A DNA stretch of 63,851 nucleotides, counting the filler, from Basidiobolus ranarum (taxonomy: Eukaryota): NCBI GenBank assembly GCA_040143965.1. It is 17 parts of 17 records of this genome, joined end to end, with 100 filler letters (N's around TTAATTAATTAA, not from the genome) between each part and the next. Parts side by side here need not be neighbours in the genome. Positions count along the whole stretch, not along the records: positions 37,666 to 41,323 come from JASJQH010009223.1; 16 more parts are not named here. One strand, written 5' to 3'. Below the pieces are notes generated by a model. The model was not told where the DNA came from. It did no database searches and saw nothing but the letters and a program-made list of their open reading frames with translations. Made by a program: the position numbers and the translations under genes. Numbering within the stretch: the stretch's first letter is position 1; every line of letters begins with the position of its first letter. This document shows, in pieces, positions 1 to 63,851 of the stretch.

Positions 1-2300
1 ACAAGGAAAGTCAACATAGATGATGACTATCCACTGGATGCAGTTAGTAGGGGCACAGTTGTGTTTAATTTAGACCCGATTCAGCTACAACATTTGCAAA
101 ATTGGATGATTTAGTCTATGTTCCAAATATTGCCAAGAATCTACTCTCTGTAAGCCAAGCAACAACTCAAATATTGAATTTCATGTTCAACACAACTGGA
201 TGCACTATTCAGATCAGAGTAATTCTAAATTGACTACTGGGATAAAAACTCAAAATGTATACAAGCTAGAAATCAACAAGTTGCATTCTGAGCATTTGAG
301 CTAGGCCAAAATTAGTGAAATAAGTTTTCAAACATGGCATAAAAGATTAGGCCACAATGGGGAAAAAAACTGACCCAAATGATATGTAATCAGCTTGTTT
401 CAAGCTTGGAAATTGAAAATAGCACTAAATTGGATTAGTGTGAAGGTGACATGAATGGAAATCATCACAGACAGCCATTTTCAAGCTCTGGAATGATCAA
501 ATCCACTCAGAAATTTAGCCTGATTCATTCTTATCTATGTGGTCCCATAAAAATGTCTCACTAGGTGGCAAATGGTACTTCTTAACCTTTATTGATGAGA
601 AAACAAGATATTCTTGGATGGCCTTCTCTAATCAAAATCTGAAGCCTTAACTAGGCTCAGGCATTACAAAGCAATGGGGGAGAAAGAATCTGCATAAAAA
701 TTAAGGGTATCATGGAGTGACAATGGAGGAGAGTACTGCTCTAAAGACTTTGTATGTTCTTGTTCAAAACATTGAATTAAACAAGAATCCACTGTACCTT
801 TAACTCCACAGCAAAATGGAGTTGCAGAACATGCATATACCACCATAGTGGAGGTGGCAAGATCAATGTTACACAATCAAAAGTAAGATTACCAGATCTG
901 TCTCCACTGCAGTCCATATCAAAAACAGATGCTTAACAAGATTGCTACCAAATTCTACTTTATTTCAAGCCCTATACATATCAAAAATCAGTGTGGATCA
1001 TCACTGGATCTTTAGTTGCAGAGCATATTGCCTAATTCCAGCTGAAACTGCTCTAAATTGAAACCCAAAAGCAGTAAATGTATATCTCTTGGTTACTGTA
1101 ATCAACCCAAGGCCTACAGACTGCTTGACACCAGAAATTAAGAGTTAATTAAGTGCAAAGATGTAATTTTTGATCAAAAAGCAAGTTGTTCACCTCAAAC
1201 TACAGTTCTTGATCCAGAAAACACAATCAGAACTTTTCAGGAAGAGTTTGACAAAGTTCCAGCGGTATCTGAGGCCAATTTAACCAATGTTTCAGCCCCA
1301 TCTCTACCATCAAGGCAAAAGCCAATAGGTTACAAAGGGGCCTATTATGGCAAAAACCAAGTTGATGGAACCACAGAAAGATACACATCAAGTTTAGCTG
1401 AAAAAGATTATTCCCAGACTCCAAAGGTTGATTTTAATGAAACTTTTGCTTCTATAGCTAAGTTTGGCTTCATTAGATCAATACCCTTATCAATCCATGG
1501 TGGGTAGTTTAATGTATACAATGGTAGGAACATGTCCAAACATTTCTGTGCCAGTGGGAATTATTGGCCAATATTTCAAAAATCCTGGATCTGAGCACAA
1601 AACTGAACAAAAGAAACATTCCGGTATTTGAGTGGAACTATGTATTGAGTTCTGGAATGCTCTTGCACTCCTGATGCACATACTTTTGATGGCTACAGTG
1701 ATGAAGACTGGGGAAGAAACCTTGCTAATAAAACATTATCAACTGGGTACACTTTTCTCTATGGTAATGGGGCCCTGACTAGGTATAGCAAAAAACAACC
1801 AACCATAGGACTTTCCACAACAAAAGCAAAGTATATAGCTGCCTCTGTTACCATAATAGAATCTACATGGTTATGGAAGCCAGTAAAAGACTTAGGATAC
1901 ATGTAAAAACATGCTATTACCATCTTTGAAGATAAGCAAAGTTGTATTTCAATAGCTAGCAACTCAACATTTCAAGCTTGACAAAACATGTAGATATCAG
2001 GCATCATCTTGTCAGAGAAACAATAGTGAATGGCATAATTTAGCTTGTCAATTGCCTTGCTGAAGAAAGATTGCTCACATCTTAACCAAACCTTTAGCTA
2101 ATGCACAATTTGAATTAGTTAGTTATGAGTTAGGTTTAAGAGAAATACAAAATAATTAGTTGAGTAGCAAATGTTGAAAATAGGTAAATAGCAACTCACT
2201 ATATAGTAGTAAGTTAATTCATGTACTGCTTATTTAACACTCAATTCTGTCATTCAAAAACATGAGTTCATTGCTCCATTTGATGGAAATATGAATTAAA
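1..2300 (+). mobile_element. Degenerate Ty1/copia retrotransposon (LTR family A): pol remnant plus start of 3' LTR
   Basis: Interrupted frames give GAG-pre-integrase (WHKRLGH), integrase (IHS.LCGP, TPQQNGVAE), an internally deleted RT and RNase H (IGLSTTKAKY, KHVDIRHH). The LTR starts TGTTGAAAATAGGTAAATAGCAACTC at 2171 and matches the LTR starts at 42002 and 57462. Confidence 0.9.
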
Positions 2301-3674
2301 TAACTAGACTTGTTCCATTGGACCAGATCAGATTGTGCCACTTGATCCAGCCTGCTATCAGACCATCTGATGCAATCTGTTAATTACCATAGCTAGGTCC
2401 TATAACATTTGATTGGACACTATAAGGAACAATATGGTACTATCCCATCACACTCAGCCACAATATTTTTTTTGGAGCTATTGTACCAGCCAATACCTAG
2501 TTACCCAATTTAGTATAGCCAAATTAAGATTTTGGATAACTGACAAAGCAAGCTCATCCTCTACTTTGTAACTTACCAATTACTGAATGTGCAACAATAA
2601 GCAATTTATACTGTAACTTACTCAATCAAATGTATAAACAAGACATTTGCATGATTTTAGGCCTATCATTTGTCCCTAACTATCACAATATCCTGATTTT
2701 CAATTGGACCCAACAGCTTCTGCATTATGAAATACCAGTAGTTTTGGCACACTGGTGACAAATCACAGCACTCAATGATGGATTAATCTGCAGTATGATA
2801 GTAGTGATCAGGATTGCTTGATTCATCATTTTTAGATCAGCAAATTATTCATTCCATCATGTAAGCTTCTAAATGGGTGAGAATGTGAACAGATTGAGCC
2901 ACATTGGGCCAATAAGGCTGCACAAGCTTTTTGACAACAGATATGTTTCATTTAATTGTAGCAAAATTGCTTGTATTAATAGGCCTTCATTGGTTTGTTG
3001 GATATACGATGATTTCATGCTATTGGTGTTTCATAAAGACATAAGCAATCATGATCCAACTGAAGCAATTTCTGCTATATTTAACTGCAATCCATATCTA
3101 TTTTGCATGATGCACTAAATAATAAAGATACAATAATGTCAGTATTAACAAGAGCATTCAGCAGTTGCCCAGGTTTGAACTGGTACATGCTGATTTGCAT
3201 CTGTTACTTTTGTTGTCTCCTTGAAATTTCCACAGAAGGAACTTTGCTTGAACCTCTGTCCTGAGTTGTTTGGTTTAATCCTGCTTAAGCTCCTCTACCT
3301 TGGCTAGCATGAGTTGTGGCTTGGGGTTGATGTGCTGTGGTATGTGTTGGCTTCTCTGGTCTAGTTTGCAATTTGTTTGTGTTCACAGTCTCTTCTTCAG
3401 ATGTGGAGCCTTCACTTAATGGGTCAACCAGCCATTGCTGCTGGCATGCAGCTCTACGCATTGACTTGGAATGTCTCACTTGATGCTTGTGCTCAACAGT
3501 TAATGATTCTTCAACCATGGTAGAAGCTTCATCCCTTCTGACTGGCTGTGGCCATGGTTGCATGGCAGTAGGTATTGGAGCAAGTTGTCTACCTTGAGGT
3601 TTGTGTTTGGCAGTTCATGCCTCTTCAACCATGGTAGAAGCTTCATCTGTTTTGACTAGCCATTGCCATGGTTG

Positions 3675-3774
3675 NNNNNNNNNNNNNNNNNNNNNNNNNN
3701 NNNNNNNNNNNNNNNNNNTTAATTAATTAANNNNNNNNNNNNNNNNNNNNNNNNNNNNNNNNNNNNNNNNNNNN
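3675..3774. other. Artificial contig linker N44-TTAATTAATTAA-N44 (first of 16)
   Basis: Identical 100-nt spacers with stops in all six frames start at 3675, 7448, 11221, 14991, 18758, 22521, 26284, 30046, 33807, 37566, 41324, 45081, 48838, 52593, 56347 and 60100. Contig lengths fall from 3674 to 3652 without ever increasing. Confidence 0.98.
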
Positions 3775-3775
3775 A

Positions 3776-4297
3776 GTTAACAAAATTCTAGATTCCAGAA
3801 TTTACCGACGTAAATTGCAATATTTAGTGGACTGGAAAGGATATTCAACAAATGATCAATCATGGGAGCCAGCAACAAATCTTTCTAATTCCAAGGAACT
3901 TTGCCAGGAGTTTCATGAAGCCTACCCAGAAAAACCTGGCCCTATGATGTCTGGAAGCCATCACTAAAGAAGGGGATACTGTCATGATTCTGATCTTGGC
4001 ATACTGATCCACTGCATATGGAACTCTTCTATTATTAGATTATGACATCATATCTACTGTGCCATCCCTTCTCGGCAATCTGGTGTCAGTTCATCCAGAT
4101 TACCTTATATGGAAGTCATGTTCTTTGGAACATTCCATGAAACCTGACCAATCATGTCATCCCACACATAGTGTATTTCCGCCAAGACCTTCCATGGAAG
4201 GTCACCTGATCATCCTTACATCATCCTTACATCATCCCTTCTATTCAGAGATTACGTCAATCCAAGGGAATTTCCAGTGAGAGCTCGGCCCGTGACG
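3776..4297 (+). mobile_element. 3' end of a chromoviral Ty3/gypsy element: chromodomain, PPT and 3' LTR
   Basis: 3776-3967 reads VNKILDSRIYRRKLQYLVDWKGYSTNDQSWEPATNL...FHEAYPEKPGP, an integrase-terminal chromodomain. The PPT AAAGAAGGGGATAC follows, then an LTR TGTCATG...CGTGACG (3980-4297). Confidence 0.9.
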
Positions 4298-4355
4298 ATT
4301 CTAGTATATCCTCAAGGGAAAGTTATCATAGCGATACTTCCAATTCCAATTTAAG

Positions 4356-7300
4356 TTATTCAGACCCACTACCCACTCCTAGACCTACGCCTAAGCCTGT
4401 ACCTGCTAGTACACCAGCACCAGCACCTGTACCAAGACCCTCGCCTAAGCCTACACCTGCACGCGCACCTATTCCTGCTCCTGTGTCAAGGCCAACACCT
4501 GCTAGTACACCTGCTCCTGTACCAAGACCTACGCCTAAGCCTACACCTGTAAGCACACCTGCCCCTGTGCCAAGGCCTACTCCTACTCCTTTATCAAGAC
4601 CCACTCCTGTGGCTGCCTCTGTTCCCAAACCAGAGCCGGTGGAAATCCGTCCATCTGAACACTCCACTTCTCGTCAATCTAGTACCAGATCACCCTCACC
4701 TACACTGGATATCAGCCAGGGGGGATCTATAAGAGATCGAATCAAAAGATTACAAATTGCCAATAGTAAAGATGCTGAGGGAGAGAAAAGTAAGAATCCT
4801 ATACTTCGTAGAAATCCTCTACCATTCAAAGAACAAGTAAAAGAGCCAGCAAAGAAGGAGTTCAAGCCGGAGAAAATAGAATCTCCCTCCGATAAAGAAG
4901 TGATCTATGCTGAGGTTACTCATAATTTTATTGGAACCGAAGAAGGAGATTTATCTTTAAATGTTGGAGATAAGATAGTCGTCATTGAAAAATGTATGTC
5001 TTCCTATATTGATGAGCCTACCTGTATATTAGCCAACCTGTACAATAACTAATCTTATTTTATCTTTTAGCTGATGCAAATTGGTGGCGCGGTGAACATA
5101 ATGGAAGATGTGGCGATTTCCCTGCTAACCATGTGAAAGAAATGTCAGTATCATTGTCCACTATGAATATCACTTTTCATACTTATAATCTATCAATTCG
5201 TAGAGAGGGCAGTAGGAATGAAGTGACGAAGCGACCTAGTAGCTTTATTAGTAATAATGGTAGCAACTACTCTAAGCCTAAACAAGAGAGTGCCGTACCT
5301 GTGAACCAAGGGTAACCGTCTAGTATACTTTTCGAATGAAAACGATACTTTTTCAAATACTAATCTAGGGATTCTTTTTAGTTCGTAAACACTAGATTAT
5401 CAAAAGAATTCACCATTTCATTAATTCTAACTATATTGAACAGCAATTGTTGTGCCAAAAGTTGAACAGCTGAAGATTCCCACCAAGCCACGCGGTGTTA
5501 CGGCCAAGGCTTTGTTTGAGTATAACGCTTTACAGGACGACGAAATATCTTTTCAACCTGGAGATTTGATATCAAATGTCTACAAAATTTCCGATGATTG
5601 GTGGTGTGGAACACATCCAGTTCACGGTACGGGAACATTCCCCCTCAACCATGTCGAATTATTGTAAGTGGTCATTAATCCGAGGCCAGTGTGATATCAT
5701 AAGGCTCATCTCCTTGTTTACTCCAGGAAAATCAGTCCCAGTAGTCCGGAGCCCAACCCGGTCAACGAGCAGAACTCTCGTAATAGTAACAACTCAACCA
5801 AACCACGTGAGCGTACGTCAACCCCCACTCCAGAACCTGAAGAATCTCCAGAAGATGGTATTCGTGCACAGGCGTTGTATAGCTTTACTGGGACCATGGA
5901 GGACGAGGTATCCTTTGTGGAAGGAGACATGTTAGTGGATATACTGAAGGAGTCGGAAGACTGGTGGTGCGGTACTCACGCTATAAGCAAGCAACGGGGG
6001 CTATTCCCAGCCAATCATGTAGAAGAGATGTAAGTAGAGTAGTCAGCTCAGTGTACCCTGCAGTGAAGTATCAATCGTAATGTTTAATGTGTACATAGTG
6101 TTGAAGAGCCCATCCATGATTACTGGGTTCCAGGCTTTCCACATTGGAAGGATGTCACTGAACCAAAGCATACTAAACTGATTTTCCAAGGTAACCAAAT
6201 CCTAATAAACATAAAACATCCACTTTACAAACTAAACGAGATCGTATACTATGCGGAATAGAATCGGATTTCGTGGAGGTTGATCAATATGCTAGAGATA
6301 CTCCCCAAGAGGTCACTCACGATCTTAAACGGTTGACGAAATATCTGATTCAACCATTCGATTCAGAGCTCTGCCAAATTCGAAGTATATTTGTTTGGAT
6401 TGCTGATGTGAGTAAACAGCCCATTCATCCACCACCGTAGCGTTAACTTAACAGCTTCATCTCTGATTCCATTACAGAACATTTCTTATGATGTGGATGG
6501 CTTCCTTTCAGGAAATATTCCGGATCAGTCAGCAAAGAGTACTTTACATTCTAGATCATCCGTGTGTGAAGGATATGCAAACTTGTTCCAAGAGATGTGT
6601 GAAATTAGTGGCATATATGTGCAAAAGATCCATGGATATAGTCGAGGTAATTAGAGTCTTTCAGGTTGTTGCATTCTCTTATTAACCTTTGATTGACGAC
6701 CAAAGGGGCTGGTACTGATCCTTCCACTGAATCCAGAGGGCCGTTGGGGAGTAACCATGCTTGGAATGTTGGTGAGTAAAGAAATCCTCGATCTGGGTCC
6801 TTGTACCGAAACTAACGAGTTGGCTTTTGTAGTACGCATTAACGGTGTCTATAGAATGATTGATAGCACCTGGGGCGCAGGTAGATTTTGTTAAGGTTTG
6901 ATATTGAGACGATTGAAGGCATAGAGTTAATAGTTTATTTTACAGGTCATTTGAACAACGGAAGTTATCACAAGAAATTTAGCCCGTTCTACTTCTTGAC
7001 TCTACCAACACTATTCATTTGCAATCATTTCCCACTCGAATCACCTCACTTGCAATTCATCACCCCTCATGCTAAAGAGGAAGAGTTCCGTCAATTACCA
7101 TTTGTATCGGGGATATTCTTTCAATTAGGATTGAAATTTTTGAGTACCCCGGGAAATCTCTTAAGGATTGATAAACACACTTCTCTACCGCTTGAGTTTC
7201 ACTTGGGTATTACCAGACACACCAAGATTACGGCCAGGTTGGAAACCGAAGGAAGAGAGGAGAAAAATGGCGTTCTTTGTCTAATCGATCATTCGAAAGA

Positions 7301-7447
7301 AGTGAGTACTGCAACTGTGTTGGTGTATCCTCCCACTGTTGGTAAATGGAATATTCATTTATTTGGAGATAATGAATCTGGTCATTCCCTCTCGATGATT
7401 GGTTCAACTCATCTCGATATTGCCTCTCTACCCTATGCTCAAGCCCC
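4356..7447 (+). CDS. Multi-exon gene, incomplete at both ends: Pro/Thr-rich repeats, three SH3 domains, transglutaminase-like (Cyk3/KY-family) domain
   Basis: SH3-1 AEVTHNF...GDLSLNVGDKI/NWWRG...GDFPANHV; SH3-2 AKALFEY...WWCG...FPLNHV; SH3-3 AQALYSF...WWCG...LFPANHV. TG-like region RSIFVWIADNISYD, VCEGYANLF, NHAWNVV, IDSTWGAG, YFLT.P...NHFP. Exons are joined by GT-AG introns. Confidence 0.88.
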
Positions 7448-7894
7448 NNNNNNNNNNNNNNNNNNNNNNNNNNNNNNNNNNNNNNNNNNNNTTAATTAAT
7501 TAANNNNNNNNNNNNNNNNNNNNNNNNNNNNNNNNNNNNNNNNNNNNCTTTCTTTCCACTATAAGTATGTACAAGGAGCATGCATACCACAGCAACATAG
7601 AATTGAATAGCTGGCATTTGTAGTAGGAATTGTTGCAGAAAATTTGTCTGAGTAGAGAGCTTCTCATTTTGCTCTTTATAAGCGATTATTTTTCTTTACT
7701 GAGATACTAACATTGGTATGAACATATATACTATCCTCACTCGAAATGAGTATCCGATATTACTATTTTACTTCTTGCTAAAGCGGTTTGCACAATTGTA
7801 TATGCGATTGATGCTTCCTTAGTGAGGTTTGAATATAAGTTCAGGAAGTTAGACAAGTCCTTAGCTCAATAGATACATTTCTGAATTTATTTGT

Positions 7895-8028
7895 TAATAA
7901 ACCTATTTAATAACCTCATATAATAACCATTTAATAAACCGATTTAATAACCTCATATAATAACCACTTAATAAACTGATTTAATAACCTCATATAATAA
8001 CCACTTAATAACTTTATTTAATAACCAC
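7895..8028. repeat. AT-rich minisatellite, about 3.5 copies of 37 bp
   Basis: Unit AATAAACCGATTTAATAACCTCATATAATAACCACTT repeated head to tail with few mismatches. Confidence 0.9.
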
Positions 8029-9144
8029 TAATTCAATTTTTCTTTCTAGCAGCACGATCATTGCGCTTGTCCACCTTCTTGTCTAGGGTGAGAGTGAACT
8101 TCACTCACTCTTTGGATATTTCTTCCATGGAACGGCCTTCAATGTAGATAGGACATTGTTACCACACTCCATACCGCTTTTGTACATTTCTCACCTTCAC
8201 TGCATTGCTTATACATTCAATTTCAGGTGATTTTGGCTCTGTTTTGATCGAGCCCTCTTTGCTAGAATATTGTCCCCTCCCAGGTGCAGTCACGTGCTGG
8301 TTCTCAAGTAGTTCTTCAGATGCCGTCATGGGCTAATTCGTAAATGATTCTTTCGGTGTTAGCTCTGTTTCTACAGAATCCTCATTCGCTTCACTACAAT
8401 ACTGTTTCGATGAGCTAGCTAAATGAGGTAGGTAAATGAGCTAGAAATGTGGAATTATTGTTAGCCACTCTTATAGCTACTCAATATAATATCTACATCA
8501 CATGCATGTTTCTTTCGTTCTTGTTAACCATCTAGGGTTAGAGTTAGTTGAAACGTTATCTTCGCTTACTAAACGCTTTATTGGTGGGCTATCTAAAGTT
8601 TCCCAGTATCTATCTACCCTGAAAACTAAATTCCAAATAAGAGATATTCAAAGCAAATCTTAGTAAATCCTCTAACACTAACTCAGTTTATTACTACAAA
8701 TTGGTGTAATAATACGACATAATAATACCTCATATTTGAAAGATGTTCCTGCTCTATTGGTTACGATTGTACAAAATAGGTTGGTCACAAATACATTTTG
8801 TACGTAGGGATGTATGTCCAGAGCCAAGGATCAATATGGTTAATGAGAAATATTTGATTATTAGAAGAGAAGATACTAGGCTATTCATCCCCTTATACTC
8901 TGTATTCCATAATTAGAACTTTGTTACTGTACCGTTAGCCTATTTAATGAAATATTCCTGCATTTTCTCATTTTGCTTTCAAATAGCTGTCCATATTTGA
9001 CGCGATGTAACGGAATTAGCTGCCTATAAAGTATAAATGAAATGTATATAAACAGAGAAAAGGATACACTTTGAGCATCAATTTGGCTACTTTCGCAATT
9101 TCACTTCCTTAATATCACTTCCACCAAACCGTTTACTACTTGCC

Positions 9145-9420
9145 ATGAAGTATACTGCTCTGATGATATTGGCATCTGCATCTGCTTGTCAAGCTGGATA
9201 TGCCTGCTGCGCTAAGTTGGAGAAAGGATGGATTTGGGATAGTATCAATTGCGTCCCAGAGAAAGTCGAATGGAGAAAGGCATGTGTTGCTGCTAGTTTG
9301 AGTTGGGGTACTTATGGGATGTCCCATGGATGTGATGTTGGTGGTGAGGGAACCACTGAAGCAAAAAGGTTCAAAGAGGCTTGTGCCAAACTGGGATATG
9401 ACAGCACAAAGGTATGGTAG
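9145..9420 (+). CDS. Small secreted cysteine-rich protein, 91 aa
   Basis: Signal-peptide-like MKYTALMILASASACQA; six Cys in the mature part; TATATAAA about 100 nt upstream and AATAAA at 9561. Confidence 0.75.
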   Translation: MKYTALMILASASACQAGYACCAKLEKGWIWDSINCVPEKVEWRKACVAASLSWGTYGMSHGCDVGGEGTTEAKRFKEACAKLGYDSTKVW

Positions 9421-9880
9421 CTACTTTCAAACCTCATCCAGGACTACACACATCCAGGTGCTACTCTGTTGGAAGGTGATTATAACACAGCTTAGAAGAT
9501 GACTTGAGTCTGTGTGTTCTATGAGATACTTGTAGTATGTGAAGAGCCTGTGTCAAGATCAATAAAATCTAGGATTTATTGTAAAAGCAGAGGAGTGGAA
9601 GACTTATAATTTTCAATTTACCTACTTGTTTTTTTTTTCAAATTTGTTGCAGTTTATGTGTTGTGTAAGCAATGTGACATCTTTACATTATGCCACAGGG
9701 AGATGAGCATATGCCATGGGGGTGTAATCTTTTTTCAGATCAATTTACAGACTTAAACAAACAAGCAATTAGGAGCTGATCAATCTCCTACTTCAGATAT
9801 CTAATTCTTTGTTGTGTGGTAAAGTAAGCAATAGACTAATAATTTATAGCTCCACTGAAGTAAAAGCTAAGGTTAGAGGA

Positions 9881-10760
9881 ACCCTAACAAAAATAAAATC
9901 AATTTGATCTGATTTGGATCCACATTTCTGGAGCACAAAACCATCAGAGGACCATCACAATATTGGCTGCTTGTATTATGCCAGAGATTTTGATGGTGAA
10001 ATGGTGGCTTCTTGATGGTATTATGATAGCAATCATACATGGTGAAATATTGATCCTCTAATTTGGCATGCTTTGTTTTATTTCCAACTATTATTGAAAA
10101 AAACCAATTTTCAAATGGCAAATTACTGGGTTTACTGCTATAGGAACTTGAATTAATAAGCCAGCCTTTATTGAGATATTTTAGGCTTTATATTGCAGCT
10201 GTAATGAGAATCAAAGAATAAAAGAATCCTGTTGTGTTTAGTCTCTACATATGCACATACTTGACCAATCAGTCATGCCTCAATACCATCCATATGCTTT
10301 ACTAGCAAACTAATGGTGAAAAAATTGCAAAACATCTGAAATTTAGAGTAGCACTGACACTTGGCATAAAGCTAACTCTTATTACCATTGACAATGAGAA
10401 CAAGCTCTTGGATTTTGGCAAATTTTTGTAAAATATTCAGCCAAAATATCCCCCACTTACAGTCAACAAATGTTCTATCACAAGTACATGTGACATTGCT
10501 TGAATAGATTACCCCATGGTTAAAGCAATTGTTGAAGTTTATTGTCTTTATCATATGTATTATCTCTATCTTTATACAATTAACTATTTCATATATCACA
10601 TATAAGTTACCCTAACAGAAATTTGAGGATTGTTACTGTAGGAAAGCTGTCACAATTTTTAATTCATTTGGGGTTGATCGTTTACTTACCGTCATAAAAT
10701 CATCAAGTTAGATTTGATTTTAATCAATTTTTTCAGTTTCAGGAGTGAAATTTCAAGATT
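9881..10760. mobile_element. Patchwork of DNA-transposon terminal pieces (CCCTAACA ends) and an LTR fragment
   Basis: 9881-10150 is the reverse complement of 48950-49217; 10295-10520 matches 49222-49450; 10530-10609 matches the LTR ending at 22287 (reverse); 10611-10750 matches 52453-52592. Confidence 0.75.
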
Positions 10761-11377
10761 TAGGATTATGGGGATGATAAACATCACCAGGTGTAATATT
10801 TATTTAATAACTAGATAAACTACTATTAAACAAATAAGCCAATGTGGCATAATATGCTAACAATAAAAGATGAAGTTAAAATATAAAGAAAATAACAAAG
10901 TATGGAAATACTAAGGTTAGGTGAAAGCCCTAGAGTTTGATATTTCTCACAGATGTTGAATGTCAAAGTCTAGTGGGGAATGAAGTTCAACTGCTTGTTC
11001 ACTGTAGTAGTTTCTTAGAAAATTGGTGACTTGAAGAGAGGGAGAGTTTTTTAGCAGACTGGTAAATCTTGCTAAGAGTTCCTTTTCCAAAGAGAAAGGT
11101 GCAAAAAGTGGGCTGTCAATATGCTGTCTGAAAGTATGATCAAAGAGCTCCCATTCAAGATGTTCCTTGACTTCTTCTATGAAAAGATCAGCAATATCCT
11201 TGTCAAGTATAACTTCTAATNNNNNNNNNNNNNNNNNNNNNNNNNNNNNNNNNNNNNNNNNNNNTTAATTAATTAANNNNNNNNNNNNNNNNNNNNNNNN
11301 NNNNNNNNNNNNNNNNNNNNCCCAGACCCCCTCTTTTCATCCTTACCCTCCCTTACCCTTACCAGAACATCTATACC

Positions 11378-11665
11378 CTTTGTTTAGATTAGTATTGAAG
11401 CTAAATAAAGTCCACACCATCTGGTGCTATTCATCCCCCTACCCTAGGTTTGTACTGGGTACCTTCCTTTCTAGTTACCATCTTTGCCCCTTAACACTGT
11501 ATTTGCATTCTCTGAGCTTGATTACATTGGTCATCAGGTTAAGTATGGATATGAACCATTATTGTCACAATATCTTGAAAGATTGATATCTTGATTGTCA
11601 CTTTGTTTAGATTAGTATCTAAGCTAAATAAAGTCCACACCATCTGGTGCTTTTCATCCCCCCTA
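11378..11665. repeat. ~62-bp direct repeat pair in CpG-poor, TE-like DNA
   Basis: CTTTGTTTAGATTAGTAT..AAGCTAAATAAAGTCCACACCATCTGGTGCT.TTCATCCCCC at about 11378 and 11601. Confidence 0.75.
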
Positions 11666-13321
11666 ACCCTCTCCATACATTAGTTAAGAAACTACAAAAG
11701 TAGTTATGGCTTCTTTGTTTTGTTTGAAATAAAGATTTAAGGTGACTGTCTCCCCCCCCTAAGTGTATATACAGAACTTTTATATAAATTTTCTAAACTC
11801 CATGTTATCTTCTACAAATAAATATTACCCAGTATGAAGCATTAAGTAAAGGTAATTTGTAAATGGATGGATAACTTCAGGCGAGATTGTGAGGCGTTCG
11901 GTTAGAGTTAGGTTAATTGGCTATAAATAGATTATCAATATTAAGGTCGAGAAATCTAACAATGGAATATCCCTGTAGATATGTTCGAAATTTAGACGCA
12001 GCGACCAATAATAGTACAGAGTAAGCTAAGCACATCAATGCCGAGAGAAGGCGGTGTAAAGCCAGAATTATAGGGAGGCGCCTCTTCAGATTCCGACACC
12101 TCCATAGTGTACGCAGATGGTTGGTGATCTATCATCTTTCTTGAGTTAGCAAGATTATTATTTCGGAGTGTAATCTAGATCAGGAGTGTAATTTGGCTGT
12201 AAATATGTTAGGAACTTCGCCTTTATATGTATCGTCTCATCTATTTTTAGGCAAGTATTTTTAAAAGGTTACTTGATGGAAACTGTCACATATCTTCTTC
12301 CGTACATTCTATTGTGTAACGTACTAACACCAACTGGATTTTGGGTTTATCACAAAAAGCGCCAGTGCAATAGTTATGTTACATTATAGGTGGCGATAAG
12401 AGCGGGATGAGACTGATTATTTAATGACAAACAGGAATGTGGAGTTGGCACAAGAAACCAGTTATCAGAGTACGGTATATTGATTGAGAGGAATGCATTT
12501 GAGTTCTTCAAACGAACGCGTTTCTATCACGGTTTAGTTTAGAAGGTTTGTTGTAAATAACAATTGTTGAACCCAAAATGTTAAATAGTCCCAATTACGT
12601 CTTCAGCTACCCACGTGCCTATTTATAGATTAGTCTTAGTGTTGGTAGTATTCTTAAACAGGGATTTTATTTCAATTTAAATAAACATCCCACCCAAGTA
12701 TTTCTTTTCCATCACTTACTGTCACACGATAGTTCACTTAACACTATGTCATTCTAATATTCAGAAGTTAATTATTTGCAAACAGTTGTTTATGAAGTAA
12801 ACTTAAATTCTATACGTCGCTGGTAGCTATATATGAAGCCTAGTGTTGGCATAGCTTGGGTGTCACTATTAAGAGAATGATTCATCACAGCGCCGGATAC
12901 ATGGCAAGTTAGATACTGCTAATTCTGATAGCAAAACAGGAAGCAATATCATGTATCCATCAGTATATACTAATTCAGGAATAACTCATGTATGTACTTT
13001 AGAGTTAGTCTAAGTGAATGAATATATATAGTAATTTTGATACAGTTACTGGTAAAAAAAGAAGTGTCGAATTTCTACAGAATATAATAGATTTTTTAAA
13101 CCTTAATTTCAATGAATATTCGAGTAGCGTTGATCTCTATTACAACATTTACTGACCATCTAGATATGAAGTACATTGGATTATTACTGACAAATAGTGA
13201 TGCCATAATTAAATATTAACGTAAATGCTCAATTATTGGACATCGACAAATGCTAGAAATGGGTGATTGGTATCAAAGTAACATGTTAGCAATAGTAGCA
13301 CTCATCAAGGTAGACTTAGTA

Positions 13322-13540
13322 CGTAAATTCGAACTTCACTCTTGGTATCTGGCTCACCAGTTTCCGGGTAACGAATCTTGGGGATGGCTAGACCACAAGG
13401 AACTAGCATTACACAAGAAGTAATCAATGTTTGTGCATCCACCTTCATTGAAATAAATGCAACTAAAACTGCACCTGAAATGGTAGCAAACCCTGTGGTC
13501 CTGATCCTATTTAGTTGATGTAAATTTCATTCATCGTCGC
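13322..13540 (-). pseudogene. Fragment of a concentrative nucleoside transporter (CNT/SLC28 family)
   Basis: Minus strand reads TTGFATISGAVLVAFISMKVDAQTLITSCVMLVPCGLAIPKIRYPETGEP, matching the CNT motif GFATIAGSV...LITSCVMS.P...K.RYPE. Flanking frames are broken. Confidence 0.7.
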
Positions 13541-14010
13541 CTCAACTACCAGTTTGTAGAGAATTACCTAGTAAAAAGCCAATGGTGATTGTCAAAATAC
13601 GTTGTCGAGTTAGAAGTATTCTTACCATCGCATTCAACTGTCATATCGTCATTTCCAGTACACAAAATCCTGTTCAATCCATTTTAAGCCAATTAGTAAT
13701 TTAGATAGGCTATCTGTCGTATGTCATATTCTTCTCGCTGACAATTGCGCTAATACTGGTTTTTTTGATATCAATACCACAAAGTTAAGTACCATATCTT
13801 TTGTTTTCATGCGATCTCCGAAACGCTAAAAGCTTATTACTTGTGTGGTCATTGAATATGTTTGTATTTCAATTGGAATTAATTCTTTACAGCAGACACG
13901 CATGAAGCATAAATATAATTACTTTCAATTATTAGCTCTTTATTTATCACAGTCCGAGTGTTTCGATTATTGATAATTGAAAGTTGAGTGTACGCAATCT
14001 AAGCAAGATA

Positions 14011-14112
14011 TTATATTAACATTCTTTAGCGCACTGTAGTGGCCTTATATTAACATTCTTTAGCGCACTATAGTGGCCTTATACTAACATTCTTTAGCGC
14101 ACTGTAGTGGCC
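14011..14112. repeat. Tandem repeat, 3 x 34 bp
   Basis: TTATATTAACATTCTTTAGCGCACTGTAGTGGCC three times with single substitutions and no spacers. Confidence 0.95.
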
Positions 14113-15090
14113 TGCTATAGGCTTGAATCCCAGATATTTATTTACCCTCTCTACTCCTTGTTTCCTGTTTTATCTTTCCTAAGGCTTTTTGTGTACTACA
14201 ATGTCTATTTAAAGCAAGGATTTTTGACTATAAGTTTCATTTAGAACCGTCCATGATATTTTGGAGCTACTAAAAAGTATTGTGAGCTATTAAGATATTT
14301 TCAGCTACACAATCAAGGTATTGCCATCAACTATCATCAATGATAACCTTACGAAATGATTTAAATTCCAATTTTTGAATGCATCACAGTTAGTGAGCAA
14401 TTTATTTAAGAAACTCTCAATAAGTTGAATTGTATGGTCTCGTAGCTCAGATGTCACTCTGAGATATTCAAGACTGGTCTTACTAACACATATATTAAAC
14501 ATGATTAATGCGACAACCATCAATATTTTTGAGCACCCTGTTCTTGTGTTCCTAAATTAGTACTGTTCTATATTTAGAGTGCATTAATTTACAAATTGGG
14601 GATACAAAATTAAACTGAATAATGAGGTATCAATATAGATGCGTCTAGGAAGATAGTGTTTCAGCTTAATATCCCCCACGTAATATACTTACAACTAGGC
14701 GATAAGTAACATTGAGTGTAAGATGTGTTTTTCGCCATACAAAATACCATAGAACAGTGCGCATATTTATTCCACAATAAATATTAATATTCAGAGAATT
14801 CTTCCTCAGCCATATTTATTTGACTTCTTGAAGTTGTTCGTAAACTTTCAAAATATCTAATTCTCACCCTTTGTGGCCTAATGTCGGAATGTATCATCAT
14901 AGATTCTTCTGTATGAAGTGGTGCAACCAGGTTAGTATTTGTAGTGGACTTTCTTTTCTTAGAAGGTATTGTTGATTGTACTATTCGTTANNNNNNNNNN
15001 NNNNNNNNNNNNNNNNNNNNNNNNNNNNNNNNNNTTAATTAATTAANNNNNNNNNNNNNNNNNNNNNNNNNNNNNNNNNNNNNNNNNNNN

Positions 15091-15199
15091 ATATTCCTAT
15101 TTAGAATATAGGGGCTATAGATACATTGCTTTCTGTTTCTGATATATGTATCATAACTAAAGTTAACTATGATGTTGAATAAAGATTAATTATCCAACA
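15091..15199. mobile_element. Partial LTR-like repeat, family C
   Basis: Near-identical to 35911-36019, ending TTATCCAACA. Confidence 0.85.
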
Positions 15200-15358
15200 C
15201 TATTAATACAGTGTCCCAAGTCCTTTTTCTTGTAGTGGCACTCTCATTACAATTCAAAAACCTGATAATTGGTTGCATTCAATTTTTCTAAAAATGGAAT
15301 AGTTCCAGAAGTTTGAGAAGGAGATATTACAGAGAGTGCAAGCTTATGGCTCATATCT

Positions 15359-15706
15359 TATTAGAGTACTTGGGAGCCTATTGGAAGTGGTTTGGAGAAA
15401 CAGACAAGTTGGGGGGGTTTCACTTATTGATTTGTTGGGTTGAATGTTGACATTCATAGTTTTGTCATGAAGAAAGTAAACTAAATGAAGAATGCATTAA
15501 GGAAGATCCCATGAACGTGTGTGCCATGTTTGGGGCTTCTAGCACAAGCTTGAAATATCCTTATATCTGAGAACTTATGGGTTGGTAAAAGTTTTTCAAG
15601 TAAATTCCAATTCAGAATGATGGGTGATATCTTGGTGAAATATAAGATAACTAAATACTGAACTATATATGACTCTGTAGGTGTTTAGGCAAAGCTAATT
15701 TCAACA
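15359..15706 (-). mobile_element. Copia LTR family B with a degenerate PBS beside it
   Basis: Matches 46728-47075. Adjacent GGCTCATATC resembles the PBS complement GGGCTCATAACC. Confidence 0.85.
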
Positions 15707-18406
15707 AATTCCACTTAAGTTTGTTAATATCGGATTTATATGCATCAATCCTATGTGTAGTGTTCAGGTTTAAGCTAAGTGATACAATTGTATTAATTAT
15801 TTTTTTTCCTTACCTTAATGCACCTAACTATTTGCTATATAATCTAAGTCAGTAAGCATTGTTTGGCAAATATCACTTGACTGAATATTGGAATATATAC
15901 TTTTTATTCAAGTGGGTTATCCAACAGCTAGCAATGTCAAACTGAGTAATTCATTTTATTCTCACAGATGTGAGCATAACCCTATTGTTGGTTTTTTGTA
16001 TTTTCATTGAAAAGTATGATTCTTTATATATAGCCGATTAATAATTATCTCAAATTAATCAATACTCTAGTTTACCCTCAACATCAGCCACAAAGCGCAA
16101 ATCTTCCCTAAAATATTTGACCAAGTAATGTGGACTAACTTGGATGGGATATATGAAGTAGTTTAGTATACAAATATAGGGATAGAAAATATGATGAATA
16201 TCATTTGTTTCAGTACACTGTCACTTTTACGGTGACAACCATATAAGCCCTCTACAGACCCTTTACAGTGCTTCTCAGAACAGCTTTCGTGCTTCAGTTC
16301 ATTTATGGGCAGTTACTGATCATGGACAACACTTTGATAAATATAGGAAATGGTCACATTGTAAGATGTGCCGGTATGCCTTTCCTCGGCATATGCAGAT
16401 CTGACTGAGTTGAACATAGGAAGCGTGAATTAACTACGACTAAATAAATGAGACCCTAAACCAATTAATATCTCTTTAACAGCCAATCTTGCTGAAGCTA
16501 ATACCATGAAAAGTACTATACTGATGCAGCGGATTGCGTAACAATTAATAATGTGACTAATCCCCCCATTAGATAACCGTGATGAACCCAGTTGATTAAA
16601 TTACGTAAGCAAGAGCTGAGATCAAGAATAATGATTGATTGTTGAATCAGTATTGCCGCAATAAAAACCCAATCCTTGCTTTTGTTGATAGCACAAGAAT
16701 ATGGCAATGCTTACATTGATTATGCTTTTGGCAAGCTTATCCGGGATTATGACAGAAACACAGTGGAAGCGTGACGATTAATTACGACTCAGCAACCGGG
16801 TTACAAATTGATCGAGATATAATCGATCCGCGATACACTGAAACACCTGGAAGGATGATTTCGATAATAAAATCCTTGAAATACTGTGCATCCAATTAGC
16901 ATAGTCAACCAGTAGCATACTTTTACGAGACCCTTCACCAATAGCTTAGATGAGATCAAATAAATTCGGGAATAACCTAGCGTGGAAATGCAGAATTGTT
17001 TATAATGATACAGCTTCGCAATCCTCGCGCTTTGTTTCAATTCGGTGCTTTATGCCGCTATAGAGGGAAAATTTTCTTATTGGATATTTCCAGATTTGAT
17101 TGGATGTTAGTATTTGCGGTCAAGCAACCAATCTTAATTGTGATTTGCTACTATGACTCACCAACATGGTGTATCTTTATTCCCTGATATCCGGGTCAGC
17201 TTGCTGCATTTGTAAGGCATGAGGATTCGGCATTGAAGTTGATTCGATCAACAATCGCAAAAATGGAGATCAGTTATTCAGTACCGAAAGATAATCTTAA
17301 TTTCATTGGCAGTGGATTGACGCTCTCCATGGATTGACGATTTACGACGGTAGTAGGTAGGCAGATTAGGTAATTAGAAGCGCCATACCTAACGTTTGCT
17401 TTTCATTGGGATTTCGAGCACGAGCTGGTTAGATCTAGTAAATTAACGATGTGAATAATCCCTGGATTGACTGTCCTTGCTGCCAGACAATAATCAATGA
17501 GTATCTGATACGGTTTCTTCCAATTTCTGGTGGTTTCTTTGCTGTTGCTCAGCCAGATTTCCTCACATTCTACACCAGATGGCTCCATTTTATTGGGCTG
17601 TTGGGTGTGCCCCGAGTATCACGCGATTGCTCATCTTCATTCAGTTCTTCTCTGGACTAAAGCTATTCCTTCTATACTATATCGGGAGTCATGTATTTCC
17701 GCATACCGTATTGAAGGATGCTCGGCCATTGAGTCAGATAGAAATCTATAGCCATTCGTTAGAGTTCGTTTCTCAACTACGAAGGGTCGATATCTCGCCA
17801 CCAAATGGCTTGGTGATTAGGTTCTTTTCATTCGTTGCATTCCAGATGCCTCTGTCCCATTGGAGAATTGTAATTCAGTGTTCTTTAGACTTATCGACCT
17901 GAGTGCAACCATGTAGTATGCTACAAGCACCAAAATTCTCGGTACGTTGCATTGACCTACCCTATGATAGTTGCCTGATAAGGAAGTCGTAGTCCATCTT
18001 TCTGAAGTAGTAGTCCATCTTCCTAAAGTAGTATCGTAATAGCATGACAAATACCACCGATGGTCATGAGTTTGTTCTACTTTCAATTCATTCGCAGGGA
18101 CTGGCCAGATGGGTGTCATGCTCCACAACCGATAGCATTGAAACCTATCATGTCTAATTAGAACTAAGTGAAGAATAACGTGGCTGGAAAGTATAGAAAA
18201 GTAGTCATGGTTCTAGAGCCGGGGTTTTTTAGAACCGAAGCTTGGGTGCAAAGCTGATTAGGCTAATTGGTACATCAGTTAGAATTTGGCAAGTAGATAT
18301 GCATGGTACCAATATGAATTGAAAAAGCCGGAAGCACATGGTGGGTGAGGGCTATATATAAGCATGTCACTGACATCATACCACACTAGTTTACTATCTG
18401 AGAATC

Positions 18407-18757
18407 ATGTTGTGGAAACCGATTTTATTAGCTGTTGCTGCCTTACTACCCGTGAGCGTCAATTCTGATGCGATTGACATGTGGATGTCACTTCCTCGCA
18501 ATCCTAAGCTTTTCACTAGCTTTCAAACCTCCCTAGAGGTTCCTGAGGGACACGATCCAAATTACACCTATTGGTGTGCCGCTGCCTGGTTCAATGGATA
18601 CTTTGGCATACAAAGAACCAATGGAGATGACCATGCAGTCATATTCACCTTATGGAACCAAGGAAACAAATCAGCTAGAATCCTTGAGGCCGCACCTAAT
18701 GCTAAGATACATATGTGCGAAGAGCATTGTGCTGAAGGATCAGCCGCTCAGGTGATG
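18407..18757 (+). CDS. Secreted DUF3472/DUF5077-like protein, 3'-truncated by the contig end
   Basis: Signal peptide MLWKPILLAVAALLPVSVNS; LEVPEGHDPNYTYW...GYFGIQ...VIFTLW...EGSAAQ resembles the bacterial pattern VPEG.D..SYF...GYFG.Q...LFSVW...EGSGGQ. TATATAA about 50 nt upstream. Confidence 0.7.
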
Positions 18758-19783
18758 NNNNNNNNNNNNNNNNNNNNNNNNNNNNNNNNNNNNNNNNNNN
18801 NTTAATTAATTAANNNNNNNNNNNNNNNNNNNNNNNNNNNNNNNNNNNNNNNNNNNNCCTTCAGAGAAATGCCTGGTTTTGGTTTTTCCACGGTTGACTC
18901 AAATCCAGGTGATTTTGGGCAAGATTCCGCACAGTTTCCAAAATGTTAAACCACTCATCATCAGAGCAAGTGATGGTAGCTCTGACATTCAGAGTCTTTT
19001 GGTTTGCTGGTTTTCCTATGAGATTTCTACTTTCATGTGCCCAAGCAATTTTGGGTTGTTGAGTAGGCTTAATGTCCATCACATATTCTGCTCTGCCAGA
19101 TTGTCACAGTGAAGTTCATAAGTATGGTGTGGGATTGATTGAAATCCCATATGAGAATGGATGGAGGGAGCAGCATGTTGCTGTAGCTCAAGTACAGCAT
19201 TCTGAAGGTCTTGTATGATTGATGAGTGACTCTCTAACTGTTGACTAGTTGCTTTCTAATGCTGCATCAATTGCAATATTGCAGCATTATAGCTTGTCAT
19301 GGCCTGTAGAGCAACTTTGTAGTTTTTACTTATAATTGCTTACAAATCATTATGGTGTTTTGCCTGCAATTCCCTTGTTGTAATAATTCTATCCAAATTT
19401 TCTATGGAGGGTTGTTCAATATTGGGCAAAGTAACCAATTTAGAAGTTGATGGTCTTGACAGTGTTTTGGTTGAACTTTGCTCAACTATTGACTTACTAT
19501 GTAATTGGGGGATTACAATCTCTTCAGTTGCACTATTGCTGGAAAGGAACACATCTGGTGAATTGATTAATGTTTCATCATTACTTTGGTTAATTTGCAG
19601 TGTTGAAAGTCTGGTGACTTGCGGTACAAGCAGTAATTCCCAAAGAGGAAAATATTGAGTATGGTGACTGCATCTGAACACAAAGTCTCAGGACAATTAG
19701 TTGCTTGTATAGCTAAAATGCCAAAGTACCATACTTTGATAGACTAGGTTAAGGTTCCCTAGCAATATAGGCATAGCATACAA

Positions 19784-19856
19784 GGACTGGTAGCTCAGTG
19801 GTTAGAGCACCCTGCTAGAGTGAAGGAGTTCCCAGGTTTAAATCCTGGCTGAACCA
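19784..19856 (+). pseudogene. tRNA-like sequence (73 nt), decayed or TE-borne
   Basis: GGACTGG TA GCTC AGTGGTTA GAGC A CCCTG CTAGAGT GAAGG AGTTC CCAGG TTTAAAT CCTGG CTGAACC A. D and T stems are perfect and the A box is present; the T-loop/B box is mutated and the acceptor and anticodon stems are mismatched. Confidence 0.75.
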
Positions 19857-21150
19857 ATATTTCTCCCTAAATAATTTCAATATCCGGCATGTTAATGCCT
19901 TCCAAAGTGGATAGTGGATCACTAGACTGCTCATCAAGCAAGTCCTCTGTTCTTGCTGGTTTTTTTGCTTTTGTGCCAGCAGGCTTTTGCTTGGAAGCCT
20001 ATTTTGATTTAGATTTTGAACACTTTTTGAATGGCTTTGAAATTTTCAGATGGTATACTTGGTGTAATGAAAATGTTGAGAAATAGCTAGTATTAGACCA
20101 AGATTGCCATCCGTTACTGGAAATATCTTGTAAATCCCCTGATGACTCATCTGTGACACCATCTCAGAATCAGCTGATGATATTGATGGGCTATACCTAA
20201 AATACCACCCTTATGCAGGAGATATTTGTTTTTCTACAATATACTTCTCATGCTGCAACACAAACATATAAAGAAGCCCTGCTATTATTGTCACAAATTC
20301 TTGAGCTATGAAAGCTGGAGGCTTCATAGAAAAAATAATCACAAGCATGGTCACTGTACAAAGCCACCAGCTGCACAAAGCCTGGTGTTTAACAACTGTA
20401 ATAAGTTCACTAAATCAACTTTAGCTTTGCCCATTGAGTCAACTTACTGTAGTTTACCTCAAAGTTTTGGTAACACTGCCAAAAGTCAAGATACAATGGA
20501 GTTATCACAGTTATATGACCAGAATGTTGTAGGTCAAAATGCAACTTTGGTCAAACCAGGAAGTCCAGAAAACTTTGAGGACTTGCTGCTAGATGCTTGC
20601 CTTGGGTATTCTAGTACCAATGGTAGTATATCAGAAGTTGAAGAAGAAGATGATGGTTTGGTTACAGACTCTTTGTTATTGGCAAACATTAGTCCACTCA
20701 TAACACTTACTGTCAAGGAAGCAGCTTTGATTATTGAGGAGTGGAGAGTTCAATCCAATCTTGGCAACCAGGTGTTTATTGGTTTTCATACACTTTTACC
20801 ACAGTTGATTGGCAACTGTTGCTTGCCACAGACCTGGTACCAGTGGAAAACACTTGTCAATTGTATGACTTATAACCCTTCAGCAATTAAACTACCTTCA
20901 TGTCCAAATGGTTGTTTGGCTTTCACCGGTGATCTGAAAAACCTGAAGTTATGTACTGTTTGCACACAATTGGCAATCACTGAATCAGGTACCATTTCTG
21001 CTATACAAGCTACTGATTGGCCTTAGACTTTGTCTTCAGATGCAGTAGCATACTCCATATTTTTCTCTTTGGGAATTACTGCTTGTATCTCAAGTCACCA
21101 GACTTTCAACATTCCCCCTCAAGCATGATTTCTGGAATTAGCACTAACCA

Positions 21151-21509
21151 GGGCTCATAACCTGTTTGAGTATTTGGGAGCCTCTTGGAAGTGGTTTGGA
21201 GAATTAGAGGAATTGGTGGTTTTCACTTATTGATTTATTGAGTAGAAAGTTGACATTGATAGTTTTGTCAAGATGTAAACAGACTAACATGTAGAATGTG
21301 TTAAGGAAGTTCCCAGAAATATGTGTGCAAAGTTTGGGGCTTCTAGCACAAGTTTGAAAAATCAATATATCTTAGAACTTCTAAGTTGGTAAAATATTCT
21401 AAGTAAATTCTGATGGAGAATAATTGATAATATCTCAGTGAATTATAAGATAACCAAGTACTAAGATATATATGACAATATAGGTGTTTAGGCAATGCCA
21501 ATTTCAACA
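21151..21509 (-). mobile_element. Copia LTR family B (21163-21509) with PBS GGTTATGAGCCC, nested in the CACTA transposase
   Basis: TG...CA-type LTR similar to the other family B copies; GGGCTCATAACC at 21151-21162 abuts the LTR end. Confidence 0.88.
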
Positions 21510-21911
21510 CAGTCTAACATCAAACTTGGTATTAGCCATAAGCCTAAGTTTATATTGCTAAAGGGGATTAGCTGGAGCTGGAGTGGAGCTGGAGCAGAGC
21601 TGGAGTGGAGCTTCCCATTAGGCACTGTACAGTTACTACTCAACAACATTTCAATACTGCTTACTCAGGTATGTAGTGAAATATTCAATATGAATGAGCC
21701 ATTCAAGATAGGATCAAAGTTTGAATCAATTTGGAAAATGCTTGAAAACGTCAAGATGCCATCATATTTGACCAGGACTCCCATCAATATCCACTCATCT
21801 AGGCATTTATTCAAATGCAAAGACTGGAAGTATTGGATTTATATATTTTCAAGTGGAATTATGAAAAGATTTCTGCCTGATATGTATTGGCAACATTAGG
21901 AGTTGTTTGTA

Positions 21912-22520
21912 TTGGGAAAACATGGGCTGTTTGGAGGAACTTTAGAAAAGTGGAGTTGTGAATAGCTTTGTGAGATAGTTGTTTATTGTTCAGAAATAAA
22001 GCATTTCTACTTTTTGGTGGAAATACAGAAAACTAGCACTGGGTTTGTGTTGAAAACATCTGTGGGAGTAAAATGAGCTATTTTTGGGACAATTTGGTCA
22101 AGTTTGAAATTTCCAATATGGAATTGCTAATTTTCACCTTATCCACATATATATGTAATATATGTTCCAATTTTCAGCCAAGTGATATTTGACTAAGTAA
22201 TGTTAACTAACTTATATGTGATATATGAAATAGTTAGGTGTATAAAGGTAGAGATAACAAATATGATAAAGACAATAAACTTCAACACTCCCACTCAACT
22301 AAATATTCATATATCTTCATCCTAATTTAAATCTTAATTCTTGAAATTTAGGCTTGGGTAATGGTTTGGTAAGGATATCAGCAATCATGTCCTCAGTTGG
22401 ACAGTACTCCAGTTGGACATGCTTATTCTCAATAGCTTCCCTAACAAAGTGATGTTTAATAATAATGTGCTTACTTCTAGTATGAAATTTGGGATTTTTA
22501 GCTAAAGAAATACAACTTTA
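21912..22520 (-). mobile_element. Copia RNase H end, PPT and 3' LTR (family D)
   Basis: Minus strand reads KNPKFHTRSKHIIIKHHFVRE...EYCPTEDMIADILTKPLP, then GAGTGGGAG and TGTTGAAG at 22287. The left LTR boundary is approximate. Confidence 0.85.
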
Positions 22521-22620
22521 NNNNNNNNNNNNNNNNNNNNNNNNNNNNNNNNNNNNNNNNNNNNTTAATTAATTAANNNNNNNNNNNNNNNNNNNNNNNN
22601 NNNNNNNNNNNNNNNNNNNN

Positions 22621-23137
22621 GAATGTATACATATTGTGAAGAGAGCACTAGAAAAGTATCTAGCCAAGCCACCACAGTGACACCCCAACCATTATGACTT
22701 TGTCTACCTTCTTTTGTGACCGGTTCAATCTCGTCTTGCCCAAGAACGTGAGTGAAATAAGCACTCCAAGTAGACAAAAGAGCGGTTCTAATCTTCGCTT
22801 GTCTATCCAAACTGAGTTTTTTATGCTCTAAACCATCGTAAAGCTTATCAGCAGGGTTATTAAGCTTTGGTTCCTCGTTTACGAAGGAAGCATTCTTGAT
22901 ATCACCAGGGAGTATCTCGTCTTGCTCGACTAAAGCACCATCCGAATGGTGAAAGTTAAACTTTTCTGACTCCACCAGACCACTATGATATAATAAGAAC
23001 AAGCATACTACGGAAAAGAGCATGAATATGACCAAACGGCGACGAAATAAGATTTTGGGGTTAAAAAGTCGTAAAAAAGAGTTGCCCCGGGAACCTACGG
23101 CTCGTGCTTCATTGGAATGGCTAGGTAGGTCGGGCAT
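22621..23137 (-). CDS. GH47 class I alpha-1,2-mannosidase-like protein, 5' part (type II membrane protein)
   Basis: N-terminal TM segment, stem, then RQAKIRTALLSTWSAY...GQDEIEPVT...NGWGVTVVAWLDT, matching the GH47 pattern W..Y...G.DE..P....GWGAT.VD.LDT. Confidence 0.8.
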
Positions 23138-24999
23138 GCTGTCTCCTCTACGTCTTTTATACGATGAAAGTTGGAAAGGTATCTTGAAAAAAGGGGGAAG
23201 GTATATTGAACTTGGCTCTAGAAAGCAACGTCCTACAAGGCTGAGAAGGAAATGCTAGTAGGTTGAGAGATAAGGACTAGTACGCTGACAGAAGAATGAA
23301 AATCAAATCAGATATGAAGAAGAAAAGGAAAAGTTTATCCAAGTGTGGGGAAGACAAGAAGTAAAATTCTTGGTTTTCTGATACGTGAATAGGGAATTCA
23401 ATGAAGTCATAGTTGGCGTCTTTATTATTAATTATTATATGGAACAGGAAATTGTTAATTAACGTAGTCATTTAGAAAATCCCTAGCTACATGAAATTCT
23501 TAATATTCTGGGACCTGTAAACCGATGCGCAATAGTAAGATGAATCATACGCCCACCAAGGCTCCTATTTTTAGAATCTGTGTTTCTAAAAAGAGTTTGA
23601 TTCTTCTCATTATTCGTTAAGGAGTGGCAAGGGTGGTGCGATAAACTGCTCTTGGTTTGCTAGGAGTAGGGTTAGGGTTAGAGTTAGGGTTGGACCGATT
23701 ATTTATAGAATCTGGAATCAACTCCAGCTATCAATGAGCGAACTCTCAGCCATTCAAGCCCAACCCACATTCCCAAGGACACATTTCTAAATCCGCATAG
23801 TGGATCTGATATATTCAGATAACATCATGCCATGCCAAGTGGAGGGTAAATGGGCCTTTGTGACCATTGTATCGCTTGGACTTATTGCTACTTTTGCGAC
23901 ATTATTATCTAATCAATAGGCCTTGTGTATCATATTGCGACAAAGCTGTCAACATGTTTACGTAACTTTCTATGCTCATATATATCAGAGAAATCATTAA
24001 TGAGATTGTGCTATTTTCCTCCTGGCTTCCCTATATTTAATTGTAAGTTTGAATGAGTAACTTTTCTTTCGTGGGCCAATCATACGGTCCATGTAAACAT
24101 ACGACCCATGATTGGTCAAAGATCATCTAGAGATCTGGCGTCGATATATGTGTACAAACCAAGCCTTGCTGCATCCAATGGTCGATTATGCTATGCCGAT
24201 TCCAAGCTACGCGGACTAACAGTGCGAATAAGTGATGTATTTACACCGAAAACACCAATCTAGGGCCATTAGGTTAACTTTAATTTATCTCAGCCATGCA
24301 TGCTCTTACATAGAGCTAGTCAGATTTGGATGTATCCAGTCATTTTTGTTAGGTTCCGATGAAAGAAGGTTGAACGATAGCTGCATAGCTACTTTTCTGT
24401 CTAGGGCGGGTAATTTCACTAATCTGATTGCACCAATATCTGACCTTATTCATCTATCATATGGAAATCAATCCACATGGTGACATCATCCAACCCCGTT
24501 ATGGTAATACGGAGACAATTTATTCAAACACATAAACTACAAAACCGTCATTAGATAGCAAGTGCAGTGTATATGAGATCGGTCTACTTGGTATATTTTC
24601 ATTTAGTTTCTAAGCACCACGCAGCATTTTAACAAACCCTCAGGATGTGTATTCTTTGACGACGCATTGGAGTTTCCAATTTAGAGTACTGGTACGTAGA
24701 AACGAAATCATTTGCTGCTGTCATATGTTGTTGTGGTTTATCATCCTTATTCAGTGGATTATCCCGATCTTTATCCAGCTAGCTATTTTATATATCACAT
24801 CTAGGTTTATTAATCAGATATCTGTATGAAATCGAAACATGCATTTTGTGTAAATATGAGTTATCCCTCATTGAGTAGAGTTGATATTTTAGGTGGTTTA
24901 TTGCAACTGAATAAGCCGGGGATCAATATATTCATGATGACGAATGCAAAGGAAATCAAGTTGGACATGCCTAATTGGGATGGTATTTGCACATTGAAT

Positions 25000-26283
25000 T
25001 GTTGAAGTATCTTGGGAGTTTGTTGGAAGTGGTTTGGTGAACTAGAAGAATTGGTGGTTTCATTTATTGATTTATTGAGAATTCAGTTGGCATTTATGCT
25101 TTTGTCAAGATGTAAACAAACTAACATGCAACTGCCAAATATGTAAGATATTTGAATTACTCCCCTCTATGCAACAAATTGTATGAGTACATGGCATAGA
25201 GTCAAGGTCTAGTTACATAACTATTCAAGTAAATGAACTGATAGCTAGATAGACTGAGCACTTAGCCAAGGTTACAGAGAACCCAGATTCAATTCCTGCC
25301 CAGATCAGAACATCCACTATATAAATCAATATTTACTAACTAGTATATGGATGCTGATTGTGTTTTGAAAATGTGAGCTTTGAGCAGAAGCTTATTACAA
25401 ATGATGCTTTGAGATGCAGAGTGATGAACTAATGACTACAAATGTAGTACATATACTTTTTGATAGAAATAAGAAAAGCAAGCAAAAGGATTATATACAG
25501 ATTAATGATGGCTTTGAATCAATCTTCCTGGGGCTTATGTGGATTATTTATCTCATGCTCAACTAACAGTTGGATTGCTCACACTGAACTGCTTTGAATT
25601 GCACTATATAGTACTTTTGACTAACTTAGATATGATATCTGAGATTACCAGGTACACAAGGATAGCAATCAAGCAGAATAGTGTTGTTAATATTGAAATT
25701 AGCATTGCCTAAGCATCTATATAGTCATACATAGCTTAGTACTGGGTTATCTGATACTTCACTAAGATATTACCCTTTATTCTCAATTGAATTTGCTAGG
25801 AATATTTTTAGCTACATAGAAGCAAAGTCCGCAAACATTTTTAGGGTCTTCTGAGTCCAAAAATCCATCTGGCTAGTCCATAAACTATGTGAAATCAAAG
25901 TTTTATTCCATGGTAAAAAAGAAAAAAGTATCATTAACACAATTTGTCTTAATATCAAGGACATATGGTTAATCCCATGTTCATAAGCCAAAACTGCCAA
26001 CAAGGTAAGGAAAACCTTGAAACACACCTACCAAACATGCTCTGCTACCAATAAAATGTATCTAAGAAGACAACTCATTAACCTAAAGATGAAGCCAGGA
26101 GAAGACAAAAAAACACTAATCAATAGAGTCACTATTTTAGTGGATGAAATGCAATGCAACGAAATACCTACTACTGGGCAGGATATCAAAGTTGGAGTCC
26201 TGAATAGACTGCCACATAGATTTCAGTGCCTGGTAATGGCTCTAGAATCAAGAACTGAAAATATGACCTTAAATTATGTATTC
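25000..26283. mobile_element. Mosaic of copia fragments: LTR-B pieces, RT fragment (-), gag fragment (+)
   Basis: LTR-B pieces at 25000-25130 (-) and 25691-25810 (+); MD*PDGFLDSEDPKNVC on -; gag YQTCSATNKMYLRRQLINLKMKPGED...LVMALESR, homologous to 35198 onward. Confidence 0.8.
25235..25307 (+). pseudogene. Second, more decayed tRNA-like sequence (73 nt)
   Basis: GAACTGA TA GCTA GATAGACT GAGC A CTTAG CCAAGGT TACAG AGAAC CCAGA TTCAATT CCTGC CCAGATC A parses with canonical tRNA arm lengths and partial pairing. Confidence 0.5.
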
Positions 26284-26447
26284 NNNNNNNNNNNNNNNNN
26301 NNNNNNNNNNNNNNNNNNNNNNNNNNNTTAATTAATTAANNNNNNNNNNNNNNNNNNNNNNNNNNNNNNNNNNNNNNNNNNNNATTCAATGTGACTGATC
26401 TTGGTGAACTGAAGTACTATCTTGGAATACAAATTAATATTGATAGC

Positions 26448-26904
26448 CAAGGCTATTACCAGTTTTTTCACTCCAAGTTCCAAAAATTCACTGAATGTGA
26501 TTCCCTCAAACAAAAACTCAGATCAAAAGAATGGTCCTCGAGGAGTTTCTGACTCCTCTCTGTCCAAATCAGAACCGAAGGATGATGATATTTTGGCAAT
26601 TGATACTTGTCACGAAGCAAAGAGTAGTGAGCATCCTGACGTAGATACAAATCCCTCTGAATATATTGTGAATGAAACAAGTGAAATCGAAGTCAACTCC
26701 AAACCAAGTATACCTACTCTAGATTGTGATAAATGTGGAAAATCCGTTCCGTACACAGAATGGGATGAGCATTCGGATTTCCACTTTGCTTTAGAGCTTT
26801 CCAGAGAACACAAACGTCCATCTGAGAGCCTACCTCCAAGAGAAGAGACACATTTAGGTAAAAGGAAAAATGTCAAAACGGGAATCGCCAAATTTTTCAA
26901 ATAA
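26448..26904 (+). CDS. RAD30: DNA polymerase eta, C-terminal exon
   Basis: UBZ3 finger CDKCGKSVPYTEWDEHSDFHFALELSRE, basic NLS KRK, terminal PIP box KTGIAKFFK and an internal ITSFF. The exon start is inferred from a TAG acceptor. Confidence 0.8.
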
Positions 26905-28498
26905 TCATGTATATCAAACGTACGCTTGGCCAATCGTTATATTGTTAGGCAATCTCCCAAAATTCAGATATATTCTATGTATCTATTTTATGGCTTTTAC
27001 TCAATAACGCCACCGCAAAGATGTTCTTACTTCTACAAAATGCTTGAAGACTGGCATTAATCGCCTCGAGAAGTTCAACTCGATAATAAAGTATCTTTAA
27101 TCATCACATCTGACAGATATCCGAAAATACATTCTGACCAATAAAGAACGTCAATCATAGATGTAATGGAAACCTGTACATCGGCTTGCACACTTGACTA
27201 CAGCATACACAGATATTGATGTGCCAATAGAACCACATATATTCTGGGTTTTTCCGCCAATTAAGACTGTAGTGGGAGATGTCATCTGATTGGGAGGTAC
27301 AAATAATATAACAGCAATTACGAGAAATACAAACTTAAATTCTGAGGCACATCCTAGGAATTTATCCGAGCTTAATCAGATTTCTTCTACGTCATAGCAA
27401 CCAGTTTTGACAAGCAAACGTGAAGTGACGAGTTATGGGCTCGAGTGTTGGATTAGTGACACTCCTAAGTTGCACCCCAAAAAGAACTAGCCTTGGATGG
27501 AAATGGTGATTTTCGTTCAATACACCTGGGATACTATCAAATGCTCTGGCACGTCCTAATGCTTATAGCAAGCTAAGACTGACCAGATGAACTTCATTAT
27601 AGAAGCTCTATACAGAACCGAGCGTATATCTTACTTCCCCACAATGAGCTCATGTTCAGTACCCCACATCTCACCAAGATCAGATAAATAAGCCAGCTGG
27701 GCGAATCGTGTTCCCTTTGTAACGTAAGAAGTGAAAAAAAATCGCCCCATTTTTCGGCTTCCCGTTTGGACACCTTTGACATTGAAAAAGGAAATTGGTT
27801 CCCAAAATCGTCCGGATTGGATGCAATCAAGGAGTGAACGATGGTGGGGAAAGCGGGACTCTATCCTAGGATGGTAATATTCTCGGAGTTGATTGTTTCA
27901 AGCTATCAAAGTGTTTACTAGTTTGGGCGAATATGGACACAGCCGTGTTACTATTGTCGTCGGCAAATCTTGCGAAAATTTGAGCTCTCTTTGGTCACAT
28001 ACAACCCTTGTTATACGACACCTTCAATCATATACCCTTCCTTACCCTCCCCACGTCGTCTCCACCATACCGGTTCCGGTTAATCCGACCAATGATCGCG
28101 CACTTACAACAAGTCGATATTTACATGCTCATACTATATCTTCCGATATTTCCTTTACACTCCGTAGATACACGTTACAAATGGCAAGAAAGGGTTTCAT
28201 TTACTGGTTTGTTATATTCAACTAATAAATTATGGCAAAAGTATTTTCGGAATTCTTGCATTCAGATCTCATTACTTGGAATTGCGTGACCTAAATAGAT
28301 TACCAGTCATACGAAATATTATTATTACCAAAAATTGATAGGTATTAAGAGCGCTTAATTTTTTTTTCCCTTTCTGACGTTTTGGGGGAATCCCCCTCAA
28401 AAGTGCATATATGTTGACCTCCCACGAAACCTCCTCCGGTGCTGGTTGCCTTATCAACTTCTCAATCTTCCTCAAATCTAACTTGTCCCAGATACAAC

Positions 28499-29811
28499 AT
28501 GTTCATGTCCAAGTCTGTCCCTGCTGCTCTTAGAGTGTTGCGCAACACCGCTCAGGTATAAATGAATCTATTTGTATCCCTCTCCATTATCTATCCTTCT
28601 TGCCACATCAAATATCATGAGCCCACTTGTACTCTGAGTTTATGCTAAAATATAATGCAAATTTTAGTTCTCCGCTGTCAGAACTTTGGCTACTGCCACC
28701 ACCGGTCCTGTTTTGAACAAGAACCCTGCCACCGTAAGTCCCTCTTAAATTGTGTATACTATATTTTTTTATAAAGCAAATCGCTCACCTTTGTTAATTG
28801 ATAAAGGGCAACTATGTTGTAACTATGATTCCTGGTGATGGTATCGGTCCTGAGATTTCCAAATCTGTAAAAGAAATCTACGCTGCCGCTAACGTCCCAA
28901 TTGAATGGGAGGAGGTTGATGTCACACCTGTCATTAGAGAGGGAAAGACCGTCATTCCTGATGAGGCTCTTCACTCTGTCCAAAAGAACAAGATCGCCTT
29001 GAAGGGACCTTTGGCCACCCCTATCGGTAAGGGTCACGTCTCACTCAATTTGACTTTGAGAAGAACTTTTGATCTCTACGCCAACGTCCGTCCTTGCAAG
29101 AGTATTGTTGGTTACAAGACACTCTATGACAACGTCAACACTGTCTTGATTAGAGAAAATACTGAGGGTGAATACTCTGGCATTGAACATGAGGTTATCG
29201 ATGGTGTTGTTCAATCCATTAAGTTGATTACCAGAGAAGCCTCTGAGCGTTGCGCCAGATACGCTTTTGAATATGCCGTTGCTAACGGACGTGAGCGTGT
29301 TACTGCTGTCCACAAGGCTAACATCATGAAGATGTCTGACGGACTCTTCTTGAGTGCTTGCCGTGATATTGCCCAGGAGTATCCTCAGATCAAATTCGAT
29401 GACGTTCTCCTTGATCGTGCTTGTCTGCACGTTGTTCAAGACCCACACATCTATGCTGATGCTGTCATGGTCATGCCTAACTTGTATGGTGATATCATCT
29501 CCGACATGTGTGCTGGTTTGATCGGAGGTTTGGGTCTTACACCTTCAGGAAATATTGGTAAATCTGCCTCTATCTTCGAGTCTGTTCACGGTACTGCTCC
29601 CGATATCGCTGGTCAAGACAAGGCCAACCCTACTGCTCTTCTTCTCAGCTCTGTCATGATGCTTCGTCACATGAAGCTCGAACCTTTCGCCGATACTATT
29701 GAATCTGCCGTCCTCAAGACCATCGCTGAGGGTAAGACACTCACTGGAGATTTGGGTGGTAAATCTACCAATTCTCAATTCACCGCTGAGGTTATCAAGA
29801 ACCTTGCTTAA
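28499..29811 (+). CDS. IDH2: Mitochondrial NAD-dependent isocitrate dehydrogenase, catalytic subunit (3 exons)
   Basis: Presequence [28 protein letters not shown] over two short exons; then [46 protein letters not shown] (metal-binding Asp residues kept), [13 protein letters not shown]. Confidence 0.95.
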
Positions 29812-30145
29812 TTTAGAACTTAAAGAAAGAAGGAAGAGTTTTTATGTGGTGTACATGATTAGCGAATTAATCCGTTAAACATTCTTCATTTTGTATTATT
29901 TCATTTTCTCTTTTCTTTTTACGGGATTATTTTAATATCAGTACCAAATTCCACTTTAAGCTTCAACCATCAATTTTTTAATGCCCTAACTCCCCCGCCC
30001 GGGGGGGGGGGGTGGGGGCCTGGGGGCGGGGGCGGCGGGGAGGAGNNNNNNNNNNNNNNNNNNNNNNNNNNNNNNNNNNNNNNNNNNNNTTAATTAATTA
30101 ANNNNNNNNNNNNNNNNNNNNNNNNNNNNNNNNNNNNNNNNNNNN

Positions 30146-31919
30146 CAAGTGCCATACACCCCATACAAATGGCATGTCCACGAGGATAAAATGGAGCATC
30201 ATCCGCTCTGTAGATCTATCCCATTTGAAGATAATTAAACGTGTGAGTCCAATGTCTGAATAAGTAAATGATCTGAGTTACTACTAGAAAATTACATACC
30301 TGACCGCCTAACGCACCACCGATGTTACCAAACGAAATGATTAGGGCAGAGGCTACTCCTCTCTTAGTATGTCCACCAATATTATTCGTAAACCAGGACA
30401 ACATGCTGGGGATGTTTGCAAACACGCCAGTGGTAGTGATGATTGCGGCGATATATAGAGCTGTGGAACCTTTGTGTCTCAATACAATAAGTAATAGATA
30501 GCCTATCATGCCAATGAACATCCAGACAGCAATATGGAAACCACGCTCCCTCTTACGATCAGCATGGAACGACACAAGGATGGTGAATACGCAAGCGACG
30601 GCATATGGAGGGGCAGACATCAATTGCGCTGTTAAGCTTGTAAATCCCATACCGCTGACGATACTTGGCAAGAACAAACTTAGACTGTACAAAGGAGTCG
30701 AGCCAGCAATATAGACAATCATATGTAAATAGATCTTCCAATCAATAAAAGCGTCTTTGAACTGTTTCCAGGAGAATTCAGTTTCCGAGGCAGCACCTGC
30801 ATCGTGTTTAAGACGATCCATCAACAGTTTACGTTCCTCTTCAGTCAGAAATGATGCAGTTTCTGGGAAATCAGGAAGATAGTAGTATGATACAAAGGCC
30901 AGAACGAGTGTTGGTATGCCTCTGCGAGTTTATATCAGAAGTATTAATTAGTATTCAGTTAAATCTGGCTCTCGTCTTATGATAAACTTACTCGATGATA
31001 AATATCCATTGCCAACCAGTCAAACCCTGAATTCCACTCATTTGGATGATTCCGTAGGCTAATACACCACCAAAGGCGCCTGCAATAGTAGCCGCCCCGA
31101 AGAACAACGCAATACGAAGAGCTTGTTCTTGACGAGTGTACCACAGAGAAAGATAAAAGATTACTCCAGGGAACAGACCGGCTAAAGAAAGGGTGAACAT
31201 TAGACTCTATAATGGAAAGGCAATTGATTGATTTATCAACTGTAACAATACCTTCTGCTAATCCTAAGAAAAATCTAGATGCCAAAAGACCTGCTGCGTT
31301 AGTTACAGCAGCCATACACATCATAACTACGGCCCAGGCGATCATGACAATTGGGATCCATCTTGAAGGACCGATTTTCTTCAGCATAATATTTGAAGGG
31401 CTATAGATAGAATGTTTAGTAAATCTAAGTATTCCCATTCATGATGAAGCACAAGATCCTTACACTTCGAAGAGGACCTACATTGTGATAAACGTAGCAA
31501 TACAAAAATTGATTAGTAACCGTCGAAAATTATTCTCGTACTTATGTTAATTCCACTTACATAGCCGATAAAGAAAATGGACAACGACCAATTGTACTCG
31601 CTTGGAGTTAAAGCAAGATCTTGATCGATGTGAGCGAGTTTGGCGTTTCCTATATTGATGAAATACATGATAGTGATAACCGTCAGTAATTGTTGTTAAC
31701 AGTAAATCTCAGCATTATTGAAAACCACCAGCGCTACATACCAATATTGACGCGATCAAGGAAAGAGCAAAGGTATAGCAAAGCAAGGAATGGAATCAAC
31801 CTCTTGTCCAATTTTCTAACTAACGCCTTCTCAGCAACAGGATCAAGGGAAAATCTGCCAGTGGCTCCTTTCTCCACATATACTGCGTCTTTAGGAGTAT
31901 ATACCTTTTCTGAAGCCAT
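30146..31919 (-). CDS. MFS transporter, anion:cation symporter (DAL5/TNA1-like) family, multi-exon, 3'-truncated
   Basis: EKALVRKLDKRLIPFLALLYLCSFLDRVNIG, PSNIMLKKIGP, RFFLGLAE.GLFPG..FYLSLWY, GWQWIFIIEG, AQLMSAPPY, NNIGGHTKR. Confidence 0.93.
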
Positions 31920-34900
31920 CAGTAAGCAGAGTAGAGAAAATCAACTCACAAGTCTGGATGACAATCAGTGCGTGGGGTAACTTTTATATGCGAAATAGTC
32001 GTAATACATGCGCGAACCATTGTGTGAATCGTGAGAATGAGTGAGGTTAGAAACACTATATTGATCTGATATAATTGGTACACCACTATTGTCCAAGAAT
32101 CATATACAATGTGAGAACATGACTAATGGAACATCTACTACGTGGGAATTATCATTAAAACATGAACTGTTGTCTGCCTACATCCATAGGTGCAGATTAA
32201 AACCTCACACACATGACATTAATACGAGCTCGGATCCTCTATCTAAGATTAGAGTACAAGGTACATCAACGAGTAAAACCCTGTGATACATTATTTGTAT
32301 GGTTTCCATCCTTATCTCAAGACACTAGTAATATATGTTGATCTTTCGTTGCATTATGGATATGGTTCATGGTTTTGAGCCAACCCTTCAATAGGACAAG
32401 GTCAAGAGCCTAAACATCATGCATTGACCAGATAGTTTGATAATCTAATTAAGGGATGTTGTATTGTTCGTACCACGCCTAATTATCCATATCCAATAAC
32501 CTGATAAAGCGAGTCTCCTTTAGATGCCAAGTTGAATATCCATTCGAATATGCAACTGTCCTTTTTAGCATAGTGAGATATATATGGGTGAATTAACGGA
32601 TCAACAACCATTTCCAGCCCCGTTATCTATCGTTTGTTCCGCGGTTCATCCTGACGCCTTACTTAAGTGCAACACAAGCAATAACTTAATCGATGTGAAG
32701 TATTTTAGAGTGTTAGCATCCGGATAATGGTTTGGTGATTATGGCAACAGTGGAGTAGTGAGTATTTGTGCTACCACAAAGTAACAGCGCATGTGATACT
32801 TGGTGCGAACCAGGTTTTAGTTGTCTGTTCTAACAACATCTTTCACTTGTCTTGTGAATCTTTCAGGACCTAAGTATCTGAATCTACATTGCCGATCTTA
32901 CAACATGACTGTCACTTTATACCACAGTAGAGGTATATTGAACGAGAATCATTGTGTTTGGTCCTCTCCATAGGACTCAATGCAGATATTAGTTGCTCAT
33001 TCACTGGCAGTGCGATCCCCATTGGTCAGATTTTGGAAATATATACAATTGCCTACTTGGATGGGAGGTGAGACACTAGTGATGTAAGTTATTTCCAAAG
33101 TAAGAGTAATCACTTCGTGACTAATACACACTGCTCAGTGATGAAGCAATCTGAATCCATACCATTCATACATGATGACTGGATTTTCCGGGGAACTAGA
33201 TTTACCCGGAACCCAATACTTTGGACTGGAGAGGGGGATCACTGGAGTCCTCTTTCTTCAGCTTCGCGATTGAATAGAGTTTCGTAAGCGCGACGACAAG
33301 TGTATCGTGCAACATAGGCCCTCAAATCTGTTTCATTACTCGGACCGGTTATTCTAGAGTAACAGGAAATTTGTCAACTGCCATGTTGAACCAGTTCAGA
33401 CCCTAATGATTTATCCGTGCGAATCATCACCTGGAGACAGCCGATCCAAATCAAAGGGTCAATTAATCGCTCTTACCAGTCGATATACCGACTAGAAATA
33501 TAGCTATTTCATTTCGCCTGCGAGTTAATCATATTGAAGATCAGTATCTATGATTCGTGACACGTCACGCATTTCCTAATCAGATTGGTAATGTGAAATC
33601 AATGTTTTAGCCTCGGAGGACTTGTAATACTCTAAGCGATGACTAAGAATGAAAATGGGGCTTATTCAATGCAAGAAGTACAATACTCCAGCTTACATGG
33701 GAATAACGAGCAACCGTGTCAATATGGTTCAGCCATTATCACAACAGAGCAGAATCTATTTGCCCAACAGTTGAAGACAATGGGAGTAAATGATTCATAC
33801 TCACATNNNNNNNNNNNNNNNNNNNNNNNNNNNNNNNNNNNNNNNNNNNNTTAATTAATTAANNNNNNNNNNNNNNNNNNNNNNNNNNNNNNNNNNNNNN
33901 NNNNNNAATTTTCCATTACACTTACCTGAGTCAAGCACTCTTGTAGATCGGTTCATATAGGCCAGGTTATTCAAATTCAACAAATATTATACAAGCAATC
34001 GACTGAGATATTCTGTGTCAAGATTAATTTGTTTGGTGTAGATAAAGCGTTGTATAACCAACCATATTCTTTTCTTCGATAACAATCAAGTAACCAATAT
34101 TCTTTTCTAGTTGAACTGAGGCCTACTGGAAAAAGCTTGTTTCAACATGAGTAATTGTGACTATATCTTTAACATCCTTGTAAAGAATTCTGAAGCTGAT
34201 ACCGATCCATTCATTTAAGTATTCCAAAGTCAATTTTTCTTCAGTATGCAACAAGATTGTACTGTTAAGATTACTGTATCCGAATCTCTTGAATAATATT
34301 CATCTACGCTTTCTCAGATTCCCATCATTACTCCAAACCCGATTGACTATTTAAGTTAACAAATAAATCGAAATTTAGTAAACCTTACATTTTAGTTAGA
34401 TCCTACCCAGAAAGATTAGACTTGGATGCTTTCGGAGAGTCACCAGGCCCAAATTGTTCACTTTCTCCGAGTAATTTGAGTCATGCTCACGCGCTCAACA
34501 AATTTTAAGCAAAGTATCAGACTCAGTCCAGATTCATAAATGTACCCACTCTACCTAATTTCACATGTGTATTGAGTTAGCCGAGATAGATTAATAGACT
34601 GGAACCATCTGATCAACGGAATCTAAAACTATTACTGTTTACATCAAGTGAAGTTATTAAAACTCTAAGCATATTTTTCCAACTGTCAACTTTAGTTCAA
34701 CCAACTATTCGTTAATAGAAACGATTGGATTATTTTATATTGGAAAGTTAAATATTTCGACATCTAGAACAAATTTAATTCATTGGAGTAGATAGCTGAA
34801 CTGACCACTTTTATACATCATGGATCAAACTTCATGTGACCTATTTAAAGGGAGAGTGTTGAAATCAGCATTGCCTAAACACCTATATAGACATATATAG

Positions 34901-35703
34901 CTTAGTAATTAGTTATGTACTATTGAACTTAGATATTGCCCATTATTCTTGTGAGGAATTCATTTAGAAGGTTGAAGATATATAGATTTTTCAAAGAAGC
35001 CCCAAACTTTGCACACATTTTTCTTACACACATTCTATATGCTAGTTTGTTTACATCTTGACAAAACTATAAATGTCCACTTTCTACTCAATAAATCAAT
35101 AAGTGAAAACAACCAATGTCTCTAATCCTCCAAACCATTTCCAACAGGCTCCCAAATACATTAAAAGGCTCTGAGCCCCAAGCTTGTACTCTCTGTAATG
35201 TCTACTTCTCAAATTTATGGAACTTTTCCTTCTTCTGAAAAGATGGATAGAATCAATTTTCAAGTTTCAAAAATTACAATGAAATTTTTGCTGCAACAAA
35301 AAGAACTTGGGGACACTGTTGTAGGAGAAGAAAGCAATGAAAAACTATTTGAAACCAAAGTTTTGCTGCAGGTTAAGAAAGAACAAAGTGCCTTTAACAC
35401 ATTTAGTCTTAATATTAAAGATAAATTGCTAATTCAATGTACAAGAGCTAAAACTGCCAAAAAGGTATGGAAAGCCTTGGAAGACACCTACCAAACATGT
35501 TCTGCTGCCAACAAGATGCTTCTAAGAAGACAATTCTTTAACTCAAAGATGAAGCCAGGAGAAGACATAAATCACTAAATAATAGAGTCACTATTTGAGT
35601 GGATGAAATAGAATGCATTAGAGTACCTGCTACTGATCAAGATATCATAGTTATAGTCCTGAATAGCCTGCCACACAAGTTTCAGAGCCTAGTAATGGCT
35701 TTA

Positions 35704-36019
35704 TGTTGGAGGATCTTGACATCATGAGGGTAGACTTTGGGTATTAGAAGCAACTTATGATAGTGTGTTTTAGTTACTTTATTCTTAAGAGTATATGGTG
35801 ACTTATATAGTAGAAAAGTAAACAACTGTTTGAGATATTCAGAAGTTTGTGTAATAAGATATAATAGATAAGTGGGGGTAATAAGACATACTTATTATAT
35901 AGATATAGAGATATTCCTATTTAGAATATAGGGGCTATAGATATGTTGCTCTCTGTTTCTGATATATGTATCATAACTAAAGTTAACTATGATGTTGAAT
36001 AAAGATTAATTATCCAACA
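35704..36019. mobile_element. Solo LTR-like insertion, family C (316 bp)
   Basis: TGTTGGA...TCCAACA ends and 5-bp TSD CTTTA; removing it restores gag LVMALESRTEN. Confidence 0.92.
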
Positions 36020-36721
36020 CTTTAGAATCAAGAACTGAAAATCTGACCTTAAATTATGTATTTGGCAGACTTCTGGAAGAATATCTACACAAACTAGGAT
36101 CCAACCAAAAGAATGAAGAAAATACTTTCATAGGCTATGGGAAGCCTTCTTATAAAGGTCAAAAGCACTTTAAGAAGAATAGTAACATATTCTGTGATTA
36201 CTGTAAAAGAACTGGCCATTTAAGCAAAGATTGCTTTGAACAAATTGCAAAAGAAGAAAAACATACTGTATCTGGAAATGTGGTTACAACAGAAGATCAC
36301 TTGTTCATATCTGCTCTATCTATAACTACCAACAAGGATTCTCAGATGTGGTATATTGTTTCTGGAGCCTCTCACATTTGACAAATGAAAAATATTGGTT
36401 TGTGGAATATGAAGAAATCCCAATTGGAAAGGTTTTCATGGGAGATGACATACATTGGATGCAATTGGAATGAGAACAATTAAAGTCAATTTAACTGGAG
36501 CTTTTGAAGAGAAGGTGTATACTTTTAAGGATAAGCTGCATGTTCCAGATATTGCCAAGAATCTAATATTGGAATGCAGGGCCACCTCAGAAGGGCTAAA
36601 ATTGAATTCTGATAAGTCTTGATGGAGCATTCACTGATCAAAATGGCAACTATTTGGCTTTGGGAGAAAAGGATCAAAACTTATACAAACCTACATATAA
36701 TCCAAGAGGTGTATGTCTAAA

Positions 36722-37037
36722 TGTTGGATAATTAATCTTTATTCAACATCATAGTTAGCTTTAGTTATGATACATATATCAGAAACAGAAAGCAATGTAT
36801 CTATAGCCCCTATATTCTAGATAGGAATATCTCTATATCTATATATCAAGTATGTCTTATTACCCCCATGTATCTATTATATCTTATTACACAAACTTCT
36901 GAATATCTCAAACAATTGATTCACTTTTCTACTATATAAGTCACCATATACTCTTAAGAATAAAGTAACTAAAACACACTATCATAAGTTGCTTCTAATA
37001 CTCAAAGTCTACCCCATTATGTCAAGATCCTCCAACA
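36722..37037. mobile_element. Second family C solo LTR-like insertion, inverted relative to 35704-36019
   Basis: Reverse complement of the first copy with few differences; has its own TSD CTAAA. Confidence 0.92.
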
Positions 37038-37836
37038 CTAAACATAAGCTATTCCAATCAAGTAACTATTCAATTATGGCATCAGAGGTTTGGCCATATT
37101 GGATTTGATCATTGGCATAAAATGAAGAGAAATTGCCTAATTTGTGGATTTCAAATTAACCCCCAAGTCAAAATGGAAATTTATGGGGGTTATAATTATG
37201 GAACACGAGCCACACAGCTGCTAAAGAGCTCTGGCTTAGTCAAATCTGACAAAAAGTTGGATCCAATTCATTCAGATTTGTATGGACCTGTGCAAAATTT
37301 ATCTTGAGGCAGAAAAAGATATTTAATCACATTTATTGATGATTATACAAGATATACTTGGGTCTACTTTATGGAAAGAAAAGAAGAAGCTCTCTCTATC
37401 TGTAGAGATTTTAAAACACTTGTGGAGACTGAAACTGGAACTAAAGTCAAGAAAATGTCACAATAAGGAACTGGACAAGGACTGGGAACAACGACAAGAG
37501 GCTAGAAGGCAGGAGAGTACTTGGGTGTAGACCACAAGACAAGACAAGACAGGACTGGACAAGGANNNNNNNNNNNNNNNNNNNNNNNNNNNNNNNNNNN
37601 NNNNNNNNNTTAATTAATTAANNNNNNNNNNNNNNNNNNNNNNNNNNNNNNNNNNNNNNNNNNNNCAATTCCTTTTTCTTGACCAAATTTAAAGTGTTTA
37701 GTATTTTCAGATCAGTTTGTGGAATAAAAGTTTATTTTCAAGGTTGATGTTTCAAACAATCTATGACTACAATTTGAAGGATCGAATTGATACTCCACTA
37801 TAATTGATATAAATGGAGGAGAAGCCTAGATAGCAT

Positions 37837-38049
37837 CTACATCTCAACAGAGGAACGACGTGAAGAAAAGCCGGAATCCATATTAAGATCAACTTCAGGG
37901 GTGAGACGGAGGAAGGTCAACCCGGTAAGCTTTGGTACACGTACTTTCTTGGGAGATTCTATGAAAATTGGAAGTTTTACTTCGAGTGAATCTTCTTCGG
38001 TAAGACGAAGAAAGCTAGTTGGTTGGTTCTTGTGAATCAATTCTTGCAT
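37837..38049 (-). CDS. FLRLTP-repeat microprotein 1 (70 aa)
   Basis: SFLRLTEE and TFLRLTPE, C-terminus SRRSSVEM; TATAAA about 65 nt upstream; paralogous to three neighbours. Confidence 0.82.
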   Translation of the reverse strand: MQELIHKNQPTSFLRLTEEDSLEVKLPIFIESPKKVRVPKLTGLTFLRLTPEVDLNMDSGFSSRRSSVEM

Positions 38050-38944
38050 TTGGAGATGTTTGGTGAAGTTGTAGTTGCTTGAATATAATTAATAAGGAGG
38101 GGGCGCATTGAGACTTTATAGAAAGTATGTCACGAAGATAAGAATCCGAGTGGAAAAAGTCCTATTCAGATTTTAAGGAGCCACAGTTAGAGATTCCTAT
38201 CTTATCTGCACTGTGCAGTTAACAGTGTTTCTAGATAGATAGAAAGTGAATTTCTCCTGGTATTTACATGAATCGACGCGCTTGGTAGTGATATTCTCCA
38301 CCCGGTGGTTTTACTTTAGATAAGAACGTTGATTTAGAGTGGTGTTAATGAACTTTCGGATCCAATATACCAGCATTTAGAAAGTATTGATGATCTATGC
38401 AACGTTTTGTTGATAAACCACAATTCAGATGTTAGTTTTCATGGGTATTCATTAGAAAAAAGAGGCTGATTCTGTCTTTAAAGTTACTATTATCATCTAC
38501 CCAGGTTATGAGACATCTAAGAGATCGCTACCACTCGGAGGGCAAGTATTTTAGTTGAACATCTCTTCACAGAGGAAATCTTGAAACCTGTTAGGAAACT
38601 AGATATATACTACGCATAGAAATGGGATATTTAAATAGTACATTAGCGGTAAAGTATGATTGTTATCAGAACTAGAAACAGATGAATATATAATAATGTG
38701 AGTATGTTTTTAGTAATCAGAATTGCACAAATCTTTGATCGCAGGGTTTATTCACATACACGTAGTAGAAATTAATCTATCATCAGTCAATGTGTTAGAC
38801 GACGTAAAACTACTCAAACAAATCTTTAAAATGCACACGAAACCAATATGACTCAAATGTTCGGTTTATTTAACAGCAATAAAGATGTAGGTAATATAGT
38901 TCACTTCATAATATACAATCTTCGGGTTGATAGATTGTACGTAT

Positions 38945-39169
38945 TTACATTTCAACGGAAGATCTGCGAGATGTCTTGTGTGATTCTGTTGACATATCTA
39001 TCTCGGGTGTTAACCGCATGTAAACATTAGCACCACTTGGTCGTTTCTCCTCCACAAAGTTTTCTGAGCTGATCAATTCAAGTAGTAAAGGAAGCTCCAC
39101 AACTGCCGACTCCTCGGGGCTTAGTCGAAGGAAAGTCATTGGTAAATTCTTGTGAATTAGGCTTTGCAT
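38945..39169 (-). CDS. FLRLTP-repeat microprotein 2 (74 aa)
   Basis: TFLRLSPE and VYMRLTPE; shares the MQ.LIHKN.P start and SRRSSVEM end with gene 1 despite DNA divergence. Confidence 0.82.
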   Translation of the reverse strand: MQSLIHKNLPMTFLRLSPEESAVVELPLLLELISSENFVEEKRPSGANVYMRLTPEIDMSTESHKTSRRSSVEM

Positions 39170-39587
39170 ATCTGAAGAAGCGTGAGTGATGAGTGGCCAG
39201 GTAGATTTGGTTGAGATTGAGAGGTAACTTGGAGGAGTATTTAAAGGATTTGAGAGTTAGGAGGCGTGATCATAGAGGTTTCAATTATTATGGTTATCTT
39301 ACAAGTATTGCACAGCCTGCATACTTTCTATTTGCTGACTTATTCATTTTAATGGGATAAATAAAATATGGTTGAATCTAAAGTGGCGCCATCTAAACAG
39401 ACTGATTACTAAGTTATGAAGTGAAAGAAATTCAGTCACATATTTGAAACGGACCCCGATGTAATAGGATCTTTTGCATTAAAAGGAGTCACATTAGTAG
39501 TCATAGACAAGCAACGGTGAAAATTGATTTATTAATAGTTCGCCATCACCAAGAGCAGCCAGCCAGTCATTCGTGGGAATGCAGCAC

Positions 39588-40018
39588 TTTCCTCTAGAGG
39601 CATGGAGTTGCTTTTGTAAAATTCAATTCCAATCCTGTTTGATAACACGGGAGACGTTCGTTTAGAAACATACACGAAATGGGGATTTCCTCTAGGGGAA
39701 AACCGGCAGAACCAACACGCACTTTCCTCTAGAGGTCAACGGTTTCGCAGCTTCAGTGATTAATTTCATTTCTGTCCAATTCAATTCGGTTTCACTCTAT
39801 TACACCCTCAAATACTTGACAATAACCCTATTTGCTTTGCTAATGTAGTGGAATTGATATTGACTGAGACTAGAGCTGTCAATTGAATAGTAACACAATA
39901 GACAGAAACATTTACTCAGCTTCGATCCACCCGGAATCAAGTTACTAGATCCTTGCAGCGTGAGAATATGTGTGAATGGCGAATGCTCATTTCAAACTGA
40001 AACTATTTCCTCTAGAGG
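39588..40018. promoter_or_regulatory. Four copies of TTTCCTCTAG(A/G)GG in the divergent promoter of the microprotein cluster
   Basis: Copies at 39588, 39686, 39723 and 40006; the core CCTCTAGAGG is a perfect palindrome. Confidence 0.7.
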
Positions 40019-40279
40019 CAACCAGAGATGTGGATTCCCTTCTGTATGATGATTCAGTATTCTTTGTACGTAAAGCTATTTAGCTGAAACGTTCTTCCTA
40101 ATTTGGACTCCGTATACCGCAACCAATTAACGCTGGACTTGGACTCTAAGGATAGTTACCAAAGAATCCAATTTATGTGAAACAACAACACTCCGACGTC
40201 AAATTAAGCTAATCGAAGTCCTCTCGATTCCTATAAATTCTCTTCACTTGCTCTCTTCCAAACCATCAACTTTACTTCC

Positions 40280-40456
40280 ATGCAGCATTTATTAAGACCA
40301 GAAGCCACCGGACCATTCACCTTCCTTAGGCTCACCCCTGATGATGTGCCATCCGTTCCGAACGTTATACATGCACTTCAGGACTCTTCCGCTGCTCTAG
40401 AATCTCTCAATGGCTTTACTTTCATGCGCCTGACACCCCAAGAAACCGAAGCTTGA
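40280..40456 (+). CDS. FLRLTP-repeat microprotein 3 (58 aa; not in the ORF track)
   Basis: MQHLLRPEATGPFTFLRLTPDDVPSVPNVIHALQDSSAALESLNGFTFMRLTPQETEA; TATAAA at about 40232 and AATAAA at about 40504. Confidence 0.82.
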   Translation: MQHLLRPEATGPFTFLRLTPDDVPSVPNVIHALQDSSAALESLNGFTFMRLTPQETEA

Positions 40457-41012
40457 GCTGTTTCTAAATCACTTTGCATGTAAATAGTACCTCAATCTCA
40501 TCTAATAAATGTCTAAATGGAACTCTGCCAAGCACTATAATTTCTGCTTAGAAGAAGTAACGCTAAGCGCTTACAAAGAATGTTTCATATTTTCTTCGAT
40601 GTTGTGCATGGTTGTGCAGAAACCAGATATTTACTAGAGATTGCTATCAAAAAACTCTATTTCACGTGAAGTTCACTCAATCAAAGTCCCTGCGTATGAT
40701 AAGCTTGTATACATCCTAAACTTGTATTTACTTGAAGATAAGCCTTTTCTTAGTTGTTTGATGATAAAAAAGGAATTTATGTGAAATGCTGCATATTCAA
40801 TACCATTAAGGAAAGCTCCGCTCTTGCATTTTACTACGAGACGTAACCCTGGAGCTGAATTGATGACTACATCCTGGAGCTGTAGAGATCCAAAAGGATC
40901 TGTTCAAATATTCTTCGAATACTCCCCCACATGTTCTCTTGGTTGGTATATATAGCTCACTTTAACAACAACATAGTCATTGTTCAACTTCGAATTTCTT
41001 TAACAACACAAA

Positions 41013-41192
41013 ATGCGTACCTACTTAGATCAACCATTGACCTTTCTTCGCCTTACTCCCGTAGAATCACTTGAATCTTGGACTTCTCCAGAAGTTGCAC
41101 CAGATAACGACGTGTCGTTCGAACCAGTTAACAATCTCATTTTCTTACGTTTGACTCCAGAAGATGAAAATTGTGCAGAAACTATGGTCTGA
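41013..41192 (+). CDS. FLRLTP-repeat microprotein 4 (59 aa; not in the ORF track)
   Basis: MRTYLDQPLTFLRLTPVESLESWTSPEVAPDNDVSFEPVNNLIFLRLTPEDENCAETMV; TATATATA at about 40947, AAAATG start context, AATAAA at about 41258. Confidence 0.82.
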   Translation: MRTYLDQPLTFLRLTPVESLESWTSPEVAPDNDVSFEPVNNLIFLRLTPEDENCAETMV

Positions 41193-41650
41193 ACTACAAT
41201 TTTTCGAATCTTTTCTGCGTGATTTATCTAAATTGTCATCATAAGTTACAAACATCTAATAAATGATATACAATCCATTGAAACCCCATTTGCAATGAAA
41301 ATTTAGTCAAGAAAAAGGAATTTNNNNNNNNNNNNNNNNNNNNNNNNNNNNNNNNNNNNNNNNNNNNTTAATTAATTAANNNNNNNNNNNNNNNNNNNNN
41401 NNNNNNNNNNNNNNNNNNNNNNNCTTGATTTTTCCATGTTTGGCTCAAATCTGGGTGATATTGGGCAAGATTCCACACAGTTTTTAAAATGTTAAACCAC
41501 TCATCTTCAGAGCAAGTGATGGCAGCTCTGACATTCACAATCTTTTGATTTGCTGGTTTTCCTATAAGATCTATACTTTCTTGTGCCTAAGCAATTTTGG
41601 GTCATGGTGTGGGCTCAATGGTTCAACATATGTCTTGCTCCACTATATGG

Positions 41651-44600
41651 TGATAAAAGTATTGAGAGGATTTGCAAGTGTTTTGGACAAGATTTGGATT
41701 TATGAATTAGACACTTGAGTTTTATTTAATTGCATATGTCCTATTTATAGTTTACTATGAAATAGGACTACTAGACGTGCTTAGATCATAACAAGCATGC
41801 CTGTTAAGCATGGGTGAATATTTGAGATGATTTGGAGAAGTTTTGAGAAAATAGTGAAAATTGGTGAAAGTGATCTGATTGATATTTCTATCAATTAGAG
41901 CAATAAACACACGTTTTTGAATGACAGAATTGAGTGCTAAATAATCAGAATATGAATAGACTAAGTACTTAATAATGAGTTGCTACTTACCTAATTTCAA
42001 CATTCCCACTAAACTAATTGTTTTGTATTTCTCTCAAACCTAACTTATATCTTAATAATTCAAATTGTGCTTTAGATAAAAGTTTGGTTAAGATATCAGG
42101 TATCTTTTCTTCAGTATGGCAATAGACAGGTTCAATTATATCATTCCCTATTGCTTCTCTTACAAAATGATGCCTAATATCTATATGCTTTGTTCTAGCA
42201 TGAAATGTAGGGTTTTTAGCTAATGAAATACAACTTTGATTATCTTAAAATACAGTAATAGCATGTTTTTGCATGTATCCTAAGTCTGTAAATAGCTTCC
42301 TTAACCACATACCTTCTTGTGTAGTAGCAGAGTCAGCCATATACTCTGCTTCTGTAGTGGAAAGTGCTATGGTTGGCTGCTTCTTACTATTCCAAGTTAT
42401 GGCTCTATTGCTATAGGGAAAAGTGTACCCAGTTGTTGATCTTCTAGCATCAAGGTTGCTTCCCCAGTCTGCATCACTGTAGCTTTCAAAATGTAGTGCA
42501 TCAGGAGTGGCAGAGTACTCCAAAACTAGATCACTAGTTCCTCTCAAATACCTGAATATTTGTTTTACTGCAGTGTTGTGCTCAGATCCAGGATTTTTGG
42601 GATATTGGCTGACAACCAATGTATATATTGAACTACCCACCATGGATTGATAAGGGAACTCCTGGCTTTGATTTTATTCATATTGGACTAAATTGGCCAA
42701 AATTTGAGTTAATTTTGCACTAGTATCCATTGGCATTGATACAGGCTTGCTATTCTCCATGTTGAGGTGTTTTAGAATGTCTAGGATGTATCTAGACTGA
42801 TTCAGCATGATTTTCTGATTGGGTTTATCTCTCTTGATTTGGACTCTAAGAAAATAACTTAATTCACCCATATCAGTCATCTGAATTTGGTTTGATAAAC
42901 TACTTTTTGTCTGATTAAGTGGTTCCAGATCACTTGTGGCTATGATAAAGTCATCCACTTATAGTGCCAATATCAGGATCCTATTTCCTGTTGTTTTGAT
43001 GTAAATATGGTGATCTGCTGTGCATTTTTGGAGTTTCAGAGATTCGATATGGGAGCCATCTTGTTGCTTTTTCCCATAATCTTGATTTGGGACACTCCAG
43101 AGTTTGATCTGGAGTCTGTGGTGCATCACAGAATGCTGCATAAGCATATACAGCATCATTGGAAGTGTTCTACTAGTGTCATGGCTTATTTCTCCTACTG
43201 GTTGATCTTCTGGGTCCTGAATCATCCTGAGATGCAATTGGGACTGGAATTTTGCTTGAATAGGACTCAGATACGGCTGGAATTTTGCCGGACACTTCCT
43301 GTATACTGATGATTGTGTTTTCTTGATCGAGAACTGTGATTCAAGGTGAAAAATTTGCTTTTTCATCAAAGATCACATCTCTGCACTTGATTAACTTCTG
43401 ATTTTTGGTATCAAACAGTCTGTAAGCCTTGGATCCATCACAGTAACCAAGAAATATGCATTTTCTGCTTTTGGGTTCCAGTTTTGAGCATTTTTGAGCT
43501 GCAATTTGGCAATATGCTGTTCAACCAAAGATCCTGAGATGATCTGCACTTGGTTTTGATCCATATAGGGCCTCAAATGGAGTAGAATTTTGTAGCAATC
43601 TTGTTGGGCATCTATTTTTGATATAGACTGGAGTGGAGACAGATTTAGCCCAATAATGGTAATCTAACTTCAGATCATGTAACATTGCTCTTGCCATCTC
43701 CACTATGGTTCTATTAGCACATTCTGCAACTCCATTTTGCTGTGCAGTATAAGGTACAGTAGTTTGTTGCTTAATTCCACATGTTGCTTAATTCCATGTT
43801 TACAGTAAAAACTAGCAATGTCTTTAGAGCAATATTCTCCACCTAAACTACTCCTTAGTACCCTTATTTTTTGTGCTGATTCTTTCCCCACCATTCCTTT
43901 GTAGTGCTTGAATGTAGCTAAGGCTTCAGATTTTGATTTGAGAATGAATACCCAAGTATATCTTGTTTTGTCATCAATAAAGGTTATAAATTACCTTTTC
44001 CCACCTAGTGAGACATTTTTCATGCGCCCACATAGATCAGAATGAATCGGGGCAAGATTCTAAGTGGATCAGATCTCTCCAGAGCATGAAAATGGCTGCC
44101 TGTGATGTTTTCCATGTATGTAACCTTCACACCAATCCAATTTGGTGATATTTAATTTACAAATCTGAAACAAGCTGATTTTGGATCATTTGGGTCAGTT
44201 TTTTTCCCCAATGTGGCCTAATCTTATATGTAACATTTGACAGCTTATTTCACCTGTTTTGGCCAAGTTTGCATGCTCAGAATGGAATTTGTTGATATCT
44301 AGCTTTTACAAGTTTTGAGTTGATCCCAGTAGCTAACTTTATATTATTCAGATCTGTGATAGTGCATCCAGCCTCACTGAACAGGAAATTTAGTCCTTGA
44401 GTTGTTGCTTGGCTTACTGAGAGTAGATACTTGGCTATGTTTTGTACCTTGGGTGCAGCATTTAATTTTGCAGACAGTGTAGCTGAAATTTGGTCAAATT
44501 GAGTACAACTGTGCCCTTACCTACAGCATCTAGTTCATAGTCATCACCTAAGTAAACTTTCCTTGTTTGGATTGGTTTTAAGCTGGAAAACCAATCTTTC

Positions 44601-45080
44601 CTGTTTAACTTATACTGGAAAGCTCCTGAATCAATGCACCACATTTCTGAGTCTTCTTTAGTGGTTACTGATAGGGCAGACACAAACAGATGATCTCTAT
44701 CAGTGCTTACTTGATTTGTTTGTTCCAATTTAAGCTTTCTGGCAAAAAGCCTTTTTCTGCAATATTTGATTAAATGGCTTGGTTTCTTGCAAAACTTGCA
44801 GATGATTAATCTCCTAATAGGGTCATCAATATTGCAGTCTGTTGAACGTTTTACAGTACCCAAAAATGCCTGTTCTGCACTATTTTGCTGAGAATTAGAT
44901 CTCCTTAATTCTTCATTCAAAAGCCTAGCACATACATTTTCCATTGTTAATGGCTCTGATCTTGATTCAAAAGCAATTATGAGGTTCCCATGCTTGTCTG
45001 GCAGGCTCCCAAGTAGTGTCATGACTAAGTCATCCTCATTTAGAGGTGCTCCAATGGATGAGAGCTGATTTGCCATAGTT
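41651..45080 (-). mobile_element. Degenerate copia (LTR family A): gag-pol with internal RT deletion, PPT and 3' LTR
   Basis: gag with CKFCKKPSHLIKYC, protease WCIDSGA, integrase, RT (ILAL*VDD, TDMGELSYFL), RNase H (YSDADW, IALSTTEAEY), PPT AGTGGGAA, LTR 41651-42002. It abuts a copy of the CACTA-associated sequence. Confidence 0.93.
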
Positions 45081-45180
45081 NNNNNNNNNNNNNNNNNNNN
45101 NNNNNNNNNNNNNNNNNNNNNNNNTTAATTAATTAANNNNNNNNNNNNNNNNNNNNNNNNNNNNNNNNNNNNNNNNNNNN

Positions 45181-45465
45181 ATATATTTGTTCAAAGTAGA
45201 TTGAGAGAAGACATCTTTGGCACTTGTAAGTCCAGAAACTTCATCAAATAATCCTGCTTCAGCAATAACGCTCAAATCAACGATTTGATCCCCAATAGCA
45301 ACACCGACTCTAGGAGAAGCCTGAAAACCCAGTAAATTTAGTATAAACAGAATCCAAATATTCCACATCTGAATAATACAGTACCTTGTCAGCAGTAGAG
45401 AAAATACCGAATGGTAAATTTTGAATAGGGAAATGAGAATCAGAAGAAACGTTAATGAAAGACAT
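45181..45465 (-). CDS. FAH: Fumarylacetoacetase, 5' part (2 exons visible)
   Basis: Exon 1 MSFINVSSDSHFPIQNLPFGIFSTADK, GT-AG intron, exon 2 ASPRVGVAIGDQIVDLSVIAEAGLF...VFSQSTLN. Confidence 0.92.
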
Positions 45466-46727
45466 CTTGAAGCGAATGGATTTGATAGAGAACGAAACAA
45501 GCTGGGGTTAATCATTTTATAGTCAATCTAAGCCTCAGAAGTTGCTTCAGAGCGTGGGAGAGATTCGTGTAAATGAAGGTAAATACAATTGGCTTATATC
45601 TTGAGTGACAGTGGCCCTTTCTGATTGCGGTATAAAATGGAATAAAGGATATAAATATACAACGTCAGCAATGAGTGCAACAATTCAATATCCCAAATTC
45701 CACACAAAGTGCGTTGTCAAGCCGATCATCGGGAAATCGGAGAAAACCGATATTTCTCTCGAGCCGATACTCCTAGACAAGCCATACTAGAAGCATCTTG
45801 GAGTGATTGATCAATAATTTAGGGACTACGAAGAGCCGCACAAAGACCCCAATTTCTCATTAGTTTCCCACAATATCCATCAAAACTGAGTTAACTGTTA
45901 AAATAACAATGATTGGATGGAGTGGTTGCACATTGAGATAACACTTGCATACTATATTTACTTAATCCATTCGTCATCTACTCTCGTGATATAGTTCGGA
46001 AAGGGGGAGCACCCTATTTTTAACATATTTTCTCATGAATAATTTTTATTTGTCACACTCTTCGAAGTATTTTTCCTCTCCAGTAAGCCAAGCTATGTAA
46101 CGTATATCTACTTCAAACCATTAGTCTTCAAGGAGGGATCCACCCCATTTGGACGAAATTTTCTCACAGCAAGCCATTATACCCATATTCCCCCAGTATT
46201 AAGCGGACAATAATGGTACCTCTAAGCTTATTGGAGGTGCAAATGAAGGTTACTGATACGATATCAATATCAACGGTTTATTAGGGCTGAACCGAAGGTA
46301 GATATATAATAAATATTGATATTAAGCAGCTGAAAGCAATGATAGCTTGTACTTTATCACTTTCAAAAAGTTAGAATCCCCTTATAAATAGGATGAGAAC
46401 CAGTTAACTAAGGAAAAGTTACCAAATCCTTAGTCATATCACCTATGATAAACCAACTATTGGTAGCTGGCTAAAATGCCTGCTGACTCTTTCGATACAT
46501 TAATAGCTCACCTGAATGGTATACTACAACCTAACAGTAATGAAAGTAGGTTGATCTAGGTTTATCACCATGAGATTCATTCTATCTCCACCTTGTATTT
46601 ATGTTGTGTGTACATTATGCATTACTACTTGTTGTTAAGAAGACTGGGTCATTCCATAGAGAGTAATATTGCATCTATGTAGTTGAAAATATTAATGTAT
46701 GACCACTGTATCTCTTTACCACAACAC

Positions 46728-47075
46728 TGTTAAAGTATTTGGGAGCCTGTTGGAAGTGGTTTGGAGAATTAGAGAAATTGGTGGTTTTCACTTATTGATT
46801 AATTGAGTAGAAAGTTGACATTTATAGCTTTGTCATGATATAAGCAAACTAACATGTAGAATGTGTCAAGGAAGGTCTCAGGAACATGTGTGCAAAGTTT
46901 GGGGCTTCTAGCACAAGTTTGAAAAATCTATATATCTGAGAACTTCTAAGTGGGTAAAAATATTCCAAGCAAATTCCTCATGAGAATAATGAGTTTTATC
47001 TTAGTTCAATATAGGATAACTAAATACTAAGCTATATATGACTATACAGGTGTTTAGGCAATGCTAATTTCAACA
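46728..47075 (-). mobile_element. Solo LTR, family B
   Basis: TGTT...AACA ends; perfect 5-bp TSD AACAC. Confidence 0.93.
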
Positions 47076-47531
47076 AACACTGGGTACAAGTTGAAGTTTC
47101 AAAACAACTGCATCAAACCAATGTAAAAGCTTACCTGTGCTTGTACCTAGCCAAACACCTCAGCCCCAACATTACCTGGTATATACCCTCTCCTCCAATT
47201 ACCCACATTGTTTGCTCATTTTACTGTGTTAAATACCAGTTGCATGACTTTCTAATAAATTGAAAAGTTTTCAAGTACATAGAATATGGGCGACAAAACA
47301 AGTTAGATGTAGTTTCATAACTTCTAGAAGGTTTGGAAGAAATGCTTGGCCATTTATTTTACATTATGATCGCATGCATACTTTGATTTTAATGTGAAAT
47401 CATCAGTAAGCTTTAAAAATACTTGGTATGATATTGGAATCTTTGGTGGCTTGATTCTAAGACTATCCCTTACTAATACTTGGATTTTATACATTGTGCA
47501 GAAACACCGGGCACATTGAGAACCGTCAGGG

Positions 47532-47831
47532 TGTTAAAGTAATTTGGGAGTTGTTGGAAGAGATTTGGAGAACTAGAAGAATTGATGACTTTCACTCATT
47601 GATATATTGAGTTGACATTTATAGTTGGGTAAATAAACAAACGTGTAGAATGTGTTAAGGTGAAGTCCCAGGAACATGTGTGCAAAGTTTGGGGTCTCTA
47701 GGACAAGTTCTCAAAATCTTCCAAGTAAATTCCTCTTGAGAACAGTAGGTGATATCTTAGCTCAATATGGAATAACTAAATACTAAGCTATATATGATAA
47801 TATTGATGTATAGGCTATGTTAATTTCAACA
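47532..47831 (-). mobile_element. Solo LTR, family B (more diverged, small deletions)
   Basis: TGTT...AACA ends; perfect TSD CAGGG. Confidence 0.92.
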
Positions 47832-48937
47832 CAGGGAACATATATCACTGATTAGTAGAGGTAAACTTTACTCTTTTTCAAAGCTTTTAAAAAATAGCAT
47901 TTGGGTTTGGTTTCATAGCATAGGCAATGATAGCATCGAGTAACATTTCCATTGATAGATTTTCACAACATTAATCACATCAGTGAAGGAAACTAAAGCT
48001 TTACCTCATATTACTTCGATTCTATACAAACATCATTATAGTCGATGAACTGGTCACTAAACATATACATGCATTATTATTGACAAAAAGTCATGAGAAA
48101 TCTTACAAATATGGTATAAAATCAATTCTAGTCCACTCTTGTATGTGACATGAATGACAGTTCAATATATACATGAAACGTCATTACTGCTTAAAGGATT
48201 CGAGAATACCCAACAAGTATGGTATCAATTGGGAAACTGACGGAAAAGTGGAAAATGGCAGTTTTTAAATCAGCAAACAATCTTTATCGATTACAGTCGA
48301 TTAATCTCGATTCAGGGAGCTTTGAATGGATCATTACTCTCTCCTCAAGAGCATTGAGCCATGATCTAGTTTAGTTAGACGTGAGTCCATTAAATTCAAT
48401 TTAAACATACTTGGATTTGACCATTAGATTTGCAAATGATATTCCGATGTTAATGCATTCAGATGTGACCAGACCACCATTATTAGTGCTATCAATATTC
48501 TGTATCAGGGTACTATAGAATAGAATGTTCCTTCCATCTGCCAAATGTCTCCCACACACTAGAATAACAATACTACGTAGGTGAGAATTCATATGATCTT
48601 ATCTTGCATATCAGCGGTATACTCAGTTCTTATCGATGGCCGAAATTATGCAGTATCCAAGCTTCTGATACACCTGAGAATATGTAGCTTATATGAAGAA
48701 GGACTAGTGTGTGACATGTTAGTATATACCTAGTAATACATTAAATGAATTATTCAACTTTAGCAGTGACGTTGAATGTGATCATCCATTTACTTTTAAT
48801 GAGAATTTCACGCTTCCGTAAAAAAAGAGCATGGATGNNNNNNNNNNNNNNNNNNNNNNNNNNNNNNNNNNNNNNNNNNNNTTAATTAATTAANNNNNNN
48901 NNNNNNNNNNNNNNNNNNNNNNNNNNNNNNNNNNNNN

Positions 48938-50160
48938 CATATTAATTCGAATTCCTGCAGCAGTAAACCCAGAAATTTGCCACTCAAAAAATATATTTTT
49001 TCAAAAATTGCTGGATATTGAATAACGCATGCCAAATTTGAGGATCAATATTTTAACATGTATGAATACTGTTAAGATACTGTTGAGAAACCGCCATCAC
49101 ATCATCAAAGTTCCTGGCAGAATGCAAGCCAATGATATTGTGATGGCTCTCTGACGGCTTTGCTATTTCAGAGGGTGGATCAGATCCGGATCAAATTGAT
49201 TTTATTTTTGTTAGGGTAATATGCTTTACCAGCAAACTGATGGTGGAAAAATTGCTACACATGTGAATTTTTGAATAGCACTGATACTTGGCAAATATCT
49301 AACTCTTGTTACCATTGAAATGAGAATGTGCTCTTTGATTTTGGCAAATTTCTGTAAAGAATTTAGGCAAAATATCCCCAACTTGCAGTCAACAAATGTC
49401 CTGCCATAAGTAGATGTGTCATTGCTTGAATAGATTGCCACATGGCCAAAACAAAAATACTGCATATCTCAATCTATTTTGCAAGAAGTCTGTCTTGCAG
49501 CTTTCTTAGAAACACCATCAGATTATCATAGAAACAAACTAGTCCAAATTATAGAGATGCTTACTCTGAGTCCATGGATTGGGTTTTGTTGCTGTTATTG
49601 TGCTCAAATAATGCAAAAGCTCATGAGCTCATTGAAAAGAGTCCTTTGTTGCAAGGTTAATATACTCTGGAGTCTCCTTAACCCATTGCATTACATTCAT
49701 CACTGATCTTGCCAATACATTCTAAATCAGGTTATCATTTGGTATACTGACAATTTTGCACCAAGCATCATTTCACCACAGGTGTGCCCCATTGGGTACT
49801 CCCAGAATGTATAGCAAGGGCCTATAATCCCTAAGCATTGTGAAAGATGCAGTAGGGAGTGTATTGAATACCAGCATAGAGTCAGTCTATCTTCTTTAAA
49901 CCTGTAATAAAGTTTTCATATCCAATTGAAAAATCTTTGCACAGATGCTGTGTCTACCTGAGATGTGCCAATGTGATTTATGCTCTAAGAATATATTAAC
50001 AATAACCACAAACATCTCCCAATGGTGCCAATACTTATCTGGCAGAAATCTGTTTAAGAATTCACTTGAATATATACAAATCCAATACTTCAAGTCTGTG
50101 CACTTGTATAAATGCCTGAATGAGTGGATATTGATGGGAGTCCTGGTGAAATATGATGGT
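48938..50160 (-). mobile_element. CACTA/CMC remnant: transposase C-terminal part and terminal region
   Basis: Minus strand SYFTRTPINIH...KYWICIYSSEFLNRFLPDKYWHHWEMFV...NIHSLLHL...IIGPCYTFWEYPM..TCG; terminus GTTAGGG at about 49217. Confidence 0.8.
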
Positions 50161-50579
50161 ATTATATGTAAACCCCACTAGCAAGTAAAGGATTTCTTTC
50201 AGAATTTCAGGATAACAAGAGACATGAGCATCAATGCACACTATATAGGACAGATTATACTCGAGATTCTAATCCCAACTTATCAATCAAAGGAAATAAT
50301 TTGTAAGCTTCAACAAAGTAGTATGATACTGAACATGCCAGACAACCCATGCTCCACCAGGGGCCTGGGAACATGTTCAATAGCTTACTGGATAGAGACA
50401 GAATAGCATTGGCAAAAGACATGGCACTCAATTGGAACCACAGACAAATATACAAGGACAATGTAGCTGGGAGATGGTACTGGGAATATGCCATGTGCCT
50501 GAATTTGCATCCCCCAGACATACATGCGTGCATCATACCAATTATGAGCTAGGATATATAATGCTGAAAATAGTTAATG

Positions 50580-52440
50580 GAAGATGAAGTTGAAGATCAT
50601 CTTTCAAAATATTAGGGGAGCACATATTAAAATCAGTCAAATCAACCAATTCCTGGACATCAACACCATTGAAGTTCTTGTTCTGTGTGAAACATGGCTT
50701 ACTAATGTTGATGTTAGCATTACCTAAACATCAACATAGTCATATATAGCTTAGTACTTAGCTATCTTATATCTCACTACAATATCATCTATGATTTGCA
50801 ATTGGAATTTAGATAGAATATTTTTACCAACTGAGAAGTTCTCAGTTATATATATTTTTTAAACTTGCATTAGAAGCCCCAAACTTGTATACATGTTCCT
50901 GGCACCATTATTAACACATTCTACACATTAGCTTGTTTATATCCTGACAAAACTATAAATGTCAACTCTCTACTCAAATATCGATAAGTGATAACCACCA
51001 ATTTCTCTGATTCTCCAAACCACTTCCAACAGGCTCCTAAATACTTTAACAACCAAGGTCCAAAAAGCATATTTTTGGGGCCAACAAATATACCAGAAAG
51101 CTGCACAATATCAAACAGACCAATCAACAAGGGGGAGACCAAAAGGAGGGAGTACTGTCCTTTGAAATCCTATAATGGTACTAGGCTTAAGACTGATATG
51201 CTACAACCCAATGGAAGATATAGTGTGAGCCTACTTTGGTCCAACAATTGTATTCATTAGCTACCTTAGTCCCAACACTCCTAAAAATTCTCTTCACAAG
51301 TTCTTTGAATGAGAGAAAGTAATATTTCCCCAGATATATGGATTGGCAATTTTAAAACCAGATCAGGGGATCTAATAAATAGCAACCACTACAATGCCTA
51401 AGGACACATCCAAGCTCATGCATTGAACACTAAGAGGTCAAAACACATAGTCCCAGATAATAGCACTTATACCTTCAATACACATATTGGTAAAAGCACA
51501 ATTGATCTGATTCTAACTCACTTGAAAATCAATGAAGACAAGAAACATCTATACCTATGGGGAGAAATAAGCACAAGCTTTATAGAGTATAACCTGGCTC
51601 TGATTCAGATAGACACAGACACTAGAATCATCAAGCATAATCAAATAATTTAGCTATACTGGAGACCCTGGGAATTACAATATGTAAGAGAAAGCATCCA
51701 AATTCATAAAAAAAAAACTACTTTTGATCCACAAATTGAGGACCCAACTAGGAAGGCATCAGATACCTTGAAGCAAATGATCATAGAGGTGGTGAGACTA
51801 CTATGCTAAACTATGAAGAAGGAGAATAACTCCCTCAAAATGCAACAAGAAGCAATCAAAAACTCTATTCAAGTATTGACACAAGGCTTATAGGAGGCAA
51901 ATGCATGCTTTGAAACCATTATATCATTAAAGACCAACTAGAAATGGTTTTGGTTGGATGCCCTGGAGACTCTTAAAAAGTCCTAGTGATCAGCATATTG
52001 TGGTTGGCAATGATATATCAACATGAATAGTAGAAAACAATATGGACTAAACTTCAATATATGTAATCACAGATCAAACAAATACCAAATAAGGAATGCA
52101 ATCAAAGATATTGTAAATATAGTTACCAAATGGACATGTTTAACACATATGAAATGTGTAGAAGAACCAAATGCATGGTGAATCCAAGATCTCAAATAGC
52201 ACAAAATATCACATCAAAACTGACAAAGCTATTCTTTACAAAATACAGTATAGGTTCATGCAAATTTTCAAATCAAAAAGGCAAACCCTATCCACCAGCC
52301 CTGTCTTGTAAACATGCTATTCTTGGTGCTAAGGTGGTGGATAGAGTATGTGGACAATTTGGAAGTAAATCATAGGTGGATAGACAACAAGTTTGAAAAG
52401 CTTTGAATATTAATGGAGCAAGTGTTATTGCCAATCCAGA
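50580..52440 (+). mobile_element. Degenerate LINE (APE endonuclease region) interrupted by a solo LTR
   Basis: FQNIRG...EVLVLCETWLT, then after the insertion WIGNF.TR and TYTFNTHIGKSTIDLILT, which are APE-domain motifs. The 3' limit is approximate. Confidence 0.75.
50706..51051 (+). mobile_element. Solo LTR, family B, inserted in the LINE
   Basis: TGTTG...TTAACA ends; imperfect TSD ACTAA/ACCAA. Confidence 0.88.
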
Positions 52441-54506
52441 GAGCTCCAAAAACCCTAACAGAAATTTGAGGATTGTTATCATAGGAAAACCGTCACAATT
52501 TTAATCCATTTGGGGTCAACCGTTTACTTACCATCATAAAATCGTCAAGTTAGATTTGATTTTAATCAATTTTTTCAGTTTCAGGAGTGAAANNNNNNNN
52601 NNNNNNNNNNNNNNNNNNNNNNNNNNNNNNNNNNNNTTAATTAATTAANNNNNNNNNNNNNNNNNNNNNNNNNNNNNNNNNNNNNNNNNNNNTAAATCCA
52701 GCTCAATACTTAAGATGACTGCATCGACTACCTGCGTATTATTATATGCTGAGTTACCCTCATTAGTAGTCCACCCGTGTAAGGCACACCACTGCTGGTC
52801 ACTCATACCTTCCACGCTGCGATACGCAGAGTTGACTTGAAAGCTACGTGGCGGGGTATCCCATAAAGGTCTAACTACATATCCAAAATCACGCCAAAGT
52901 GTAAAAATGTTACCGAAAAGTAAAGTACATAGAAAGAAACACTAATTACGAAGTTACTAAGGGAGTTGTGATGACTGTTTTGAGGAGATCAAAAATTTGT
53001 CTTTTCTCAACATTATTGACCTATATATACTATCGCTCAAAACTGATTCACCTTTTTGCATGCATATCTCGTCATTTACACAACTATTTTAACTACATAT
53101 ATATAAAGAAAATGCTGCTTTTCAGCCATCAATTTATTAAAGGTCACTTCTGAAATAGTACTTTCTCCAACATCTTCATAATTTGCTAAGTGTTGGTGAA
53201 AAAAATGTCTGGATCAGAAATCAAAGTTGAAGAGGCCATGTTCTGTTACGATTATAGCTGAAAATACATGCACCAAAAATGAGCTCTATTCAATGGAATA
53301 TCTCTAGCAGCTTAACAGATTGCATACAAGCTAATTGAATGGAATGTGGTGGCACCAAAATCTTTGAAATTGAGAGCAAAAGTTTGTGGAACTAAAATCT
53401 CAATATATAGCTGATAATGTACAATCTTAGTGTAAAAAACAAGTTGCGCTCAAAACTGATTCACTCGCTGCTCTGAATATAAGTGTGTATAATATCGCCA
53501 AGATGGGTGGAATCACTTTCATAACATGAAGGGCTGTCCTTTAGGTTCTGCTTAAGCAGTGTGACAAATAGCACGCTAAAACATTGAGTAAATGACGAAG
53601 TATTGTCATTTGAAAAGTTCATGCAAAAAATGAATCAGTAATGAGCGCTAGTGTATCAAGTCATCTCAACTTAGGAAATGGTTCATGCGCGGACAATACT
53701 TAATCTCAAATTGAATGAATATTTAGCTCCCCTTAACACCGACAGTAAGGAATTCTTGGTAGGCGTTATTCTAAACACAATTTCAATATGTATTCTATTT
53801 TTTTGATTGTGGTGGAGACTCTGCATCTTCAATATTTTCTACGGCTTACGCTTTATGATCATTCGATGTTCAATCTTATGAATACTGTAATTAGAAGAAG
53901 CGCCGTTAAGTACCAAAATATATGAAAAAGCTATAAATTTCATATCAAGCGAGTCAATCGATGAATGCCCGAATTACAAATAGAATTAAATTTTTCAAAA
54001 AAATAACAGCAATAGTGTAAAGTAATGGTAATAAAGACATTAGCTTACAATGGAACTCCTAATTACTTGAATGTGAATAAAGTGAACAAGGTCGCAATGT
54101 GTAACTGCAAGATGCGATGCAGCTAGAGTAGAAGATTTGCTGTGCATTACTTGGCATGCCAAATTGAAGCCTCCTGTTTTGCGGGAACTGGCTACGCTTA
54201 GCCATTTTACATTTGACTGCTAAATCTCGCTTGGTATTTCCAATTATTAAGCATATATATACCTAAGACAATTTGATCGAACAAGATCATCCTCGATTTT
54301 TTTATTGATCTTTTTTATCTCTTTTTCGTTAATTTTTTCGGTAGGTGTTTATTACCATGAAATTGATAACATACGTTCTCAGTCTACCTTGTCAAGTAAT
54401 TTACCATCAGATGTTACCCTAAGGGTTTAGGTTACTGCAGCCACTTTTGAGTATGATTTATAAGCACAGTGGATGTATTTATTTAAGCTTAGAATCATGA
54501 ATGTAC

Positions 54507-54934
54507 TTAGTTACATCCAGTGGAGCCATTTTTGTTAGCTTTGTACCAACCACATGAGGCCTTATAAGTACTGTTATAAGCGCTCTGTTGAGGAATTGGG
54601 CAATCAACCATACAAATTCCGGCACTGGTCATGAAGGGGATAAAATTGGGATTGGCACGATCACATTGTAATCCCAAAGATTTTACGAAGAAAGGACTGG
54701 CAAGATCATTGCTATAATCATCGAATAATTGAATACCTGCTTGCTGATAATGAAAAGTGAAATGGATTAGCTCGGAAGTTTCATATCATTAAATTCACTA
54801 AGTAAACGTACCATATTGCAGCCATCGATACAAGCACCAGCGGAAGGAATGTTGTAGCAGTTAGCAGGAGCAGCATCAATAACGCTCGTAGCACCTAAGA
54901 CGGAGAGAAGAAAACAGAAGAACTTGGAAGACAT
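54507..54934 (-). CDS. Small secreted 8-Cys protein, 119 aa, two exons (54934-54812, 54743-54507); not in the ORF track
   Basis: MSSKFFCFLLSVLGATSVIDA-APANCYNIPSAGACIDGCNM/QAGIQLFDDYSNDLASPFFVKSLGLQCDRANPNFIPFMTSAGICMVDCPIPQQSAYNSTYKASCGWYKANKNGSTGCN. The 68-nt GTACGT...CAG intron has a GCTAAT branch site and is phase 0; TATAAAA upstream. Confidence 0.85.
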
Positions 54935-56446
54935 GATAACAAGAATGATTTGATGTGATTTAGAACGATTCTCCTCTCTTTTTTATAGAGAAGAACAGTG
55001 GATGCTACCCAATAAGCATACCCTTATTGGTATTGACAAAAACGGCAGCCATTCTTTCCCTATAACAAAACGTTTTCGGCGGTGTCACCTGAAAATATTG
55101 ATATATTTATGTACTTTACTTTCTTTTACATTAAGTTTTGAATGCTGGTTCAAGTGAGCTTGGGGTCTAAGGTCACACCTTATGACTAACGACATCACAT
55201 TTGCCTGATATTGAAAGTAATTTTCAAATTGACTAGGGCGGCCCATTCTCTCATATGTTCCACTTGTACCTTCGGTTAACATTCTAATAAGGCAAATAGT
55301 CAACCATATCAACATAGATCAGATAATGAAGAAGTTTCTCAACTCAAACAAATTTTACATATAACATAAATTAATAATAAGCTTTAAGTATATTTTCAGA
55401 TTTTTAAATGACATCAATTGAATGAGAAAAACCGAACCATCACTTATTGCTAAAGTCAATTCATGCATCCAACGTCTGTAAAAGGATGTATCAGTTGAAA
55501 CGCTGGTGAGAAAAGTGTATACCAAACCTTGAATTATCAGATTTAGGAGGTAAAACATCTGTACTGCATACCATATATAGCAGATCTGATAATTAGTGCC
55601 ATTTATCTGATGTAGATCCAATAATATTGATGAAAATACTGCATGCTAAATAGATACGTACTATACAAAGAACATTATGTACGTGAACTGAGCCATTATA
55701 GAATGAAATATAGTAGAATAATGGTATTTTTTCATCAGACTGTGTTATGGCATCGAATACTTAGAAGTCATCATATTCAAGATGAAAGGTTAGCTGAAAC
55801 CGCAGTATGTAATGGAAGATGAGGTAGACTCACTATCTTACATTACAGATTTCAGATAACCATGTTGGATTGCCCCAAATGTAACAGATTTCGGTTCATG
55901 ATGATCATTTTTCCAGTAGCTTACGTGGTAAATCGCAGTGCTAATAATATGGAGTTTTCTCACATCTACATAAGCAATCATGAACTGGACGTGGCACTGG
56001 TAAATAACTTCCCAGTGGTGAAGATTTACTGAGTAATATTGAGATATAGTGAGTTATCTCTCATTTTACCAGTAATGTTGACTGAGCGACTTGATGAAAG
56101 AAAGGGAAACTTGGTAAATGTTTCCATGATTATGCAAAGTCCACCAATCCTATGAATGGATGACCTAAATTCCATGATTATGTCACAGCATTTACGTAAC
56201 GTTTGAAGTAGTATTCATCTTGCATGAAAACATGATCACCTCTTTACACGTATAAATTTGGGAGCACAGAGTTTTAAGAAAAATCATTAACCTTGAATAT
56301 CAAACAATATCACGTAATTCGACTACTTCGCTTTAAACTAAACCTTNNNNNNNNNNNNNNNNNNNNNNNNNNNNNNNNNNNNNNNNNNNNTTAATTAATT
56401 AANNNNNNNNNNNNNNNNNNNNNNNNNNNNNNNNNNNNNNNNNNNN

Positions 56447-57462
56447 AATGGCCTGGTGTATTGCAGTACTTGCTGATGATTGAATACCTGTTAAGAGCAC
56501 ATGATTGAAGCCTGTTGGATGTTTTACAGCTCCAAAAAATGCCTGTTCTGCCTTTTTTTGTTGAGAATGAGTCCTCCTTAATTCCTCCTTCAATAGCCTA
56601 GCACCAATATATTCCATTGTTAATGGCTCTGATCTTGATTCTAGGGCAATTATGAGATTCTTAAACTTCTCTAGCAGGCTCACAAGTAGTATTATGACTA
56701 AGTTATCTTCATTTAGAGATGATCCAATGGAGGAAAGCTGGTCTGCCATAGTTTTCATCTAATTTATATGATCAAGCGTAGAATCATCAGATTTTGGCTG
56801 AATTGAGAGTAACTTTTGCCAGATATATAGCCTATTAGCCAGATTTTTATCACATATAGTCACTCAAGTATTTCCCAAGCAGTTTGGGCATTTTTAGCTG
56901 ATTGTAAGTGCCTCACTTGGGATTCTGTGAGATGCAGACAAAATATAAATAGTGCTTTCCTCTGCTTCTTAAGAGAGGCAAGGATAGCTTCTAGTGGTGC
57001 CTTGTGCTTAATTTTTTCTCCTGTAACAGATCCCAAATCTTGAACTTCCGAAGATGAAAGCTTTACTGTTAAACTTCTCTGTGGATGCCACAAAATTGGC
57101 AATAGTACTGGAAGATATTTCTTTAACAGCTAGCTCAGGGCTCATAACCTGGTAAAAGTGTTTAGAGGGTATGAGAGTGTTTTGAACAAGATTTGAACCT
57201 GTGAATTGGAAATGTAACTTTTATTAAATTGAATATGTCCTATTTATAGTTTACTATGAAATTCAACTACTGGATGTGCCTAGAGCATAACAAACATGCC
57301 TGTGAAGCATGAGTGAAATTTCAACGTGATTTGGAGAGATTTTGAGAAAATAGTGGAAATTGGTAAAAGTGATCTATTTGATAGCACAATTGAGTGCTAA
57401 ATAATCCGAATAAAAATAAACTAACTACCATACAATGAGTTGCTATTTATCTAATTTCAACA
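56447..57462 (-). mobile_element. Copia (family A) 5' LTR, PBS and gag
   Basis: LTR 57150-57462 matches 41651-42002; PBS GGTTATGAGCCC at 57138-57149; gag homologous to 44462-45076. Confidence 0.92.
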
Positions 57463-57479
57463 ATTCATATCAAAATCAA

Positions 57480-59540
57480 AAGATCCAATGAGCAATAATT
57501 AATCTGCTGGTTGCTGAGCCATACTATATTGGGATCAACTAACATCAAAATGGTATGGCATAGTAATGGGTATTGACAGCCTGGGGCAGCACAAGAATCA
57601 GCTCAAACATGTTGGGCAGGCACAATGCATAGGTTCATGTAACCTGATAGAAGGGTAGGAATAGGATCAGCTGATCTTGATTGGAATATGATTAACAGAC
57701 TGTCATGTGACCTACTATGAGTAGTCATGAATGCATAGAATAACTGCTCACTTATACTGATTGATTGCTAGATACCTGTTACTAATTGTACTGCTATTAC
57801 TCATTGGGTGATAACATTGACTTATCAGTAGAGCTGACATACTTAAGTACTGAATATTGAATAACTTAACTATACCTGGGCTGCTATTGCGTAGCAAATT
57901 ATAACAATTTTCCCCTCCAAGGATGTGAAGGCTCTCCAGAGTCTTTCTTCTTGTGGTACTGATGTTTGGTTAGTAGAGCTTCTTGTTAAAGTCTGGAAGC
58001 TTTAGGTATGCCCAGCAAATTGCGTATCCTTTGGAGACTGCTTGTTCATCCTCTTGCTGATATATCTGGAATGGTCATTCTTTGATAATTTGAGAGGTCC
58101 TGGCCAAAGAGATTCAATCTTCTCCATGGTGCCTCTCTTAACAGCACAAAAATTCCTTCAGATATTTGTTTTGAGTTTAGAGTATTATGAAAACAAGTTT
58201 TAAATTTGGAAGTACTGGCTTCAACTTGGGCTTTTGCTGCATTTCTCTCCTGACTAAGCTTCTACTTTGCTGCAGTTTGGCTCAGTTCATCTTCTAGAAA
58301 GTTGGTGAGTTTTGGTACTAATGCATCTCTTGGAATATTTGGTTGATATCCTTAGACTAAGTGGAAAGTGGACTCAAGTTTGAACTATGTACTGGGATAG
58401 GGCTGGCAAAAAAGGTTTGATTGATGTACCCAACCCACTTGTGTGTTGCTCCATTGGCTTACTCATATAGCATCTTGCCAAAAAGTCCAATTAATCTTGT
58501 AGTGACTCCATTGGTTCTTGGATGATGTGCAGAGGTCTTGAAATACTTGATATTTTGAAGTTCCAAATAGGCCCAAAGTTTTTGTGCCACAAAATTGGCA
58601 CCCTAGTCCAAAAGAATCCCAGCAGGGCATCCCAATTTTAGAAAAATTTTATGGAAGATAAAACTTGCAACTTCTTCATCACTCACATTAGGTATTGCAT
58701 TTGGCAACTAGCCACTTGATTGCATGGTTAAAGGCAAGAAGAACCTAGTAGTTATTGCTTCTGCTAGTGGGTAGTTTTTCTATGAAATCAATTCTGCATC
58801 TTCCAAATGGTCTTACTGGTGCCAAAGAGAACAATTCTGCATATTGCTGGGTTTGGCTCTGATTGATTTGACAACCAGGGTAAGCCTTGACTAGTTTCTC
58901 TGTATCACTCTTCATCTTTGCCTACAGGCTCTGGTCTTTGATAGGCTGAGAGTTCCTTCAGTTCCTGGATGCCCATAGCCATCATGCAGTTTGTGAACAA
59001 TGTCCATTCAGTTGAGATAGGGGTGGAAAGGTAATGGCTGGTTATCCAGAACATGCTAGAGACTTTTTTCTTATACAGTTAATTTTCTGCATGAGGACTA
59101 ATTACATTGTGTACTTCCTTCCCAGCTTGTTCTGAGAATGTTTAGTTGTTCAACCATTGTGGTAATAATACAGACAGTCAGATTATTCAGCAACTTCAAT
59201 TTCCTTATGATTATCAACTCAAGACAGAGCATCTGCTATAATATTGACTTTTCTAGGTCAACATGCAATATCCTGGTCAAAATGTTGCTGGTATTCACTC
59301 CATCATGCCATTCTTCCCAGTAGTACCTTTTGGATCCTAACATACTTCAAAAAGTCAATGCAACATCATAAGACTTGTTCCATTTTATTGAGCCAGATCA
59401 GGGCAGCTAAAAAGTGTGCTGGCACAAATTGGCATGATTGGGCTCTATCCAGCACAATGTTATTTACCATTTTGGAAACAGTTTATTTTACTTATATGGT
59501 ATATTTAAAGAGTACTTTTAGACATTATTGCACATTCACA
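57480..59540 (-). mobile_element. Degenerate Ty3/gypsy pol (integrase), PPT and probable 3' LTR
   Basis: LHDGYGHPG, IDFIEKLPTS, LGCPAGILLD*GANF, TSAHHPRTNG; purine tract at about 57907-57917, then TGTTATAA at 57906. Outer limits are approximate. Confidence 0.8.
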
Positions 59541-59629
59541 AGATGATGAAAGCTCTATTTATAGCGTCTCAAGTCTAGAGCTCTCAATGGATATCTTTCA
59601 TTATGAATGTATTGAGTATTGATCAAGAC

Positions 59630-60099
59630 TTAGACTATTTTGCCTAACTTTGATTGAGGCCTACAAAATGATTTTCCTCTATACTTTCCTGCTACAATGC
59701 TATATCTTGTTAGGAAACCAAAGCTATGTTCTACTCTTGCTCTAAAATGGGAGAAAATATCATTATAAAGCTTTTGCCTCTCTGAGAGTATCCCTCCTCT
59801 GGGCCTCTTGTTAGCACTGACACATCCTAGCCATCCACATTCTTCCCTTACATATGCCAAATCAGCCATAGCCTTCTCATATATTACAAATGGTGCATCT
59901 CTCTCAACCCAAAGCCTTTTGTCATGGTGTCTCCCTGTAATGTGGCCTACTAAGCCAAATGATGATTCCTTCCAAATGTGTCAAAGCCTGGAATGTTAAA
60001 CAGTGGGCTTTGCACTTGCCAGAATAGAATAGCTTTTGGTTGCTTTTGGGCCTGTTAATTCTAACTGGAAATGTGTCAAGAATACTTCTGATATGAACA
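59630..60099 (-). mobile_element. PIF/Harbinger-type (DDE_Tnp_4) transposase fragment
   Basis: LDTFPVRINRP...FYSGKCKAH...GRHHD...ADLAY...QKLYN...RARVEHSFGFL. Confidence 0.82.
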
Positions 60100-60199
60100 N
60101 NNNNNNNNNNNNNNNNNNNNNNNNNNNNNNNNNNNNNNNNNNNTTAATTAATTAANNNNNNNNNNNNNNNNNNNNNNNNNNNNNNNNNNNNNNNNNNNN

Positions 60200-60647
60200 A
60201 TCTTGACAAAACTATAAATGTCAACTTTCTACTCAATAAATCAATAAGTGAAAACCACCAATTCCTCTACTTCTCCAAACCACTTCCAACAGGCTCCCAA
60301 ATACTTTAACAAATTCTCCAAACCACTTCCAACAGGCTCCCAAATACTTTAATAGTTATCTTATAATTCACTAAGATATTATGCAGTATTCTCAGTTGGA
60401 ACTTACTTTGAATATTGACACCAACTTAGAAGTTCTCCAATACATAATTTTTTCAAACTTGTGCTAGAAGCCCCAAACTTTGCACACATGTTCCTGGGAC
60501 ATTCCTTTACACATTATACATGTTAGTTTGCTTATATCTTGACAAAACTATAAATGTCAACTGAATACTCAATAAATCAACAAGTGAAAACCACCAATCT
60601 CTCTAATTCTCCAAACCACTTCCAACAGGCTCTCAAATACATTAACA
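60200..60647 (+). mobile_element. Tandemly stacked LTR family B fragments
   Basis: The LTR 3' end CCAAACCACTTCCAACAGGCTC.CAAATAC occurs three times (about 60276, 60317 and 60611). Confidence 0.88.
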
Positions 60648-61372
60648 GTAGCCAATAATTTGAAGGATATTCAATAGAAGTTGGATTGACACTATTGTCC
60701 CAATATAATAAACTTCATATACTTATGCTGAAACCTAGACCTGCTTCAATATTTAGCAAGTTAATAGGCTTACATGAGTACTTCAATATTGGATGTAAGT
60801 GAGTTATATCAACTTTCATAGGATATGTAGAAGTTTAGTTTTCTATGCAGATCACTTATACTCCCTTTCTTTAATAAATATTATAAAGAAACTCAACGTA
60901 TCATTTGGAATGTTTTACAGACACTTCATATCTCTACACATTGTTATAAAATTTACATATAATAGTAAATCAGAAATGAATGAGGTCCATTATCAGTCAT
61001 TGGTAGAGAACTCAATGATCCACGAACTCGGATGAATTCCTTACAGTGATTCTATTTGACTCCAATTAACAATGGATAACACGTATAACATAGGCACAAG
61101 GAAATAACCGCTCGTAAAGAACCAATTTGGCACCAAAGGAACCTGACTCTCTACCTGGAGGGAATGAATAAGGAAGTATCAATAGAAAACGAATACCGAG
61201 ATACTGGCCAAGCCATATAGAAGAATGAATTTATTGAATAAAAACTGATAAAGATAACATCACGAACCAAGAGCAAGGCACTTGCATGAAAATGATATTA
61301 ATTTTAGCTGATAAAGAAATGCCGAAGAAAGTGAAATAAAATGATGAAGGAGATTTATGGAACGATCACTTT

Positions 61373-61999
61373 CTATACGGTAGTTGGTGTTGTTTCCTCG
61401 ATGACTTTGGGTTTTTCTACAATCTCCTTGGCTCTAACGACAAAGTCTACCTTAACTGGCAATTTGTCCGCCCCTAATCTCAAAGCCTCTTTGGCAATTT
61501 CCTCTCGCATTCCACCACCACCTATTTCAAACAGGATCTTTCCACGTGGTACTCGACAGGCCCAATGATCAAAGGCACCCTTACCTTTACCCATTCTAGT
61601 CTCGTTACCCTTTGAAGAAACTGGAATATCGGGGAAAACTCGGCACCAGAGTTGGGAGCCTTTAAGAGGCTTGATCTTTTTACGAATGGTGTTGGTTGCT
61701 GCAGTGATCTGATTGGCAGTTAAACGTACTCCATCTCTAACACGAAGGGCGTATTCTCCGAATGCAACGTAATTACCCTTGGTAGAGCCACCAGTACGAA
61801 CTGGAATACGACCCTTTTGAGCTTTACGATATTTGGTTTTACGTGGAGCCAATTGAGAAGCGTTACGACATTGAGTTAAGATGGGAGAGGCACGATAAAT
61901 AGTAGGCATGGAATTGAGTCCGATGGAGCTACCAAAGAAACCACGAGTGGTGGCTTGAACGTAACCAACGGTGTTTTTAAGTAAAGCAAAGCCGGACAT
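61373..61999 (-). CDS. MRPL16: Mitochondrial large-subunit ribosomal protein uL16m
   Basis: Presequence, then PRKTKYRKAQKGR, GGSTKG..VAFGEYAL, RVFPDIPVSSKGNETRMGKGKG, ILFEIGG, EALRLGADKLP; intronless. Confidence 0.96.
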   Translation of the reverse strand: MSGFALLKNTVGYVQATTRGFFGSSIGLNSMPTIYRASPILTQCRNASQLAPRKTKYRKAQKGRIPVRTGGSTKGNYVAFGEYALRVRDGVRLTANQITAATNTIRKKIKPLKGSQLWCRVFPDIPVSSKGNETRMGKGKGAFDHWACRVPRGKILFEIGGGGMREEIAKEALRLGADKLPVKVDFVVRAKEIVEKPKVIEETTPTTV

Positions 62000-63851
62000 A
62001 TTTCAAACTGAATGAAGGAAATAAATGTGGTTGAGAAAGTGGAAAGAAATAAAACAATACGTATATATCTAGGTCACCAAAATACTAAAGCAATAATAGA
62101 AGAGTTGTACAAAAGTGAATTCTACTAGAAAGTTAAATTACCGTTGAACCTCACAAAGTTACTGTTACTTCTTGTCAAGGTACGTTGTTGTTCAACAGAC
62201 CAAAAGTTACAAAATATTGGAGTATATTTTGTTAAGCTTGCTAAGGTAGATAAATTTTTCTTAGGATAACAATTCTTAGAAATCGATAAAATTTTCTTTA
62301 CCTTGACTCTGACTCCACTCTATTTTGCCTTGCTTTACCCCACCAACATGGACTACCCAATCCAATGGAATTACAAGATCTGAATAAAACTTTATTATCG
62401 GCTTTTAGCGGTAAAAGATGCTGATAATGACAGTTGGCAAATTCTACTTCGATTGATTCTGAAATGTTGGATAATTTTTCAAATTTATGCAGACAGAAAA
62501 TATTTCTCATTAATGCTTAGTGACGAAAATTTGATGTGTGTTTAATTCTGTTGGTTGAGCGAGGATGGGTGGTTAAAAGTGATGCTGTAAACAAATTAAA
62601 AAACCTCGACAGAATATTTTCAGATTAAATACAATTGGGTCTTATTAAAGGAACGAACACCAAGTTTCGCATTCAAAGGACCCTAAGCATCATTTAACAT
62701 GAATTTCTATACTTTTGAGAGTAACTATAGAAGAGAAGGCGTGCTGACTTAGTTGATGTAATTTCAGCTGATGTTCTGATTAAATAGTTATATATATGTT
62801 ATAGAAATGACCTCATGGGTAGCTCTAAACTATCAAATGTTGGAGTGAAAAGTCATAAATTTAGGAAATGACTGGTATAAAGTAGGCTCATTTGACTCGA
62901 AGCGAATATATTATATTTCTTAAACTGATAAGTAATTGACCATCGCTTACTTTAGGTTTCTATCGTCTAGGTAGAACTTATAACATAGTTCTAAGTTATA
63001 TTGTTGTCGCCACTTATAATTGCGAGAAGAGTAGAGCAAGTTTTTTGCTCATCCAAGTCAATAGCAAATTCGATCCTAGTATAGAACCCTTTAACCAACA
63101 TGGTGGCAGAGGATATATGGATTCAGTGATTGATTCAACTTAGATTATTCTTCTCTCATATGAGCGACAGTGAGTATATAGGTAAGTTACGTGGATAATT
63201 ATCAATAATATCTCATATGGAGATTGATTACTTAGCATAGTTCTTCTAATATTCGTTAGAGTGCTAATTGCCACTCTTCGCCAAGAGCACACTCGAATAA
63301 AAATACACCCCTGAAAACCACGTGATATCCAACATTATTGTATTAGTTTTTTGGATAAGGATAGAGATGATCTAATGAACTAGTAATATAAACGGAGCGC
63401 ACTACTCAGCAGGAAAAACGTGGTTTCCAAGATCCCAAAGATCCCTATGTTATTGGAGTGACAAAAAGCTCGATAGTTCCGCTATACGCGAAGCCACGGT
63501 TTTGCGTTGAATGAACCAGTTAATAAATGGAAATAGAAACTACACTCGAAATAACTTGTCTAACCTAACAAATATCAGTGCAAAAAAGGAACGAGTGGGG
63601 TGAACCTGGTGAAACCATGATGACTTTCTACGAAGTCGATGTTAGAACGGATCTGTAAGAATTAAGCCACTCATCAAAGGATGTGCATGTCGACAACAGT
63701 TGACCTTCCTCAATTATGCCCAAGAATAAGAGGTCCCAGACAGAAGTCACTGAGTACTAGACTATAGGCACTAGACAAGTCATCATAGTAACAACTAGAC
63801 TTCTATCGGGTTGCCAGACAAACATAGGAAGCATCGTACACTCCAGAGAAA

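Follow-up and report, generated by a model that had tools for sequence, protein, structure and literature searches.

Results

Four microprotein genes with twin motifs on one short contig

The stretch of DNA analysed here (the window, 63,851 nucleotides) consists of 17 Basidiobolus ranarum contigs joined by N spacers and is not one locus; the genomic context of the gene cluster described below is positions 37666-41323 only, a 3658-bp contig (JASJQH010009223.1). This contig carries four ORFs running from ATG to stop (70, 74, 58 and 59 aa), the first two pointing leftward and the last two rightward, with the coordinates, strands and lengths originally predicted.

37837..38049, minus strand: g1, 70-aa microprotein gene (ORF; best codon-usage frame of six, 3.9 SD above non-coding control)
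37999-38013 and 37900-37914, minus strand: g1 twin motif SFLRLTE / TFLRLTP, 5-codon cores (six-frame motif scan)
38945..39169, minus strand: g2, 74-aa microprotein gene (ORF; best codon-usage frame of six; 51% identity to g1)
39119-39133 and 39008-39022, minus strand: g2 twin motif TFLRLSP / VYMRLTP, cores (six-frame motif scan)
40280..40456, plus strand: g3, 58-aa microprotein gene (ORF; best codon-usage frame of six)
40322-40336 and 40421-40435, plus strand: g3 twin motif TFLRLTP / TFMRLTP, cores (six-frame motif scan)
41013..41192, plus strand: g4, 59-aa microprotein gene (ORF; best codon-usage frame of six)
41043-41057 and 41142-41156, plus strand: g4 twin motif TFLRLTP / IFLRLTP, cores (six-frame motif scan)

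Each ORF carries the pattern [FY][LM]RL[TS] twice. A six-frame scan of the whole window returned 10 matches, of which 8 fall within the four ORFs and read exactly as first listed; the two remaining matches, at 53836 and 55267, stand alone. Base shuffles of the window gave 1.89 +/- 1.58 matches, with a maximum of 7, against the 10 observed. The motif can be extended to approximately hydrophobic-x-[FY]-[LM]-R-L-[TS]-P followed by acidic residues. As had been noticed, the acidic stretch is general: the six positions after the motif hold two or three acidic and no basic residues in all eight copies, and in 10/10 when the homologue from Basidiobolus meristosporus (see below) is included. Proline ends seven of the eight boxes in the window (9/10 with the homologue), the first motif of g1 being the only window copy with E instead. 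The contexts upstream differ by position, P-x-[TS] preceding motif 1 and N-G-hydrophobic preceding motif 2.

The distance from motif to motif is 33 residues in four of the five family members, though the linker sequences differ; g2, with 37 residues, is the exception. The linkers had been described as unrelated. Their sequence does vary, but their length is kept, and g1 and g2 are 51% identical overall with a pN/pS of 0.37 outside the motifs. These two genes also have in common an MQxLIHKN start and an SRRSSVEM C-terminal tail. The cluster is the product of old duplications, and on this comparison g1 and g2 are its closest pair.

The contig shows only the four genes with their promoters, and the label of a "system" given in the original prediction is not borne out. 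The longest stop-to-stop frames are the four genes themselves and no ORF exceeds 103 codons, in agreement with the earlier remark that the contig holds no tailoring enzyme. Rfam and tRNA scans of the 3658 bp gave no matches. By blastn, similarity within the contig is limited to the motif-coding stretches, among them the first 62 nt of g1 and g2, the terminal repeats and the promoter element described below, and one further weak match of 25 nt (E 0.79).

Selection acts on the encoded proteins

Synonymous differences between the paralogues are saturated (pairwise pS 0.61-0.92). In a codon alignment, motif columns nevertheless have a pN of 0.12-0.33 and a pN/pS of 0.14-0.38, which indicates purifying selection, whereas pN reaches 0.35-0.60 in the columns outside the motif. 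The motif arginine is written with CGT, CGA, AGG, CGC and CGG, and the motif leucines with all of six codons. Both the varied synonymous codons and the protein-level selection on paralogous coding microgenes, proposed at the outset, hold up. In addition, scoring codon usage in all six frames puts the annotated frame first in 4/4 ORFs, at 1.7-3.9 SD over the mean for 500 non-coding samples. The four ORFs are, on these comparisons, very probably real protein-coding genes.

One homologue, in a second Basidiobolus species

Protein searches covered 5.8 billion proteins and 1.84 billion representatives. The sole relative found outside the contig is the hypothetical protein K493DRAFT_309999 (P0005) of B. 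meristosporus CBS 931.73, 61 aa long, which matched the family profile with E values of 3.4e-5 and 1.1e-5, and of 1.4e-21 once included in the profile. Its architecture is that of the four proteins: a brief lead at the N-terminus is followed by TFLRLTPEE, the 33-residue spacing, FMRLTPE and a short acidic tail. It differs in coming from another species and in its sequence, 27-37% identical, with nearly all identities within the motifs. Because it is the only homologue found outside the contig, conservation rests on two species; being itself uncharacterised, this protein adds conservation and not function. Iterating the protein search with it brought no new members (5/1528 candidates at E <= 1, all already known). 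As far as these searches reach, the family has so far been seen only in the genus Basidiobolus.

No named family had been recognised from the sequence, and none emerged. Pfam-A returned no family for three of the four proteins and, for the fourth, a chance-level match to Fucose_iso_C (E 0.23; score 11.6 bits, gathering cut-off 29.3). A profile search of the PDB returned one chance-level match, to an antibody light chain (E 0.12), and FLRLTP, FMRLTP and FLRLSP were not found in a literature search; papers returned for Basidiobolus itself offered background only. The cluster had also been called undescribed; this holds in that no characterised family matches it, but one member was already deposited as the B. 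meristosporus hypothetical protein.

Small, acidic and probably disordered products

The products are acidic, of 58-74 residues, with a pI of 4.05-6.56. An AlphaFold2 model built on a five-sequence alignment had a pLDDT of 65 and a pTM of 0.16, with no helix or strand, low scores that could merely reflect how little information such an alignment holds. The ESM Atlas model had a pLDDT of 0.39 and gave no usable feature match; the structure matches listed there are meaningless, being matches to that model. The models are consistent with proteins that are probably unstructured.

By hydropathy only, no stretch resembles a signal peptide or a transmembrane segment, as first reported: the maximum 19-residue Kyte-Doolittle mean is 1.19, the 8-residue mean peaks at 0.26-1.24 over the first 22 residues, with polar N-termini (MQELIHKNQ...). 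On the same hydropathy grounds, export by the classical route is probably not to be expected. Dibasic pairs are confined to g1 (residues 34 and 64) and g2 (residues 42 and 68); g3, g4 and K493DRAFT_309999 have none, and in none of the five members does such a pair stand beside a motif. The five C-termini (RSSVEM, RSSVEM, PQETEA, CAETMV and EGAPKC) lack a CAAX box. There is at most one Cys per member, and the linker shows no recurring pattern of modifiable residues.

A repeated palindromic element between g2 and g3

The region between the two divergent inner genes contains four copies of a 17-mer:

39584..39600, plus strand: copy 1, GCACTTTCCTCTAGAGG, with palindromic core CCTCTAGAGG, g2/g3 divergent intergenic region (repeat and motif scans)
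39682..39698, plus strand: copy 2, GGGATTTCCTCTAGGGG (repeat and motif scans)
39719..39735, plus strand: copy 3, identical to copy 1 (repeat and motif scans)
40002..40018, plus strand: copy 4, ACTATTTCCTCTAGAGG, 262-278 nt upstream of the g3 ATG (repeat and motif scans)

At 0-1 mismatch, the 12-mer core has four sites, all within 39584-40018 and none elsewhere in 63.8 kb; counting both strands, this makes 7 matches against 0.43 expected over the same length. At g1 and g4 no copy was found, even at up to 3 mismatches. The papers in which a literature search found the 12-mer appear to concern unrelated subjects. We regard the element as a candidate cis-regulatory site shared by g2 and g3, and its four copies in one promoter suggest that the two genes may be co-regulated by one dimeric DNA-binding factor.

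MADS-box factors (SRF/Mcm1) bind CArG-type sites, CC(A/T)6GG. Like these, the 10-bp palindrome CCTCTAGAGG has six bases between its CC and its GG, and it is preceded by TTTCC, as is the palindromic Mcm1 site. Unlike them, it has TCTAGA (3 copies) or TCTAGG (1) as its central six bases, and with G and C inside it falls outside the strict definition. The heat-shock element was also considered for this repeat; its 5-bp nTTCn/nGAAn units do not fit.

The TATA-like and AATAAA signals said to flank the genes are present at 4/4, at -48 to -76 and +48 to +101 respectively:

38115..38120, minus strand: TATAAA, 71 nt upstream of the g1 ATG (signal scan)
39238..39245, minus strand: TTTAAATA, TATA-like, 76 nt upstream of the g2 ATG (signal scan)
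40232..40237, plus strand: TATAAA, 48 nt upstream of the g3 ATG (signal scan)
40947..40954, plus strand: TATATATA, TATA-like, 66 nt upstream of the g4 ATG (signal scan)
37731..37736, minus strand: AATAAA, 101 nt after the g1 stop (signal scan)
38865..38870, minus strand: AATAAA, 75 nt after the g2 stop (signal scan)
40504..40509, plus strand: AATAAA, 48 nt after the g3 stop, within the 13-mer CATCTAATAAATG (signal and repeat scans)
41258..41263, plus strand: AATAAA, 66 nt after the g4 stop, within the same 13-mer CATCTAATAAATG as at g3 (signal and repeat scans)

Inverted repeats at the contig ends

The two ends of the contig are complementary to each other:

37667..37690, no strand assigned: left arm of a 24-nt inverted repeat, contig end, 3' flank of g1 (23/24 complementary; blastn)
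41299..41322, no strand assigned: right arm of the 24-nt inverted repeat, contig end, 3' flank of g4 (23/24 complementary; blastn)

Each arm begins at base 2 of its contig end. Over 40 positions, the ends match by complementarity at 27, against 7-13 in the other 16 contigs, and the feature is unique among the 17. The contig had been said to contain no recognisable transposable element. Its ORFs indeed include no transposase, but the terminal inverted repeats are one feature resembling those of such elements.

Discussion

The overall explanation that we prefer, as a plausible rather than a probable one, is a coding family of disordered intracellular regulators that would dock through two copies of one motif. 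The proteins would stay inside the cell and act through their motifs alone, the two copies docking simultaneously on a partner with two sites or on a dimeric partner, and each protein would serve as a small regulator, competitor or adaptor. Disordered bivalent regulators were among the readings first put forward; disorder is what the models give, and the motifs keep a fixed spacing in both species with linkers of varying sequence, the docking being inferred. The Thr-Pro of the motif, set in an acidic context, may form a switch for proline-directed phosphorylation, and the conserved RRSS tail of g1 and g2 resembles a site for basophilic kinases. By its appearance each gene would be its own transcription unit, with the inner pair, g2 and g3, sharing the divergent promoter and its four palindromic element copies. 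Several observations count against this explanation: the 37-residue spacing of g2, the E in place of P in motif 1 of g1, the lack of the promoter element at g1 and g4, and the combination of conserved boxes with a variable middle, which would suit a precursor too.

Small fold-less proteins of fewer than 100 residues with one or two docking motifs are found in yeast (Sml1/Hug1/Dif1, Igo1/2 and RCAN-type inhibitors); their docking on an enzyme is switched by phosphorylation, and they often exist as lineage-specific paralogues. The Basidiobolus proteins are likewise small, predicted to be without fold, and marked by short conserved motifs. The analogy is one of mechanism only, as no sequence relation to these yeast proteins was found.

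Among known docking motifs, the Atg8-interacting LIR/AIM pattern combines a core of [WFY]-x-x-[LIV] with flanks that are acidic or can be phosphorylated. All ten copies show [FY]-x-x-L followed by acidic residues, but the pattern is very permissive and leaves the invariant R, T and P unexplained. Compared by eye, the RxL cyclin-docking, PP2A-B56 LxxIxE, PP1 RVxF, calcineurin LxVP, 14-3-3, APC/C D-box and class 1a NES patterns each failed to fit all copies. The Cdc4/Fbw7-type T-P-x-x-[DEST] fits 7/8 window copies and 0/2 in the B. meristosporus protein, and was not relied on.

Alternatively, the proteins could be leaderless peptide precursors. The twin boxes would then be recognition or cleavage sites, cut for instance after Pro, around a variable core of approximately 26-30 residues, or they would themselves be a short mature peptide carried in duplicate, on the model of multi-copy pheromone precursors; a RiPP or a signalling peptide would result. 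Conserved boxes around a variable middle, the proline that ends nearly all of them, the clustering of several diverged paralogues, and N-termini as devoid of a signal-peptide-like stretch as those of cytosolic MSDIN-type precursors all speak for such a role. However, no peptidase or tailoring gene accompanies the four genes on the contig, and neither the box distance, fixed in 4/5 members, nor the purifying selection on the g1/g2 linker is what hypervariable cores usually show. At about 28 residues, the core would also be long for a prolyl-oligopeptidase substrate, Cys is scarce and the linker has no recurring pattern of modifiable residues, and dibasic Kex2-type sites, absent in three of five members, never flank the boxes. 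Taking both versions together, we judge such precursors unlikely.

The MSDIN (cycloamanide) precursors of Amanita and Galerina are small, clustered and free of a signal peptide; they have a conserved MSDIN-type leader, a distinct follower, a core of 6-10 residues with Pro directly before it and as its final residue, and a POPB-type prolyl oligopeptidase. The Basidiobolus genes share with them small, intronless-looking clustered paralogues, N-termini without a signal-peptide-like stretch, and conserved flanks around a variable middle. As to the boundary prolines, seven of the eight boxes in the window end in Pro and one has Glu, and cleavage at these points would be conjectural. In contrast, their N-termini are MQxL or MR, with no MSDIN leader; the middle is about 28 residues of fixed length and not 6-10 and variable; the same kind of box stands on both sides, where MSDIN precursors have a leader and a different follower; the 3.6-kb contig shows no gene for a prolyl oligopeptidase; and Pfam and protein searches gave no sequence similarity. 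A new class of cytosolic leaderless precursors, in which Pro-cut twin boxes release or cyclise a segment of roughly 33 residues, a different peptide for each paralogue, would have a rather slight chance of being right.

With a-factor-type lipopeptide pheromone precursors, which end in a C-terminal CAAX box, the five members disagree in lacking that box. Kex2-processed repeat proteins (KEPs) are defined by an ER signal peptide and by repeats separated by Kex2 (KR) sites (PMC7329392). The proteins described here resemble KEPs, ustiloxin-type RiPP precursors and alpha-factor-like precursors as small fungal proteins in which a short unit is repeated between variable spacers. They differ from KEPs and ustiloxin-type precursors in their N-termini, not signal-peptide-like by hydropathy, and in that no dibasic site adjoins a motif, 3/5 members having no dibasic pair at all.

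The motifs could instead be structural: each hydrophobic-x-F-L-R-L-T stretch would form a beta-strand pairing with its twin or with copies in other molecules, and the proteins would fold or oligomerise as they assemble. The alternation of hydrophobic residues along the extended motif, its presence twice in each chain, and the co-location of paralogues able to co-assemble would agree with this. Yet the AlphaFold2 monomer has no strand pairing, the conserved stretch is only about 8 residues, and an invariant Arg, a terminal Pro and an acidic tail would be unusual for a self-pairing strand. We consider this improbable.

A different kind of alternative concerns the DNA. The 3.66-kb unit could be all or part of an element, mobile or repeatedly duplicated, that has the 24-nt terminal inverted repeats as its boundaries and the microgenes as cargo. 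Contigs that end exactly at repeat ends would be expected of a multi-copy element in a fragmented assembly, and the other 16 contigs do not have complementary ends. TIR DNA transposons have such repeats too; they differ in having a transposase gene or, for non-autonomous copies, several copies with target-site duplications. A transposase was not found on this contig, where no ORF exceeds 103 codons, and by blastn neither similarity nor a second copy was detected among the other 16 contigs. The two arms are also comparably placed relative to their neighbouring genes, about 147 nt beyond the stop of g1 and about 107 nt beyond that of g4. They could instead represent a 3'-flank element conserved between two inverted paralogues, or mark where a larger palindrome has its inner edge. 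An element of this kind seems doubtful to us. It would be compatible with any of the protein functions proposed.

Finally, that these are chance ORFs or a non-coding DNA repeat from which no protein is made is suggested by their short length and is extremely improbable, given amino acids that are conserved although synonymous sites are saturated (the motif is written with 5 Arg and 6 Leu codons), frame-specific codon usage in all four ORFs, a homologue of the same architecture in a second species, and intra-contig similarity that, beyond the motif-coding stretches, extends only to the promoter element, the repeats at the ends and a weak match of 25 nt.

Sequence alone here gives unusually clean evidence for four real microgenes, in the motif retained through saturated synonymous change and in the architecture of the second species. 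To our knowledge, conserved microproteins below the usual annotation cut-offs have rarely been documented in early-diverging fungi. Since fungi commonly have small gene families of restricted taxonomic range and the function is inferred only, the cluster is a good lead and not a discovery. If the proteins are bivalent, motif-only regulators, the motif would indicate that a Basidiobolus signalling enzyme has an undescribed docking site. As precursors, they would constitute the first family of this type of ribosomal peptide in Zoopagomycota, and leaderless ones would carry the MSDIN-like logic of ribosomal peptides far beyond Agaricomycetes. The practical value is modest for now and lies in a motif and a spacing that are both defined, together with a candidate promoter element.

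New in this analysis are the four palindromic element copies in the divergent promoter and the 24-nt inverted repeats at the contig ends. Basidiobolus is a gut-associated genus noted for its rich secondary metabolism. As background on peptide richness in the genus only, one study gives B. meristosporus the most Kex2-processed repeat proteins, 43, among 1461 fungal assemblies mined (PMC7329392).

Sequence evidence that the four predicted genes are coding and under selection

The stretch of 63,851 bases is made of 17 contigs of 3652-3674 bp each, sorted by length and separated by N/ttaattaattaa/N spacers. Genes on either side of a spacer belong to separate contigs and are not linked in the genome. 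The four neighbouring microprotein genes, g1 to g4, lie wholly within one contig, at 37666-41323 (3658 bp), and genomic context is therefore limited to that contig. All four open reading frames of the original prediction are present, with the same coordinates, strands and lengths:

37837-38049, minus strand: g1, ATG-to-stop ORF of 70 aa
38945-39169, minus strand: g2, ATG-to-stop ORF of 74 aa
40280-40456, plus strand: g3, ATG-to-stop ORF of 58 aa
41013-41192, plus strand: g4, ATG-to-stop ORF of 59 aa

They provide the longest stop-to-stop frames of the contig (103, 83, 82 and 62 codons), where no other frame exceeds 76 codons. Scans of the contig for tRNA and Rfam families gave zero matches, and no similarity was found to the other 16 contigs. 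Besides the four genes, the contig has no other recognisable content.

Judged from sequence, g1-g4 are coding genes under selection, on four independent lines of evidence. Each protein carries the motif [FY][LM]RL[TS] twice. A six-frame scan of the window gave 10 matches to this motif, 8 of which are the twin motifs of g1-g4; the remaining two are lone copies on a different contig (53836 and 55267). Base shuffling (n=100) yielded 1.89 +/- 1.58 matches, with a maximum of 7. In the codon alignment, the Arg of the motif appears as any of five codons (CGT, CGA, AGG, CGC, CGG) and Leu as any of six, which bears out the predicted variety of synonymous codons. By pairwise Nei-Gojobori counts, pS is saturated in every pair (0.61-0.92), pN is 0.12-0.33 in motif columns (pN/pS 0.14-0.38) and 0.35-0.60 in the columns outside the motif. 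Non-motif columns of the g1-g2 pair are constrained as well (pN/pS 0.37). DNA similarity within the contig is confined to the stretches that encode the motifs (in g1 and g2 the initial 62 nt are among them), the terminal repeats and promoter element described below, and one weak match of 25 nt (E 0.79); the twin motif is therefore no repeat at the level of DNA.

Using three Pfam-supported genes from the same window as codon-usage reference, the annotated frame was the best of six for all four ORFs, scoring 1.7-3.9 SD over non-coding sequence of their contig (500 samples). The TATA-like and AATAAA signals of the original prediction were found at each gene, the former 48-76 nt 5' of the ATG and the latter 48-101 nt 3' of the stop, and g3 and g4 share the 13-mer CATCTAATAAATG at the AATAAA site. 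Taken alone these signals are weak evidence, because they are common in AT-rich DNA.

A family found to date only in Basidiobolus

In Pfam, three of the four proteins had no match and the fourth a chance-level match only. A profile of the four proteins was searched against 5.8 billion clustered proteins, restricted to 31-130 aa, and recovered g1-g4 and one outside protein; searching it against each of 1.84 billion representatives returned the identical five. No further members were found with a profile to which the outside protein had been added. Genes this short are seldom annotated, so that the family may be larger. The outside member, K493DRAFT_309999, comes from B. meristosporus CBS 931.73; listed as a hypothetical protein, it is 61 aa long and has the motifs TFLRLTPEE and FMRLTPE. 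The distance from motif to motif is 33 residues in this protein, g1, g3 and g4, and 37 in g2. As the same twin motif and spacing occur in B. meristosporus, the architecture is older than the split of the two Basidiobolus species. A profile search of the PDB gave a chance match only, and a literature search found no occurrence of FLRLTP, FMRLTP or FLRLSP.

The four genes thus belong to a microprotein family that is undescribed, unnamed and genus-restricted, though its general type is familiar. The original prediction of a candidate undescribed system holds as regards a real family that has no name in Pfam, the PDB or the literature searched, but the word "system" was too strong. Orphan families are common in fungi. 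The family is a good experimental lead.

Protein properties and possible mode of action

With pI values of 4.05-6.56, the proteins range from acidic to near-neutral; each contains one Cys at most. Their Kyte-Doolittle mean is at most 1.19 in every 19-residue window, so that, by hydropathy, no stretch resembles a signal peptide or transmembrane segment, in agreement with the original prediction. Neither a hydrophobic N-terminus nor a CAAX end was found by hydropathy and inspection of the C-termini. Dibasic pairs are confined to g1 and g2, and none adjoins a motif.

Invariant in the g1-g4 alignment are M1, P10, F-L-R-L of motif 1 (the N-terminal copy) and R-L-T-P of motif 2 (the C-terminal one). 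Counting K493DRAFT_309999, there are ten motif copies; in all of them the six residues that come next comprise 2-3 acidic and no basic ones, in line with the acidic residues of the original prediction, and in 8 of 10 the residue two before the aromatic is hydrophobic. Most members have P-x-[TS] before motif 1 and N-G-hydrophobic before motif 2; given these different upstream contexts, the two positions are distinct and old. A MQxLIHKN start and a SRRSSVEM end are common to g1 and g2 and absent from g3 and g4. AlphaFold2, run on a shallow five-sequence alignment, gave a mean pLDDT of 65, a pTM of 0.16 and no helix or strand, and the ESM Atlas model of g2 has a pLDDT of 0.39. Both models fit intrinsic disorder, with the reserve that the alignment behind the former is shallow.

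We favour, tentatively and at somewhat less than even confidence, a mechanism in which the proteins would work inside the cell through their motifs alone. The fixed spacing would let both copies dock simultaneously on a two-site or dimeric partner, and the invariant Thr-Pro in its acidic setting could form a proline-directed phospho-switch. In g1 and g2, a basophilic kinase might provide a second input at the RRSS tail. Both kinase readings are drawn from general consensus sequences. The closest functional analogy would be the small disordered motif-only regulators of yeast, an analogy of mechanism and not of membership.

That g1-g4 encode peptide precursors is unlikely. Conserved boxes surround a variable middle and the box ends carry Pro, as such a layout would have it, but linker length is fixed, the g1/g2 linker is constrained and no processing gene is in view. 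The MSDIN family follows a leaderless, Pro-bounded logic that g1-g4 may share; they have neither the MSDIN leader and core size nor any sequence similarity to it. Precursors of the a-factor type need a CAAX end, which g1-g4 proteins lack. KEP and alpha-factor-type precursors need a signal peptide and Kex2-separated repeats (PMC7329392), and g1-g4 have neither, the former judged by hydropathy.

It is quite improbable that the motifs are structural strands pairing with one another. We give similarly little credence to g1-g4 being cargo of a unit bounded by terminal inverted repeats (TIR), a reading compatible with the others. It bears on a 24-nt inverted repeat at both contig ends, absent from the original prediction; no comparable end repeats were seen in the other 16 contigs:

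37667-37690 and 41299-41322: terminal inverted repeat arms, 23/24 complementary

This repeat may bound a unit that is duplicated or resembles a transposon, it may be where a larger palindrome has its inner edge, or it may be an element conserved in the 3' flanks of g1 and g4, which are inverted paralogues. That the four are non-coding chance ORFs is very hard to believe.

A repeated palindrome between g2 and g3

Also absent from the original prediction is an element repeated in the 1.1-kb divergent g2-g3 region. Its four same-strand copies, GCACTTTCCTCTAGAGG twice and two variants, have a palindromic core, CCTCTAGAGG:

39584, 39682, 39719 and 40002 (span 39584-40018), same strand: promoter element copies 1-4, 17-mer repeat

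Allowing at most one mismatch, the 12-mer core has 7 matches on both strands of the whole window, all in the g2/g3 region (0.43 expected, maximum 3 in 100 shuffles). Upstream of g1 or g4 there is no copy even at three mismatches. A repeated palindrome in a shared promoter suggests a candidate element through which a dimeric factor would drive g2 and g3 together. With a CC-N6-GG frame and a TTTCC flank the element is reminiscent of MADS-box sites, but as its centre does not consist of A/T only, this is a lead and no finding. An identical 13-mer, AATTTATGTGAAA, lies upstream of both g3 (40170-40182, -110) and g4 (40774-40786, -239). The two genes may have a second promoter element in common here, or the match may be due to chance.

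Other contigs of the window

Copia-type retrotransposon fragments were seen on the two contigs neighbouring that of g1-g4, both outside the latter: one at 44462-45124 (minus strand) with Pfam Retrotran_gag_2 and Pol_BBD matches, and a 61-aa ORF at 37122-37307 (plus strand) resembling, by eye, a retroelement gag-pol fragment. On a separate contig, 28798-29811 is an intronless ORF for NAD-dependent isocitrate dehydrogenase. It matches a B. ranarum protein (NCBI), encoded on a contig of 3662 bp, at 100% identity; outside this species the best matches, from other zygomycete fungi, reach at most 84%, so that the window represents a fragmented assembly of B. ranarum. A second B. ranarum protein, encoded on a 15-kb contig, is 96% identical to this ORF, which suggests that genome content is duplicated or heterozygous. 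Finally, an ORF at 6885-7499 (plus strand) matches a KY-like immunoglobulin-like domain (PF23265, E 1.1e-8), unexpected in a fungus.
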